From positions 1 through 45,064 of the forward strand of contig DAOTZS010000133.1 of assembly GCA_034434335.1 (NCBI GenBank): 45,064 nt of DNA, in the 5' to 3' direction. Within the stretch, counting starts at the first letter, position 1; each line of letters opens with the position of its first letter. The notes under the pieces were generated by a model. It made no database searches. It was given only the letters and a program-made list of their open reading frames with translations, and was not told the origin of the DNA. The position numbers and the translations under genes were made by a program. The DNA comes from Anaerolineae bacterium. Its GTDB lineage: Bacteria; Chloroflexota; Anaerolineae; CG2-30-64-16. Positions 1 through 45,064 of the stretch are shown here, piece after piece.

Positions 1-1
1 C

Positions 2-751
2 ATCCGCGATGTCGTACGCGAAGGGGGTCTGGTGCTCTTCGTGGGTACCAAGAAACAAGCCCAAGACACCATTCGTGCCGAAGCCGAGCGCTGTGAAATG
101 CCTTATGTTGTCTCACGCTGGCTGGGCGGCACCCTGACCAACTTTCGTACCATTCGCCAGCGCATCGAATACATGGAAGAGCTGGAACGGCGCCAGGAGC
201 AAGGTGAGCTGGAGCGGCTGCCCAAGAAGGAAGCCCTGTTGCTGCGTCACGAGTTGGCCCGGCTGCAGAGGCGTATCGGTGGCCTGCGCACCATGACCCG
301 TCTTCCCGATATCGTGTTCATCGTAGACGTACAGCGGGAGGCCCTGGCTGTATCGGAGGCTAATAAGCTGCAGATCCCCGTGGTGGCCATGGTTGACACC
401 AACTGCAACCCCGAGCCAATTGACTATCCCATCCCATCCAACGACGATGCCATTCGGGCGATCAAGCTCATGGCCGGCAAAATGGCCGATGCCGTCATCG
501 AGGGCCGGCACCTGCGGGAGATCGACGAGGCAGAGCGTGCCGCTGCCGCCCCAGAGGCAGTCGGACCTGTTGAGGAAGAGAAACCGGTGCCCTCAGCTGA
601 GCCAGAAGAGATCCCAGAGGACCTATACCTTGGCCCCTCTACCCTGGCCAAGCTGGACAAAGGCCGTGACGAACTGGAAGAGGAAGACGAATTTGTGGAC
701 GAGTTCGGCGACGAAGAGGGCCCAGACCATGAGGCTGAGCTTGCCTTGTAA
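2..751 (+). CDS. rpsB: 30S ribosomal protein S2, 5' end cut by window edge; long acidic C-terminal tail
   Basis: Frame open from base 2 ([22 protein letters not shown]...). Conserved S2 core [13 protein letters not shown] ... [32 protein letters not shown]. Followed by tsf as in the canonical rpsB-tsf operon. Confidence 0.95.
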
Positions 752-762
752 AGGAGAGAACC

Positions 763-1356
763 GTGGAAATCACTGCAGCAATGGTCAAGGAGTTACGGCA
801 AAACACTGGAGCGGGTGTCCTGGACTGCCGCAAGGCGCTAGAAGCCGCCAATGGTGATATGGCTCGGGCGACAGAGATCTTGCGGGAGAAAGGTTTTGCT
901 ACCGCGGCCAAGAAGGCCAGCCGCGAGACACACGAAGGTCTGATCGGCCACTACGTTCATATGGGTAGCAAGGTGGCGGCCCTGGTCGAGGTCAACTGCG
1001 AGAGCGACTTTGTGGCCCGCACCGAGGAATTCCAGACCCTGGCCAAGGACCTGGCCATGCAAGTTGTGGCGGCCCGGCCAGCCTGGGTGCGTATCGAAGA
1101 CGTTCCGGCGGAGATAGTGGAAAGGGAACGCGCCTCTTATTGGGCCGAACTGGGCAACTCTAATCGGCCCCGGGAAGCGCTGGAGAAGATTGTCGAAGGG
1201 AAACTGGCCAGGTTCTACGAGGAGAACTGTCTGCTGGAGCAGCCCTTCATCAAGGACGAGAGCATCAAAGTCAAAGACCTGATCACGGCCACTATTGCCA
1301 AGCTGGGCGAAAACATCGTGGTGCGCCGGTTTGCCCGTCTGGAAGTGGGTGGTTGA
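763..1356 (+). CDS. tsf: Translation elongation factor Ts (short form, 197 aa)
   Basis: N-terminal [31 protein letters not shown] (EF-Ts UBA-like domain) and a core with [16 protein letters not shown] start 11 nt after the rpsB stop. Confidence 0.95.
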
Positions 1357-1364
1357 GTTGACCG

Positions 1365-2081
1365 ATGAGCACGCTGCGCTATCGCCGGATCCTCCTGAAG
1401 CTTGGGGGCGAGGCTCTGGCTGAAGAAGGCGGGTTTGGGATCAGCCCTCAGCAGGCCGATGCAGTGGCCGCCAAGGTGCGCCGCTTGCGCGAGCTGGGGG
1501 CCGAGGTCGCTATTGTCATCGGGGCCGGCAATCTCTGGCGCGGCAAAGATGGCCTGGCTCACGGCATGGAGCGTGCTACGGCTGACCATATGGGCATGCT
1601 GGCCACGGTGATGAACGCCCTGGCACTGGCCGATGCCCTTATGCGAGCTGGCGTCGAGCCGCGGGTCCAGACCGCCATTGAGATGCGGGCGGTGGCTGAG
1701 CCCTACATCCGTGGCCGGGCCATCCGTCATCTGGAAAAGGGGCGCACGGTTTTGCTGGGCGCCGGCACGGGCAACCCCTATTTCACCACCGACACCGCCG
1801 CCGCGCTGCGTGCCATGGAGATCCACGCCGAGGTCTTGATCAAAGCCACTAAAGTAGATGGCGTCTACGATCGGGACCCCAAACTCTACCCTGATGCTAA
1901 GCGCTTCGATCACCTGACCTATATCGAGGCTCTGAACCTGCGCGTGGGGGTGATGGACAGCACGGCGCTGACGTTATGCATGGAAAATGACCTGCCCATC
2001 ATTGTGCTGAACATGTGGCAACCCAACAGCCTGGAGATGGCGGCTCTGGGGCAGCCGGTAGGCACCCTGATCAGCGGCTGA
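1365..2081 (+). CDS. pyrH: UMP kinase
   Basis: [18 protein letters not shown] and [17 protein letters not shown] motifs typical of PyrH. Position between tsf and frr. Confidence 0.95.
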
Positions 2082-2137
2082 GGAGGTGCCCGACTGTCCA
2101 TCTGGGAAACCGTCCCAGGGCGCAAGGAGGTAGCATC

Positions 2138-2695
2138 GTGCTGAAAGATGTCATGAGCGACGCCAAAGAACGCATGACCCGCGCGGTTGAGGCTCTGCAA
2201 GGCGACTTGCGTACCATCCGCACCGGTCGGGCTTCGCCTGCCCTGGTAGAGCGACTCCCGGTGGAGTACTACGGCTCTCCCATACCTTTGAACCAGTTGG
2301 CTGGCATCTCAGCACCTGAACCGCGCATGTTGGTAATTCGCCCCTGGGACCGCAGCGCGATTGGGCCCATCGAGAAAGCGATCCTGAAATCAGACCTTGG
2401 CCTGACCCCCAGCAACGACGGCCAGATCATCAGGCTGATCATCCCTCCGCTGACAGAGGAACGGCGTCGAGAACTCACCCGCCTGGTTGCCAGACGTGTG
2501 GAAGAGGCACGCGTGGCAGTGCGCAACATCCGCCGTGATGCGATCGAGATGTTGCGTGACCTGGAAAAAGAGAAGTTGATCTCAGAAGATGACCTCTACA
2601 AGGGTCGCGACGAAGTGCAGGAATTGACAGACGATTTCATCAAGCAGATAGACGAGATCGGCAAGGCCAAAGAGGCTGAGATCATGGAGCAATAA
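2138..2695 (+). CDS. frr: Ribosome recycling factor
   Basis: Translation [38 protein letters not shown]...[16 protein letters not shown] is RRF-like and 185 aa. Start placed at GTG 2138 with GGAGG at 2126-2130. The upstream part of ORF 2015..2695 overlaps pyrH and is not RRF-like. ATG 2153 is an alternative start. Confidence 0.92.
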
Positions 2696-2786
2696 GGAGG
2701 GTTGAGAAGCGTCGGCAACCTGTCGGCTCCAGCGGGCCATATCGGCATGAGTGCCCTTGTCTCATATTTCAGCTAAAGAGGATGCC

Positions 2787-3536
2787 ATGGCGAGCGATTT
2801 GCCGCTCAGAGAACGTTATCCTCAGGTCACGCGTGTACCCTATCACGTGGGCATCATCATGGATGGCAATGGGCGCTGGGCCCAAGCCCGCGGCCTGCCG
2901 CGCCTGGCCGGGCACAGGGCCGGCACGGAGAATATCCGGCGCGTCCTGCGGGCCGCCACTGAGTTCGGCATCAAAGTGCTGACGATCTATGCCTTCTCCA
3001 CCGAAAACTGGGCCCGTCCGCCCGACGAGGTTGCCGGCCTGATGAACTTGCTGGACCAGGTCATCCAACGCGAGACCAAAGAGTTGCATGCGCACGGAGT
3101 GTGTATCCGCCACAGCGGCCGGCTGGAAGGGATCGCACCCAGTTTGCAGCGTCAGATCCGGGCCGCGGTAGATCTCACCTGCAAGAACGAGCGCATCATT
3201 TTGAATGTGGCCTTCAACTACGGCGGCCGCGCGGAGATCGTGGATGCCGTACGGCAGATCATCCGGGACGGCTACGCGCCTGAAGCCGTGACCGAAGAAC
3301 TGATCTCGCGCTATCTTTACACGGGCGACCTGCCCGACCCTGACCTGATCATCCGGACCGGTGGGGAGTATCGCCTGAGTAACTTCCTGATCTGGCAGGC
3401 CGCCTATGCCGAGTACTATTCGACCCCTACTTTTTGGCCCGATTTCGACGAGGCCGAATTGGCAGCCGCGCTGGCGGAGTACAGTCAGCGCGAGCGTCGT
3501 TTCGGCAGAGTCCCCGCGCCTACCAGCAAAGGTTAG
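2787..3536 (+). CDS. uppS: Isoprenyl transferase / undecaprenyl diphosphate synthase
   Basis: [22 protein letters not shown] and [23 protein letters not shown] motifs of cis-prenyltransferases. ATG 2787 is preceded by AAAGAGGA. GTG 2751 is an alternative start. Confidence 0.92.
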
Positions 3537-3539
3537 CAG

Positions 3540-4403
3540 TTGCCCGACGCAACCTCGCAGAGTTGCTTCTCAGCCAGCGTACGGAGAGCTGTTGTGCTGC
3601 GTGCCCGCCTGCTCAGCGCAGTTGTTCTGATACCGGTTATCTTCTGGCTCGTCTACCTGGGGGGCATCCCCTGGCTGATCACCGTCCTCCTGGTGGGCAT
3701 CCAGGCGTGGCGTGAGATGGTACAGCTCCTGCAGCGCGATCATTTTACCCTGGACCGCAACCTGGGGCTGTTTTTCGTAATCGGAGCCGTAGCCGAGGCA
3801 TACGTCTATGCCGCCGGGCTGGTACCCGTAGATCTGCTCCGGCCCCTGCTGGCCGGGCTCATCATCTTCTCCCTGGTCTGGGCCCTCTACAACAAAGGGG
3901 CCCATCCCACTGCTGATTGGGGGGTGACCGTCGCCAGCGCGCTCTACCTGGGTTTCCTGCTCAGCCATTTTGTGCTCTTGCGCCAGCGGCCTGAGGGGTT
4001 TCGTTGGGTTCTGTTGGCCCTTTCTATTTCATGGGTGACCGATTCGGTGGCCTATTTCGTGGGCAGTACCTGGGGCAAGCGGCCGCTGTGGCCACGTATC
4101 AGCCCGAAGAAGACCTGGGAAGGGCTGATGGCCGGTTCCCTGGCAGCACTTGTGTTCACCCCTATAGTCAGCAGTTGGTGGCTGGGGCTGAGCCCCTGGC
4201 AGGGGTTGCTCTTGGGTGCGCTGGCAGCAGTTGCGGACCCCTTTGGAGATTTCGCCGTCTCGTTGTTCAAACGGCTGGCGCGCACTAAGGATAGCAGCCA
4301 GTTGATCCCTGGCCATGGCGGCATCCTCGACCGCCTTGATAGCCTGCTTTTTGTCTTTCCCCTGGTGACTTACTTTGCCTGGATTGTCAGCGGCTTACGA
4401 TAG
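3540..4403 (+). CDS. cdsA: Phosphatidate cytidylyltransferase
   Basis: Multi-pass membrane protein with the CdsA signature SLFKRLARTKDSSQLIPGHGGILDRLDS. Start codon (TTG 3540) is uncertain. Confidence 0.9.
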   Translation: MPDATSQSCFSASVRRAVVLRARLLSAVVLIPVIFWLVYLGGIPWLITVLLVGIQAWREMVQLLQRDHFTLDRNLGLFFVIGAVAEAYVYAAGLVPVDLLRPLLAGLIIFSLVWALYNKGAHPTADWGVTVASALYLGFLLSHFVLLRQRPEGFRWVLLALSISWVTDSVAYFVGSTWGKRPLWPRISPKKTWEGLMAGSLAALVFTPIVSSWWLGLSPWQGLLLGALAAVADPFGDFAVSLFKRLARTKDSSQLIPGHGGILDRLDSLLFVFPLVTYFAWIVSGLR

Positions 4404-4510
4404 GACGCTTCATCGCTCGCGTCTGATCCGCCTTATACAGCGATAGGCAAATGGTCGAGAAGGGTATGGCAACGAGTTGCCAGATGGGCAACCATCGGCC
4501 TTAGACAAAC

Positions 4511-4545
4511 AAGAGGCCCGTCTCTTGATCTCAGACGGGCCTCTT
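4511..4545. terminator. Hairpin between convergent cdsA and the nuclease gene (likely bidirectional terminator)
   Basis: AAGAGGCCCGTCT-CTTGATCTC-AGACGGGCCTCTT, a 13-bp perfect stem. A T-rich tail is present only on the minus-strand reading (TTGTTTGT). Confidence 0.55.
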
Positions 4546-4570
4546 GCGTGTCCCTGGCCACTGGCCAGCA

Positions 4571-5386
4571 TTATTCGCCATGGTAGACAAGAGTAATGCC
4601 CAGTTCCCGACAACGCTCTCGCACCTCGTCACCGATGCTCATGGCGATCATAATGCCCTCTACTTCGACGCCAGGATTGAGCGAGCGAACAAGGGTGACC
4701 TTATCAGCCAGGCGGTCGACATCCTCCCACTCGCAGTAGCTCTTGACCTCGAAAACCGATATCTTCCCGTCCTGAGCCAGGATGTCGATCTCAAAATGCC
4801 GCTGGCCTGGCAATCCCACTACACCCTTTTCGTCCACGATCCTCTGGCGTAACCGAATCTGTTCAGGCTTGATGTCGGAACGGCGCAGCGCTACTCGTAG
4901 CGCACCGGCCACTACCTCTTCTAGCTTGCGCCCCGAACGCCGTTGCAGCCCTCCAACGGTAAGCTCTACCCAATCGTGCTCGTCCGCTATCATCTGGCGA
5001 AGGGCAGCAAACTGCTGATCAATCCCCTCGAAGCGTCGGTCAATCCCCTCGAAGCGTCGGTCAATCCCCTCGAAGCGCCTGTCTATCTCTTCGAAGCGTC
5101 GGTCAATCTGCTCAAAGCGCTTGTCAATTTGCTCGAAGCGCCTGTCTATCTCTTCGAAGCGTCGGTCAATCTGCTCGAAGCGCTCCTGGGTCTCCTGGCG
5201 GAAATGGCGCACTTCGCCGCGCAACTCCCGCAGTTCGCTGAGAACGGCCGCGAACTCCTCCTTGCTGACAAACGCCTTCAGAAAGGCTCGAAAGGCGCGC
5301 GGCTCCAGTTCCGGATTGCGCTCTAGCATATCCGGCAATTGCACCTCGAGGATATACAGGACTTCTTCATCCTTCAGTTTCAGCAT
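4571..5386 (-). CDS. PD-(D/E)XK nuclease-fold protein (DUF1626/PDDEXK_10-like C-terminus) with an N-terminal DUF3782-like coiled coil built from tandem heptads
   Basis: C-terminus has a D...E-x-K arrangement (HFEIDILAQDGKISVFEVKSY). The middle is FEQIDRR FEEIDRR FEQIDKR FEQIDRR FEEIDRR FEGIDRR FEGIDRR FEGIDQQ. Start moved to ATG 5386 (AAGGAG RBS), which lies downstream of a strong promoter at 5421-5449. The upstream 41 codons of ORF 4571..5509 would precede that promoter. Confidence 0.75.
   Translation of the reverse strand: MLKLKDEEVLYILEVQLPDMLERNPELEPRAFRAFLKAFVSKEEFAAVLSELRELRGEVRHFRQETQERFEQIDRRFEEIDRRFEQIDKRFEQIDRRFEEIDRRFEGIDRRFEGIDRRFEGIDQQFAALRQMIADEHDWVELTVGGLQRRSGRKLEEVVAGALRVALRRSDIKPEQIRLRQRIVDEKGVVGLPGQRHFEIDILAQDGKISVFEVKSYCEWEDVDRLADKVTLVRSLNPGVEVEGIMIAMSIGDEVRERCRELGITLVYHGE
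5019..5186. repeat. Eight tandem 21-bp units (with 63-bp higher-order periodicity) inside the nuclease gene
   Basis: Units TCAATCCCCTCGAAGCGTCGG (x2 identical), TCAATCCCCTCGAAGCGCCTG, TCTATCTCTTCGAAGCGTCGG, TCAATCTGCTCAAAGCGCTTG, TCAATTTGCTCGAAGCGCCTG, TCTATCTCTTCGAAGCGTCGG, TCAATCTGCTCGAAGCGCTCC. They encode the FExIDRR heptads on the minus strand. Confidence 0.95.
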
Positions 5387-5420
5387 CTCCTTTGCCTCCA
5401 CCTCTATCGGCCTCGGTTTT

Positions 5421-5449
5421 AGTATAGCATAATCACCCGCTTCAGGCAA
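5421..5449 (-). promoter_or_regulatory. Promoter of the PD-(D/E)XK nuclease gene
   Basis: Minus strand TTGCCT-17 nt-TGC-TATACT (extended -10). Confidence 0.55.
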
Positions 5450-5469
5450 CAGTTGGGCAACCTCGTGAT

Positions 5470-5498
5470 TTGACGCCCGCTGCCGTTGCTGGCATAAT
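5470..5498 (+). promoter_or_regulatory. Promoter of the ZnuA-like gene
   Basis: TTGACG-17 nt-CATAAT with TGG just upstream of the -10. Confidence 0.55.
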
Positions 5499-5551
5499 CC
5501 ACCGCGCATAAGCGCGCCATATTCTCACCGTAGAAAGGAAGTTGAAGGAAG

Positions 5552-6532
5552 ATGTATTCACACCATGGCAGGCTATGGTCGCAGATTGGACTCGGTATAG
5601 GCAGTGCTCTCTTGCTCGTTGTAATTGCTGGCTGTACCTCTACCCCTATGCCCACGCAGCCCTCTCAACCGACCGCTGCTACCCCCATCAAGGTGCTGGC
5701 AGTCGAATCGTTTCTGGCTGACATCGCGCAAAATGTAGCCGGCCAGCGCCTGACAGTGGAGGCTCTGATACCTGTTGGGGTAGACCCCCACAGTTTCGAA
5801 CTGACACCCGCCGATGTCCGTAAGATTACCGACAGCCAGGTGCTCATCATCAATGGCGCCGGCCTTGAGGCATTTCTCGATAAACTATTGCAGAGTGCTG
5901 CCAGAGATCGGGTCGTCATTGAGGCTGCCGCCGGGTTACAACCACGTACTCCCCAACCCGGTGAACATGTTGGGGAGGAGCACGAAGGACATGAGGGAGA
6001 CCCACATTTCTGGCTGGACCCTGTTAGCGTGATCAAATATGTCGAGAACATCCGTGACGGCTTGAGCCGGGCCGACCCGGGTGGCGCTCAGCTTTATACA
6101 GCGCAGGCCGACGCCTATATTGCTCAGCTTCAGGAGTTGGACAGGTGGATCACCACCCAGGTCCAGCGCGTGCCAGAGGACCGGCGCCTTCTGGTGACCG
6201 ACCACGAGAGCTTCGGCTACTTCGCCGACCGTTATGGCTTCAAGGTGGTGGGGGCCATCATCCCCAGCACCAGCTCAGCCGCATCGCCGTCGGCCCAAGA
6301 GTTCGCCCGCCTGGCAGACGCGATTAAAGAGCTTGGGGTCTCGGCGATCTTTCTGGAGACAGGCGCAAACCCTCAACTGGCCCAACAACTGGCCAGGGAG
6401 ACCGGCATCCGGGTTGTGAGCGGGCTCTATACGCACTCTTTGAGCGAGCCGCATGGCCCGGCGCCCACTTACCTGGAGATGATGCGCTATAACACGCGCC
6501 TGATTGTGGAGGCCTTAAGCCAGGGCCAGTGA
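5552..6532 (+). CDS. ZnuA/TroA-family metal (Zn/Mn) ABC-transporter substrate-binding lipoprotein with a His-rich loop
   Basis: Lipobox LLVVIAGC. DPHSFE and DPHFWLDP metal-ligand motifs. His/Glu loop GEHVGEEHEGHEGD. No cognate permease or ATPase gene in the window. Confidence 0.85.
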   Translation: MYSHHGRLWSQIGLGIGSALLLVVIAGCTSTPMPTQPSQPTAATPIKVLAVESFLADIAQNVAGQRLTVEALIPVGVDPHSFELTPADVRKITDSQVLIINGAGLEAFLDKLLQSAARDRVVIEAAAGLQPRTPQPGEHVGEEHEGHEGDPHFWLDPVSVIKYVENIRDGLSRADPGGAQLYTAQADAYIAQLQELDRWITTQVQRVPEDRRLLVTDHESFGYFADRYGFKVVGAIIPSTSSAASPSAQEFARLADAIKELGVSAIFLETGANPQLAQQLARETGIRVVSGLYTHSLSEPHGPAPTYLEMMRYNTRLIVEALSQGQ

Positions 6533-6588
6533 ACACAGCCCCCTGAGGATAGGGCGGAGGAAGTCTCTTTGTCCGGCTGGCTTCTTGC

Positions 6589-7683
6589 CTAGGGCAGGAA
6601 GCCAAATGGATTGCGCTGGATGCCGTTTTGGCGGATTTCGAAATGAAGGTGGGGGCCGGTTGAACGGCCGGTAGAGCCCACCAATCCGATTACCGCGCCC
6701 TGGCCGACTGAGTCGCCAGGGGTTACAAAGTAGCGGCTCAGGTGGGCGTAAAGGGTTTGGAAGCCGTTGCCGTGGTCAATGACCACGTAGTTGCCATACC
6801 CGACATCGCTCCAGCCGGCCACCACCACATAACCCGAATCGCTGGCCTTGACCGGTGTCCCGGTCGGGGCCGCGATGTCCACTGCCCGGTGTAGCGGCTT
6901 ATATCCCTGCGTGATGGAGCCCGTTGTGGGCCAGACGAAACGACCGGTGCCGCGCCTGGCATCGGCGGGGATAGGCCCGGTGTAGACCTTGACCTGCCTG
7001 AGCACCAGCGGTTTGGTGCCCCCTGGGACGATCAGCTTCTGGCCGGGCACCAGGGTGGGCTTGCGGGGGTCGAGGTGATTCCACTCGAAGTTCACGATCG
7101 CGTCCGGTTTGGCCTTGTATTTCTGGGCAATACTCTCCACTGTCTCCCCGGCTGCCACAGTGTGCAGCACCCCGTCAACTGGCAGGATAGTTAGCTGCTG
7201 TCCCAGGCGCAACAGGTCTGGGTTGAGCTCCATGTTGTTAGCCCACATTAGCGTCTCGGCGCTGATGCCATACTTGGCGGCAATGGCGTAGAGGGTGTCC
7301 CCGGCCTCCACGGTATGGGTAATGATGTCCGTGCGTGGCCGGTCGGGGATGATAGTAAACGGAATGGCAGCGCGTACCAGGGCGCCTGGGGGTTGAACAC
7401 GGCTTTCTGGCATCGTCACCGTTACGGTGGTCTCTTCGGCCGGGGCCTCAGAGCTGGCAACTTCGACGATGTCCCACTCTGGCAGTTGTACCCGGGCCAG
7501 CCATAACACCGCCAGGGCCAGGGAGATCAACACCAGGTGTGATGCCATGCGCACCAGCGAGGTTGTTCCCTCTGGTCCACGCTGGGCCAACAAAGAAAGG
7601 ATGCTCTGCCAGAAGCGATAGCCTGGCCCCCATTGCTCGGGGGGGATTTCCTGGAGGCTATGAGTTGTGGACTCTACGCCCAT
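6589..7683 (-). CDS. M23 family metallopeptidase with two LysM domains and an N-terminal membrane anchor
   Basis: Two LysM-like segments (HTVEAGDTLYAIAAKYGIS..., HTVAAGETVESIAQKYKAK...). M23 motifs HRAVDIAAPTGTPV and GPHLHFEIR. Confidence 0.88.
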   Translation of the reverse strand: MGVESTTHSLQEIPPEQWGPGYRFWQSILSLLAQRGPEGTTSLVRMASHLVLISLALAVLWLARVQLPEWDIVEVASSEAPAEETTVTVTMPESRVQPPGALVRAAIPFTIIPDRPRTDIITHTVEAGDTLYAIAAKYGISAETLMWANNMELNPDLLRLGQQLTILPVDGVLHTVAAGETVESIAQKYKAKPDAIVNFEWNHLDPRKPTLVPGQKLIVPGGTKPLVLRQVKVYTGPIPADARRGTGRFVWPTTGSITQGYKPLHRAVDIAAPTGTPVKASDSGYVVVAGWSDVGYGNYVVIDHGNGFQTLYAHLSRYFVTPGDSVGQGAVIGLVGSTGRSTGPHLHFEIRQNGIQRNPFGFLP

Positions 7684-7739
7684 CAGGGCAATGGCTCCTC
7701 ACAGCGCAACGGGGCCCCAGTACTGCTGCGTGCCGGCGC

Positions 7740-8996
<1,257 letters not shown>

Positions 8997-9605
8997 AAGG
9001 TAACTCCGTTTGGCATTATGCCGTCACAGGCAGGATTATCGCGAGATGGGGACAGCGCGGCAGTATTACCTTGTTGCTCACAAGACACAAGGTATTAGGG
9101 CAACTTGCCAGGCAAATGTATGGTCATGGTTACGGGGATGGACTACATCAGGGCAGAGAGGCATGTTAATGCACTTTCTGCTCCACCCATGTATCTGACC
9201 GGAGTGTCTTCAAGGGTATCAAACGCAGCCCACCTGCGGCGTCCGAGCAATCGGGCAGGATGACGAATCAGAACGATGGGCATAGAAGGGCTTTTTCAGC
9301 ACCTCTAACGCGTCTTGCCTCCTGGCGCAATCATCGGCTGAGCATCTGTCGGTTTTTGATGATCTGGCCAGAGCCTGGGGAAAGCCTCTTCCGCGCCATG
9401 ATAGCCCTTCGCGCGGCTCCTGCCCCTTACAGCCAGCGATCCGCCGCTGTCGCTGGCTCAGCGGCCAGATAGAGGAGAAAGCAACGACCTCTTATGCGCC
9501 TTCTTGGGTTCGTCTCCTGGCAAGGCCCAGACGAGAAACTCAGCCCGATGAGGTTACAGGAAGCAGAAGGCGGAGACAGGCAGATGGACCTTTCTACGCA
9601 TAACG

Positions 9606-9634
9606 AGTATAGCACAAGGCCAGGTACACGTCAA
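9606..9634 (-). promoter_or_regulatory. Promoter of rho, implying a ~600-nt leader
   Basis: Minus strand TTGACG-17 nt-TGC-TATACT. It is the only strong match I found in the 730-bp feoC-rho spacer. Confidence 0.55.
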
Positions 9635-9729
9635 ATACGACCGGGCACGTAACCCAGATACAGAGGTCCTCTGTCAACCGTGATTTGAGGAGTAAGCGCC
9701 GGGCTTTAGCTGATAGGTAACCGTTACCT

Positions 9730-10038
9730 CTAGACGTTATGGGCGCCAGCCAGCGAGCGGGCTACCCGACGGCCCCTGGCTGTAAGGGAGAAAAGCTGGC
9801 CTGAGGACGGCGCGCTGGCAAGCCCGGCACAGAGCCCGGCCAGGCTGCACCCACTGCACGCCGGGACACAGTCGCTTTGAACCCGCAACAGGTATCCGTG
9901 CTGTGTCAAATCGTCAGCCATGGCCCTCACCAGCTCCTCGCTGACTTGCAGCCGGCTGGCCAGTTCGGTCGTAGGGTGAAGCCTGCCGTCATTCAGGATT
10001 GCCAATAACTGGGCTGTCAGGGTCTCATCTGCGGCCAT
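9730..10038 (-). CDS. FeoC-like winged-helix protein with a Cys cluster
   Basis: Lies 37 nt downstream of feoB. The N-terminal wHTH-like segment and CVPACSGCSLAGLC cluster resemble FeoC. Assignment is from architecture and context only. Confidence 0.55.
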   Translation of the reverse strand: MAADETLTAQLLAILNDGRLHPTTELASRLQVSEELVRAMADDLTQHGYLLRVQSDCVPACSGCSLAGLCAGLASAPSSGQLFSLTARGRRVARSLAGAHNV

Positions 10039-10075
10039 GGCCAGGCTCCCTAAAGGCAGCGTCCCTGCTGCTCGT

Positions 10076-12112
10076 TCACCAGCCGGCCAGGGTGCCGAGC
10101 TGGTAAACCATGCTGCCCGCCGCCAGTGACAGCACCAGCAACAGGCCGATGCTCGCGAGCGCCCAGCGCCAGGAGCCGGTCTCCTGCTTGATAGTGACAG
10201 TAGTGGCCAGGCAAGGCACGAACAACATCACCACCACCAGAAAAGCCATACGAGCCGCAGGTGTCAACAGCTCCGACACCTGCTCGGCCAGTCCGGTAAC
10301 CCCTTCGCCCGTGCCATAGAGGATGCCGAGGGTCGCGATGGTGTTCTCTTTGGCGAAAAAGCTGGTCAGCAGCGCCACGATGATGCGCCAGTCACCCAAC
10401 CCCATCAGCCGGCCTGCTGGCTCGAGCCAGCGGCCCACGATGGCCAGGACGCTCTGATCCACCCCGCGGCCTGGCAGGGTCGAAAGCGCCCATACTGCCA
10501 CGGAAGCGATCAGGATCAGCGAGCCGGCCTTCCTGACAAAAGCCAGGGTATTGTTCCACACATAAAGACCTACTGTCCGGGTGTTGGGCATGTGATATAA
10601 CGGCAATTCCATGATAAAAGCTGTATGTTCTCCCTTGAAGGCCAGGTTATGGATGGCCGAGCCGACACCGGCCAATACCAGCAAGTTGGCGGCCACCAGA
10701 AGCCACGACACCACTGTAGCCTGGGCGCCGAAAAAGGCTGGAGCCAGGAAGGCGATAACAGCCATGCGCGCCGTACACGGCACGAGAGGGGCCAATAGCA
10801 CGGTGAGCAGCCGGCCGCGGCGCTCCTCAATAATGCGGGTGCCCAGGACCGCCGGCACATTGCAGCCGAACCCCAGGAAAAGGGGCAGAAACGACTTGCC
10901 ATGCAGCCCCATCAGGTGCATGAAGCGGTCCATCACGTAGGCGCCGCGGGCCAGGTAGCCAATATCTTCCAGCACGGCCAGCATGGCAAAGAAGACCAGC
11001 AGGATGGGCAGGAAAGCCAGCACGGTGCCCACGCCGTGGATCAACCCATCGGACACCAGGCCATACAGCCAGGCCGGCGCGCCGGCCAGGGCCCTCCCGG
11101 CCCAGGCGTCCAGGGCACCCAACACCTCGGAAGAGAGCCAGTCGGCCAGGGGGGTGGCCAGAGTATAGGTCAACCAGAATACAACCCCGAAAATCCCCAA
11201 CAACAGGACCAGCCCCCAGAACGGATGGGTGGCAATGCGGTCGAGGCGGTCGGTGCTGGTAATAATGCCCACCTTGGGCTGGGTGACCGCGGCCCGCACC
11301 ATACGGCTGATCCACTCGTAGCGGCCGCCGGCGATGTCCAGGTAGGCGTCCTCATGTTGCATCAGGATCTCATGCACGCGGGCCCAGGCCTCAGCGGGAA
11401 GCGCCTTTTCCATCAGAGCTGTGATCTCGCTATCCCCCTCCAGCAGCTTGAGGGCCACCCATTCTGCCGGGTAGTTGGCCGGCACATGGCCGGCGATCAG
11501 CTCCAGCATCTCGGCCAGCACCGGCTCATGCTCGGGCCGGATGACCGGCCGGCTGGGGTGCCAGGCGTGGGGAGCGGACGCCAGCTCAAGCGCCGCCTCT
11601 ACCAGCTCGCGCACCCCCTGATTGCGGGATGCCACCAGCGGCACGACCGGCAGCCCTAAGGCCGCCTCTAACACGTGCGGCTCCACCCGGATCCCCTGCT
11701 GGGCTGCCACATCCCCCATATTCAGACCGATAACCAGGGGCAGGTTGAGAGCCAGCAGTTCAGCGACCAGGTACAGGCTCCGTTCCAGGGCAGCCGCGTT
11801 GACGATGGCTACCACGACATCCGGCCTTTCGTGGATCAGGTAGTCGCGGGCAATACGCTCCTCTTCTGAATTCGCCGTCAGGCTGTAAGTGCCCGGCAGG
11901 TCCACCAGGTTGATGATAATCCCGTCGTGGCGATACGTGCCAACCTTCTGCTCAATCGTCTTGCCCGGCCAGTTGCCCACATGCTGATTGAGCCCCGTGA
12001 GCATGTTGAAAACCGTGCTCTTGCCCACATTGGGCTGGCCGGCCAGCGCTATGGTAAGCTGGCCAGGTTTTTGAATGGTGGTGCTCCCGGCGCTGTCGTG
12101 GCAATTGCTCAT
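10076..12112 (-). CDS. feoB: Ferrous iron transporter FeoB
   Basis: N-terminal G-domain (IALAGQPNVGKSTVFN, DLPGTYSL) followed by a polytopic permease. Start set to ATG 12112 (GGGAG RBS); ORF-track start 12148 is possible. Confidence 0.95.
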   Translation of the reverse strand: MSNCHDSAGSTTIQKPGQLTIALAGQPNVGKSTVFNMLTGLNQHVGNWPGKTIEQKVGTYRHDGIIINLVDLPGTYSLTANSEEERIARDYLIHERPDVVVAIVNAAALERSLYLVAELLALNLPLVIGLNMGDVAAQQGIRVEPHVLEAALGLPVVPLVASRNQGVRELVEAALELASAPHAWHPSRPVIRPEHEPVLAEMLELIAGHVPANYPAEWVALKLLEGDSEITALMEKALPAEAWARVHEILMQHEDAYLDIAGGRYEWISRMVRAAVTQPKVGIITSTDRLDRIATHPFWGLVLLLGIFGVVFWLTYTLATPLADWLSSEVLGALDAWAGRALAGAPAWLYGLVSDGLIHGVGTVLAFLPILLVFFAMLAVLEDIGYLARGAYVMDRFMHLMGLHGKSFLPLFLGFGCNVPAVLGTRIIEERRGRLLTVLLAPLVPCTARMAVIAFLAPAFFGAQATVVSWLLVAANLLVLAGVGSAIHNLAFKGEHTAFIMELPLYHMPNTRTVGLYVWNNTLAFVRKAGSLILIASVAVWALSTLPGRGVDQSVLAIVGRWLEPAGRLMGLGDWRIIVALLTSFFAKENTIATLGILYGTGEGVTGLAEQVSELLTPAARMAFLVVVMLFVPCLATTVTIKQETGSWRWALASIGLLLVLSLAAGSMVYQLGTLAGW

Positions 12113-12153
12113 CAGTCTTTCTCCCGTTGCCCCATGCAGAGCGGGCATAAGGC

Positions 12154-12417
12154 CTATTGGGCGCCGTCCAGGGGACGCACCAGCACCTTATCGGCCTCAG
12201 CCCGCCCCAGCGCGACCCGCACCCCCCGTACGGAGACAATCATCGGCCCATGGCCGTAGTTTTGGAGCACGGTAATCGGCGCTCCTACGGTGAACCCCAG
12301 GTTCGCCACACGGCTGCGAAAGCCACGCCCTCCCTGCAGGGAATGGACGATGGCGTGGCCGCCGGCCGGTACAGAGCTCAAGGTCTGTGGTGCTTCTGGC
12401 ATGTGGACTCTGCTCAT
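12154..12417 (-). CDS. feoA: FeoA family iron transport protein
   Basis: 87-aa SH3-like FeoA pattern (GFRSRVANLGFTVGAPITVLQN...PMIVSVRGVRVALGRAEADKVLV). Directly upstream of feoB. GGAGGGA RBS. Confidence 0.9.
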   Translation of the reverse strand: MSRVHMPEAPQTLSSVPAGGHAIVHSLQGGRGFRSRVANLGFTVGAPITVLQNYGHGPMIVSVRGVRVALGRAEADKVLVRPLDGAQ

Positions 12418-12430
12418 GGCTCCCTCCGTT

Positions 12431-12622
12431 GTAACTATTCAGGCGGTGACTGGAAGTCACCCTTTTGGGCCTGCGGCCAGTGGTCGGCCTTCGCCGACCT
12501 CTCTGGTGATGCACAAATAAAGGGTGACGGCCTCCGCCGACACCCCTCGGGCCGAGCCCTTCGGGGCGAGGCCTGGCACAAAGTGCCCAGGGAGGGCGAT
12601 TTCAATCGGCCTGAATAGTTAC
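12431..12622 (-). mobile_element. MITE-like structured element, copy 1 (192 bp, 14-bp TIR GTAACTATTCAGGC)
   Basis: Its reverse complement aligns end to end with 36484..36701. Terminal inverted repeats GTAACTATTCAGGC / GCCTGAATAGTTAC. No ORF of its own. Fills the fur-feoA spacer. Confidence 0.85.
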
Positions 12623-13078
12623 CCTCCCCTGTGCCTTCCGGTCACCACGGCAACTCTCGCACCACCCATAGAAGGTGAGCGAGGCGCGCTCGATGACGAC
12701 CTGGTGCTGTTGACAGAATTGTAATCTGATCCTCTCCACCTCCGGCGATTCGAACTCGATCACCTGGCCGCAACCGACACAGACGAAATGGAAATGCTCA
12801 CCTCGCGGCGAGGGTTCAAAGCGCTCGCTGCGGTCGCCCGGGCCGGCTCTCAACTGTCGCGGCCGTACCAATCCCGCATCTGCCAACCAGCTCAGAGTGC
12901 GGTAGACTGTGGAAGGATTGATGGTCGGCACCCGTTGGCGTGCTGCATTGTAGACTTGTTCCGCGGTAGGATGCCCACCCAGCGCATCCAATGTCTCCAG
13001 GATCAGCCGGCGCTGGGCTGTCATCCGCCCGCCGTTGGCCCGTAACGCCGCGGTGGCCCGAGATAACAGGCTGCCCAT
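12602..13078 (-). CDS. fur: Fur-family transcriptional regulator; last 6 codons and the stop lie inside a repeat element
   Basis: RMTAQRRLILETL, PSTVYRTLSWLADAGLV, HFHFVCVGCG and WCESC motifs of Fur-family proteins. Metal specificity (Fur vs Zur or PerR) is not determinable from sequence. Confidence 0.9.
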   Translation of the reverse strand: MGSLLSRATAALRANGGRMTAQRRLILETLDALGGHPTAEQVYNAARQRVPTINPSTVYRTLSWLADAGLVRPRQLRAGPGDRSERFEPSPRGEHFHFVCVGCGQVIEFESPEVERIRLQFCQQHQVVIERASLTFYGWCESCRGDRKAQGRVTIQAD

Positions 13079-13095
13079 ATGCCCCCTTTCAATGG

Positions 13096-13120
13096 CTTAT
13101 TGCAAGTGACTTGCAGTAAG
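13096..13120. promoter_or_regulatory. 25-bp near-perfect palindrome immediately upstream of fur (candidate operator)
   Basis: CTTATTGCAAGT-G-ACTTGCAGTAAG lies 18-42 nt upstream of the fur ATG (13078), so it is expected to overlap the fur promoter. Confidence 0.4.
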
Positions 13121-13292
13121 CATACGCCGACGAAGCCGCGCTGTCTATGATGGAGATCACATGGGTTGGCCGAGAAGCGCGGGAAGGGGGTATCCTTCTT
13201 GGTCTGGCCAGGAGTCATCGGAGGAAGGCAGTCTGTGGAGAAGGGGGATTATAGGGGGGCCCAAGGGGTGGTTCGGAGGAGACTCCTCGACC

Positions 13293-13889
13293 CTACCCAC
13301 CATTCCGGCCGCGCATCCCTGGCCATCGGTAGTACAATTCATTCTCGATCCCGATGCGTGCCAGCATCCGGCCGACAGTGCCATTGATGATGTCGTCCAG
13401 GGTGCGTGGCCGGCCATAGAAGGCCGGTACCGGTGGGAAGATGATGCATCCGATGCGCGCAGCCCGGGCCATGAGCTTCAGATGGCCCAGATGCAAGGGG
13501 GTTTCGCGCACCGCCAGCAACACCGGCCGGCCCTCTTTGAGTTGCACATCCGCGGCCCGGGCCAGCAGGTCATCGGCGAAGGAGTGGGCGATGGCCGAGA
13601 GGGTCTTGATGCTGCAGGGGGCCACGATCATGCCGGCAGCCGGAAAGGAGCCGCTGGCAATTGCCGCCCCGATGTCGGCCGGCCGATAGGCCACATCGGC
13701 CAGGGCCTCGACCTCGTCGGGGGACCAGTCGGTTTCCTGGGTGATTGTCATGCGCGCGGCGCGGGTCAACACCAGGTGGGTCTCAACGTGAGGCAGCTCG
13801 CGCAACACCTGCAACAGGCGAATGCCGTAGACCTGCCCCGATGCCCCCGACATGCCGACAATAATGCGCTTCAGTGGGGCGCTCTCCAT
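13293..13889 (-). CDS. ubiX: Flavin prenyltransferase UbiX
   Basis: IIVGMSGASG...APCSIKTLSAIAHSFADDLLARAADVQLKEGRPVLL..RETPL matches the UbiX/Pad1 family. Confidence 0.92.
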   Translation of the reverse strand: MESAPLKRIIVGMSGASGQVYGIRLLQVLRELPHVETHLVLTRAARMTITQETDWSPDEVEALADVAYRPADIGAAIASGSFPAAGMIVAPCSIKTLSAIAHSFADDLLARAADVQLKEGRPVLLAVRETPLHLGHLKLMARAARIGCIIFPPVPAFYGRPRTLDDIINGTVGRMLARIGIENELYYRWPGMRGRNGG

Positions 13890-13904
13890 ACTCTTTCCAG
13901 ATGG

Positions 13905-13939
13905 CAGGTGACCGGCACCTGCCGGGTGCCGGTCACCTG
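13905..13939. repeat. REP-like hairpin downstream of the creatininase-family gene
   Basis: CAGGTGACCGGCACC-TGCCG-GGTGCCGGTCACCTG. Sister copy at 14768..14799. Confidence 0.8.
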
Positions 13940-13968
13940 AAGTTGAGAAACTCTGCTTTGGGCAGCCC

Positions 13969-14742
13969 TCATCCCCCCTTGACCTCGGGCGAGCGATAGT
14001 CCCAGTCGTGGCGGTCGAGCTCGGTGAGCAATTGGACCACTGTGTCCACCAACACCTCTTTCATCTTCAGGCCCTTTTCCCGCGAGCCTTTGGTGGGGTC
14101 ACCGGAGGCGCCGGTGTTGGTCAGCTCGCTGAAGCGCCACTTGACATCCACATAGGGGGGCAGATTGGGCACCACGCCGGCCGCCTTCGCCGGGTCGCAT
14201 AGTTCCGGGAACAGGGCCAGGGAGATGGACATCTCCCCTTCGCCACCATGGCCCAGCCCGTTCCACACTTCAAAGAAACCTGGCGGCACCAGTTCGCCCA
14301 CCAGCCGCCACCAGGCATCGAGGGAGACAATCTTGAAGTCGGGGTGAGCCACCTTGGCTGTGCGGGCTGCAATCTCGATCGGCGCGATGTTGCCGTCGTG
14401 GCCGTTCATGATAAACACCTTACGGATCCCTTCCCGATAGACCGACTCCAGGATGTCTCGGAGCAGAGCGGTCTCGGTCTCGAATTGCAGCGACACAGTG
14501 AAGGGGAATTCTTTGTAGTGCTCGCTGACAACGTAGTTGACCGGCGGCAGCACGGCTGTCTTGGGGACACGCTGGGCGATTTCCAGTGCGATCAGGTAAG
14601 CGGTCAGCGCGTCGGTGCCGAACGGCAGGTGGGGCCCATGGCTCTCCAGCGAACCCAGCGGCAGGATGACCTTCTCGAAGGGCGCGGCCTGGTAGTCGGC
14701 CGCGGTGAGGTGCTGGATTTCGAGCGGGTTTTTGTTCATCAA
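13969..14742 (-). CDS. Creatininase/MftE/ArfB-family amidohydrolase
   Basis: LGSLESHGPHLPFGTD and IMNGHDGN motifs typical of the creatininase fold. Specific substrate unknown. Confidence 0.8.
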   Translation of the reverse strand: MMNKNPLEIQHLTAADYQAAPFEKVILPLGSLESHGPHLPFGTDALTAYLIALEIAQRVPKTAVLPPVNYVVSEHYKEFPFTVSLQFETETALLRDILESVYREGIRKVFIMNGHDGNIAPIEIAARTAKVAHPDFKIVSLDAWWRLVGELVPPGFFEVWNGLGHGGEGEMSISLALFPELCDPAKAAGVVPNLPPYVDVKWRFSELTNTGASGDPTKGSREKGLKMKEVLVDTVVQLLTELDRHDWDYRSPEVKGG

Positions 14743-14767
14743 TGAAGCTCCTTTGGTGCAGTTTGAT

Positions 14768-14799
14768 AGGTGGCCGGCACCTCACGGTGCCGGCCACCT
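14768..14799. repeat. REP-like hairpin downstream of the liv substrate-binding gene
   Basis: AGGTGGCCGGCACC-TCAC-GGTGCCGGCCACCT. Same stem family as 13905..13939, with a compensatory A:T to G:C change. Confidence 0.8.
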
Positions 14800-14808
14800 G
14801 TGAGGCGA

Positions 14809-16014
14809 TCAAGGCGCTGGCACCTTCTGGGGCACCACTTCGGCAGCCAGGGTGAACTTACCATCCTTGACCAGGATAACGGTCACCCCTTTCTGCGGGA
14901 TGCGGCTGCCCGGCTGGAAGGTAATGGTGCCAGTCACGCCTGGCAGGTCCTTCGTCTGAGACAGGGCCTCACGGATCGCCTTGGGGTCATCGGAGCCGGC
15001 GCGCCGGATGGCATCGGCCAGCAGCTTAACTGTGTCGTAGCCCAGGCCGGCAAAGGCGTTCTCAGGCGGGGTGTTGTACTCGGCCTGGTAGGCGGCGATG
15101 AACTTCTTAACCGCCTCGGTGCCCAGCTCCGGATCCATTAGCGAGTGGGTGGTGAAGTAGGTGTTATCCGCCCCCTTGCCAGCAATTTGCACCAACAGTG
15201 GCGTGTCATAGCCATCACCACCTACGATTGGTTTGTCAAGGCCCGCGTCGCGGAACTGCTTGACAATTGTGCCGACGTCATCCGGGCCGGAGGAGATGAA
15301 GAGGATGTCAGGGATGGTCGCCAGCCCCTTGAGCTTGGTGATCTGGGCCGAGAAGTCCTTATCCCCAGTCTGGTAGGTGTCTTCCAGGACGATCTCGCCG
15401 CCCAGCTCGGTGAAGCGCTCCTTGAAATACTTGCCCAGGAGCAGGGTATACTCCATGCCTTTGTCGATCAGCAAGTAGGCGGTCTTGGCCTGCAGGGTGT
15501 TGTAGGCGTACTCAGCGCCGGCAGCTGCCTGTACGTTGTCGCCAAAGCAGGCCATGAACAGGTAATCAGGCACCTGCTCCGGCAGCTTGGGCGAGGTGGC
15601 GCCGGAGGTGACGAAGACGATGCCGGCTTTGGCGGCGATGGGCGCGGCAGCCAGGGTCATGTCAGTATCGCTGAAGCCCATCATTGCCACAACCTTATCG
15701 GACTCGACCAACTGGGTGGCGGCATTACCGATGGTAGCGGCGTCGGTCTTGCCGTCATACAAGACCAGTTCGAGCTGGCGGCCCAAGACCCCGCCCGCGG
15801 CGTTGATCTCTTTAGCTGCCAGCTTGGCGCCATTGGCCGATGGCGCATCGAGGGAGGCCTGGGCGCCGGTCAGGTTGTAGATAACACCGATCTTGATCGG
15901 TGCTGCAGGGGCAGCAGTAGGCTGGGCTGGCGCAGGGGCCGGCGTTACGGGCATAACACAGGCACTCGCCAGCAGCATCACAACGACCAACATGGAGCCA
16001 AGATAGGTTTTCAT
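14809..16014 (-). CDS. Branched-chain amino acid ABC transporter substrate-binding protein (LivJ/K-like), lipoprotein-type signal
   Basis: Signal sequence with LLASAC. Type I periplasmic binding fold pattern (IKIGVIYNLTGAQASL...). Last gene of the liv-type cluster. Confidence 0.88.
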   Translation of the reverse strand: MKTYLGSMLVVVMLLASACVMPVTPAPAPAQPTAAPAAPIKIGVIYNLTGAQASLDAPSANGAKLAAKEINAAGGVLGRQLELVLYDGKTDAATIGNAATQLVESDKVVAMMGFSDTDMTLAAAPIAAKAGIVFVTSGATSPKLPEQVPDYLFMACFGDNVQAAAGAEYAYNTLQAKTAYLLIDKGMEYTLLLGKYFKERFTELGGEIVLEDTYQTGDKDFSAQITKLKGLATIPDILFISSGPDDVGTIVKQFRDAGLDKPIVGGDGYDTPLLVQIAGKGADNTYFTTHSLMDPELGTEAVKKFIAAYQAEYNTPPENAFAGLGYDTVKLLADAIRRAGSDDPKAIREALSQTKDLPGVTGTITFQPGSRIPQKGVTVILVKDGKFTLAAEVVPQKVPAP

Positions 16015-16107
16015 GGTATGTCCCTCCTTCTGGTAAAGTGATGAAGTAACCGATAACGCATGGCAGAGGACAAGACGACCACAGTAAAGTTGTTGCTAAT
16101 TCTCCCT

Positions 16108-17190
16108 CTAACTCACCTCCCTTCGCCGTTTGATAAACAGCCGGCCGAGGTTCAGCTCGCGGTCCCCCAGCAGGCCCTTGGGCCAGAAGATGATCACCAG
16201 CACAAAGATCACAGCCATCAGGATCTGGCTGGCACCATACACGGGCGGGATATGAATCAGGCCCAGGTTCATCCCGCGCTCGGCATTGCGCAAGGCTTCT
16301 GAGAGCAGAGTGATGATCGCTGTGCCAATTATAGAGCCGCTCACGGAGCCCATGCCACCAACAACCAGCATGGTGATCACGCTGAAGGTCTGGGCGAAGT
16401 AGAACGCCTTAGGAGAGAAGGAGGTGATGAAGTGAGCCCACAACGATCCGGCCACGGCGGTAAAGAAAGCACTGATACAGAACGCCAGCAGGCGGGCGCG
16501 CGTCACATTGATGCCGAGAGCTTGCGCGGCGATTTCGTTGTCGCGAGCGGCGATCATCTGCCGGCCATAGGCAGAGCGAGCCAGCCGGCTCACCACGTAT
16601 ACCGTCAGGGCCACCCAGCCCCAGACCCACCATAGGGTTGTATAAGGGGGGACACCGGAAAAGGTGCGCGCGCCGCGCGTCATGCGGTCCCAGTTGATCA
16701 GAATCACCTGGACAATCACCAGGAAACCCATCGTAGCTACGGAAACATAGGGTCCGCTGAGCCGCATAAGCGAGAGGCCAACCAGGAAGGCAATGAGTAA
16801 CGCCACCACCCCCCCAATCAACGTGGCCGGCAAGAAGGGCAACTCCACCCTGGCCAGCCAGGATGGCAGATCGGGCAGGTTGACCTGCTTCAGCGAGATA
16901 GGCAACGTCAGGATAGCTGCTGTGTAGGCACCGATAGCCATAAACCCGATATGGCCCAACGAGAACACCCCGGTAAACCCGTTGGAAAGGTTCAGACTTA
17001 CCACCAGGATAATACTGATGCCCAGGCCAATGACGACACGCTGGATATAGGCGCTGGCCACCAATTCGGTTGCCACCAGACCCCCGATTACCAGGGCTAT
17101 GAGGACCAGGGCTGAGCCCCAGCTTGCGAGGCGGGAAGCCTGCCCGGCCTGTTCTTTTGCTGCCATTCGCCCCTCTACTTCTGTTTTCAT
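16108..17190 (-). CDS. livM: Branched-chain amino acid ABC transporter permease (LivM-like)
   Basis: Polytopic permease of the LivM type. ATG 17190 has GGAGG upstream. TTG 17214, overlapping the livH stop, is an alternative start. Confidence 0.88.
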   Translation of the reverse strand: MKTEVEGRMAAKEQAGQASRLASWGSALVLIALVIGGLVATELVASAYIQRVVIGLGISIILVVSLNLSNGFTGVFSLGHIGFMAIGAYTAAILTLPISLKQVNLPDLPSWLARVELPFLPATLIGGVVALLIAFLVGLSLMRLSGPYVSVATMGFLVIVQVILINWDRMTRGARTFSGVPPYTTLWWVWGWVALTVYVVSRLARSAYGRQMIAARDNEIAAQALGINVTRARLLAFCISAFFTAVAGSLWAHFITSFSPKAFYFAQTFSVITMLVVGGMGSVSGSIIGTAIITLLSEALRNAERGMNLGLIHIPPVYGASQILMAVIFVLVIIFWPKGLLGDRELNLGRLFIKRRREVS

Positions 17191-17210
17191 AGCGTCCGTG
17201 TCGCCTCCGC

Positions 17211-18107
17211 TCAAACCTTTTCCCTTTCCGTTGTGCCCAAGATACCGTTCGGCCGGAACAGGAGCAAGATGATCAGCGCCACAAAGACGAATGCGTCGCG
17301 AAATGGGGTCAGCGCAGGGGGCAGCAACCCCTGCAGCAGGATTTCCAGGGTGCCCAGCACATAGCCACCCAGTACCGCGCCCGGCAGGCTACCCAGGCCG
17401 CCGATCACGGAAGCCACGAACGCTTTAAGCACCGGATAAAACCCCATCAGGGGGTCCACCTTACCCACGCGCGCGCTCCACAGCAGCCCCACCACCCCGG
17501 CTAACATAGAGCCGATGGCAAAGGCATAGGCAATCACGCGATTGACATTTACCCCCATCAGCCGGGCCGCCAACAAATCCTGTGCGGCTGCCCGCATCGC
17601 GATACCGGCCATAGTGCGGGTGACGAAAAGGGTCAAGAGTACCAGCAGAATGCCGGCCACAACGATGGCGATCAGGTCCAGGCTGGCGATGCGCAGCACC
17701 CCGAACTCCAGGGCCCGGGTGAGGAAAGGAGGGGCTGGAAATGGCCGCGAAGAGGGGCTGAAGAGCAAGATCGCCGCATTTTCCAGAAAGATGGTCACGG
17801 CAAAGGAGGTCAGCAGCATAGATACGTCCGGCGCGCCGCGGATGGGCCGGTAGGCCACGCGCTCCATGATCAGCCCGGCCAGAGTGCTGGCAGCGATGCC
17901 GGCCAGGGCTGCCGCCCCAAATGGCAGGCCGGCTACCAACAGGAGCAGCGCCGTATAGCTGCCCACCATAATGAGGTCGCCATGGGCAAAGTTGATCAGG
18001 CGCAGGATGCCAAACACCATGGCCAGCCCGATCGCCATCAGAGCGTACAGGCTGCCAATACTGACGGCGTTGATGAGTTGCTGAAGGAGATAATAAAAGG
18101 TCGTCAT
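17211..18107 (-). CDS. livH: Branched-chain amino acid ABC transporter permease (LivH-like)
   Basis: MTTFYYLLQQLINAVSIGSLYALMAIGLAMVFG is a typical LivH N-terminus. Start set to ATG 18107. The upstream 54 codons of the ORF overlap livF and look non-coding. Confidence 0.9.
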   Translation of the reverse strand: MTTFYYLLQQLINAVSIGSLYALMAIGLAMVFGILRLINFAHGDLIMVGSYTALLLLVAGLPFGAAALAGIAASTLAGLIMERVAYRPIRGAPDVSMLLTSFAVTIFLENAAILLFSPSSRPFPAPPFLTRALEFGVLRIASLDLIAIVVAGILLVLLTLFVTRTMAGIAMRAAAQDLLAARLMGVNVNRVIAYAFAIGSMLAGVVGLLWSARVGKVDPLMGFYPVLKAFVASVIGGLGSLPGAVLGGYVLGTLEILLQGLLPPALTPFRDAFVFVALIILLLFRPNGILGTTEREKV

Positions 18108-18117
18108 CGGTGTTCTT

Positions 18118-18834
18118 TCAGGAACCGGTTGTCCCACCGAGATAAAAGCGTTCGACCTCGGGATTGGCGCTGAGTTCAGCGACCGTGCCGCTGAGCACCA
18201 CCCGACCGGTTTCCAGGAGATAGGCTCGATCGGCCACCTGCAATGCCTGGCGCGCGTTCTGCTCGACAAGCAGGATCGTTACCCCTTGGGCATGCAACTG
18301 CTGGATCACATCAAAGATTGCCTGCACCACTAGCGGAGCCAGCCCCAAGGAGGGTTCGTCCAACATCAGCAGGCGTGGCCGGGCCATTAGTGCCCGGCCA
18401 ATGGCAAGCATCTGCTGCTCTCCGCCGCTCAACGTGGCGCCACTCTGATGGAGCCGCTGTTTGAGGATGGGGAAAAGGGTAAAGACCCATTCCAGATCCC
18501 GTTGCACGCCCTGTGGATCGCGGCGACGCACCGCGCCCATGCGCAAGTTCTCCCACACCGTTAGCCCGCCAAAGATGCGCCTTCCTTCCGGGCATTGAAT
18601 GGCCCCCAGGCGCACGATCTCGTCAGCGCTTATCTTCGTCAGATCGCGGCCTTCATAGGTGATCTGGCCCCGCCGCGGCCGCAAGATCCCCGAGATGGTC
18701 ATCAGGGTAGTGGACTTGCCGGCACCATTGGCGCCCAACAGGGCAACCAATTCCCCTGGTTGCACTTCAAGGGTAATCCCCTTCAGGGCATGCACCTGGC
18801 CATAATAGACATGGACATCCTCAAGCTTCAGCAT
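18118..18834 (-). CDS. livF: Branched-chain amino acid ABC transporter ATP-binding protein (LivF-like)
   Basis: Walker A GANGAGKST, ABC signature LSGGEQQ, Walker B LLMLDEPS. Confidence 0.93.
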   Translation of the reverse strand: MLKLEDVHVYYGQVHALKGITLEVQPGELVALLGANGAGKSTTLMTISGILRPRRGQITYEGRDLTKISADEIVRLGAIQCPEGRRIFGGLTVWENLRMGAVRRRDPQGVQRDLEWVFTLFPILKQRLHQSGATLSGGEQQMLAIGRALMARPRLLMLDEPSLGLAPLVVQAIFDVIQQLHAQGVTILLVEQNARQALQVADRAYLLETGRVVLSGTVAELSANPEVERFYLGGTTGS

Positions 18835-19651
18835 AGTGCAATGCTCTCGGAACGCTGGTCTCCGCTTTTCCCAAATAAGCCTCGATCACCCGCGGATCGT
18901 TGCGCACCTGATCGGGGGTGCCTTCCGCGATAATCTGGCCATAGCTGAGCACCTGGATGCGCTCGCACAGTTGCATTACTACCGGCATATTGTGCTCGAC
19001 GATAATGATCGTCAGGTCGTACTGGTCACGGATGTGGCGGATCAGCTGAAGCACTGCCATGCTTTCGTAGGGATTCATACCCGCTACCGGTTCGTCCAGC
19101 AGCAACAGCTTGGGGCGCAGTGCCAGGGCTCGCACGATCTCCAGGCGACGCTGATCGCCATAGGGGAGCGAAGCAGCCGGCATGTGGGCCCGATCGGCCA
19201 GGTCAAACAGAGCCAGTTGCTCCAGGGAGCGGGCTGTCAGCCGGCGCTCGCGCGAGGTAAAGGAAGGCCAGGACAGCAGGGTAGAGAAGAGATTGGCGCG
19301 ATCATGGAGCTGCTGTGCCACTTTCACGTTATCTAATACCGTCATGCTCGGAAACAAGCGTACATTCTGAAAGGTGCGACCGATCCCCAAGCGGGCTATC
19401 TGATCAGGGGTGGCATGGGTGATATCGCGTCCCAGAAAGCGGATCGTGCCGCGGGTGGGCCGCAGATAGCCGGTCAGCAAGTTGAAAACTGTGGTCTTGC
19501 CAGCACCATTAGGGCCGATAATGCCCAGGATCTCACCCTTCTGCAGGCGCAGGTGATAATTATCCACAGCTAGCAGGCCTTTGAACGCCTTGGCAAGGTT
19601 GGTTACTTCCAGCAGGCAGGTATCTTCAGTGCGTGTGGTATTATTGGCCAT
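18821..19651 (-). CDS. livG: Branched-chain amino acid ABC transporter ATP-binding protein (LivG-like)
   Basis: Walker A GPNGAGKTT, LPYGDQRRLEI, LLLLDEPVAG. 14-nt overlap with livF. ATG 19651 or upstream 19672. Confidence 0.93.
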   Translation of the reverse strand: MANNTTRTEDTCLLEVTNLAKAFKGLLAVDNYHLRLQKGEILGIIGPNGAGKTTVFNLLTGYLRPTRGTIRFLGRDITHATPDQIARLGIGRTFQNVRLFPSMTVLDNVKVAQQLHDRANLFSTLLSWPSFTSRERRLTARSLEQLALFDLADRAHMPAASLPYGDQRRLEIVRALALRPKLLLLDEPVAGMNPYESMAVLQLIRHIRDQYDLTIIIVEHNMPVVMQLCERIQVLSYGQIIAEGTPDQVRNDPRVIEAYLGKAETSVPRALHYAEA

Positions 19652-19767
19652 AATACGTTCCTGGTCGATCAAGAAGGCCCCGCAGGCGACATCGGCATCG
19701 GGATGAACGATCTGAAACGGATGGTCTGCCTGGCATCCGGCTCAGATCGGGGCGGTGAAACGGCCGG

Positions 19768-19796
19768 AGTATAGCATAACTGGCCGGCCACGTCAA
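19768..19796 (-). promoter_or_regulatory. Promoter of the liv-type ABC transporter operon
   Basis: Minus strand TTGACG-17 nt-TGC-TATACT, about 95-115 nt upstream of livG. Confidence 0.6.
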
Positions 19797-19883
19797 TGCC
19801 CCAGGTTTGGCGTTTGGCTGTGGCCCCGGCATCCAGGGAGCTTATAGGCTTCCAGTTGGGGATGGGCTTTGGGAGATAGGCCG

Positions 19884-21224
19884 CTAATACTCATAGCAGC
19901 TCCCACCGATGAACTCGCGCAGCAGTGAGTCGGGCGGGATGCTGGACTCGTCCTCCACGGCTGTGACCTCTGAAAGCATGTTGTAGACGCGCTCGGCCCG
20001 CTCAAAGGCATCGGTGCGCAGCGGGTCGCCACGATATTTCTCGACCCACTGGGCGAAGTGTGTGTACAGCCGGGCTTTCATGACAGGCAGTTCGTATGGC
20101 AGGCCGCTATTGATAATGTAATCGCTGCTGTTGGCATAGGGGATGATGTTGCGCAGCTCGCTGGCGCGCACATAGTGCCAGTGCTCGAGGGTGCGTTGAG
20201 GGTCGTAGGCCCGGTGGCGGGCATCTCGTACCATGCGCCGCATCAGCCGCAAGTCGGTCCAGCGCACGAAGTTGCCGGCCGCGTCCTTCATCTGAAGCAG
20301 AGGCTCGATGTAGATCTTGAACTTCTGCTCTTCGTCAATACCCGCCGTCATCTCTGGGAAGAGACCGTGCAGGCTGTCAATCAGGATCAGTTGACCCGGT
20401 TGGAGCTGGAGGGGAGTATGGTCGTTGTGGCGCCTGCCGGTCTTGAAGTCGTAGAAGGGGATCAGGACCTGTTCGCCGGCGATAAGGCGGCACAGATGCT
20501 CGTTGATCAGCCGCAGGTCCAGTGCCTGAGGGGTTTCGAAGTCGTAATCCCCGTATTCGTCCCTGGGGTGGAGTTCCAGGTCGAAGAAGTAGTTGTCCAC
20601 GCTCAAGGGGACCAGGCTGAGACCCATTTTGGACAGCAGGTGGGTCAGTTTGATGGTAGTGGTGGTCTTGCCCGAGGAAGAGGGGCCGGCGATGATGACG
20701 ATTTTCAGCCCATCCTTGCGTTCGCGGATCATTTCCGAGGCGGTGGTGATGTCCTCATTGTAAGCCCGATCGGCCTCATGCACGATGTCGGCAAACTCGC
20801 CCCGGGCTATGCGCTGGTTGAGCCCCGCAATGGTATGCAGGCCATGGTCTACCGCCCAGTTGAGCGATTCCCACACCTTGCGCCAGGGGATGGGGTCATC
20901 CCGCCGCGCGGAGAGCTCGGCGCGCTCACGGCGTCGGCGCGCGCGTTCCTCCCGATAGAGGATATAGGCCTTGGCGGTACGGGCGTGGCCGTTCTCGATC
21001 AGTACCTTTTCGACCAGGTCCTGGATTTCTTCAACGGTAGGGATATGATCGGCCGGCGTGGTAGCTTCCAACAGCGCGACTACCTGATCGGCCAGGCGTT
21101 CGGCAATAGAGCGATCGCGGCCGCCCACGGCCACCGCGGCCCGGTAGATGGCATTGGTAATACGGTCCTTGTTAAACGGGACCACAGCTCCGGTGCGTTT
21201 GACGACATGGGTGATCTTTGCCAT
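19884..21224 (-). CDS. ATP-cone domain fused to a uridine-kinase/PRK-like P-loop kinase with a C-terminal extension
   Basis: N-terminus VVKRTGAVVPFNKDRITNAIYRA...TVEEIQDLVEKVLIENGHARTAKAYILYREERA is an ATP-cone. Then P-loop AGPSSSGKTTT and a PRK-like core. The C-terminal region is paralogous to 28281..30104. Strong promoter 48 nt upstream. Confidence 0.85.
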   Translation of the reverse strand: MAKITHVVKRTGAVVPFNKDRITNAIYRAAVAVGGRDRSIAERLADQVVALLEATTPADHIPTVEEIQDLVEKVLIENGHARTAKAYILYREERARRRRERAELSARRDDPIPWRKVWESLNWAVDHGLHTIAGLNQRIARGEFADIVHEADRAYNEDITTASEMIRERKDGLKIVIIAGPSSSGKTTTTIKLTHLLSKMGLSLVPLSVDNYFFDLELHPRDEYGDYDFETPQALDLRLINEHLCRLIAGEQVLIPFYDFKTGRRHNDHTPLQLQPGQLILIDSLHGLFPEMTAGIDEEQKFKIYIEPLLQMKDAAGNFVRWTDLRLMRRMVRDARHRAYDPQRTLEHWHYVRASELRNIIPYANSSDYIINSGLPYELPVMKARLYTHFAQWVEKYRGDPLRTDAFERAERVYNMLSEVTAVEDESSIPPDSLLREFIGGSCYEY

Positions 21225-21279
21225 ACTCCCCCTTGCGGCCGGCCTGCATCTGGCTCTGTGCTACGAAAGGCACTGACGA

Positions 21280-21308
21280 AGTATATGGAACATGCTGGCG
21301 CCTGTCAA
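21280..21308 (-). promoter_or_regulatory. Promoter of the ATP-cone kinase gene
   Basis: Minus strand TTGACA-17 nt-TATACT, 48-nt leader, GGGGGAG RBS. Confidence 0.65.
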
Positions 21309-21510
21309 ACGCCCCAGAGCCGGACGCATGGGGAGCAGGGCCCAACGGCTAAAGTCTAGACGCGGGTGGGCGACGGCAGTGCCGTCGCCCACCCCGGCAG
21401 TGCCCTTGCCTGCCCACCCTCTTCTGGGGCTCGCAATGACCAGCAACACCCTATAGGAGGACTACCAACCCACTGCGAGGAAAAATACCCACCCTTGTGA
21501 GGGGAGCCAG

Positions 21511-21798
21511 GGGTGCGGGTCAATCCGCACAGTGTAGAAACCCCCTTAACTCGACACTAGTGCCGTGTTAAGCTAGATTCTGGCATTTTGCAGTCAGTGC
21601 GTTACCCCTCTCACCCCCTTTCCCCCGCTCTCCCCTCCCAGGGGAGAGCGGGGGAAATCCCAAGTGTGGGGGTTTCTGGGGCGGCGAAGCCGCCCCAGAA
21701 ACCCCCTTAATACCGATCTCCCCGCCCCCTGATAGGGGGCGGGGCCGGGGGTGGGGGTCAATCCGGAAAGTGTAGAATCCAGCTTTACAAAGCACTAG
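21511..21798. repeat. Hairpin-module element flanked by ~50-bp imperfect direct repeats
   Basis: Direct repeats GGGTGCGGGTCAATCCGCACAGTGTAGAAA...CACTAG (21511-21560) and GGGTGGGGGTCAATCCGGAAAGTGTAGAAT...CACTAG (21748-21798). Core hairpins CCCCCGCTCTCCCC-TCCCA-GGGGAGAGCGGGGG, GGGGGTTTCTGGGGCGGC-GAA-GCCGCCCCAGAAACCCCC and CCCCGCCCCC-TGATA-GGGGGCGGGG. Confidence 0.75.
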
Positions 21799-21837
21799 AC
21801 ATGAGCCTCCTTACATTTCAAGTGGCAGGCTCATCCA

Positions 21838-21846
21838 TGATATACT
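21838..21846 (+). promoter_or_regulatory. Extended -10 element upstream of the MFS gene
   Basis: TGATATACT (TGn + TATACT) with no good -35. Lies only ~20 nt before ATG 21866. Confidence 0.35.
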
Positions 21847-21865
21847 GTACCCGGTTATAGTCATC

Positions 21866-23260
21866 ATGCATGGGCCTAAACTTCCGTCCCTGATCCGATC
21901 ATTGGCCGATTTTTGCGCAGCTAGAGCACACGGCGCTGCTGCTTTCCACAGGGCAACTCGCGACCCTGAGCAACCAGCCTTTGTGCCTTCTGCTCAAGCT
22001 GGGTTGTCGCGCAATAGCTATCACCAGGCTCCACTGCAACAGATCCTTTTTCGCCCCATCTCCCCGGAGCAGGTCAACCAGCGCAATGTGTTGATTGATG
22101 CCATAGGGGTGGGGATCACGGCCGGGGTGGGCAGTTTCCTGGCTGTTTTCCTGGTGCGGCTGGGGGCATCCAACTTCCTGGTTGGGCTGTTGACGGCCAT
22201 GCCCTCTCTGACAGGGATGGTACTGGCCATCCCGGTGGGTGAATTCCTGGCCCGCCGGCGCAACATTGTGCCCTGGTTTGCCGGTGCTCGGTTCCTGGTG
22301 CTCTCCTGCTACGTGCTCACAGGCCTGGTGCCGTTCCTGGTCCATGACCACCGGCCCGAGGCGATCATCCTGATCTGGGCGGCTGCCACCCTGCCGCAAA
22401 CGGTGGTTTCGGTGGCGTTCACGGTAGTCATGGGGCGGGTAGGCGGCCCGGGCGGGCGCCTGACCCTGATCAGTTGGCGCTGGTCCACCTTGGGACTGAC
22501 CAATGCTCTGACGGTGGCGTTGGTAGGCCAGGTGTTGAAGCTATATGAGTTCCCGCTGAATTACCAGGTGGTGTTCATTGGTTCGGCCATCGGGGCGGTG
22601 ATCAGCCTGGTTTTCTCCAGCAGCATCAGGCTGCCGCCGTCTCAAGAACCTCTCTCTCAGGAGTCTTTGTGGCAGGGGTTGCGTCAGCACGGCAGGTCCC
22701 TGCGTGCCAACCGCCCATTTGTGCGCTTTGCCATCAGCCAGCTTGTGTACCGTTGGGGGCTGGCCCTGGCGGCACCGCTTTTCCCCATCTACTGGGTACG
22801 CAATGTTGGCGCCTCGGATACGGCGATCAGTGCCATCAATGGTGTGCAGACGATCATCACCATGGTGGCCTATTTTCTTTGGACACGCGCATCGCAGCAA
22901 CGAGGAGTGCGGTGGGTATTGCTGGTCACCACCATGGGACTGAGTTTCTACCCCTTGCTGACCGCGCTCACCCACCGGGTGGAATTGCTGGTGATATGGG
23001 CTGGCATGGCAGGGTTGTTTGCGGCAGGGGTCGACCTGGTGTTTTTCGATGTCGCATTGCGTACCTGCCCGGCAGAGCAGCAGCCGGCTTATATCGGCAT
23101 CTATCAGACCACCGTCTATATCGCTACTTTTCTGGGTCCCCTTGTTGGCTCAACCCTGGCCGACACCTTCGGCATCGTGCCCGCGCTGATAGTGGGGTCA
23201 GCGCTGCGCCTGGCCGGCTTTGGGTTGATGGCCGGCCTGGGCGTGGGCCAGGCGCACTGA
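21866..23260 (+). CDS. MFS transporter
   Basis: About 12 predicted hydrophobic segments with MFS-like loop motifs. The first ~70 residues are non-membrane, so the true start may be internal. Confidence 0.75.
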   Translation: MHGPKLPSLIRSLADFCAARAHGAAAFHRATRDPEQPAFVPSAQAGLSRNSYHQAPLQQILFRPISPEQVNQRNVLIDAIGVGITAGVGSFLAVFLVRLGASNFLVGLLTAMPSLTGMVLAIPVGEFLARRRNIVPWFAGARFLVLSCYVLTGLVPFLVHDHRPEAIILIWAAATLPQTVVSVAFTVVMGRVGGPGGRLTLISWRWSTLGLTNALTVALVGQVLKLYEFPLNYQVVFIGSAIGAVISLVFSSSIRLPPSQEPLSQESLWQGLRQHGRSLRANRPFVRFAISQLVYRWGLALAAPLFPIYWVRNVGASDTAISAINGVQTIITMVAYFLWTRASQQRGVRWVLLVTTMGLSFYPLLTALTHRVELLVIWAGMAGLFAAGVDLVFFDVALRTCPAEQQPAYIGIYQTTVYIATFLGPLVGSTLADTFGIVPALIVGSALRLAGFGLMAGLGVGQAH

Positions 23261-23273
23261 GAGGGCAGGGTGG

Positions 23274-23882
23274 TCACCCCGTGGGTGCGCTCTTTTCCAG
23301 CACAAACACCCCTGTGGTGGAAAGCAGGTTGGTGAACTTGATGATATGCACACGCCGGCCGTTGGTGAGGTAGGCCTGGCGGGCAATGTGGATGCCGGTC
23401 TGGCGACAGAACTGGGCAAAGTCGGTGATGGTGAAAGCCTGCCAGCGCGGCTTCTCGTACCAGGGCTGGGGGAGGTCAGGTGCTCTGGGGATGCGGCCGG
23501 TGAAGAGGAGCTCCAGCCGACAGCGCCAGTAGCCCCAGTTGGGAAAGCTCACAATGGCGCGTTCTCCCACCCGCAGCATTTCGCGCAGGATCATGGCCGG
23601 GTCGTCGAGGAAGGGCAGAGTCTGGCTCAATACGACGTAGTCGAAGCTGCGGTCAGGATAGTCCCCCAGCCCCTCCTGAAGATCTCCCTGCCGCACGCTG
23701 AGCCCGCGGCGCACGCAGGCCAGCACGCCTGTCTCGCTTAACTCGATCCCCCTTCCTTTGACCCCTTTCTGGTGCACCAGATAGTCCAGCAGTGCGCCAT
23801 CGCCGCAGCCCAGGTCCAGCACCCGACAGCCATCCGGGATGAAACTGGCGATGATTTGCAGGTCGGGGCGCAGCTCGGTCAT
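23274..23882 (-). CDS. metW: Methionine biosynthesis protein MetW
   Basis: MTELRPDLQIIASFIPDGCRVLDLGCGDGALL...FPNWGYWRCRLELLFTGRIP matches MetW. Downstream of metX. TTG 23930 is an alternative start. Confidence 0.9.
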   Translation of the reverse strand: MTELRPDLQIIASFIPDGCRVLDLGCGDGALLDYLVHQKGVKGRGIELSETGVLACVRRGLSVRQGDLQEGLGDYPDRSFDYVVLSQTLPFLDDPAMILREMLRVGERAIVSFPNWGYWRCRLELLFTGRIPRAPDLPQPWYEKPRWQAFTITDFAQFCRQTGIHIARQAYLTNGRRVHIIKFTNLLSTTGVFVLEKSAPTG

Positions 23883-24072
23883 TCTGCCCCGTGGGCTCTG
23901 ATGAGCGGGTTTCTGTCGTCGGATCAGCAAAGCCTCTCTCCAAACTGCCCAGAGCTTCAGTTCTGGGCTAAGATAGCAAAGCCCTACGGGCTAATTCCGA
24001 TCCCGACGGGGCCTTGCTCTCTCAGCGCGGGGGTTCAGCCCCATCCCTCTGCATGCGCCTTGGCAGCAGCCT

Positions 24073-25212
24073 TCAGGCGATGCCCTCCTCGGCGGCCAGG
24101 CGATCCATGAAGCTGCTGATCAGCTTCGTCATCGTCTCCACCTCGAGCAGGAACGCGTCGTGCCCCCACGTGCTTTCGATGTCGAGATAGGTCACGTCAG
24201 CGCCCACGGCGGTGAGGGCCGAGACCAGCTCTTTGCTATGATAAGAGGGGTAGAGCCAATCGCTGGTGAAACTGACTACCAGGAACTTGATATGGGCTGA
24301 GTTGGCAAACGCCGCTGCCAGGCCGTTGGGCACGCTCAGGTCGAAGTAGTCCATGGCCTTGGTGATGTAGAGATAGCTATTGGCATCGAAGCGCTGGGTG
24401 AAGGCCTGGCCCTTATACTTCAGATAGCTCTCCACCTGGAATTCGGTGGCGAAGTCGTAGCCATAGCGTTCCCGGTCCTGGAGGCGGCGGCCGAATTTCT
24501 GGTGCATGGACTGATCGCTGAGGTAGGTGATATGGCCGATCATGCGTGCCACGGCCAAGCCGGCATCGGGGCGCCGGCCGTTTTCATAGTAATCGCCGCC
24601 CTGCCAGTTGGGGTCGGCATAGATCGCCTGACGGCCCACCTCGCTGAAGGCGATCAGCATGGGGCTGGTGCGGGCAGTGGTGGCCAGCGGGATGGCCGCT
24701 TTCACCCGCTGGGGATGGTGGGCTGCCCACTCGAGGGCCTGCATCCCTCCCATCGAGCCGCCGGCCACACAGAGCAACTTTTCAATGCCCAGGTGATCTA
24801 TCAGGGCAACCTGGGCGCGCACCATATCGCCGATGGTCACCACTGGAAAACGCAGCCCATACGGTTTGCCGGTAGCTGGGTTGATGCTGCTCGGCCCGCT
24901 GGAACCGTAACAGCTCCCCAGCACATTGCTGCAGATCACGAAGAAGCGGTCAGTGTCAAATGCCTTGCCTGGCCCGATGCAGTCGTCCCACCAGCCAAGC
25001 TTGCCGTTAGCATCATAGCCGGCCGCGTGCGCGCCGCCGCTCAGCGCATGAAGGATCAGCACCGCGTTGGAACGCTCGCGGTTCAACCGGCCGTAGGTCT
25101 CATAGGCCAGGGTAACCGGGCTCAACGTTGCGCCGCTCTCCAGCACAAAAGGCTGATCTTGGGCGAAGGTATAATATTGCGTCTGCACGATGCCCAGTCC
25201 ATGCTCTGCCAT
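24073..25212 (-). CDS. metX: Homoserine O-acetyltransferase
   Basis: Alpha/beta hydrolase with GGSMGGMQALEW and the MetX-type N-terminus. GGAGG RBS before ATG 25212. Confidence 0.93.
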   Translation of the reverse strand: MAEHGLGIVQTQYYTFAQDQPFVLESGATLSPVTLAYETYGRLNRERSNAVLILHALSGGAHAAGYDANGKLGWWDDCIGPGKAFDTDRFFVICSNVLGSCYGSSGPSSINPATGKPYGLRFPVVTIGDMVRAQVALIDHLGIEKLLCVAGGSMGGMQALEWAAHHPQRVKAAIPLATTARTSPMLIAFSEVGRQAIYADPNWQGGDYYENGRRPDAGLAVARMIGHITYLSDQSMHQKFGRRLQDRERYGYDFATEFQVESYLKYKGQAFTQRFDANSYLYITKAMDYFDLSVPNGLAAAFANSAHIKFLVVSFTSDWLYPSYHSKELVSALTAVGADVTYLDIESTWGHDAFLLEVETMTKLISSFMDRLAAEEGIA

Positions 25213-25267
25213 AGTCCTCCCCCCAATCAGGGCTTTCACTGTGATTAGACGCAACTCACAATATATG

Positions 25268-25496
25268 CTTTCTGTCTCCCTGGGCCTTCACTGCCCCTCA
25301 CCCCCTCTACCCCTCGGGACGTGGCCCTTGGCCTGCGGCCATGGGAGAAGGAAGAATAAACAAGAGAGGTTTTTGTGACGGCGGCCAAGGGCCACCGTCA
25401 CAAAAACCCTTTTCTCCTCCTCTCCTCTCCTGCCGCCAAAGGCGAGCGGGAGAGGAGAGGGGGCAGAGGGAGAGGTAAGGGCCTTGAGCGGCAGCT
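25268..25496 (-). repeat. Three-hairpin compound repeat, copy in the metY-metX intercistronic spacer
   Basis: Its reverse complement aligns with 39421..39641 across an outer stem plus three internal hairpins. Conserved loops CGCTCGCCTTTGGCGGCA and TGGCCGCAGGCCAAGG. Confidence 0.85.
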
Positions 25497-25519
25497 TTAG
25501 GGCCCCACCCCAACCCCCG

Positions 25520-26839
<1,320 letters not shown>

Positions 26840-26924
26840 TCACTGGAAAATTAACGCCCTCTCCACGTCTGGGTGAGAGGGCGTCTGCGTTTGGGCTGGC
26901 AGAGTATTCGTCTGCGAAGACGAC

Positions 26925-27000
26925 AAAATAAAAAAATCCCCAATCTGGCGACTCCGCCCGGATTATCTGGCATCTGAGCCCAGATAACCCGCGACTGGGG
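26925..27000 (-). terminator. Riboswitch expression-platform terminator (long imperfect hairpin plus U-run)
   Basis: Minus strand: CCCCAGUCGC GGGUUAUCUGG GCUCAGAUG CCAGAUAAUCC ...AUUGGGGA followed by UUUUUUUAUUUU. Confidence 0.6.
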
Positions 27001-27023
27001 ATGAGCAGCTCTGACTCACCTCC

Positions 27024-27146
27024 CTCTCATCTTCCAGATCAAGTCTGCCGGAATTGGCACCCTAACGTAGCACAGGCCTCATTGCCATGTCTTACCGGGT
27101 TGCCGAGGCTTCATTGGGCCGGTCCCTCTGCCTCTCTGGATAAGAG
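27024..27146 (-). promoter_or_regulatory. SAM-I (S-box) riboswitch aptamer upstream of metY
   Basis: Minus-strand reading is CUCUUAUCCAGAGAGGCAGAGGGACCGGCCCAAUGAAGCCUCGGCAACC...GGUGCCAAUUCCGGCAGA...GGAAGAUGAGAG. This matches the SAM-I consensus, including P1 CUCUUAUC/GAUGAGAG. Confidence 0.88.
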
Positions 27147-27173
27147 TTGCGGCGCTATTCAGTTGTGGGGCCC

Positions 27174-27202
27174 ACTATACCAGCGTGGCAGGGATTTGTC
27201 AA
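27174..27202 (-). promoter_or_regulatory. Promoter of the SAM-riboswitch/metY-metX-metW unit
   Basis: Minus strand TTGACA-17 nt-TATAGT with TGn. TSS predicted about 20 nt before the riboswitch P1. Confidence 0.65.
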
Positions 27203-27321
27203 ATCGTTTTCATCGTTTTTGTGGAGCTGCTCAGACAGGCAGAGGCCGTCGGAAACGAGTTCGTGCCATCGGTTGAAGCCGATGGCGGCGAGCTGGCAGC
27301 CTGAGCCAACGGCTGTGAGTG

Positions 27322-27351
27322 TTGGCCCATGGGCGTGCCCTGTGTTAGAAT
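27322..27351 (+). promoter_or_regulatory. Candidate promoter of the DUF1638 / TGS-kinase genes
   Basis: TTGGCC-18 nt-TGT-TAGAAT. Confidence 0.45.
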
Positions 27352-27491
27352 GGGATAATCGCCAGCACTGCGGCCAGTTCCATATGGGGATCTATCGCCT
27401 GGCACGTCCATCGCATTAGTCATTTACAGCCGCCATGCTGCAACCAACGGCGATACGGAGGCCGCAGTACAAAAAGTGGAGGAATTTGCCG

Positions 27492-28238
27492 ATGCGTCTG
27501 ATCTGTCTGGCCTGTGAGGTATTGGCGCGGCCGCTTTATCTGTGTGCGGCCCGCTCGCCCCATATCGTTGATATCGAGTTGTTGCGCCGCGGCCTGCACG
27601 ACAAGCCGGCTGACCTGCGAGCGCGGCTGCAAGCGCGGATAGACGCCCTCTCGGCCGGGCCCTATCCCTATGATGCCATTGTCATGGGCTATGGGTTGTG
27701 CGGGCAGGCCACCGCCGGCCTTACAGCACGAGCCATTCCTGTGGTGATCCCACGCGCCCACGATTGCATTACCCTGTTTCTGGGCAGCCGCCAGCGTTAT
27801 CGCGAGCAATTTGAGCGCTGTCCGGGCACCTACTGGTACGCGCAGGACTATATCGAACGGGATGACGGTCAGGCCGGCACCCTGGCGCTTGGCTCGGGCC
27901 CGAGCAGCGACCTGCAGAAGACTTACGAAGAATATGTGCAGAAGTACGGCCAGGACAACGCTGATTACCTGATGGAGGTCTTGGGGGCGTGGCAGAAGTA
28001 CTATCAGCGCGCGGTCTACATCGAGATGGGTGTGGCCGATGGTCGCGCTGTGGAGGAAAAGGCCCGCTCCGACGCTGCTCGCCGCGGGTGGGCCTTCGAA
28101 AAGATGGCAGGTGATCTGATACTGATCCGCCGGCTGCTGGAAGGGGATTGGGATACAGATTTCCTGGTATTGCAGCCCGGAGCCCGGCTGGAGATGAGCT
28201 ATGATGAGGGGATAATCACGTCTCAGATGGTATCATAG
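27492..28238 (+). CDS. DUF1638 domain protein
   Basis: LICLACEVLARPLY...YDAIVMGYGLCG...IPRAHDCITLFLGS pattern recalled for DUF1638. ATG 27492 has a GGAGGA RBS. ATG 27435 is an alternative start. Confidence 0.7.
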   Translation: MRLICLACEVLARPLYLCAARSPHIVDIELLRRGLHDKPADLRARLQARIDALSAGPYPYDAIVMGYGLCGQATAGLTARAIPVVIPRAHDCITLFLGSRQRYREQFERCPGTYWYAQDYIERDDGQAGTLALGSGPSSDLQKTYEEYVQKYGQDNADYLMEVLGAWQKYYQRAVYIEMGVADGRAVEEKARSDAARRGWAFEKMAGDLILIRRLLEGDWDTDFLVLQPGARLEMSYDEGIITSQMVS

Positions 28239-28280
28239 AGGGGTTGGAATAGTGTTTAGGGAGAGCGGAGAGCTTTGAAC

Positions 28281-30104
28281 ATGGAGCATAATAGTGATCC
28301 GTCTGCATCGCGCAGGGGTGTTTACCAGTGGTCGCTTCCAGAGCAATCCAGTGGCGCCAGCGCGGCCCAGGTCTACCCTGCCACCCCGCGCACGACAGCG
28401 CAGGTGCGCTTTGCCGATGGCCGTGTGTATGAGGGCCCGGTCTGGACACCGCTGATGGCCTATGTGGAGGCCGCCGGCCGGGATAAGCCGTGGCGCTTCC
28501 CCATCGTTGCGGCGCTGATCAACCACGAGTTACGCGAGCTAACCTACCACATTGACCGGGATGTGGATGTCGTCCCTTTGGGCATGGACGACCGCGATGG
28601 CAGTCGCATCTACCGGCGCTCGTTGACCTTCTTGCTGGTGGTGGCTGTGCATGAGCTTTTTCCAGAGGCCCGGCTCCACGTTGATCACTCGGTGACCTTC
28701 GGCGGGTACTACTGTGAAGTAGAGGGCCGGCCACCGTTTAGCCCGCAAGAGCTGGCCCAAATCGAGGCTCACATGCGGGAGATCGTGGCCGCCGACGTGC
28801 CGATCAGCAAGCAACGGGTACCGCTGGCCGACGCTATTGCCCTCTTTGAGGAGCGCGGTGAATACGATAAGGTGCGTCTGCTCCAGCATCGCAGTAAAGA
28901 GTACCTGGTGTTGTACGAGTTGCGTGGGTTCAGCAGCTACTTCCACGGCTATATGGTGCCCTCTACAGGCTACCTGCGCTATTTCGCGCTCCACCACTAC
29001 CCGCCGGGCTTTATCCTGCGCTTTCCCCCTCGCTATAGCCTGGAACTGGAGCCGGTGGTAGAGTATCCCAAGCTGATCCACGTCTTCCGCGAGTATGGCC
29101 AGACCCTCCGTCTTCTGGGCATCGAAGATGTAGGATCTCTGAACGAGGCCATCCGGGCCGGCCGCACTAACGAGATCATCCTGGTGGCCGAGGCGTTGCA
29201 CGAGCAGCGCATCGCTCAGATTGCCACCCAGATCACCGAAAGGCGCCATGAGGTGGGACTGGTGCTGATCGCTGGCCCCTCCTCTTCGGGCAAGACCACC
29301 TTCTCCAAACGTCTGGCTGTCCAGCTCCTGGCCAACGGCATCCGGCCTGTGGCCATTGAAATGGATAACTACTTTATTGACAGGGAGCTCACCCCGCGCG
29401 ATGCCGACGGCAACTACAACTTCGAAGTCTTGGAGGCTTTGGACCTGAAGCTCTTCAACCAGCAACTGCTGCAACTCATGGCCGGCAAGGAGGTGCAACT
29501 CCCCCGTTTCAACTTTATCAGTGGCAGGCGCGAGCCAGGCGCCACCATCCAGTTGGGCCCCGATCACATCCTGCTCGTGGAAGGGATTCACGGCCTTAAC
29601 CCCCGCCTGGTGCCTGATATCCCGCCAGAGCGCATCTACCGCATCTACCTCTCGGCCCTGACGCAGCTCAACATAGACCGTTACAACCGTATCTCCACCA
29701 CCGATACCCGCCTGATCCGCCGCATCGTGCGCGATGCGCGCACCCGTGGCTACCAGGCTGCCGAGACCATTGAACGCTGGGAGAGCGTCCATCGGGGTGA
29801 GCGCGAGCTGATCTTTCCGTACCAGGAGAATGCGGATGTGATGTTCAACTCGGCACTGGTGTATGAGCTTTCGGCGCTCAAGACGCTGGCCGAGCCGTTG
29901 CTGCTGCAGGTCGAGCCCGGCAAGCCCGGCTATGTGGAGGCCAAACGGCTCCTGGCTTTCCTCCAGTGGTTCGAGCCAATACCCATTGACCCCATCCCCG
30001 ACAATTCGATCCTGCGCGAGTTTGTGGGGGGCAGCAACCTGGAACACTTCGAGCCCTGGCTCAGGCATCAGGCATCGGGCGAGGAGGAAAGGAGTCGGCG
30101 TTGA
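28281..30104 (+). CDS. TGS/ThrRS-N-terminal-like domains fused to a uridine-kinase/PRK-like kinase
   Basis: N-terminal TGS-like beta-grasp (VRFADGRVYEG) and a ThrRS second-additional-domain-like region. P-loop AGPSSSGKTTF. Kinase plus C-terminal extension clearly paralogous to 19884..21224 (shared ...REF[VI]GGS end). Confidence 0.85.
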   Translation: MEHNSDPSASRRGVYQWSLPEQSSGASAAQVYPATPRTTAQVRFADGRVYEGPVWTPLMAYVEAAGRDKPWRFPIVAALINHELRELTYHIDRDVDVVPLGMDDRDGSRIYRRSLTFLLVVAVHELFPEARLHVDHSVTFGGYYCEVEGRPPFSPQELAQIEAHMREIVAADVPISKQRVPLADAIALFEERGEYDKVRLLQHRSKEYLVLYELRGFSSYFHGYMVPSTGYLRYFALHHYPPGFILRFPPRYSLELEPVVEYPKLIHVFREYGQTLRLLGIEDVGSLNEAIRAGRTNEIILVAEALHEQRIAQIATQITERRHEVGLVLIAGPSSSGKTTFSKRLAVQLLANGIRPVAIEMDNYFIDRELTPRDADGNYNFEVLEALDLKLFNQQLLQLMAGKEVQLPRFNFISGRREPGATIQLGPDHILLVEGIHGLNPRLVPDIPPERIYRIYLSALTQLNIDRYNRISTTDTRLIRRIVRDARTRGYQAAETIERWESVHRGERELIFPYQENADVMFNSALVYELSALKTLAEPLLLQVEPGKPGYVEAKRLLAFLQWFEPIPIDPIPDNSILREFVGGSNLEHFEPWLRHQASGEEERSRR

Positions 30105-30135
30105 GGCACATTGAGGGCGTGGACAGCACTGCTGT

Positions 30136-30159
30136 ATAAGCCCGGTGGGGGGCTTATTT
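30136..30159 (+). terminator. Weak hairpin after the TGS-kinase gene
   Basis: ATAAGCCC-GGTGGG-GGGCTTAT followed by TTTG. Confidence 0.3.
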
Positions 30160-30186
30160 GGCCAGTTGGCGTAATACTGGTATACT
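30158..30186 (+). promoter_or_regulatory. Promoter of the 540-aa/160-aa gene pair
   Basis: TTGGCC-17 nt-TGG-TATACT. This places the TSS near 30193 and excludes the TTG 30193 start. Confidence 0.55.
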
Positions 30187-30216
30187 TATTGATTGGTTCA
30201 TTATTCTCGCTACAGG

Positions 30217-31815
30217 ATGGCAGGAGATTGGTTCGTGATCCAACGTAAGACCCAGACCCCTGAGTATTGGCAGGAGTTCCGCCTGACTCAGGATGATATG
30301 GTGTTCATCCACGACCTGTTATTGGAGGCAGAACACCCTCTAGCAACTCAAGAACTGGCCGTAGCCCTCGTAGGCGAACGGTGCCGACGCGAAGAGGCCG
30401 AGTTGCGAGCCGAGCTGGCACAGGGCAAGCTCTATCAGCCCAGAAACCGTTATGCCGTCGGCGACAAACTGATCTTCCCCGCCCTGGACTTCCGCCTGGG
30501 CCAGGTGGTGAGCATCCGCCCGGGGCGCAATCCCGAATACGACCCCTTTGATGTAATTACGGTAGACTTCGGCCCCGGCCAGCATCAGCGCAGCTTCGCA
30601 GCCGGGCTGGAAGCCCCTCATAAACTCAATGCCGAGGTTACCGACCTGCTGGGACCTTACGATGTGGCGTCACCAGAAAAGCTGCTCCAAACGGTGGCCA
30701 GCCACGTGCCTGAAGTCTTGCGGGCCCAGTTGGCCCAGTGGGACGAGGTTGTCTCCTTCGAGGACCGCTGGATGCTGCGCGGCATGCTGGCCGATATCCA
30801 TATCGGCCACCTCAATATCGCCGAGGCCCTGATTGAGATGCGCGGCGCGCCGGTGGACACGGGGGCTTTGCTCAAGGAGCTTGACCTGCCTGCGGAGATC
30901 AACCCCGATATCTTGACGTTTTCTATACATGCCGCCCTGGCCAGAGATGACCGCTTTGACCAGGTGGGCCCTGATCGCACTCATCGCTGGTTCCTGCGCC
31001 GCCTGGAACCTCCAGAGGCCCTGGAGATACCGGTGGCCTTGCGCTATCAACCCATCTCCTACGAGCGCGATGCATTGCCGGTGGAGCTGCTCCAGCTCGA
31101 GTGGGAGCTTGACGATGAGTGGACAGAGGCCATGCAAGGGGAGGTCGACACGCTGCGGGCGACCATTCCCTCCGTCACCCTCACCCTGACCTACCCTCAC
31201 AGGGTTTCTGGCACCTTGCCCCTTAATCATCGGGCGCGAGCTTTCTTCCCCACAGGTTCTGGGGAGCGCACCATGGTGCAGTTGGTGGACGGACGCTGGG
31301 GTCAGCAGTTCTTGGGGTGGGTTGTCCGAGAAGGCCGCTATGTGGCGGGCTTGCGCTCCTGGTTCGACCAGCACAAGCTGCCGGCCGGTGCCTATATCAC
31401 CCTGACGCGCCAGGAAGGGTCGAATGCGATCGTGGTAGATTTTCGCCCTCGCCGGATGCGCCGGGAATGGGCACGCTGGGGCCAGGTGGTTGGCTCCCGG
31501 CTCGACATCCAGTTGCGCAAGCAAGAGGTGGCCTGCGAATACGATGAGCAGATGATCATCAGCACCGATCAACTGAATGAAATCTTTCAGTTGCGGAGCG
31601 CGCCACCCTACGCCGAGATGCCATTGGCCGACCTGGTCTACGAGCTTTTTGTGGACCTGGCGGGCCTGAGCCAGGGGGGCCAGGTTCATGCCAAAACGAT
31701 ATACAGCACCGTTAACGTCCTGCGCCGCTGCCCTCCGGGGCCGATCTTCGCTGTCCTGGCGACGGATCCTCGCTTCCAGAGCGTAGGGCAAGGATTCTAT
31801 CGGCTGGCCGAATGA
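30217..31815 (+). CDS. Hypothetical protein with possible repeated HARE-HTH/winged-helix-like modules
   Basis: Coding-like composition; own promoter at 30158-30186. The C-terminus ...IYSTVNVLRRCPPGPIFAVLATDPRFQSVGQGFYRLAE and internal ...AALARDDRFDQVGPDRTHRWFL resemble the HARE-HTH ending pattern (recall only). Start is ATG 30217 or GTG 30235 (AGGAG RBS). Confidence 0.6.
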   Translation: MAGDWFVIQRKTQTPEYWQEFRLTQDDMVFIHDLLLEAEHPLATQELAVALVGERCRREEAELRAELAQGKLYQPRNRYAVGDKLIFPALDFRLGQVVSIRPGRNPEYDPFDVITVDFGPGQHQRSFAAGLEAPHKLNAEVTDLLGPYDVASPEKLLQTVASHVPEVLRAQLAQWDEVVSFEDRWMLRGMLADIHIGHLNIAEALIEMRGAPVDTGALLKELDLPAEINPDILTFSIHAALARDDRFDQVGPDRTHRWFLRRLEPPEALEIPVALRYQPISYERDALPVELLQLEWELDDEWTEAMQGEVDTLRATIPSVTLTLTYPHRVSGTLPLNHRARAFFPTGSGERTMVQLVDGRWGQQFLGWVVREGRYVAGLRSWFDQHKLPAGAYITLTRQEGSNAIVVDFRPRRMRREWARWGQVVGSRLDIQLRKQEVACEYDEQMIISTDQLNEIFQLRSAPPYAEMPLADLVYELFVDLAGLSQGGQVHAKTIYSTVNVLRRCPPGPIFAVLATDPRFQSVGQGFYRLAE

Positions 31816-32294
31816 CCGCACACCAGATGTTTACCCAAGTACTTATCAGACGTGGGAATTGGACTATGCCTGTCTGGAAACGACCGACTCTGGACACGAA
31901 GTTCCACATAGATTATGACTGGTGGGAAGAGAACGGCAAAGATATCCGGGTAACCATTCGCAGCCAGTTATGTCCGGACTGCCAGGCCCGCTTTCCTGAT
32001 CATCGGAATACCGAGGCCGTGGATTGGGTGGACCCGGATACGGCTGAAGTTGTGCGTGGGGATGCACTGCTCCAGTGCCTGCGCAGTGAATGTTCGCAAA
32101 AGCCTGGGTTCATCTCCCAGAATAACCCGTTAGTTACCAATATCTTTCGGCTTTTTCTCCTGAACGGCAATCAGCCCCTGAGCCCCCGCGAGTTGCACAA
32201 CCAGATCACCTGGGCAGACCCCCAAACCATCCTGCGCACTCTGAGCGGTGGCCAGGTCTACCTGGGGATTCGCCCTGTAGTGGAGAGGGATTGA
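31812..32294 (+). CDS. Hypothetical protein with a 4-Cys (CPDC...C....C) motif, translationally coupled to the upstream gene
   Basis: ATGA start/stop overlap with 30217..31815. CxxC plus CLRSEC suggests a possible Zn ribbon. No family recognised. Confidence 0.55.
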   Translation: MTAHQMFTQVLIRRGNWTMPVWKRPTLDTKFHIDYDWWEENGKDIRVTIRSQLCPDCQARFPDHRNTEAVDWVDPDTAEVVRGDALLQCLRSECSQKPGFISQNNPLVTNIFRLFLLNGNQPLSPRELHNQITWADPQTILRTLSGGQVYLGIRPVVERD

Positions 32295-32387
32295 CGACGC
32301 TGTGCGGCACGAGCCTGGAGGCACTCTGGTGGTGCTCCCAGGGGTACGGGAACCGCAGATAGCTCCCCGATCTGTGGTGGTGCTACG

Positions 32388-33218
32388 ATGAGCGAATCCA
32401 CCGCGGAGATCCTGGCCATTGGCAGCGAGATCCTGGCCGGGGATGTGCTGGATACTAACTCTCACTGGCTCTGCCGGCAGTTGACCGCGCGCGGGCTGCG
32501 CGTGGTGCGCATTACGGCCCTACCGGATGATCCTGACGTGATCAGTGAGGCTCTGCGGGCCGCACTGCGCCGGGGCCCTTCCCTGATCATCACGTGTGGC
32601 GGCCTGGGGCCCACAGCGGACGATCTCACCCTGGCTGCCGTGGCGGCCGCCCTGGGCCGGCCGCTGAGCAAGGACCCTGCCGCGTGGGAGATGGTGCGGG
32701 GTTTCTACGCCCGTCTGTACGCCCGGGGAAAGGTTGCCACACCCGAGATGACAGCCGCGCGGGGCAAGATGGCCATCCTGCCCGAAGGCAGTGTGCCGCT
32801 GGCCAATGTGGTCGGTGCCGCCCCTGGTGTCCTGTTGGAGGAAGGGGGAACCACTATTGCCTGCCTCCCTGGCGTGCCGGCCGAGATGAAATGGATCTTC
32901 GAGCACTCCCTCTGGCCGCGGGTGGCGGCCCGGCTGGCAGCCCAGGTTTACGTAGAACGGATTATCCCTACGGACTGCCACGACGAATCGGTCATGGCAC
33001 CCGCGGTGGACCTGGTCGCCAGCCGCCACCCGGCTGTTTACGTCAAGTCTAGGGCCCAGGTGTATGGCGGGGAGGCCACCGATTTCGTCACCCTGGCCGC
33101 GCGCGCTGCGAGTGCGGCCCAGGCCGCAGCTCTGCTGGACGCAGCCGAAGCCGATCTGCGCCAGGTCCTGGCCGGGGTAGGCGTCCACACTGAACCTGCC
33201 CAGGAATCTATAGCCTGA
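32388..33218 (+). CDS. CinA-like molybdopterin-binding (MoCF_biosynth) protein lacking a PncC domain
   Basis: AEILAIGSEILAGDVLDTNSHWL...IITCGGLGPTADDLT is the CinA N-terminal domain pattern. Confidence 0.85.
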   Translation: MSESTAEILAIGSEILAGDVLDTNSHWLCRQLTARGLRVVRITALPDDPDVISEALRAALRRGPSLIITCGGLGPTADDLTLAAVAAALGRPLSKDPAAWEMVRGFYARLYARGKVATPEMTAARGKMAILPEGSVPLANVVGAAPGVLLEEGGTTIACLPGVPAEMKWIFEHSLWPRVAARLAAQVYVERIIPTDCHDESVMAPAVDLVASRHPAVYVKSRAQVYGGEATDFVTLAARAASAAQAAALLDAAEADLRQVLAGVGVHTEPAQESIA

Positions 33219-33224
33219 GACTTC

Positions 33225-34454
33225 CTACCTGCGCCGATACCACCACCATGCCCCCGCGCCGGCCAGGCCGGCTGCTGCTGCCGCGCCCAGCCCGATCGCC
33301 AGGCCGCGTCCTGCCGCGGAGGGAGGCTGGCCGGCGGCGGCAGCGGTTACAGCCTCCGCGGGGGCCGCGCTCGTGGGGGTTAGCGCGGCTTCGGCCGGCC
33401 GCGTTGCCGTCGGGGCCGCGGCGGCGGTCTCCCGGGCCGCGGCCGTGGCAAGCTCCTCGGGCACGGTGGCCACGGCCGTGGGGGTAAATATGGCTTCGGC
33501 CAGGGGCACTGGCGTTGGAGTGGGGGCCTCAGTTTCTCCGGCTGCTGTAGCCGTGGGGGTGAGGACCAGCTCCGCCAGCGGTGTTGCCTTTAGAGCCACT
33601 GCGGCGGTAGCCGTCTGCCTGACCGCTGCAAGGGTAGCAAGTTCCTCAGGCAAAGTGGCTGCGGCCGTGGGGGCGGGCAAGGCCTCGGCCGGGCCGGCCG
33701 CGGTCGGAGCTACTACAGCTGCCGCCTCACCGGCGGGCGTGGCCGTGGCAGCGCTGACGGCCGCTGCCGCGGGTGTGGGAGTTGCCCGCCTGGCGACAGC
33801 GGGGGTGGCGCTTATTACCGGCAGAGGTGTCGCAGGGCCCATAGCAGCCGGGGCCCCGGTCGGGCTGGCCTTGGGCAGGGGGCGAGTTAGCGCTCCTGGG
33901 GTGGGGATGACAATGCGTGGTTGCGGTTCGGGTGTCAGCCCCGGGCCGACGGTCGGCGTCGCCCCGATCGCTGCCGGCATAGCGACTGGCCGCGGCGCGG
34001 GGATCCACAGCCAGCGTCCCGCGTAGAGCCAACGTTTGGCGTGGAGCTGAAGCGGGTTGGCGCGCCACAGGTCGGCCACCGATACCCCTGTGTCCCGGGC
34101 CACGCTGTACCAGCTATCCCCTTCCTTCACCTGGTACCAGTAACCCTCAGGGCAGATCTGATCCAGCTGGGGTGGCATGGATGGCCGCCAGGGGATGAAT
34201 AGCCGGTCACCCACCCACAGCCAGTCATGGGGGTGAACGATGGCAGGGTTCAGGGCCTTCAGTTCGGCCACCGGGATGCCGGTGTACCAACTGATGCTGG
34301 ACCAGCTATCCCCTGGCTGGACTATGTAGTAATAGCCACCCTCAGCCGGGACAACACCCTCCTCGGCCAGGGCCCAGCCCGAAAGCCACAACCAGCCCAC
34401 TATAAGCCCCAATCCCGCCAACAGACGCAGATAGCGAAAAAGAGATATACGCAT
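33225..34454 (-). CDS. LysM-domain protein with a long Ala/Pro/Thr low-complexity region and a C-terminal membrane anchor
   Basis: Two LysM-like segments (YIVQPGDSWSSISWYTGIP, YQVKEGDSWYSVARDTGVS). About 250 aa of A/P/T-rich repeats. C-terminal hydrophobic tail plus WWWYRRR. ATG 34454 follows GGGAGGAG. Confidence 0.8.
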   Translation of the reverse strand: MRISLFRYLRLLAGLGLIVGWLWLSGWALAEEGVVPAEGGYYYIVQPGDSWSSISWYTGIPVAELKALNPAIVHPHDWLWVGDRLFIPWRPSMPPQLDQICPEGYWYQVKEGDSWYSVARDTGVSVADLWRANPLQLHAKRWLYAGRWLWIPAPRPVAMPAAIGATPTVGPGLTPEPQPRIVIPTPGALTRPLPKASPTGAPAAMGPATPLPVISATPAVARRATPTPAAAAVSAATATPAGEAAAVVAPTAAGPAEALPAPTAAATLPEELATLAAVRQTATAAVALKATPLAELVLTPTATAAGETEAPTPTPVPLAEAIFTPTAVATVPEELATAAARETAAAAPTATRPAEAALTPTSAAPAEAVTAAAAGQPPSAAGRGLAIGLGAAAAAGLAGAGAWWWYRRR

Positions 34455-34500
34455 GGGCTCCTCCCAGATCAAAGCCGTAGATACCCTGGTCAGCCGTCCT

Positions 34501-35553
34501 TCATAGCTGGCCGAATTCTTCTACTGCCTCGCAAAAGGCTATCAGGTTCTCCAGAGGTGTAAAGTCCACATCGTAGGCCGGGCAGAGCAGCAATCCTGCC
34601 GGCCCCAATGTCTCGATGCGCAGCCGTACCTCAGCGCGGATCTGATCAGGTGTGCCGCGGTCCCACAGCCAGGCATCCCCGACCGTGCCCCACAAGGCCA
34701 GCCGTTCGCCAAAGGCCCGTTTGATGGCCAGCGCGTCCATGCAGTCGGGCTGGAGGGGGTTGATCACATCCACTCCGATCTCCACTAAGTCGGGCACAAT
34801 GGCGGTGAAATCCCCATCGCTATGATAGAAGACGATCAACTGGGGGTTAACGCCGCGCGCCAGGCGGATGATATCGGCCAGGCGGGGTTTGAAGAATTCC
34901 CGCCAGGTCCGGGGGGCCATGATCAGGCCGGTTGGCATGGCCACGTCATCGTCGAGCAGCAAGATATCTACCCCGGCCTGGGCCAGGATTAGCGCGCTAT
35001 GGATGGCGAGCGCTGTAAGTTGGTCGAGCAGGTAATGGGCCAGTGGTTTGTTGAGCACCAGGTCGGCCAGGAAGTTCTGGAAGCCGCGCAGCCGATAAGC
35101 GCTCTCGAACAGTTCGCCGCCCAGGTGGGGAGGGGAGCCGGCCACAGCCCAACCTTGCGCGTGCCAGCTTTGCACCTGCTCCGCCAGCCCCGCATAGCGA
35201 GAGGGGTCGGTGAGGTCAGGAAAAACATAGCGGGCAATCTCGTCAGCACTTCGCGCGTGGCTGAGAGGCCCTTCTGCTCCGCTTTCGGGGTGGTAGTGCC
35301 ACTCGTGGTAGGTCTGGAGTTGGGCCATGTCTCCCAGGTAGAGGTCCGCGGGCAACCCACGCAGGTAGGCCAGGAAATCCTCTTGTTCGGGCGGTGCGGT
35401 GAAGCTGACAAAGCGCACGTCGAGGCGGAAGTATTCGGCTGTGTCAGCCGGCGCCACGGCGGGGATCGTCTCCTCCCAGAAGGCCAGGGCCTTGGGGATG
35501 CGATCAGGTTTCTGGCATTTCAGGGCGGCGCGGACGCGTTGGCGTGCGTTCAT
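34501..35553 (-). CDS. Uroporphyrinogen decarboxylase (URO-D)/MtaA-like family protein
   Basis: Length and C-terminal pattern (VFYHSDGDFTAIVPDLVEIGVDVINPLQP) typical of the URO-D/methylcobamide methyltransferase fold. Function not assignable. Confidence 0.7.
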   Translation of the reverse strand: MNARQRVRAALKCQKPDRIPKALAFWEETIPAVAPADTAEYFRLDVRFVSFTAPPEQEDFLAYLRGLPADLYLGDMAQLQTYHEWHYHPESGAEGPLSHARSADEIARYVFPDLTDPSRYAGLAEQVQSWHAQGWAVAGSPPHLGGELFESAYRLRGFQNFLADLVLNKPLAHYLLDQLTALAIHSALILAQAGVDILLLDDDVAMPTGLIMAPRTWREFFKPRLADIIRLARGVNPQLIVFYHSDGDFTAIVPDLVEIGVDVINPLQPDCMDALAIKRAFGERLALWGTVGDAWLWDRGTPDQIRAEVRLRIETLGPAGLLLCPAYDVDFTPLENLIAFCEAVEEFGQL

Positions 35554-35577
35554 GGGTGATTCCTTGCCTGGCGGGCT

Positions 35578-36201
35578 TCAATTGCCTGGCAGTCCGGTGG
35601 ATGTGTTCTTCCCCTTGCGCCGTTCCAGGGCGATCGTCGCGTAGCGCGCGTACTCTGTTGCCGGCCAGGTGTCGAGAACGGTGTTGAACTCCAACGTGGC
35701 CTGGGCGTCCAGCCCTTTGCGTTGGTAAGCCACTGCCAGGTTGTAGTGGCAGGCGGCCTCGTGTTTCACCCCCAGGTATCCTTCCCTGGCCCCTGCCAGG
35801 ACCTGCTGGAAGAGCGCGATCGCCTGGTCGAGCCGGCCGCGATGCACCTCCAGCACCCCCTGGTTCAGGTGGACAATGAGGCGGCTGGCCTCATCAGGCC
35901 AGAGGCGCAACGCCAGCCGGTAGACTGCCTCTGCCTGGGCATGGTGACCGCGCCGGGCCAGCAGGTTGCCCAGGTCTACCAGCAAGCGGCCGCGCATGGT
36001 CAGGAGGTAGAGCAGGACCAGGAAAAGGGCTGGGTTGAGCGCCCAGCCGGTCAGCGCGGCCAGGCCGGCTACCAGGGCAGAACAGACCGCGCCCTCGATT
36101 ACCAGGCGGGTCGGCGAGCCTTCGCGGCGCATCAGCGACAGGCCGCCGAACACCAGGACATAGAGCAAGCCGAGCAATAAGAGCAAGGCTGGCGGCGACA
36201 T
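35578..36201 (-). CDS. Membrane-anchored TPR-repeat protein
   Basis: Two or three N-terminal hydrophobic helices followed by TPR-like repeats (AEAVYRLALRLWPDE..., YNLAVAYQRKGLDAQATLEF). Strong promoter 45 nt upstream. Confidence 0.7.
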   Translation of the reverse strand: MSPPALLLLLGLLYVLVFGGLSLMRREGSPTRLVIEGAVCSALVAGLAALTGWALNPALFLVLLYLLTMRGRLLVDLGNLLARRGHHAQAEAVYRLALRLWPDEASRLIVHLNQGVLEVHRGRLDQAIALFQQVLAGAREGYLGVKHEAACHYNLAVAYQRKGLDAQATLEFNTVLDTWPATEYARYATIALERRKGKNTSTGLPGN

Positions 36202-36252
36202 AACTTCCTCCGGTACGGACCAGGCAAATGCACAGGCCGCACACCATGGCCC

Positions 36253-36281
36253 AGTATACCGTCAGCCGGTTCCCTGGTCAA
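36253..36281 (-). promoter_or_regulatory. Promoter of the TPR/URO-D-like/LysM operon
   Basis: Minus strand TTGACC-17 nt-TATACT, 45 nt upstream of the TPR ATG. Confidence 0.6.
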
Positions 36282-36331
36282 CTTGTCCGAAGGGGGTGTT
36301 GCGCCCTTACCCTGTGGGCAACTTTGCGCGT

Positions 36332-36361
36332 TTGACTTACTGTGTAGCCTGGTGCTAGAAT
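36332..36361 (+). promoter_or_regulatory. Promoter facing cstA (leader ~470 nt containing a repeat element)
   Basis: TTGACT-18 nt-TGC-TAGAAT. Divergent from the TPR promoter. Confidence 0.5.
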
Positions 36362-36483
36362 CGTAACGTAAGTTGTATCGGCGATGGTGGGCAGGCATTT
36401 CTTGTCCTGTCCATCTTGACAGCACCCTGTCGAAGGCCGGGCGGGCCTGCCAGCGCACCTTGTAAGCTTCTTGAAGCAACACC

Positions 36484-36701
36484 GTAATTATTCAGGCCGA
36501 TTGAAATCGCCCTCCCTGGGCACCTCGTGCCAGGCCTCGCCCCGAAGGGCTCGGCCCGAGGGGTGTCGGCGGAGGCCGACACCCCTCATGTGTGCATCAC
36601 CAGAGAGCAGCGAAGGCCGACCTCTGGCCGCAGGCCCCAAGAGGGTGACGCCTCGGGCGAGCCCTCGGCGTGGCCCTTCCAGTCACCGCCTGAATAGTTA
36701 C
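36484..36701 (+). mobile_element. MITE-like structured element, copy 2 (218 bp; 25-bp internal insertion relative to copy 1)
   Basis: GTAATTATTCAGGC...GCCTGAATAGTTAC. High identity to copy 1 by eye, with differences concentrated in hairpin loops. Located in the cstA leader. Confidence 0.85.
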
Positions 36702-36838
36702 GCAAACCCTTTGAAGGGAAGGTGCCACGCTATCTTGAAAGGAGGTGGTGTGGGGGAAGCGGATGGGCTGATCGTGTACAACACTTTCTGATTTCGTCTG
36801 TCCACCGTTGTTCTCATTATTCATAAGGAGACGAGAAG

Positions 36839-38590
36839 ATGAACGCGATCTTTGTGTTGGTGCTGGCCGCCATCGGTATCGTCGTTGGCTATGGCGTCTA
36901 TGCCAAAGGTATTGACCGACGCATTATCCAGCCTGATCCCTCCAAAGCCACGCCTGCCAGGATGTATATGGACGGTGTGGACTTCATCCCCGCCAACCGT
37001 AATGTCCTCTTCGGCTACCAGTTCAAGTCCATCGCCGCCCTGGGTCCCATCCTGGGGCCGATCATCGCCGTCCAGTGGGGTTGGCTCCCGGCGCTGCTGT
37101 GGATCATCCTGGGCACCTTCTTCATCGGCTGGGTCCAGGACTACTCCAGCATCATCATGGGAGTCCGGGAGGAGGGGCAGACCTTCGGCGCCCTCAGTTA
37201 CCGCCTCATCTCCCCCCGGGCTCGCAACATCCTGCTGGCCTTCATCTACGTCTACCTCCTGATGATCATGGGTGCCTTCGGCATCCAGGTAGGTTTTAAT
37301 CTGCTCACCAACCCGGCCGTGCCCCTGGGGGTGATCATCGTCATCCTGGCAGGTCTGCTGGCCGGCCAGATGACCTACAAGTGGAAGCAGGACATCATCC
37401 TGACCACGGTGGTCACGGTGGTCGTGGCACTGATCGGCGTATGGGTGGGGACGCTGCCAGGGGTGAAGAATCTCTTCAATGCCATCTACGGCATCCAGAT
37501 GGTAGAAGGAAAGCCGGTCTCGCCTACCCTCTTCCTCCAGGTAACCCAGGCGCGCTTCATCGGCAGTTTGTTGGTGGTCATCTTCTGCTACCTGGGTGCC
37601 GTGCTGCCCATCTGGCGGTGGGCTCAGCCCATCAACTATGTCGCCTTCTGGATCGTCCTCCTGGGGATCCTGGGCGGCATCATTGGGCTCTTGATCGGAC
37701 ATCCTGGGATGGGAGACTTCCCGGCTGCCACAACATTCGTGACTGCCTCCGGACCCCTCTGGCCGATGTTGTTCGTGACCATCGCCTGTGGGGCCATCTC
37801 CGGCTGGCATAGCCTGGTCTCCTCGTCGGGTACAGCGCGTCAGTTGGAGAAGGAGACGGATGCCCTCTATGTGGGCGGCGGGGCCATGTTCCTGGAGATG
37901 GTCTTTGCCACCATTGCTTTCCTCACAGCCACCGTTGCCTTTGGCAGCTTCAAGGGGTATCAGGATGCCGGCGGTCCAGGGGCGGCGGCGGCCGTCTTCT
38001 CCAAGGGCCTCTCGGTCTTCCTGAACAACTGGGGGTTGGACAGCGCCTTGGGCCAGGGCTTCGGCGTGGCTTACGGCTCGGTGTTCCTCACCCTGATGGC
38101 GATGACCATCATGCACCTGGTGGTGCGCTTCATGCGGGTGGCCAGCGCCGAGGCGTTGGGCGACCGCTTCCCTGTCCTGCGCAACATCCACGTGGGCACC
38201 ATCATCGCCCTGGTCCTCACTCTCTTCCTGATCTGGATTGTGCCCTTCCTGCAGATCTGGGGCGTCTTTGGCGCGGCTAACCAGTTGATGGCCTCCCTGG
38301 CCCTGCTCCTCATCACCCTGTGGCTGATGTCAAAGGCCAAGAACTACCAGTGGACCTTCTGGCCCTTCGTCTTCATGTTCGTCACCACCGTGTTCGCGCT
38401 GCTCTGGTCGGCCTATGCGGCCTTCTTCCTCAATCTGCCCAAGCAGACGGGCTGGCAAGGTATCGTTGCCCAGGTGACCATCGGGGTGCTGGCCCTGCTG
38501 TTGGTGGTGCTGGCCGTGGTCCTGGTGGTGGATGGCATCGGGTCTATCCAGCGCTATCGGGCGGAGATGGCCAAGGCGGCGAGCCGGTAA
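36839..38590 (+). CDS. cstA: Carbon starvation protein A family transporter
   Basis: N-terminus ...VLFGYQFKSIAALGPILGPIIAVQWGWLPALLWIILGTFFIGWVQDY is a CstA hallmark. 583-aa polytopic protein. Confidence 0.92.
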   Translation: MNAIFVLVLAAIGIVVGYGVYAKGIDRRIIQPDPSKATPARMYMDGVDFIPANRNVLFGYQFKSIAALGPILGPIIAVQWGWLPALLWIILGTFFIGWVQDYSSIIMGVREEGQTFGALSYRLISPRARNILLAFIYVYLLMIMGAFGIQVGFNLLTNPAVPLGVIIVILAGLLAGQMTYKWKQDIILTTVVTVVVALIGVWVGTLPGVKNLFNAIYGIQMVEGKPVSPTLFLQVTQARFIGSLLVVIFCYLGAVLPIWRWAQPINYVAFWIVLLGILGGIIGLLIGHPGMGDFPAATTFVTASGPLWPMLFVTIACGAISGWHSLVSSSGTARQLEKETDALYVGGGAMFLEMVFATIAFLTATVAFGSFKGYQDAGGPGAAAAVFSKGLSVFLNNWGLDSALGQGFGVAYGSVFLTLMAMTIMHLVVRFMRVASAEALGDRFPVLRNIHVGTIIALVLTLFLIWIVPFLQIWGVFGAANQLMASLALLLITLWLMSKAKNYQWTFWPFVFMFVTTVFALLWSAYAAFFLNLPKQTGWQGIVAQVTIGVLALLLVVLAVVLVVDGIGSIQRYRAEMAKAASR

Positions 38591-38614
38591 AACTGGTCCG
38601 CTGACAGAGTCGGC

Positions 38615-38651
38615 GACCGGCAGGGCGGGCTCCCCACTCGCCCTGCCGGTC
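38615..38651 (+). terminator. Hairpin 25 nt after the cstA stop
   Basis: GACCGGCAGGGCG-GGCTCCCCACT-CGCCCTGCCGGTC, a 13-bp stem with no U-run. Confidence 0.35.
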
Positions 38652-38655
38652 CTGT

Positions 38656-38955
38656 GGGACAATCCTTGTGATTGCCCATTAGCATCAAGATAACGGTCAA
38701 AGCGCATGGGGCGACCACCGGTAGGGGCAGGGCTTGTCCCTGCCCCCCAGGGGGCGATTGGAAATCGCACCGGGTAGCCGAAGGCAATGCCTTCGGCTAC
38801 CCGGGTACGGGCGCGGCAGGGGAGGGTGCCCCCACCCGGCCTGCGGCCGCCCTCCCCCCATCCTCCCAGCCCTTGCGAGCGGAAGCTGGGAGGACAGGGG
38901 AGGGGAGCTATGGCCGCTAACTTGATGCCAATAGGGCAATCCTCGTGATTGCCCC
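38656..38955. repeat. 300-bp element bounded by ~34-bp inverted repeats that each contain a hairpin
   Basis: Left end GGGACAATCCTTGTGATTGCCCATTAGCATCAAG. Right end CTTGATGCCAATAGGGCAATCCTCGTGATTGCCCC. The interior has hairpins GGGGCAGGGCTTGTCCCTGCCCC and CGGGTAGCCGAAGGCAATGCCTTCGGCTACCCG, plus the GGCCTGCGGCC and CTTGCGAGCGG motifs shared with the three-hairpin family. Confidence 0.75.
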
Positions 38956-38960
38956 GTCAC

Positions 38961-39182
38961 GTCATTTGACAGGAGTTACGCACTTTGAGGCGTATCGCCC
39001 CATCCCTCTACCCTCTTGCCCGCAAGGCGGGGAAGAGGGATCGAGATTATAAGGGGTATTCCTGGGCGGCTTCGCCGCCCAGGAATACCCCTTTCAAAGG
39101 ATTCCCCCGCCCCCGATCGGGCGCGGGGGCCAGGAGGTGGGGGCACAGCGTAGTGCAACTGCATAACTCCTGTCATTTGACA
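38961..39182 (+). repeat. TIR-bounded hairpin element (TIR GACAGGAGTTAYGCA), copy A
   Basis: Left end GTCATTTGACAGGAGTTACGCA. Right end TGCATAACTCCTGTCATTTGACA. Central hairpin GGGGTATTCCTGGGCGGC-TTC-GCCGCCCAGGAATACCCC. Its reverse complement aligns with 43228..43390. Confidence 0.8.
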
Positions 39183-39205
39183 CTCCTCAGGGGATGTGCT
39201 ACACT
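39177..39205 (+). promoter_or_regulatory. Promoter of a small unit upstream of hisZ; the -35 is supplied by a repeat terminus
   Basis: TTGACA (the last bases of element 38961-39182)-17 nt-TGC-TACACT. Confidence 0.45.
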
Positions 39206-39318
39206 GGCGGTAACCTATGGGGAGGCGTTTTTGATGTACGGACAGACATCCCGGAGCCATCATCATTCGAGAGGGGGCAGGCGCACGGCATAGCCGACGT
39301 CTCATCAGCGCTTGCCCC

Positions 39319-39352
39319 AAGGACTGGTTGCATCTGCACCAGTCCTTTTTTG
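39319..39352 (+). terminator. Intrinsic terminator/attenuator in the hisZ upstream region
   Basis: AAGGACTGGT-TGCATCTGC-ACCAGTCCTT followed by TTTTTTG. Confidence 0.7.
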
Positions 39353-39420
39353 TTAACCTAAAGCGAGGATGGGGCAATTTGCCGGAAAAAAACCGGTTCA
39401 TACTTTTTGCGGTCGCTAGA

Positions 39421-39641
39421 ACTGCCGCCCAGGGCCCTCACCCCTCCCTCTGTCCCTCCCCTCCCCCGCTCGCCTTTGGCGGCAGGGGAGGGGAGGAGAG
39501 AAAAGGGTTTTTGCGGCGGCGGCCTTCGGCCGCCGCCGCAAAAACCCCCTCTTATTCCCCCCTCTCCCCTGGCCGCAGGCCAAGGGGAGAGGGGGGAATA
39601 AGAGGGGGTGAGGGGCAGTGACGGCCCGAGGGAGCAGAAAG
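39421..39641 (+). repeat. Three-hairpin compound repeat, copy in the hisZ leader
   Basis: Outer stem GCCCTCACCCCTC.../...GAGGGGGTGAGGGGC. Hairpins CCTCCCCTCCCC-loop-GGGGAGGGGAGG, GGGTTTTTGCGGCGGCGGCC-TTC-GGCCGCCGCCGCAAAAACCC and CTCTTATTCCCCCCTCTCCCC-TGGCCGCAGGCCAA-GGGGAGAGGGGGGAATAAGAG. Confidence 0.85.
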
Positions 39642-39682
39642 TGTTAACCAATTTTGAACCATCCCCTTGAAACTGGAGCAAT

Positions 39683-40960
39683 ATGGCACCTCAGTCCTTC
39701 TCCACCGACCGGCCGCTGCCCGAAGGTGTGCGCGATCTCCTCTTTGCTGACGCGGCCGCCTTCCGCCAGCTAGAGGCCACCCTGCGCCAGACCTGGGCCG
39801 CCTGGGGCTATCGTGAGATCATCCTGCCCACCTTTGAATACGCGGACACCCTGGCGACCGATGTGGGGGCGGAGATCGAAGCCGAGATGTACCGCTTTTT
39901 CGATCGCCATGGCCGTGCCCTGGCCCTGCGCCCCGACATGACCATCCCCACCGCCCGGGTCGTGGGCACCCGGCTGTATGATCAACCCCTGCCACTGCGC
40001 ATTGCTTATGTGGGCAGCGTTTTCCGTTATGAGCCGCCCCGGGCCGGCCGACAGCACGAATTCACCCAGGTGGGGGTTGAGCTCATCGGCGCGGCCGGCC
40101 CTGCTGCCGATGCCGAGGCAGTGGCCCTGGCTGTGGCAGCCCTCAACGCGGCCGGGCTGCCCCAATTTCGCATCACCCTCGGCCATGTGGGCTTCTTTCG
40201 TGGCCTGTTGGAGGCTCTGGCCTTGCCCGAAAAGTGGGCTCGCCGCGTACGCCAGGCCGTCAACCTCAAGGCCGAAGCGGAGCTGGAGCTCTTGATGGCC
40301 GAGGCAGGTCAGGTGCCGGTGCCGGCCCGGACAGCCCTGCTGGCCCTGCCCCGCCTGGCCGGCGATGTCACCGTGCTGGCCGAAGCCGAGGCGTACTGCC
40401 TCAACGCCGCCATGGCGGCCGCCCTGGCCGACCTGCGTGGCCTGGCCGAACTGCTCAGTGCCTACGGGGTGGCCGACGCGGTGAGCTACGACCTGGCCGA
40501 AGTGCGGGACCTGGGCTACTACACGGGAATCACCTTCGAGGGGTTTGCGCCGGGCCTGGGGTTCAACATCATCTCCGGCGGCCGCTACGATGAACTGATC
40601 GCCCACTTCGGCCCCTCTCTGCCAGCCGTGGGCTGGGCGCTGACCCTCGACCGCCTGCTGGTAGCGCGTGAGTTGCAGGGGATCAGCACGGCCGAGCCCA
40701 GGCCCGATGTGCTGCTCTCGGCCCACGGGTGCCCGGCCTGCCTGGCCTGGGCAGCTCAGGCCAGGGCGCGCGGGATAGTGGTGGAAGTGGACCCGCTGGG
40801 GCTGGAAGCGGAGCAACTCTGGCAGGCAGCTCAGGCGCGCGGCATCCCGCGCCTGGTGCTGCATCATACCCCACAGACCTTAATTGTGCGTGATAGCGAG
40901 GGCCAGCGGTTGCTGGCCACCGATGACTGGCAGGAGGTAGCACGATGGCGCAACCGTTGA
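39683..40960 (+). CDS. hisZ: ATP phosphoribosyltransferase regulatory subunit (HisRS paralog)
   Basis: Class II aaRS-like core (LPEGVRDLL..., MYRFFDRHGRALALRPDMTIPTARV, FRYE). Overlaps the hisG start by 16 nt. Confidence 0.9.
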   Translation: MAPQSFSTDRPLPEGVRDLLFADAAAFRQLEATLRQTWAAWGYREIILPTFEYADTLATDVGAEIEAEMYRFFDRHGRALALRPDMTIPTARVVGTRLYDQPLPLRIAYVGSVFRYEPPRAGRQHEFTQVGVELIGAAGPAADAEAVALAVAALNAAGLPQFRITLGHVGFFRGLLEALALPEKWARRVRQAVNLKAEAELELLMAEAGQVPVPARTALLALPRLAGDVTVLAEAEAYCLNAAMAAALADLRGLAELLSAYGVADAVSYDLAEVRDLGYYTGITFEGFAPGLGFNIISGGRYDELIAHFGPSLPAVGWALTLDRLLVARELQGISTAEPRPDVLLSAHGCPACLAWAAQARARGIVVEVDPLGLEAEQLWQAAQARGIPRLVLHHTPQTLIVRDSEGQRLLATDDWQEVARWRNR

Positions 40961-41595
40961 CCATCGCCTTGCCCAAAGGGCGCCTGACCGACGAAGCAGT
41001 GGCGTTTCTGAACCGGGCTGGATATCCTGTGCCGACCAACGGCTCAGAGGCTGGCTTTGGCCGCAAACTGGTCCTCTCCACCCCCGACGAACGTTTCCGG
41101 TTCATCCTGGCCAAGCCAGCCGATGTGCCGGTCTTCGTCGAATACGGCGCGGCCGACCTGGGCATCGCCGGCCTGGATGTGGTGCGCGAGGCGGAGCGCG
41201 ACGTCTACGAGCCGTTGCGATTGCCTTTCGGCTACTGCCGGTTGGTGGTAGCTGGCAAGGCCGATCGGCCTGAAAGGCCGCTACGGCTGGAACGCAGCCC
41301 GCGTGTCGCCACCAAGTTCCCCCGCCTGACCGAAGCCTTCTTCCGCAAGCGTGGCCTGGCGCCTGAGATTATCGTCATGGCCGGCTCGGTGGAGCTGGCT
41401 CCGCTGGTGGGCCTGGCCGATCTGGTGGTGGACCTGGTACAGACCGGTGCCACCCTGCGGGAGAACGGCCTGGTTGAGCTGCGGGTGGTGCTGGAGAGCC
41501 AGGCTGTGCTGATCGCCAACCGGGCCAGCTATCGGCTGCGCGCTCAGGAGGTGCGGCAGGTGATAGACGCTCTGGCCAATGTCGCGGGGGCGTAG
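40945..41595 (+). CDS. hisG: ATP phosphoribosyltransferase, short form
   Basis: LTIALPKGRL...DVPVFVEYGAADLGIAGLDV...DLVQTGATLRENGL; 216 aa short HisG, consistent with the presence of HisZ. Confidence 0.95.
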   Translation: MAQPLTIALPKGRLTDEAVAFLNRAGYPVPTNGSEAGFGRKLVLSTPDERFRFILAKPADVPVFVEYGAADLGIAGLDVVREAERDVYEPLRLPFGYCRLVVAGKADRPERPLRLERSPRVATKFPRLTEAFFRKRGLAPEIIVMAGSVELAPLVGLADLVVDLVQTGATLRENGLVELRVVLESQAVLIANRASYRLRAQEVRQVIDALANVAGA

Positions 41596-41725
41596 CGCCG
41601 CCGGGCTTCTTGAAATAGGCATTCTGGGCAGCAAAGCCGGCCAACAACCCCTTTGGCGGCAGGAGAAACGAACTTTGAGAGAGTAACCAGGCCCCCTGCT
41701 AAGGCGAATACCCCGGAATGAGGAA

Positions 41726-43111
41726 GTGATAGAAACCATCATGTGTTCGATCAAGATCTACACCGCAACAGAAGCTTGCTCTACGATCTTGCGCCGCGTG
41801 CCCTGGGAGGATCAAGGGCTGCCGGCGCGCATCCTGGACGGCATCGAGCGCATCTTCGGTGAACGGCTGACGCCGGCCGCGGCGGTGGCGCGCATCCTGG
41901 AAGATGTGCGGTGCCGGGGGGATGCTGCCTTGTGGGAGTGGTCGGCGCGGCTGGACGGGGTGAGAGGTCAGCCGTCCACAGCTCCAGGCGGCCAGGGGCT
42001 AGAAGTGCCCTCCGCCGCCTGGCGCCTGGCCTATGAGCACCTGCCCGAAGCGCAACGCGGCGCTCTCGACCTGGCAGCGGAGCGGATCGCTGCCTTCCAT
42101 CGCCGCCAGCCTAACAGCTCATGGGTTGATGTCGGCCCGGATGGCACCCTGGGCCAGCTCATCCGCCCTCTCGAGCGGGTTGGGATCTACGTGCCGGGTG
42201 GCACGGCACCGCTCCCCTCCTCCCTGCTGATGGCCGCCATCCCGGCGCGCGTGGCCGGGGTGGAGCAGATCATTGTTTGCACGCCGCCGGGACGGGATGG
42301 TACGGTGCCCGCCCTCACCCTGGCGGCAGCCTGGCGCGCGGGGGCCGACCGCCTGTTTGCCCTGGGCGGCGCGCAGGCCGTCGCAGCCATGGCTTATGGT
42401 ACCGAGACGGTCCCTGCCGTGGATAAAATCGTCGGTGCGGGCGGACTCTTCGTCACCCTGGCCAAACGCCAGGTATTTGGCCGGGTCGGCATTGACGGTT
42501 TCTATGGGCCCACCGAGACCCTCCTCATCGCCGACGAGACGGCCAACCCGGCCTGGGTGGCAGCCGACCTCCTGGCCCAGGCCGAACATGATGTCCTGGC
42601 CTCCCCCATCCTGCTCACCCCTTCCCGCGACCTGGCCGAAAAAGTGAGGGCCCAACTGGCTGGCCAACTGGAGGGGCTGAGCCGGGCCGAGATCGCGGCA
42701 GCCTCCCTGGCCCAGCGCGGGGGCATCGTGCTCACCGCCGACCTGGATGAGGCGGTCGAGCTGGCCAACGTCTACGCCGCGGAGCATCTCTGCCTGCTGG
42801 TTGCCGATCCCTGGGCCTTGATCGGGAAGATCCATAATGCCGGCGGCATCTTCGTAGGAGAACACTCTTGCGAAGTATTGGGGGACTATATCGCCGGGCC
42901 GAGCCACGTCATGCCCACCGAAGGGAGCGCGCGCTATGCCAGCCCGCTCAGCGTGGCCGATTTTGTCAAGCGCATCAGCCTGGTCGCGCTAACTCCCGCC
43001 GCCGGCGCGCGGCTGGCCGGGCCGGCCACCGTGCTGGCCGAGGGGGAGGGGCTGACCGCCCACGCCGCGGCTGCACGGCTGCGGATGGGCAAGGCATCGT
43101 CTCACGGCTGA
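41726..43111 (+). CDS. hisD: Histidinol dehydrogenase
   Basis: YVPGGTAPLPSSLLM, GPTETLLIADE, AEHDVLASP and AEHL motifs. Start uncertain (GTG 41726 or ATG 41741). Confidence 0.95.
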   Translation: MIETIMCSIKIYTATEACSTILRRVPWEDQGLPARILDGIERIFGERLTPAAAVARILEDVRCRGDAALWEWSARLDGVRGQPSTAPGGQGLEVPSAAWRLAYEHLPEAQRGALDLAAERIAAFHRRQPNSSWVDVGPDGTLGQLIRPLERVGIYVPGGTAPLPSSLLMAAIPARVAGVEQIIVCTPPGRDGTVPALTLAAAWRAGADRLFALGGAQAVAAMAYGTETVPAVDKIVGAGGLFVTLAKRQVFGRVGIDGFYGPTETLLIADETANPAWVAADLLAQAEHDVLASPILLTPSRDLAEKVRAQLAGQLEGLSRAEIAAASLAQRGGIVLTADLDEAVELANVYAAEHLCLLVADPWALIGKIHNAGGIFVGEHSCEVLGDYIAGPSHVMPTEGSARYASPLSVADFVKRISLVALTPAAGARLAGPATVLAEGEGLTAHAAAARLRMGKASSHG

Positions 43112-43142
43112 CAGCTATTTACAGCGAGGTCTGCAATGTCCC

Positions 43143-43217
43143 GTTCGTAGTAAGCCACGCAGCGCAGCGGAGTGGCGTCAGACGGCACTCCACTTCGTTG
43201 CGTGCCTGACTACGAAC
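43143..43217. repeat. Long imperfect hairpin 30 nt after the hisD stop
   Basis: GTTCGTAGT...CACGCAGCG..GGAGTG-GCGTCAGACG-GCACTCC..CGTTGCGTG...ACTACGAAC. Possible terminator or processing structure; no U-run. Confidence 0.55.
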
Positions 43218-43227
43218 ATATCATACG

Positions 43228-43390
43228 AGGAGTTACGCAGTTGCACTACGCTGTGCCCCCACCCCCAATTAGCCCCCACCCTCTGGGGGCGGGAGAATCC
43301 TTTGAAAAGGGTATTCTGGGCGGCTTCGCCGTCCAGAATACCCTATAATCTCGATCCCCTTTCCGCGTCTTGCGGGGAAGGGGGTAATAG
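43228..43390 (-). repeat. TIR-bounded hairpin element, copy B (one end degenerate, overlapping the HAD gene 3' end)
   Basis: AGGAGTTACGCAGTTGCACTACGCTGTGCCCCCACC...AGGGTATTCTGGGCGGCTTCGCCGTCCAGAATACCCT...CCCCTTTCCGCGTCTTGCGGGGAAGGGG is collinear with the reverse complement of copy A. Confidence 0.8.
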
Positions 43391-44389
43391 CGCCAATAGC
43401 TGATCGGGATGGTCCAGCACCAGGTCGGCACCCAGAGCACGGTAGAGCTGCTGCAGGCCAGGCTCCGCGGCGATAGCGATGGCCAACCAGCGCCGGCCTG
43501 CGTTGGCCCGCCGCGCGGCCAGCACATCGTCGGCGGTGTCACCCACGTAGGCAGCCACCAGACGCCTGTGGGGATCGAGCTGGTCGGCAGCCCGTTCGAG
43601 CAAATAGGGATGAGGTTTGAGCAGGGAGGGGCCGCCCGGGGTTCGGGCATGGAGCGCGTCATCCATGGTGGTGGCCACGGCGAAGAAACGCTCCAGGCCC
43701 AGGTGGCGCAGAGGGTAAGTCAATTCGAAACGGGTACGGCCGGTGGCAATGCCCAGGTGGGCGTGACGGCTGAGCGCGGCCAGGGTGGCCAGGGAGATGA
43801 GCAAACGCTCGCGCTCGACCATGCCAGGGCCCAGATAATAGCGGGCAGGATAGCCGTAGCCGAGCGCGAAGAGTTCCTGGCCCAGATAGATCTCCGAGAA
43901 GATGCGCTGCACCAGGTCGGTGGTGGCAGCATCCCCGGTGTGCCACACCAGATGCGCGTTGTGCCCGCCCGTGACCTGGCGCAGGCCGGCCAGCCCACCT
44001 CCTGCCGCGCGTACCTGAGGGATCAGCGCCTGCCAGTCGGGCAGGTGGGGGGCCAAGCCGGCCAGGGGGCTGGCCGCGCAACGTAAGGCCGCGACCAGAG
44101 CTTCCTGGCTGGGCCAATCCCGTTCGGGCAGGGGATGGGCGGCTGGCAGGCTGGCCACCAGGGCCTCCAGCAGCCCGGCTGTCAGATCCCAGTCGTCGTT
44201 GAACCCACCCATGAGCTTAAACTGGTCGTAGACGTCCCCCGTCATGGCCGGTGGCGTGAGGCCCAGCAGTTGCAGGTAATATGCCCCTGCCAGGGGTGCC
44301 GTGGCGCGATATGATTCGTGGACGTCTACCAGAGTGCCGTCCACGTCGAAGACAATGATTTGGGGCCGAGGAAACAGGTGATGGTTCAT
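43343..44389 (-). CDS. HAD-superfamily hydrolase with a large cap domain; last ~15 codons encoded by a repeat element
   Basis: Motif I IIVFDVDGTLVD and motif IV YVGDTADDV. 348 aa. Confidence 0.75.
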   Translation of the reverse strand: MNHHLFPRPQIIVFDVDGTLVDVHESYRATAPLAGAYYLQLLGLTPPAMTGDVYDQFKLMGGFNDDWDLTAGLLEALVASLPAAHPLPERDWPSQEALVAALRCAASPLAGLAPHLPDWQALIPQVRAAGGGLAGLRQVTGGHNAHLVWHTGDAATTDLVQRIFSEIYLGQELFALGYGYPARYYLGPGMVERERLLISLATLAALSRHAHLGIATGRTRFELTYPLRHLGLERFFAVATTMDDALHARTPGGPSLLKPHPYLLERAADQLDPHRRLVAAYVGDTADDVLAARRANAGRRWLAIAIAAEPGLQQLYRALGADLVLDHPDQLLALLPPSPQDAERGSRL

Positions 44390-44501
44390 TCTGGCGGGGC
44401 ATTTTCGTCGAGAGAGGGGGAGTTGTCAAGCGGACGAAAGATGAAGAGAGGGGCAGAGTTTTTGGCATTCGACTCTCGCTGGTCATTTTCCAGGAGGCAA
44501 A

Positions 44502-45064
44502 ATGCGTTCGGCAACGATTGAGCGAGCTACAGCCGAGACTGAGGTGCACCTGACCCTGGTGTTGGACGGCCGCGGCAAAGCAGATGTCAGCAGCGGCCTC
44601 CCCTTTCTGGACCACATGTTGACACTCTTTGCCTACCACGGCCTGTTCGACCTGACGATCCAGGCGCGGGGCGACCTGCATGTGGATGCGCATCACACGG
44701 CCGAAGACGTGGCGATCTGCCTGGGCCAGGCGCTCGATCGGGCGCTGGGCGACCGGGCGGGGATCGTGCGCACCGCGCACAGCTACGTGCCAATGGACGA
44801 AGCGCTCGCTTTCGTTGCGGTGGACCTGGGCGGCCGGCCCTATGCGGTGATTGAGGCGACCTGGCACGCGGCCGGCCTGGGCGGCATGGATCCTGACCTG
44901 GTGCGCCACTTTCTGGAGACGGTCGCGATTCATGGCCGGCTCAACCTGCACGCGCGCGTGCTCTATGGCCGCAACGATCATCACCAGGCCGAGGCGCTCT
45001 TCAAGGCGCTGGGCCGAGCGCTGGATGCGGCCACGTTGCTCGACCCGCGGCGGCAGGGCGCGCC
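44502..45064 (+). CDS. hisB: Imidazoleglycerol-phosphate dehydratase, 3' end cut by window edge (absent from the supplied ORF track)
   Basis: My own translation from ATG 44502 (AGGAGG at 44492-44497): [75 protein letters not shown]...[18 protein letters not shown] carries the IGPD motifs. Frame is open to the window end. Confidence 0.93.

Follow-up and report, generated by a model that had tools for sequence, protein, structure and literature searches.

The gap between fur and feoA in the stretch of DNA analysed here (45,064 nucleotides, referred to as the window) is very probably the result of a non-autonomous transposon (MITE) inserting into the last codons of fur, at the place where this gene overlapped feoA by ATGA. 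Some of the consequences can be read directly from the sequence, while others are presumed. According to this scenario, a MITE of a Chloroflexota family, characterized by 14-bp terminal repeats, 8-bp duplications and a modular hairpin interior, entered an ancestral fur-feoA-feoB operon in which fur and feoA shared the ATGA overlap. The 8-bp target AGGGGAGG included the Shine-Dalgarno sequence of feoA, and through its duplication an apparently functional GGAGG is still present, as far from the feoA ATG as the native one. As the duplicated target contains GGAGG, feoA kept a ribosome-binding site. At the other side, the terminal repeat supplied an in-frame stop six codons in, with both genes remaining intact. 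The Fur tail changed from -EP to -VTIQAD, and the fur stop and the feoA start moved from a 4-nt overlap to a distance of 184 nt.

The element between fur and feoA

In the initial annotation, the fur-feoA gap had been assigned to a 192-bp MITE-like element with perfect 14-bp terminal inverted repeats, and both ends indeed matched GTAACTATTCAGGC with 0 mismatches (Table 1). Allowing up to two mismatches, this sequence was found at four sites in the window, corresponding to both ends of both copies of the element; the shuffle control gave a mean of 0.08 sites, and four sites were reached in 0/100 shuffles. Copy 1 contains the optional hairpin module A (12547-12574), lacks the optional module B and shows 6.8% divergence from the family consensus. 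The longest open reading frame lying wholly within it comprises 56 amino acids. The earlier description of a highly structured insert is in line with the folding predictions, which gave -107.6 and -108.5 kcal/mol on its two strands (z = -7.0 and -7.6 compared to shuffled sequences) and a long branched hairpin for either strand. For the element, Rfam searches of the window and of 17 related loci returned nothing at gathering score, and the search with the element itself yielded sub-threshold noise only.

Based on the fur reading frame, the 3′ end of the gene is GTA ACT ATT CAG GCC GAT TGA (V-T-I-Q-A-D-stop). The Fur C-terminus reads ...QGR-VTIQAD-TGA, and its final 21 nt (12602-12622) are located inside copy 1. 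Since the VTIQAD codons and the stop fall within the right end of copy 1, the last six Fur codons and the TGA are element DNA, confirming their proposed origin from the terminal repeat. The opposite end of the element, which had been placed 13 nt before the feoA ATG and next to its ribosome-binding site, was found exactly there: on the minus strand, these 13 nt are AACGGAGGGAGCC and include the GGAGG Shine-Dalgarno sequence of feoA at 12423-12427, 5 nt from the ATG. In the window, fur stop and feoA start are separated by 184 nt.

The identical genes on contig L186 were assigned to the Pfam families FUR, FeoA and FeoB_N/FeoB_C, and both feoA and feoB are intact in the window as well as in L186. 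Fur harbours the FUR domain (PF01475) together with two CxxC motifs (CVGC and CESC) and matches solved Fur and PerR structures with E-values as low as 2e-19. Among the matches listed, the best FeoB match reached 75% and the best Fur match from species representatives 42%.

Alignments to the solved Fur/PerR structures end at residues 144-149, just past the second CxxC (C140-C143), and orthologues carry between 2 and ~25 residues behind the last CxxC, with no conservation among them. Because VTIQAD follows this motif, in a region free to vary among orthologues, the altered Fur terminus is probably functionally neutral. With the ATGA overlap ended, the arrangement permitting coupled translation is gone, and translational coupling of feoA to fur would be lost.

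Table 1. Coordinates of the element copies, their flanks and the neighbouring genes and signals (window positions unless a contig is named).
Feature	Position	Strand	Remarks
MITE copy 1, non-coding, 192 bp	12431-12622	.	hairpin modules; 68-copy family alignment
feoA-proximal terminal inverted repeat GTAACTATTCAGGC	12431-12444	+	0 mismatches
fur-proximal terminal inverted repeat GTAACTATTCAGGC	12609-12622	-	0 mismatches; fur frame reads V-T-I-Q-A...
8-bp target-site duplication, feoA-proximal	12423-12430	-	AACGGAGG; 6/8 compared to the other copy; contains GGAGG
8-bp target-site duplication, fur-proximal	12623-12630	-	AGGGGAGG; within fur codons for Q-G-R
fur, 158 aa, PF01475	12602-13078	-	residues 153-158 (VTIQAD) and TGA encoded by the element, 12602-12622
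TGA stop of fur	12602-12604	-	within copy 1
feoA, 87 aa, PF04023	12154-12417	-	ORF; Pfam from identical genes in L186
feoB, 678 aa from MSNCH...	10076-12112	-	longer ORF reaches 12148
Promoter-like site upstream of fur, TAGACA-17-TATGCT	13119-13147	-	sigma-70 scan
Candidate Fur box, 7-1-7 palindrome TGCAAGT-C-ACTTGCA	13101-13115	-	just downstream of the fur promoter-like site
Terminator-like feature, GGGGUGUCGGC-GGAG-GCCGUCACCC hairpin, then UUUAUUUGUG	12512-12546	-	fur/feo sense strand
Outward promoter candidate of the initial annotation, GTGACT-16 nt-ATAGTT	12433-12460	-	weak; conserved part of the family end
MITE copy 2, 218 bp, modules A and B	36484-36701	.	inverted relative to copy 1; intergenic
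Nested mobile elements	L251 1090-1702; L207 3286-3470; L318 ~3426-5039		

An empty site and the reconstructed junction

The closest relative of Fur in the protein collection is P0002, encoded on contig L185 and sharing 85% identity. This protein comprises 154 amino acids and ends in ...KAQGRNQ before its stop (sequence end ...CSGNRKAQGRNQ), so that the element-free relative does not share the VTIQAD tail. On L185, fur (138-602) and feoA (599-865) overlap by ATGA and the element is absent. The junction reads CAGGGGAGGAACCAATGAGC (also given as CAGGGGAGGAACCAATGAGCAGAGTC), compared to CAGGGGAGG / element / AACGGAGG GAGCCATGAGCAGAGTCC at the corresponding place in the window. The 8-bp flanks of copy 1, CCTCCGTT and CCTCCCCT, are identical at 6/8 positions, and this imperfect duplication is a point against the insertion scenario. 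Its fur-proximal flank AGGGGAGG equals the single copy in the L185 empty site, whereas the feoA-proximal flank differs at two positions.

Computational removal of the element together with one 8-bp flank resulted in a Fur of 154 amino acids ending in ...KAQGREP before the stop and in an ATGA overlap with feoA, which are the layout and the Fur length of L185; removal of the element alone led to a 229-aa run-on. These results support the earlier suggestion that the native Fur end and stop were replaced by the insertion, the extent being two codons (reconstructed as E-P; the relative has N-Q) plus the stop. Further copies, 8-bp duplications and an empty site were all found, which substantiates the MITE-like identity.

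Alternatively, the element could have been ancestral at this junction and lost from L185 by precise excision, making the VTIQAD tail the older one. The presence of only one close empty site, at 85% Fur identity, would be compatible with this order of events. However, element-free junctions, either overlapping or tight, were also detected in several more distant Anaerolineae carrying fur-feoA-feoB (-4 in L383, L431 and L437; -8 in L389), which makes the overlap the older arrangement and the insertion a derived one. In addition, the flanks in the window resemble a decayed 8-bp duplication, the family is young (median divergence from consensus 4.85%), and an excision would have to remove the element and exactly one duplication copy in order to restore a 154-aa Fur with ATGA. 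We consider a loss from L185 highly improbable.

Many contigs of this locus break within the element, and in L187 fur and the MITE lead into an unrelated fucosidase gene; both observations would also be expected if the junction were an assembly artefact, with a repeat collapsed or chimerically joined between fur and feoA. The contig ends inside the element can be attributed to its nature as a repeat. Moreover, the full fur-MITE-feoA-feoB arrangement was recovered at 99.7-100% identity in independent ENA and JGI sample assemblies (L186, L189, L190), the occupied fur-MITE-feoA junction is at least 99.6% identical across assemblies made independently for several samples, and the reading frames, the Shine-Dalgarno sequence and the duplication are those expected of a true insertion. 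An artefact is extremely improbable on these grounds, and a genuine insertion into the last fur codons is the reading followed below.

On L187 (1801-2080; JGI 3300027515, Ga0209162_1010543), an alpha-L-fucosidase gene takes the place of feoA behind fur and the complete copy-1 MITE, and the distal repeat shows a 1-nt deletion typical of other copies. This contig owes its gene order either to chimeric assembly at the repeat or to a genuine rearrangement involving two copies. In some Chloroflexota relatives (P0047, P0095, P0118), Fur and FeoA are fused to proteins of 234-242 amino acids, which points to a labile junction.

Distribution, size and age of the element family

Copy 2 differs from copy 1 by an extra 27-nt hairpin module. 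It shows one mismatch in a terminal repeat, is located ~138 nt upstream of the open reading frame at 36839-38590 and has 8-bp flanks (GCAACACC and GCAAACCC) identical at 6/8 positions. To cover the subfamily beyond the window, a subfamily-specific end pattern was searched in MAGs and metagenomes. More than 116 loci were obtained from metagenomes, a number representing a lower bound, and nine loci from MAGs, which belong to Anaerolineae (H67_700, H23_313, H23_299), Chloroflexota 626A.7 and Thermoflexus sp. RSWP15. The 85 complete copies extracted from these loci show conserved terminal repeats and size classes of ~163, 190 and 220 bp, reflecting the two optional hairpin modules. Identical 8-bp flanks were found in 37/81 complete copies and flanks with up to two mismatches in 58/81, compared to 3/81 with up to two mismatches in a shifted-flank control.

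Judged by the low divergence among its sequences, the family is young and has recently expanded. An RNA covariation test revealed one compensatory pair among 53 and a covariation term of -0.1; the copies are too alike for this test to be informative on selection for RNA structure.

Stop codon donation by the terminal repeat to a neighbouring long open reading frame was detected in ~10/86 copies (L195-L317 and the window), the donated stop being TAA (repeat positions 2-4) in some cases and TGA following VTIQAD in others. Stop donation is thus recurrent in this MITE family, and, with about one copy in nine donating a stop, annotated C-termini ending in VTIQAD directly before the stop need to be read with this in mind.

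We also scanned the species-representative genomes (596 Gb) for the 14-bp end, which resulted mostly in chance matches (~1100 expected). Short elements with the same 14-bp repeat and unrelated interiors were identified in MAGs of Anaerolineae, Thermoflexales, Caldilineales, Ktedonobacterales, Verrucomicrobiota and Bdellovibrionales, including three 184-bp copies bounded by this repeat in Ca. Amarolinea. Many of the elements of other lineages have perfect 8-bp flanks, e.g. GCTCCATA, AATTCGAG, TAAAATCA, CGCGGCGA, AGCCGATC, GCGCAGGA and AAATTTTT.

The loops of two hairpin modules (window 12522-12545 and 12482-12499) occur in both orientations among the copies, as GCCTCCGCC or GCGGAGGCC and as GGCGAAGGCC or GGCCTTCGCC, and it looks as if whole hairpins had been inverted. 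Three elements of ~150 nt in the Caldilineales MAG SKW222 (L082 5278-5430, L083 2719-2870, L098 4990-5142) start with the same 14-bp repeat, show no recognisable second repeat, end in ...CGAGCGRCCMATGGSGGKAAGGSAAG and gave no Rfam match.

Search for a parent transposon

A full-length insertion sequence with the same terminal repeat, the possible parent raised in the initial annotation, was not found in the loci or scans examined. Pairs of the terminal repeat spaced 450-6000 bp apart and flanked by a duplication were absent from 2.8 Mb of loci, a scan of viral contigs for a parent element produced chance matches only, and 0.9 Mb of MITE-bearing loci contained no multi-copy protein. Unpaired or early-ending copies turned out to be truncated or internally deleted MITEs. 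In the MAG Dive96_bin10.65, the same repeat introduces a different, AT-richer sequence at the ends of two contigs (L031, L066), and this sequence may be a longer element.

Several candidates were rejected. The pair of terminal repeats in L082, 1415 bp, lies within dnaG and is a chance occurrence, and the protein common to L035 and L090 beside the repeat is accD, next to an aldolase whose coding sequence spells GVTIQAD. An IS701-like transposase (DDE_5/NF041680; L251, L207) occurs in the same metagenomes as the MITE and adjoins a MITE end in L251, but this element, of which a full copy is present in L318 (~3426-5039), has its own terminal repeats CTGGAGTTTAGACTAA; it is an unrelated, nested stranger that inserted into a MITE copy or next to it. 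The IS701-like transposon is itself located inside a second short element with the ends GGGTGTAATCGCTCTTATCTC, which abuts a truncated MITE (Table 1). A TA duplication of the IS630/mariner-like type, prompted by the G-TA-AC ends, was ruled out by the 8-bp duplications.

IS66 elements are described as having terminal repeats of 20-30 bp starting with GTAAGCG and 8-bp direct repeats (PMC11946415, citing TnCentral). Compared to this description, the MITE shares the 8-bp direct repeats and ends beginning with GTAA; however, its repeat comprises 14-16 bp and starts with GTAACTA, leaving only GTAA in common with GTAAGCG. No transposase bounded by this repeat, of the IS66 type or any other, was found in the loci and scans examined, and a relationship of the MITE family to IS66 would be a lead only. 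A more far-reaching interpretation is that the same 14-bp end and the 8-bp duplications are traces of a widespread transposase lineage that has so far escaped notice and recognises its ends in an unusually conserved manner, or of a divergent IS66 branch, and that the copy between fur and feoA was retained as an attenuator separating Fur from Feo dosage. We regard this interpretation as quite improbable.

Predicted effects on the regulation of fur-feoAB

Within the window, the candidate Fur box upstream of fur (Table 1) is the only perfect 7-1-7 match to TGCAA-N5-TTGCA. At the same place in L185 (96-112), just downstream of the fur promoter-like site, a palindrome of the 8-1-8 type was found (TTGCAAAT-A-ATTTGCAA). 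The window scan detected no candidate Fur box before feoA. With the sole candidate at the fur promoter, feoAB would still depend on this promoter, and the read-through RNA would consequently have to cross the very stable structure of the element. The core of the candidate Fur box differs from that of the classical GATAAT type.

On the fur/feo sense strand, copy 1 carries a terminator-like hairpin with a predicted energy of -19.1 kcal/mol, compared to -25.9 kcal/mol in copy 2 and -21.3 kcal/mol in the consensus. In copy 1, the stem contains a mismatch and the tail UUUAUUUGUG is interrupted; it has two extra U relative to the family consensus tail UUCAUGUAUG. Across the family, neither the orientation of the elements with respect to adjacent genes (8 same and 15 opposite in tandem contexts) nor their context was biased, and nothing in this distribution suggests a selected terminator role. 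We therefore regard a partial terminator as a tentative interpretation of this hairpin. Because the structure crossed by read-through includes this hairpin and its U-tract, the output of feoAB relative to fur would probably be lowered or buffered rather than abolished, and the intact state of feoAB after an insertion old enough for fixation argues against severe polarity.

A weak outward promoter had also been proposed at the feoA-proximal end of copy 1. It was not called by the sigma-70 scan, and its ATAGTT matches TATAAT at one position only. The re-wiring of iron control considered in the initial annotation could take a form in which the insertion was co-opted as a regulator, either by attenuation through hairpin and U-tract or by promoter activity of the outward end, and feoAB was freed from Fur autoregulation. 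Such a role would be consistent with the hairpin on the sense strand (about -19 kcal/mol) and the UUUAUUUGUG behind it, with the two substitutions that make the copy 1 tail more U-rich than the consensus, with the lost ATGA coupling and with the fixation of the insertion across samples. However, most of the U-rich character of the tail is common to the family, the two changes may be due to chance, and the copy 1 hairpin is mismatched and less stable than its counterparts in copy 2 and the consensus. The family shows no orientation bias, the promoter candidate was not recovered by the consensus scan and would give transcripts with a leader of only ~10 nt, and the sole candidate Fur box lies upstream of fur. 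Taking both sides into account, co-option as a regulator appears unlikely.

Relation to known bacterial elements

Bacterial MITEs located at gene ends or between operon genes include the Correia elements of Neisseria, the Rickettsia palindromic elements and the enterobacterial ERIC/IRU sequences, which sometimes add residues or a stop to a host protein and are co-transcribed with their neighbours. The family described here resembles them in being short, non-coding, structured, bounded by terminal inverted repeats, present in many copies and located in intergenic regions or at 3′ gene ends. It differs in its repeat sequence, its 8-bp duplication (Correia elements duplicate TA), its optional hairpin modules with flipping loops and its Chloroflexota hosts. 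REP/BIME repeats, which are mobilised by RAYT transposases, are likewise abundant GC-rich hairpin units between genes. However, REPs measure 20-40 bp and have neither long terminal inverted repeats nor a target duplication, while the MITE has both.

In the literature, no published description was found of this repeat in a relevant context or of a Chloroflexota MITE of this kind, and the family is apparently undescribed and abundant in thermophilic Chloroflexota. The insertion of a MITE at a gene junction is an ordinary kind of event. The present case is unusually well documented because an empty site, a duplication explaining the survival of the ribosome-binding site and a repeat supplying the stop come together. 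It represents a soft landing in an overlapping gene pair, with the duplication regenerating the downstream ribosome-binding site, the repeat supplying the upstream stop and neither gene being lost; what has changed is the link between the regulator and the transporter genes of its operon. In addition, metagenome assemblies are interrupted by the MITE family, which may also give rise to chimeric contigs, a point of importance for the binning and annotation of these genomes.

Additional features of the window

The window contains at least three further families of short palindromic repeats rich in GC, with the pairs 25268-25461 and 39446-39641, 39009-39171 and 43228-43386, and 21651-21723 and 39050-39108. 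Some of these palindromic repeats share the hairpin motif GGCCGCAGGCC with the MITE, and one recurs beside a MITE copy in L270. Eight tandem 21-nt repeats, CGAAGCGTCGGTCAATCCCCT-like, are found at 4987-5204 and probably encode a heptad-type protein repeat. Furthermore, a SAM riboswitch (RF00162, 83 bits) is located at 27024-27146 on the minus strand.

Follow-up and report, generated by a model that had tools for sequence, protein, structure and literature searches.

Small hairpin-rich mobile elements in the regulatory spacer between cstA and hisZ of an Anaerolineae bacterium

Bacterial MITEs, among them Nezha of cyanobacteria, Chunjie of Geobacter, Correia/NEMIS of Neisseria and RUP of pneumococcus, are non-coding elements of 200-300 bp with terminal inverted repeats (TIRs) and short target duplications, found as many dispersed intergenic copies with strong predicted folding and with empty sites in relatives. 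Such elements also insert into operon leaders and leave them functional in layout (PMC3184786, PMC10969869). G+C-rich extragenic palindromes in mosaics are likewise known from the REP, REPIN and BIME systems with their RAYT enzymes (PMC3733652, PMC2817692, PMC3116915); GTAG-tagged REPs have been reported in Chloroflexi, and in other bacteria they are moved by RAYT tyrosine transposases, not by DDE enzymes (PMC3733652). The pneumococcal BOX element is modular: its ends are conserved, the modules inside vary in number or presence, and its stem-loops are strong (PMC3049150). In the his leader attenuators of Proteobacteria (Rfam His_leader RF00514), a short ORF with consecutive His codons is followed by a conserved stem, an intrinsic terminator and his biosynthesis genes, and such attenuators have been proposed in some Firmicutes (PMC9413887). 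Likenesses to each of these systems are found in or around the spacer between cstA and hisZ in a 45,064-nucleotide stretch of DNA from an Anaerolineae bacterium, the whole of which is called the window below. This gap is an ordinary regulatory region that has been invaded by three small, hairpin-rich, non-coding mobile elements.

In a relative whose HisZ is 91% identical and in which cstA-hisZ synteny is kept (L015), the spacer is only 271 nt long and comprises, in addition to the first hairpin, a promoter (TTGACA/TACACT), a leader ORF with His codons (…SHHH…) and a terminator. L015 aligns with window positions 38175-38629, 39175-39363 and 39668 onward, and lacks 38630-39174 and 39364-39667. 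Because all three elements, A, B1 and C, are missing from L015 at otherwise collinear junctions, which represent empty sites, they are read as insertions, together making up the other ~820 nt of the window's spacer; because counterparts of 38615-38651 and 39177-39352 are present in the short spacer, these two segments are native regulatory DNA. The features of the spacer are as follows, with a strand given where one was assigned:

38615-38651, plus strand: native hairpin just 3′ of the cstA stop codon, a perfect inverted repeat with a 13-bp stem
38656-38955: element A, a 300-bp multi-hairpin repeat with inverted repeats
38962-38969: left copy of the B1 target-site duplication, TCATTTGA, read from the sequence
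38970-39172: element B1, a 203-bp MITE with three internal hairpins and TIRs CAGGAGTTACGCA / TGCATAACTCCTG
39173-39180: right copy of the B1 target-site duplication, TCATTTGA, running into the -35 box of the his promoter, whose first four bases it covers
39177-39205, plus strand: native sigma-70-type promoter of the his leader, TTGACA-17-TACACT, a 10/12 match with a TG extension
39234-39293, plus strand: leader ORF MYGQTSRSHHHSRGGRRTA followed by a stop codon, in which three His codons follow one another and which has GGAGG 8 nt upstream, read from the sequence
39294-39352, plus strand: leader RNA stem and intrinsic terminator, from a four-species alignment fold
39364-39666: element C in its long form, about 303 bp, with TIRs cGAGGATGGGGCAATTTG.. 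/ ..CCAATTTTGAACCATCCCc

A sequence-only reading of this DNA had described the spacer as a nest of four hairpin elements. A nest of repeats it is, and the hairpins and the TIR-bounded or three-hairpin elements exist, including the perfect 13-bp-stem hairpin; two of the four supposed elements, 38615-38651 and 39177-39352, are instead the native segments kept in relatives. The bounds proposed for A hold as they stand, whereas 38961-39182 becomes 38970-39172 plus TCATTTGA, and 39421-39641 becomes about 39364-39666.

The hairpin at 38615-38651 occurs once in the window, and at the matching position in L015 both arms are changed (GACAGGGCGGG/CCCGCCCTGTC); it is probably a cstA 3′ terminator or stabiliser and no repeat element. 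The his leader promoter is kept in three relatives (L015, L016 and L017), which also carry conserved terminators and homologous leader ORFs with SHHH or SHH and ..GRRTA/G. Within the leader RNA, GGGGCAGGCGC, which lies in the leader ORF, pairs with GCGCTTGCCCC, and 3′ of this stem the intrinsic terminator AAGGACTGGT..ACCAGTCCTT with T6 occupies 39319-39352; an alignment fold of the four species' leaders has 30 pairs, and neither the terminator stem nor the T-run varies. On the strength of the His codons, the terminator and their conservation, the promoter, leader ORF and terminator look like a candidate ribosome-mediated attenuator of hisZGD, and telling the repeats apart from this native leader leaves a clean leader-peptide attenuator candidate in Anaerolineae. 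The four-species fold offers no convincing antiterminator pairing. The candidate differs from leaders of the RF00514 type in its lineage and in having only two or three His codons, and it gave no RF00514 match at the gathering threshold or at E <= 10 among the matches listed. Compared with Rfam 15, the spacer reaches the gathering threshold of no family, its only matches being generic long-hairpin (miRNA-precursor) ones, on both strands and far below threshold; a known structured RNA in the spacer, the proteobacterial His leader model included, was rejected on scans at gathering and permissive thresholds. Elsewhere in the window, Rfam identifies a SAM riboswitch.

Single-stranded folding of the inserted DNA, measured against dinucleotide shuffles, gives z = -10.1 for 38656-38955 (element A), -10.9 for 38961-39182 (B1 and its flanks) and -11.9 for 39421-39641 (the three-hairpin core of element C); ORFs overlapping the spacer have no Pfam match. 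The core of element A, 38675-38935, is bounded by TIRs CCCATTAGCATCAAG.. / ..CTTGATGCCAATAGG with arms of about 29 nt that are 79% complementary, a REP-like hairpin GGGCAATC-CTYGT-GATTGCCC stands at each end of the element, and inside lie a GTAG-tagged REP (38721-38745) and one copy of an 11-nt motif, GGCCGCAGGCC (38838-38848). Partial, rearranged copies of A with 75-97% identity are present in L030 and L025, and no target duplication is demonstrable for A. B1 has a perfect 8-bp direct repeat on both sides, and the matching site, tATTTGAcac, is present once in L015.

Element C, which carries GGCCGCAGGCC at 39571-39581, follows the his terminator and precedes the hisZ ribosome-binding site, and is thus part of the read-through 5′ UTR. 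Its outer ends are common to the L032 and L022 copies, with repeat coverage over 39367-39665, and its duplication is imperfect, CTGAAG of L015 aligning with 39358-63 (CTAAAG) and 39667-72 (TTGAAA). The repeated GTTAAC(C) at 39349 and 39644 was rejected as a target duplication, the L032 copy having the same GTGTTAACCAATTTTGAACCATCCC as its own end. In L017, a different element (TIR CGTAACGA, duplication TTAACT) occupies the same post-terminator site. Metagenome contigs break within or at the edge of element C, and assemblies break at element edges.

Relatives of these elements, and a further family designated D, occur elsewhere in the window:

12431-12622: D2, a second copy of family D with the GGCCGCAGGCC motif, 94% identical to D1 over the 124-nt repeat arm and without a 27-nt hairpin
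21571-21786: B3, a distant B relative (65-74% identity) with different TIRs (GCTAGATTCTGGCATTTT..)
25268-25505: C2, a copy of family C that is short and more degenerate (81% to C1), with the GGCCGCAGGCC motif
36484-36701: D1, a MITE of family D (TIR GTAAYTATTCAGGC), with the GGCCGCAGGCC motif
43227-43386: B2, a family B copy with only one end, lying downstream of hisD

Nine further B copies were found in metagenome contigs. At least 8 copies have the TIRs CAGGAGTTACGCA / TGCGTAACTCCTG, the TIRs of other B copies being 13 bp, and 7-bp duplications flank those in L028 and L030 (TAATTGA and TTAGAAC, each 7/7) and in L025 (TTATAGA/TTATTGA, 6/7). Copies of D have GTAACTATTCAGGC at both ends, with an 8/8 duplication in the L025 copy (CCAGGCCA) and one of at least 7 bp in L008, and the ends of C are of the GGGATGGTTCAA type. 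A scan of a genome collection with a 22-mer of the D end recovered D copies in Anaerolineae, Thermoflexus and Chloroflexota MAGs; two matches, in Paraburkholderia and Verrucomicrobiota MAGs, were discarded as isolated 22-28-nt matches with no element around them. At the fur locus D2 is fixed, and the one contig in which synteny switches exactly at the element edge (L037) reflects either recombination or assembly chimerism.

The elements are 190-303 bp long, non-coding, multi-copy and dispersed. TIRs in A, B, C and D, duplications in B and D and the empty site in L015 are the traits of MITEs, and these are new MITE families in an Anaerolineae-type bacterium, belonging to a kind of mobile DNA that is already known. 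Families B, B3 and C have the three-hairpin layout in common. The TIRs of A, B, C and D are all different; these are separate MITE families, not a single assembled superfamily. No full-length IS with matching TIRs was found in the window, in 35 fetched loci or in viral contigs when these were scanned with the B, C and D ends. In the fetched loci, every pair of B or D TIRs is separated by only about 190-220 bp. Pfam searches of 30 window genes returned housekeeping functions only, with no transposase, Y1 transposase or RAYT among them.

We consider it probable that the present spacer arose from an original regulatory spacer of ~270 nt by insertion of three MITE-like elements of families A, B and C, accompanied by template switching and module copying. 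The ancestral spacer, about 270 nt long, would have held the cstA hairpin, the promoter, the His-codon leader ORF and the intrinsic terminator. Elements A and B1 lie between the cstA hairpin and the -35 box, C lies past the attenuator terminator and ahead of the hisZ ribosome-binding site, and promoter, leader, terminator and ribosome-binding site are all still intact. Movement would have been provided in trans by DDE-type transposases encoded elsewhere, which may recognise the family-specific TIRs and make staggered cuts that give rise to the 7-8 bp duplications. The element interiors are stacked G+C-rich palindromes, and replication template switching or arm-arm recombination might keep these palindromes perfect, flip their loops, delete or add whole hairpins and occasionally copy a hairpin into another element family. 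Such copying would account for the presence of a GGCC-GCA-GGCC tip, along with a few further modules, in families whose ends are unrelated. Counted against the MITE explanation were the lack of a matching autonomous IS, the lack of a duplication for A, the imperfect duplication of C, the GTAG-tagged hairpins in A and the conservation of GGTCGGCGAAGGCCGACC-CTGGCCGCAGGCC in family D.

The tip just mentioned, a 4-bp mini-stem with a 3-nt loop, is the form taken by GGCCGCAGGCC. The sequence-only reading had counted five sites in the window, all within repeats, and exactly five there are (12468-78, 25330-40, 36626-36, 38838-48 and 39571-81, the first and fourth each displaced by 1 from the positions originally given) where 0.16 are expected, a count reached by 0 of 100 shuffles. 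Across about 109 kb of the same organism, all nine matches lie in repeat elements and none in confirmed coding DNA; eight fall in the 19% of that DNA scored as non-coding, and the ninth in an ORF call (12157-12618) that overlaps D2, sits between two minus-strand genes and is judged spurious. The five window sites represent three independent families, as C1/C2 and D1/D2 are copy pairs. When longest shared words were compared with those of shuffled elements, A and C (14 nt; 2/500) and C and D (13 nt; 6/500) exceeded chance, and the 11-mer shared by A and D was on its own at chance (50/500).

Aligning more copies did not dissolve this sharing: the tip persists in three A-type modules, in six C-type copies (one with a flipped loop, one an ACA variant) and in five of eight aligned D copies from several MAGs, plus one single-base variant. 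Two other supposedly shared features fared worse. CCGCTCGC is at chance level (6 found against 4.1 expected; 30 of 100 shuffles reach 6), and the GGCGGC-GAA/TTC-GCCGCC tips reflect ordinary homology, the GAA form being found only in the related copies B1, B2 and B3. What stands of the proposed modular superfamily is the GGCCGCAGGCC tip in A, C and D and the module M2 in D and one C-like copy, set among separate MITE families with four distinct TIRs.

M2 (25 nt, within a shared stretch of about 25-31 nt) is present in this organism's D copies and in the one C-like copy and absent from the D copies of other MAGs, a distribution that indicates module gain or exchange. Whole hairpins also come and go with clean edges: the central hairpin is missing from the L030 B copy, a 29-nt block with M2 has been added to D only in this organism, and the GGCCGCAGGCC module is tandemly duplicated in L025. 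The 27-nt hairpin present in D1 and missing from D2 was at first taken for an insertion; since the D copies of other MAGs carry it, a deletion in D2 is the probable explanation.

Template switching is a source of perfect stems, of compensatory changes that span several bases and of inverted loops (PMC8794818). The central loop of B reads GAA or TTC at about 5:5, and its third loop CTT or AAG at 4:5, in every combination with the first loop; D loops occur as GGAG/CTCC and GAAG/CTTT, and the loop of the motif as GCA/TGC in L032 and ACA/TGT in L014. Among five copies of the C central hairpin, six of 20 pairs are changed on both sides, and in L022 a matching 3-nt deletion affects both arms. Such loop flips and paired stem changes fit template-switch mutation, deduced here from mutation patterns only, together with module exchange better than they fit a loop-reading partner.

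The spacer could alternatively be a bacterial interspersed mosaic element, its palindromes of the REP/BIME type being spread by a RAYT, an IS200/IS605-like tyrosine transposase acting on single-stranded hairpins. Element A and its L030 relative do contain hairpins of the form GTAG-GGGC-NNNN-CTTGT-NNNN-GCCC, with GTAG immediately 5′ in five of six, and the mosaic, rearranged pieces of A in L030 and L025 resemble BIMEs. We nevertheless find this origin rather unlikely, given that in B and D there are clear TIRs and perfect target duplications of 7-8 bp, neither of which is produced by REP/RAYT mobility, that most hairpins of B, C and D have no GTAG or CGTC tag, and that the window encodes no Y1 transposase. 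The same TIRs and duplications separate the elements from IS200/IS605-derived palindrome-associated elements, which have neither and bear subterminal hairpins only.

Fairly improbable as well, and put forward tentatively, is a combined proposal in which hairpin cassettes form a separately evolving layer exchanged among MITE scaffolds with unrelated ends, and in which the GGCCGCAGGCC tip and, in family D, the adjacent GGTCGGCGAAGGCCGACC hairpin are selected as a putative binding site for a host- or transposon-encoded dimer on TGGCC-N3-GGCCA or for a recogniser of single-stranded DNA hairpins. Across MAGs the GGTCGGCGAAGGCCGACC-CTGGCCGCAGGCC block ranks second in conservation within family D, and this could represent functional constraint rather than neutral copying. 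Were this proposal true, cross-family sharing would reflect function and not copying alone, and the binder would have a role in transposition or replication in thermophilic Anaerolineae.

Alternatively, the hairpins might themselves be very small mobile elements, an independent layer comparable to the cyanobacterial small dispersed repeats; they would insert into larger repeats, and the MITEs would be mere carriers. The clean-edged presence or absence of the D1/D2 hairpin, the L030 B hairpin, the 29-nt M2 block and the L025 tandem module would suit such a layer. It is decidedly unlikely in our estimation, for the D2 difference is better explained by deletion, no module stands alone outside a larger element in the DNA examined, and palindrome deletion by slippage with template-switch copying explains the same patterns without dedicated mobility.

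The original suggestion of a superfamily assembled from common hairpin cassettes, with one protein or RNA partner recognising the conserved loops, is very doubtful. In its favour, three families with unrelated ends retain the GGCCGCAGGCC tip, as do D copies of several MAGs, the motif is absent from coding DNA in about 109 kb, and TGGCC-N3-GGCCA is a 13-bp palindrome of the type used by dimeric DNA-binding proteins. Loop orientation flips freely between copies, that of the motif included, and because a single-stranded loop reader would not tolerate such flips within one family, a partner of this kind is disfavoured; besides, variants of the tip exist (GGCCACAGGCC, GGCCGCAAGCC and AGCCCGCGGCC), the other claimed shared motifs are due to chance or within-family homology, and neither a candidate partner gene in the window nor an Rfam match above threshold points to one. 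That the motifs are a mere product of G+C-rich, purine/pyrimidine-skewed DNA is extremely improbable and already largely refuted: CCGCTCGC is at chance and dinucleotide shuffles of the elements share 9-10-nt words on average, but GGCCGCAGGCC is in excess and lies outside confirmed coding DNA, and the A-C and C-D words exceed nearly all shuffles.

The repeats have practical consequences. Metagenome assemblies of this lineage are interrupted exactly at the borders of the elements, false ORFs can arise over them (six spurious ones of 87-153 aa, five in the spacer and 12157-12618 over D2), and the repeats can be mistaken for regulatory RNAs. Their copies make up a natural series of long perfect palindromes that have diverged by paired changes, matching both-arm indels and loop flips, useful for testing template-switch mutation against selection on structure, and the occurrence of one hairpin tip in families with unrelated ends poses a small testable question, module exchange versus shared constraint among MITEs.

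Compared with described bacterial MITEs, the elements are distinguished by interiors that are stacks of long perfect G+C-rich palindromes, by the absence of a parent IS from the window, fetched loci and viral contigs, and by hairpin modules that recur across families with unrelated TIRs. Term searches of two MITE reviews (PMC10969869, PMC3184786) found no mention of such recurrence. From REP, REPIN and BIME they differ in the TIRs and duplications of B and D, the untagged state of most hairpins and the lack of a RAYT in the window. Cyanobacterial small dispersed repeats, which Elhai and colleagues reportedly described in 2008, are very short, hairpin-associated and nested in larger repeats; here no solitary modules are seen, and instead of 21-27-nt units with flanks of their own the modules are the tips or stems of hairpins. 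BOX, finally, is one family whose boxA and boxC ends are fixed, whereas the modules described here are common to families whose ends are different.

The window is chromosomal DNA of about 61% G+C that carries housekeeping genes (rpsB, tsf, pyrH, uppS, cdsA, rho, feoB, fur, metW and hisZ/G/D). The top relatives of its HisZ are proteins labelled Chloroflexi or Anaerolineae MAG, and the only contigs with an identical HisZ are short ones from metagenomes. Elsewhere on the contig, a SAM riboswitch (RF00162, 83 bits) at 27024-27146 on the minus strand presumably controls the minus-strand gene on its left in the met region. A minus-strand ORF at 4571-5509, whose 312-aa product has no Pfam match, contains about 10 tandem 21-nt (7-codon) repeats at 4987-5204 and encodes a repetitive, possibly coiled-coil, protein. 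A local G+C peak (73%) at 33001-34000 is a low-complexity repetitive region, with 60-nt internal repeats in a LysM-domain protein (ORF 33225-34472, minus strand). The features of the his locus are as follows.

Features of the cstA-hisZ region
36839-38590, cstA
between 38590 and 39683, cstA-hisZ spacer, 1092 nt
38656-38955, element A, absent from L015 and the least clear of the three insertions
38970-39172, element B1, 13-bp TIRs CAGGAGTTACGCA
39177-39352, his leader unit directly upstream of hisZGD (L015 497-672; L016 about 9818-9990; L017 about 9634-9812)
39364-39666, element C, about 303 bp, GGGATGGTTCAA-type TIRs, longer than its three-hairpin core (39421-39641)
39683-40960, hisZ

The decisive comparison is with a relative: its contig L015 encodes a HisZ 91% identical to that of the window and has cstA upstream, with a cstA-hisZ spacer of only 271 nt. 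BLAST alignment yielded three blocks (L015 6-455 with window 38175-38629, 493-682 with 39175-39363, and 678-2616 with 39668-41600), and in this alignment L015 has no counterpart of 38630-39174 or 39364-39667. L015 retains the hairpin downstream of cstA, with both arms altered, and the TTGACA-17-TACACT promoter; the conserved stem and intrinsic terminator are there too, as is the ribosome-binding site of hisZ. The leader ORF reads MYWKLLRSHHHTSGGRRTA in L015 and MYGQTSRSHHHSRGGRRTA in the window. Two more distant relatives (L016 and L017, HisZ 77% identical) also keep the leader, with ..SHH.. or ..SHHH.., an end of the type ..GRRTA/G and an invariant terminator. The common layout thus comprises the TTGACA/TACACT promoter, a 17-19-codon ORF with SHH(H), an 11-bp stem and the invariant intrinsic terminator. 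Given its His codons, terminator and conservation, the most likely identity of the 39177-39352 unit is a histidine leader-peptide attenuator shared by Anaerolineae-type relatives. An antiterminator was sought in the leader and not found, the leader has no match to Rfam His_leader, and a full-text literature search found no description of such a leader in Chloroflexi.

The sequence-only reading had described this spacer as a nest of four hairpin elements. An inverted-repeat scan recovered the 13-bp hairpin (38615-38651), TIR pairs that delimit 38656-38955 and 38961-39181, and three hairpins at 39421-39641, among them perfect stems of 27 and 20 bp; folded as single-stranded DNA, the three spacer elements give z-scores of -10 to -12. 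With the first hairpin present in L015, and the leader kept in L015, L016 and L017, both that hairpin and the unit of promoter, mini-ORF and terminator represent native regulatory DNA, and only A, B and C survive as repeat elements, two of them with revised limits. Overall, the spacer is native cstA-terminator/his-leader DNA into which three MITE-like elements have moved.

On both sides of B1 stands the 8-bp sequence TCATTTGA (38962-69 and 39173-80), a perfect direct repeat with a single counterpart in L015. A metagenome scan with the conserved B end found 16 loci, mostly from the same sample as this organism's his contig, and several of these hold a complete element of about 200 bp with TIRs as in B1 and 7-bp duplications (TAATTGA 7/7, TTAGAAC 7/7, TTATAGA/TTATTGA 6/7). 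C extends to about 303 bp because its outer segments, including ..GTGTTAACCAATTTTGAACCATCCC, are common to copies on two other contigs, L032 and L022; its flanks CTAAAG and TTGAAA both align to the L015 site CTGAAG, an imperfect duplication. Partial, rearranged copies of A occur in L030 and L025, and its ends and interior contain REP-like hairpins, including GTAG-tagged units (GTAG-GGGC-NNNN-CTTGT-NNNN-GCCC) like those in the catalogue of Di Nocera et al. (PMC3733652). In the post-terminator position that C occupies here, L017 carries a different repeat (9813-9975; TIR CGTAACGA, duplication TTAACT, core ..GACCGGTCTCCTGACCGAGCCAC..), an independent colonisation of the leader; a further copy lies at 9330-9480, upstream of the his promoter of this HGW-Chloroflexi-1 relative. 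The three perfect B target sites (TCATTTGA, TAATTGA and TTAGAAC) are A+T-rich, and such targets, along with selection against gene insertions, may help to explain the pile-up at promoters and terminators.

Outside the spacer, the motif-bearing family D has TIRs GTAACTATTCAGGC and 8-bp duplications (CCAGGCCA, 8/8, in L025; at least 7 bp in L008) at targets that are G+C-rich, unlike those of B, and is found in Anaerolineae, Thermoflexus and Chloroflexota MAGs. In L037, a single metagenome contig, an alpha-L-fucosidase gene replaces feoA/feoB after identical fur and D2 sequences, the switch (about 2075) falling exactly on the right edge of D2 at window position 12431; it may reflect D-copy recombination or an assembly chimera. 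Downstream of hisD, the HisZ-identical contig L001 (3585-3900, against window 43112-43400) carries another mosaic, with a B end at a different position fused to a right end of C type that carries GGCCACAGGCC, which looks like a strain-level rearrangement of elements. A palindrome with GTAG...CTAC ends, CGTAGTAAGCCACGCAGCG...CGTGCCTGACTACG, recurs at 43145-43179, adjoining the B2 copy, and at L025 10964-11015, and may represent a further REP-like family. In the 641-nt spacer upstream of an MFS transporter gene, a 58-nt direct repeat (21503-21560 and 21741-21798, 78% identical) matches the right end of B3, a distant B relative; it resembles a solo end, or a second copy that was truncated, beside B3. 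Six ORFs of 87-153 aa cross repeats.

Repeat-crossing ORFs
12157-12618, plus strand
38330-38770, minus strand
38697-38960, minus strand
38976-39401, minus strand
38985-39293, plus strand
39358-39681, minus strand

These show no family match where tested and atypical codon-position G+C; as likely spurious ORFs, they could lead gene callers astray.

The 11-nt motif GGCCGCAGGCC occurs at five sites in the window, as the earlier count had indicated, against 0.16 expected, and these belong to three independent families: C (39571 and 25330, copies 81% identical), D (36626 and 12468, 94% over a 124-nt repeat arm) and A (38838). Every one of the nine matches in about 109 kb of DNA from this organism lies within a repeat. 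The longest words shared by unrelated elements, 14 nt for A-C and 13 nt for C-D, were exceeded in 2 and 6 of 500 shuffles, respectively; other pairs were unremarkable in this test. The cross-family motif is real. Two companion claims of sharing fail: CCGCTCGC loops are at chance level (6 versus 4.1 expected), and GGCGGC-GAA-GCCGCC tips are confined to the homologous elements B1, B2 and B3. The GGCCGCAGGCC tip itself persists as more copies are aligned. It is present in all C-type copies seen, once with the loop flipped (L032) and once in the form GGCCACAGGCC (L001); in A-type modules of two loci, with a tandem duplicate in L025; and, exactly, in five of eight aligned D copies (D1, D2, L025, L012 and L007), the others having GGCCGCAAGCC (L011), a flipped variant (L014) or a degenerate form (L008). 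In every case it tips a pyrimidine-run/purine-run stem and forms a GGCC/GGCC mini-stem of its own, closed by a 3-nt loop. The D copies of this organism also contain a second module, GCCCCGA(A)GGGCTCGGCCC(C)GAGGGG, which D copies in the other MAGs lack and which adjoins the motif in a C-like copy, a distribution indicating that hairpin modules move, or are copied, from one family to another. B, B3 and C also have a common three-hairpin layout and a similar central hairpin, with different TIRs.

Loops and stems of the elements vary between copies. The central loop of B is GAA in about half of copies and TTC in the others, its third loop is CTT or AAG, and every combination occurs; D loops flip similarly (GGAG/CTCC, GAAG/CTTT). 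Stems stay perfect while diverging, and 16-20 perfect pairs are usual. When five C copies are compared, the central hairpin has changed on both sides at 6 of 20 pairs, and one copy has a symmetric 3-nt loss in both arms. These patterns match what has been described for replication template-switch mutation, in which stems are perfect, compensatory changes span several bases and loops invert (PMC8794818).

Recognition by a common partner, as the sequence-only reading had proposed, is improbable: loop flips and compensatory stem changes are evidence against any partner for which the single-stranded loop would have to be read on one fixed strand. Recognition of a duplex palindrome, TGGCC-N3-GGCCA, is compatible with the flips, and only one other part of D is more conserved across MAGs than the motif-containing block, so a functional role is retained as an outside chance. 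Copying and maintenance at the level of hairpins is the best explanation of the motif, rather than a demonstrated common partner. The earlier observation is partly confirmed and its interpretation partly supported.

When these repeats are compared with known systems, an Rfam search gives no family matches, and the presence of TIRs and duplications rules out IS200/IS605-type elements. The REP/RAYT model fits the GTAG hairpins in A only, and fails for B and D because of their target duplications. B and D show all testable defining features of MITEs, the parent IS excepted: TIRs, fixed-length duplications, small non-coding multi-copy units and an empty site. Term searches of two reviews of prokaryotic MITEs met no mention of modules common to different families. 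The mosaic is conceptually like BIMEs (PMC2817692) and the modular construction like pneumococcal BOX elements (PMC3049150); the cross-family module sharing is a small new wrinkle, not a new kind of element.

Follow-up and report, generated by a model that had tools for sequence, protein, structure and literature searches.

The window analyzed here, a stretch of 45,064 nucleotides from an Anaerolineae bacterium that makes up the whole of contig DAOTZS010000133.1, contains two copies of an element rich in hairpins, and the stems of these hairpins differ between the copies by changes on both arms that preserve pairing. The question raised by this locus is whether such compensatory differences testify to selection on folded RNA or single-stranded DNA, as the initial annotation proposed, or have another origin. 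The element is a non-coding MITE of about 300 bp, a class to which it was assigned because of its small size, terminal inverted repeats (TIRs), target-site duplications, copy number, intergenic location and the existence of filled and empty sites. We estimate at about 75% the probability that it is a ~300-bp MITE of an uncultured Anaerolineae from Yellowstone hot-spring mats whose compensatory stem differences are mostly multi-nucleotide DNA events. The locus does not reveal a new kind of system.

Copy A (39421-39641, + strand) aligns with copy B (25268-25496), taken as its reverse complement, for about 239 nt at an identity of about 80% (BLASTN E = 1e-53). The RNA MFE was -182.7 kcal/mol for copy A (z = -13.0) and -136.8 kcal/mol for copy B (z = -8.6), and in each case as good a fold was found in 0 of 200 shuffles. 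The identity and the folds, which beat all 200 shuffles, bore out the initial observation that the window has two copies of a structured repeat. In hairpin 1 (39455-39496, +) a 12-nt homopyrimidine arm and a homopurine arm enclose a 16-nt tip (39468-39483) that is an imperfect mini-palindrome. The arms are CCTCCCCTCCCC/GGGGAGGGGAGG in copy A and CCTCTCCTCTCC/GGAGAGGAGAGG in copy B, so that two pairs are fully compensated, and the tip, CGCTCGCCTTTGGCGGCA, is the same in both copies. Hairpin 2 (39505-39547, +) consists of a GC-rich 20-bp stem with the loop TTC at 39525-39527; its arms, GCGGCGGCGGCC/GGCCGCCGCCGC in copy A and GTGACGGTGGCC/GGCCGCCGTCAC in copy B, show two compensated pairs and one T:G. 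The arm sequences of both hairpins, with four compensated pairs, one T:G and an identical 18-nt hairpin 1 tip, were as first described. The third annotated hairpin (39544-39609, +), with 27-bp arms around tGGCC-GCA-GGCCa, needed revision. Its arms are 100% complementary in copy A (inverted-repeat pair I18), and a perfect 27-bp stem is found in this copy only; in copy B and most others the 3' arm does not match or there is an extra module. An alignment of 13 copies showed that the 3' arm of the other copies is ...GGGGGGACAAAGGGG or carries an inserted module, that only some of the copies contain the optional module CCACGCCCCGA..., and that hairpins are gained or lost as whole units from copy to copy. 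The halves of the element also pair at long range in an outer stem (39423-39637, +) that runs on outward into subterminal inverted repeats. Triplex formation by the homopyrimidine and homopurine arms had been suggested as well; H-DNA requires mirror repeats, not inverted repeats.

The same 13 copies, aligned with their flanks, were used to establish the element limits and, below, the covariation counts. The family consensus starts with GGGATGGTTCAATTTGCCGGGAAAATTGGTTTACACTTTTTGCGG..., ends with ...GGCAGAAAGTGTTAACCGATTTTGAACCATCCC and has 12-nt TIRs, GGGATGGTTCAA / TTGAACCATCCC, followed by imperfect subterminal repeats. Full-length copy A extends from 39366 to 39665 on the + strand (the start is possibly 39365), and the nhmmer profile matched it at 39367-39665 (HMM positions 2-304, E = 1e-86). 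The ~220-nt element of the initial annotation is a real repeat, although its true limits, 39365/6-39665, take in the inverted-repeat ends that had been left out. The 5' TIR of copy A (39366-39377, +) is a degenerate AGGATGGGGCAA, and the 3' TIR (39654-39665, +) is the exact reverse complement of the consensus 5' TIR and its sole exact match in the window. Elsewhere, the consensus TIR is exact in L022, L029, L030 and L043; both ends match it exactly in L029 and L030, and many other loci have one exact end. Measured between the outer limits of the TIRs, copies span 268-325 bp. They differ by numerous indels whose lengths are not divisible by three, as well as by gains and losses of whole modules, and thus have no conserved coding capacity; the ORFs overlapping copy A are low-complexity by-products.

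Perfect 8-bp target-site duplications were found exactly at the element ends in L029 (ACCAATTT) and L021 (GACTATTC), the chance of one perfect 8-bp match at a fixed position being about 1.5e-5, and L022 has a duplication that matches at 7/8 positions (CTATAGAG / CTATCGAG). That of copy A is degraded to 5/8, with CCTAAAGC on the left (39357-39364) and CTTGAAAC on the right (39666-39673), where the sister species has a single TCTGAAGA. No target-site duplication was found in L030 or L043, and a recognizable one is present in just three of the six copies that have both ends. Copy B (25266-25500, - strand) comprises the internal part of the element (HMM positions 49-282), without TIRs or duplication, and is probably an immobile relic without ends inside the metY-metX operon.

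A metagenome scan with the conserved 3' motif identified 26 loci, mostly from the same mat communities. At least 20 distinct 3'-end loci were present among the fetched Yellowstone mat contigs, and two copies lie within the 45-kb window. The window sequences are also found in metagenome Ga0068707, which comes from an anoxygenic and chlorotrophic microbial mat in Yellowstone (PMC12324236), and the best named relatives of the window Rho, HisZ and MetY proteins belong to Anaerolineae/Chloroflexi MAGs. All short-read contigs carrying hisZ break inside the element or just outside it, the behavior expected of a repeat with scattered copies; the family is a cause of fragmentation in short-read assemblies of the Anaerolineae lineage studied here. 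No copy was detected in 83 kb from related species, and BLASTN with a full copy as query had no match in the plasmid collection. The 20-mer of the hairpin 1 tip produced only 14 chance single matches, in unrelated taxa, in a genome collection without the source genome.

Copy A sits between the his-leader terminator and the hisZ RBS/ATG (39683), upstream of hisZ-hisG-hisD. Comparison with relatives showed this site in its empty state. In the sister species L060, whose HisZ is 91% identical, the sequence ...CCAGTCCTTTTTTGTTAA-TCTGAAGA-TGGAGCAGTATG leads straight into hisZ, and at the same place the window reads ...TTTTTTGTTAA-CCTAAAGC-G[element]-CTTGAAAC-TGGAGCAATATG. The empty and filled sites indicate that about 300 bp were inserted together with a now-degraded 8-bp duplication. 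L061 (HisZ 77% identical) also has a hisZ leader without the element, in which the leader terminator is followed by the RBS and hisZ, and both flanks are conserved at the empty sites of L060 and L061. Copy B sits in the metY-metX intercistronic spacer, which measures 308 nt in the window versus 63-66 nt in the syntenic relatives L064 and L065. Upstream of metY-metX-metW there is a SAM-I riboswitch (27024-27146, - strand; 83.4 bits, above the Rfam gathering score), and copy B lies downstream of it. This riboswitch was the only Rfam match in the window at the gathering threshold. For the element no family reached the threshold, in agreement with the initial statement that it belongs to no described RNA family; at E <= 10 on both strands it gave sub-threshold matches, mostly to generic miRNA-precursor hairpins. 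Across the family, the 3' end of the element is often located 17-80 nt upstream of a co-directional start codon, which mainly reflects short spacers. A tie between orientation and gene direction was considered; five of the six copies in co-directional contexts are co-oriented, which is not significant, and no claim is made. A consensus scan for promoters inside the element or pointing outward from it found the his-leader promoter only.

Bacterial MITEs are non-autonomous IS derivatives (reviewed in PMC3184786, PMC10969869 and PMC11602168). Like them, the element described here is small (~300 bp) and non-coding, has TIRs and a target-site duplication of fixed length, occurs in many intergenic copies with insertion polymorphism, and folds into long hairpins. 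It differs in that no parent IS was found among the window ORFs or in the fetched loci, and in that its interior is built of three distinct homopyrimidine/homopurine palindromes, all very rich in GC, and not of one long imperfect stem. A literature search found no paper on MITEs in Chloroflexi. As a mechanism of spread, a DDE-type transposase encoded elsewhere in the genome would bind the ends and mobilize the element in trans. The 8-bp duplication favors an enzyme of this type. No transposase was detected among the window ORFs tested, which are a limited sample, and no IS with these TIRs in the fetched loci; mobilization in trans is accordingly putative. Copy A would have landed in the 5' leader of hisZGD, where it is probably co-transcribed, and both copies are presumably transcribed together with their downstream genes, hisZ and metX.

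Two other ways of producing a dispersed palindromic repeat were weighed against a DDE-mobilized MITE. The initial annotation pointed to hairpin-recognizing HUH transposases, which would make the element a REP/REPIN mobilized by a RAYT, or a palindrome derived from IS200/IS605, moving as single-stranded DNA. These families are also abundant GC-rich extragenic palindromes, multicopy as this one is, and the fold of the element as single-stranded DNA is strong (-115.5 kcal/mol with DNA parameters). Nevertheless, REP sequences are about 20-40 nt long or occur as doublets, lack both duplication and TIRs and are tied to Y1/HUH enzymes, whereas this ~300-bp unit far exceeds their size and carries 8-bp duplications and true 12-nt TIRs, the hallmarks of DDE-type cut-and-paste or copy-paste. 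HUH elements are not known to duplicate their target or to have TIRs, and palindromes of the IS200/IS605 type are marked by subterminal hairpins and by insertion beside a fixed tetra- or pentanucleotide. No Y1/HUH transposase was found among the window ORFs tested, and derivation from IS200/IS605 is further opposed by flanks that are duplicated and that differ between copies. The link to HUH, RAYT or IS200-type mobilization is contradicted by these ends, and we regard such an origin as extremely improbable. An alternative of a different nature is that small palindromic modules spread independently and became nested by chance, the window copies being similar mosaics. Mosaics do exist: L028 and L044a join the 3' end of this element and a hairpin 1-like tip to a hairpin of a second family (family 2, described below), L001 and L047 hold only a 75-nt piece, in a strain-variable spacer, and the CCACGCCCCGA... 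module is optional. On the other hand, the order of modules from TIR to TIR is common to at least seven copies, the duplications are at the outer ends and not at module borders, and the empty site shows about 300 bp arriving as one unit. Such a patchwork is improbable.

The origin of the compensatory differences was approached through strains in which the same locus could be compared. At the orthologous hisZ locus, L049 and the window show eight differences in 5,709 nt, of which three convert the hairpin 2 loop from TTC to GAA, its exact reverse complement. At the metY-metX locus a second allele, found in L051, L053 and L054 from three independent metagenomes, is about 0.7% different from the window overall, and 12 differences are packed in 36 nt of hairpin 1. 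In this L051-type allele the 16-nt hairpin 1 tip is inverted and the stem has changed from CCTCTCCTCTCC/GGAGAGGAGAGG to CCTTCCCTCTCC/GGAGAGGGAAGG, with two adjacent, fully compensated pairs. At a given locus, strains that are 0.1-0.7% apart carry hairpin tips that are exact reverse complements of each other. Both orientations are also found among copies of the family, for the hairpin 2 loops (TTC/GAA) as well as for the hairpin 1 tips, which are inverted in L022, L023, L030 and the L051-type allele of copy B, and an unrelated MITE-like family of the window (the third family, described below) has a loop flip of its own. The 18-nt loop described initially as identical is the same in copies A and B, but its occurrence in both orientations within the family means that it is not a strand-specific RNA motif. 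Hairpin 3 of copy A provides a related case. Its 3' arm departs from the family consensus ACAAAGG and reads AATAAGAG, now the exact complement of the 5' arm, which suggests, from the alignment, that the perfect hairpin arose by one multi-base change. The evidence for the flips comes from metagenome assemblies, with two to three independent assemblies behind each allele. An assembly artifact behind them is unlikely; the stems, of 20 nt or less, are shorter than the final k-mers of the assemblers, and the alleles recur in independent assemblies. In addition, L049 has CA in place of TG at two neighboring positions of the family-2 element (39154-39155), the new dinucleotide being the reverse complement of the old one; this change was considered as a second flip and left uncounted because no hairpin tip is predicted there. 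Both L050 and L051 are distinguished from the window by an indel of 6 nt (27660-27665).

The tip flips, the perfecting of hairpin 3 and the lack of strand specificity point to DNA-level events rather than to selection on a transcript, and from the variants compared the stems appear to be kept paired by such events, with the footprints of template switching or copy-to-copy conversion. The interior of the element is a set of nested near-perfect palindromes in which, according to this mechanism, most compensatory differences would be single multi-nucleotide DNA events. Replication template switching at quasipalindromes, with one arm copied from the other, would restore or perfect the pairing, switching across strands would invert the loop, and ectopic conversion between copies would add compensated stem changes. 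Base-by-base selection on a folded RNA would not be required. At imperfect inverted repeats, template switching has been shown to homogenize the arms and invert the spacer as one event, and it has been put forward as an origin of compensatory changes of several bases (PMC8794818, PMC8604942, PMC7202029); furthermore, micro-inversions of hairpin loops are familiar from plastid genomes (PMC6824564, PMC12371153). The likeness to template-switch mutation includes the replacement of a loop by its exact reverse complement between otherwise identical sequences, the perfecting of a stem by several bases in one step and the clustering of differences inside hairpins. The two differ in kind, however; template switching is a mutational mechanism and not an element family, and it is deduced here from natural variants of a bacterial MITE. 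The change in the hairpin 1 stem between the strain types (CT to TC on one arm, AG to GA on the other) goes beyond what a single template switch on a perfect stem can accomplish, and its likeliest source is conversion from another genomic copy, or else several separate events; no donor of the L051-type stem was found among the copies recovered. Taken at orthologous loci in strains less than 1% apart, the tip inversions and multi-base stem changes support the notion that template switching creates and maintains perfect hairpins.

Covariation was then quantified in the 13 aligned copies. Paired cells amounted to 86.4%, compared with 45-59% in slid controls and 84.2% in column shuffles. Two-sided changes were found in 18 pairs versus 9.7 +/- 2.0 in shuffles, and none of 500 shuffles reached the observed value. 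Compensation therefore persists when more copies are added. Hairpin 2 has two-sided changes in 8 of its 20 pairs and 95% of its cells pair; helices 4, 6 and 7 are paired in 89-95% of cells across copies, helix 4, the subterminal pairing, in 95%. As RNA, the + and - strands have similar folding energies, both strands folding equally well, and the mismatches within stems are weakly asymmetric (72 G:T versus 50 A:C), many of these cells being non-independent.

The excess of covariation over column shuffles is compatible with selection for pairing, which could act on mRNA stability; both window copies are within transcription units in a non-terminating orientation. One form of this idea is that the mobile element carries a structured RNA, a cis-regulatory or mRNA-stabilizing module or a small RNA, whose stems are held by selection on the transcript. 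Conserved stem pairing with more two-sided changes than in shuffles, the very stable folding and the position of both window copies inside transcription units, co-oriented with the genes, agree with it, and so does the precedent of the MITE-like bcr1 repeats, which are transcribed and show compensatory changes (PMC3184786). Hairpin 2 is terminator-like when read on the opposite strand, where TTTTCTC comes after it, a possible reason for the co-orientation of copies inside operons (the five of six mentioned above, not significant). The same sequences speak against an RNA in several ways. Loops and tips are found in either orientation, at times within one locus, entire hairpins are absent or replaced in other copies, both strands fold equally with similar numbers of G:T and A:C mismatches, the paired cells exceed those of composition-keeping column shuffles only slightly (86.4% versus 84.2%), and no Rfam family matches. 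We consider a structured RNA unlikely. The initial reading of the covarying pairs as a signature of selection on a folded nucleic acid is not supported, since the TIRs, 8-bp duplications, dispersed copies and empty site are the anatomy of a DNA transposon. A bolder and similarly doubtful proposal would be that the transposon has spread a selected thermostable RNA module, or that an unusually high, perhaps enzyme-driven, cruciform-processing activity lies behind the flips in this thermophile. Were the RNA-module reading true, modules located in 5' leaders and intercistronic spacers would determine mRNA stability or partial termination, and they would constitute a new mobile structured-RNA family absent from Rfam. 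The preferred interpretation, a MITE whose stems are renewed at the DNA level, carries a caution for covariation-based RNA discovery: covariation within palindromic repeats alone is no evidence of a functional RNA.

The closest specific analogue is bcr1 of the Bacillus cereus group, a MITE-like mobile intergenic repeat of about 155 bp with a cruciform-like fold kept via compensatory changes (PMC3184786). Both bcr1 and the present element keep their fold among copies through compensatory base-pair changes, and they have no sequence relationship. While bcr1 is flanked by 5-bp direct repeats and was shown to be transcribed, this element makes an 8-bp duplication and is presumably co-transcribed, and its loop flips suggest an origin at the DNA level. 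Other MITE-type palindromes, Correia/NEMIS in Neisseria and ERIC/IRU in enterobacteria, are co-transcribed with genes, and their RNA hairpins affect mRNA processing and stability. The Anaerolineae element resembles them as a palindromic MITE unit found in 5' leaders and between cistrons, and an effect of copies A and B on mRNA processing or stability is plausible as a by-product, by analogy. Its copies in the his and met operon leaders may alter regulation. Families of the Correia/NEMIS and ERIC type duplicate TA and have conserved ends of their own, to which Correia adds IHF sites; the element studied here differs by its 8-bp duplication of varied sequence and by ends that are, by inspection, unrelated.

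The DNA surrounding copy A has further features. A candidate histidine leader-peptide attenuator upstream of hisZGD occupies 39177-39352 of the window and has counterparts at 495-672 of L060, 2817-2988 of L061 and 2636-2812 of L062. It consists of a sigma-70-like promoter (TTGACA-17-TACACT), an RBS and a 19-codon ORF, MYGQTSRSHHHSRGGRRTA*, followed by a conserved stem, GGCAGGCGCACGG...GCGCTTGCCC, and a hairpin with a T6 terminator. The peptide motifs S-H-H-(H) and G-R-R-T-A/G* and both stems are retained by relatives whose HisZ is as little as 77% identical; the attenuator matched no Rfam family. In L062, a more distant Anaerolineae relative (its HisZ is the one named for the HGW-Chloroflexi-1 MAG), another, unlike palindromic repeat lies between the his-leader terminator and hisZ (2815-2990), with a second copy upstream (2340-2480). 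Insertions may favor the TTTTTTGTTAA region as a target.

Just upstream of the his leader there is a second, unrelated MITE-like element (family 2) at 38970-39172, and a related piece is found at 43228-43386. Its TIRs are CAGGAGTTACGCA / TGCATAACTCCTG, and it is flanked by a perfect 8-bp duplication, TCATTTGA, at 38962-38969 and 39173-39180. The right-hand duplicate provides the -35 TTGACA of the his-leader promoter, and the site is empty in the sister species L060, which has a single TATTTGA. Family 2 shares internal hairpin modules with L028 and L044a, the mosaics mentioned above. Another MITE-like family, the third, has a length of about 210-240 bp and TIRs of 14 nt, GTAACTATTCAGGC; it is represented at 12431-12640 and, inverted, at 36484-36701, as well as at 1120-1340 of L026. 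The window copies are 94% identical, and the L026 copy has one internal hairpin loop flipped (CTCC versus GGAG).

Repeats are also present on the other side of the his genes. The spacer downstream of hisD (43124-43387) is replaced in same-species strains by a longer, different repeat mosaic (3588-3927 in L001, and in L047), which includes the 75-nt piece of the studied element, and the flanking genes are more than 98.6% identical. This replacement among strains suggests that repeat turnover is ongoing within the population. Elsewhere in the window, eight tandem 21-nt units with a seven-residue periodicity (4987-5204) are located inside an ORF at 4571-5509 on the - strand, for which no Pfam or NCBIfam match was found. 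Upstream of an MFS transporter gene, direct repeats at 21503-21560 and 21741-21798 (78% identical) flank a hairpin with 35-nt arms (21651-21723), which resembles the internal module of family 2 and shows a weak match to the element profile (E = 1e-8).
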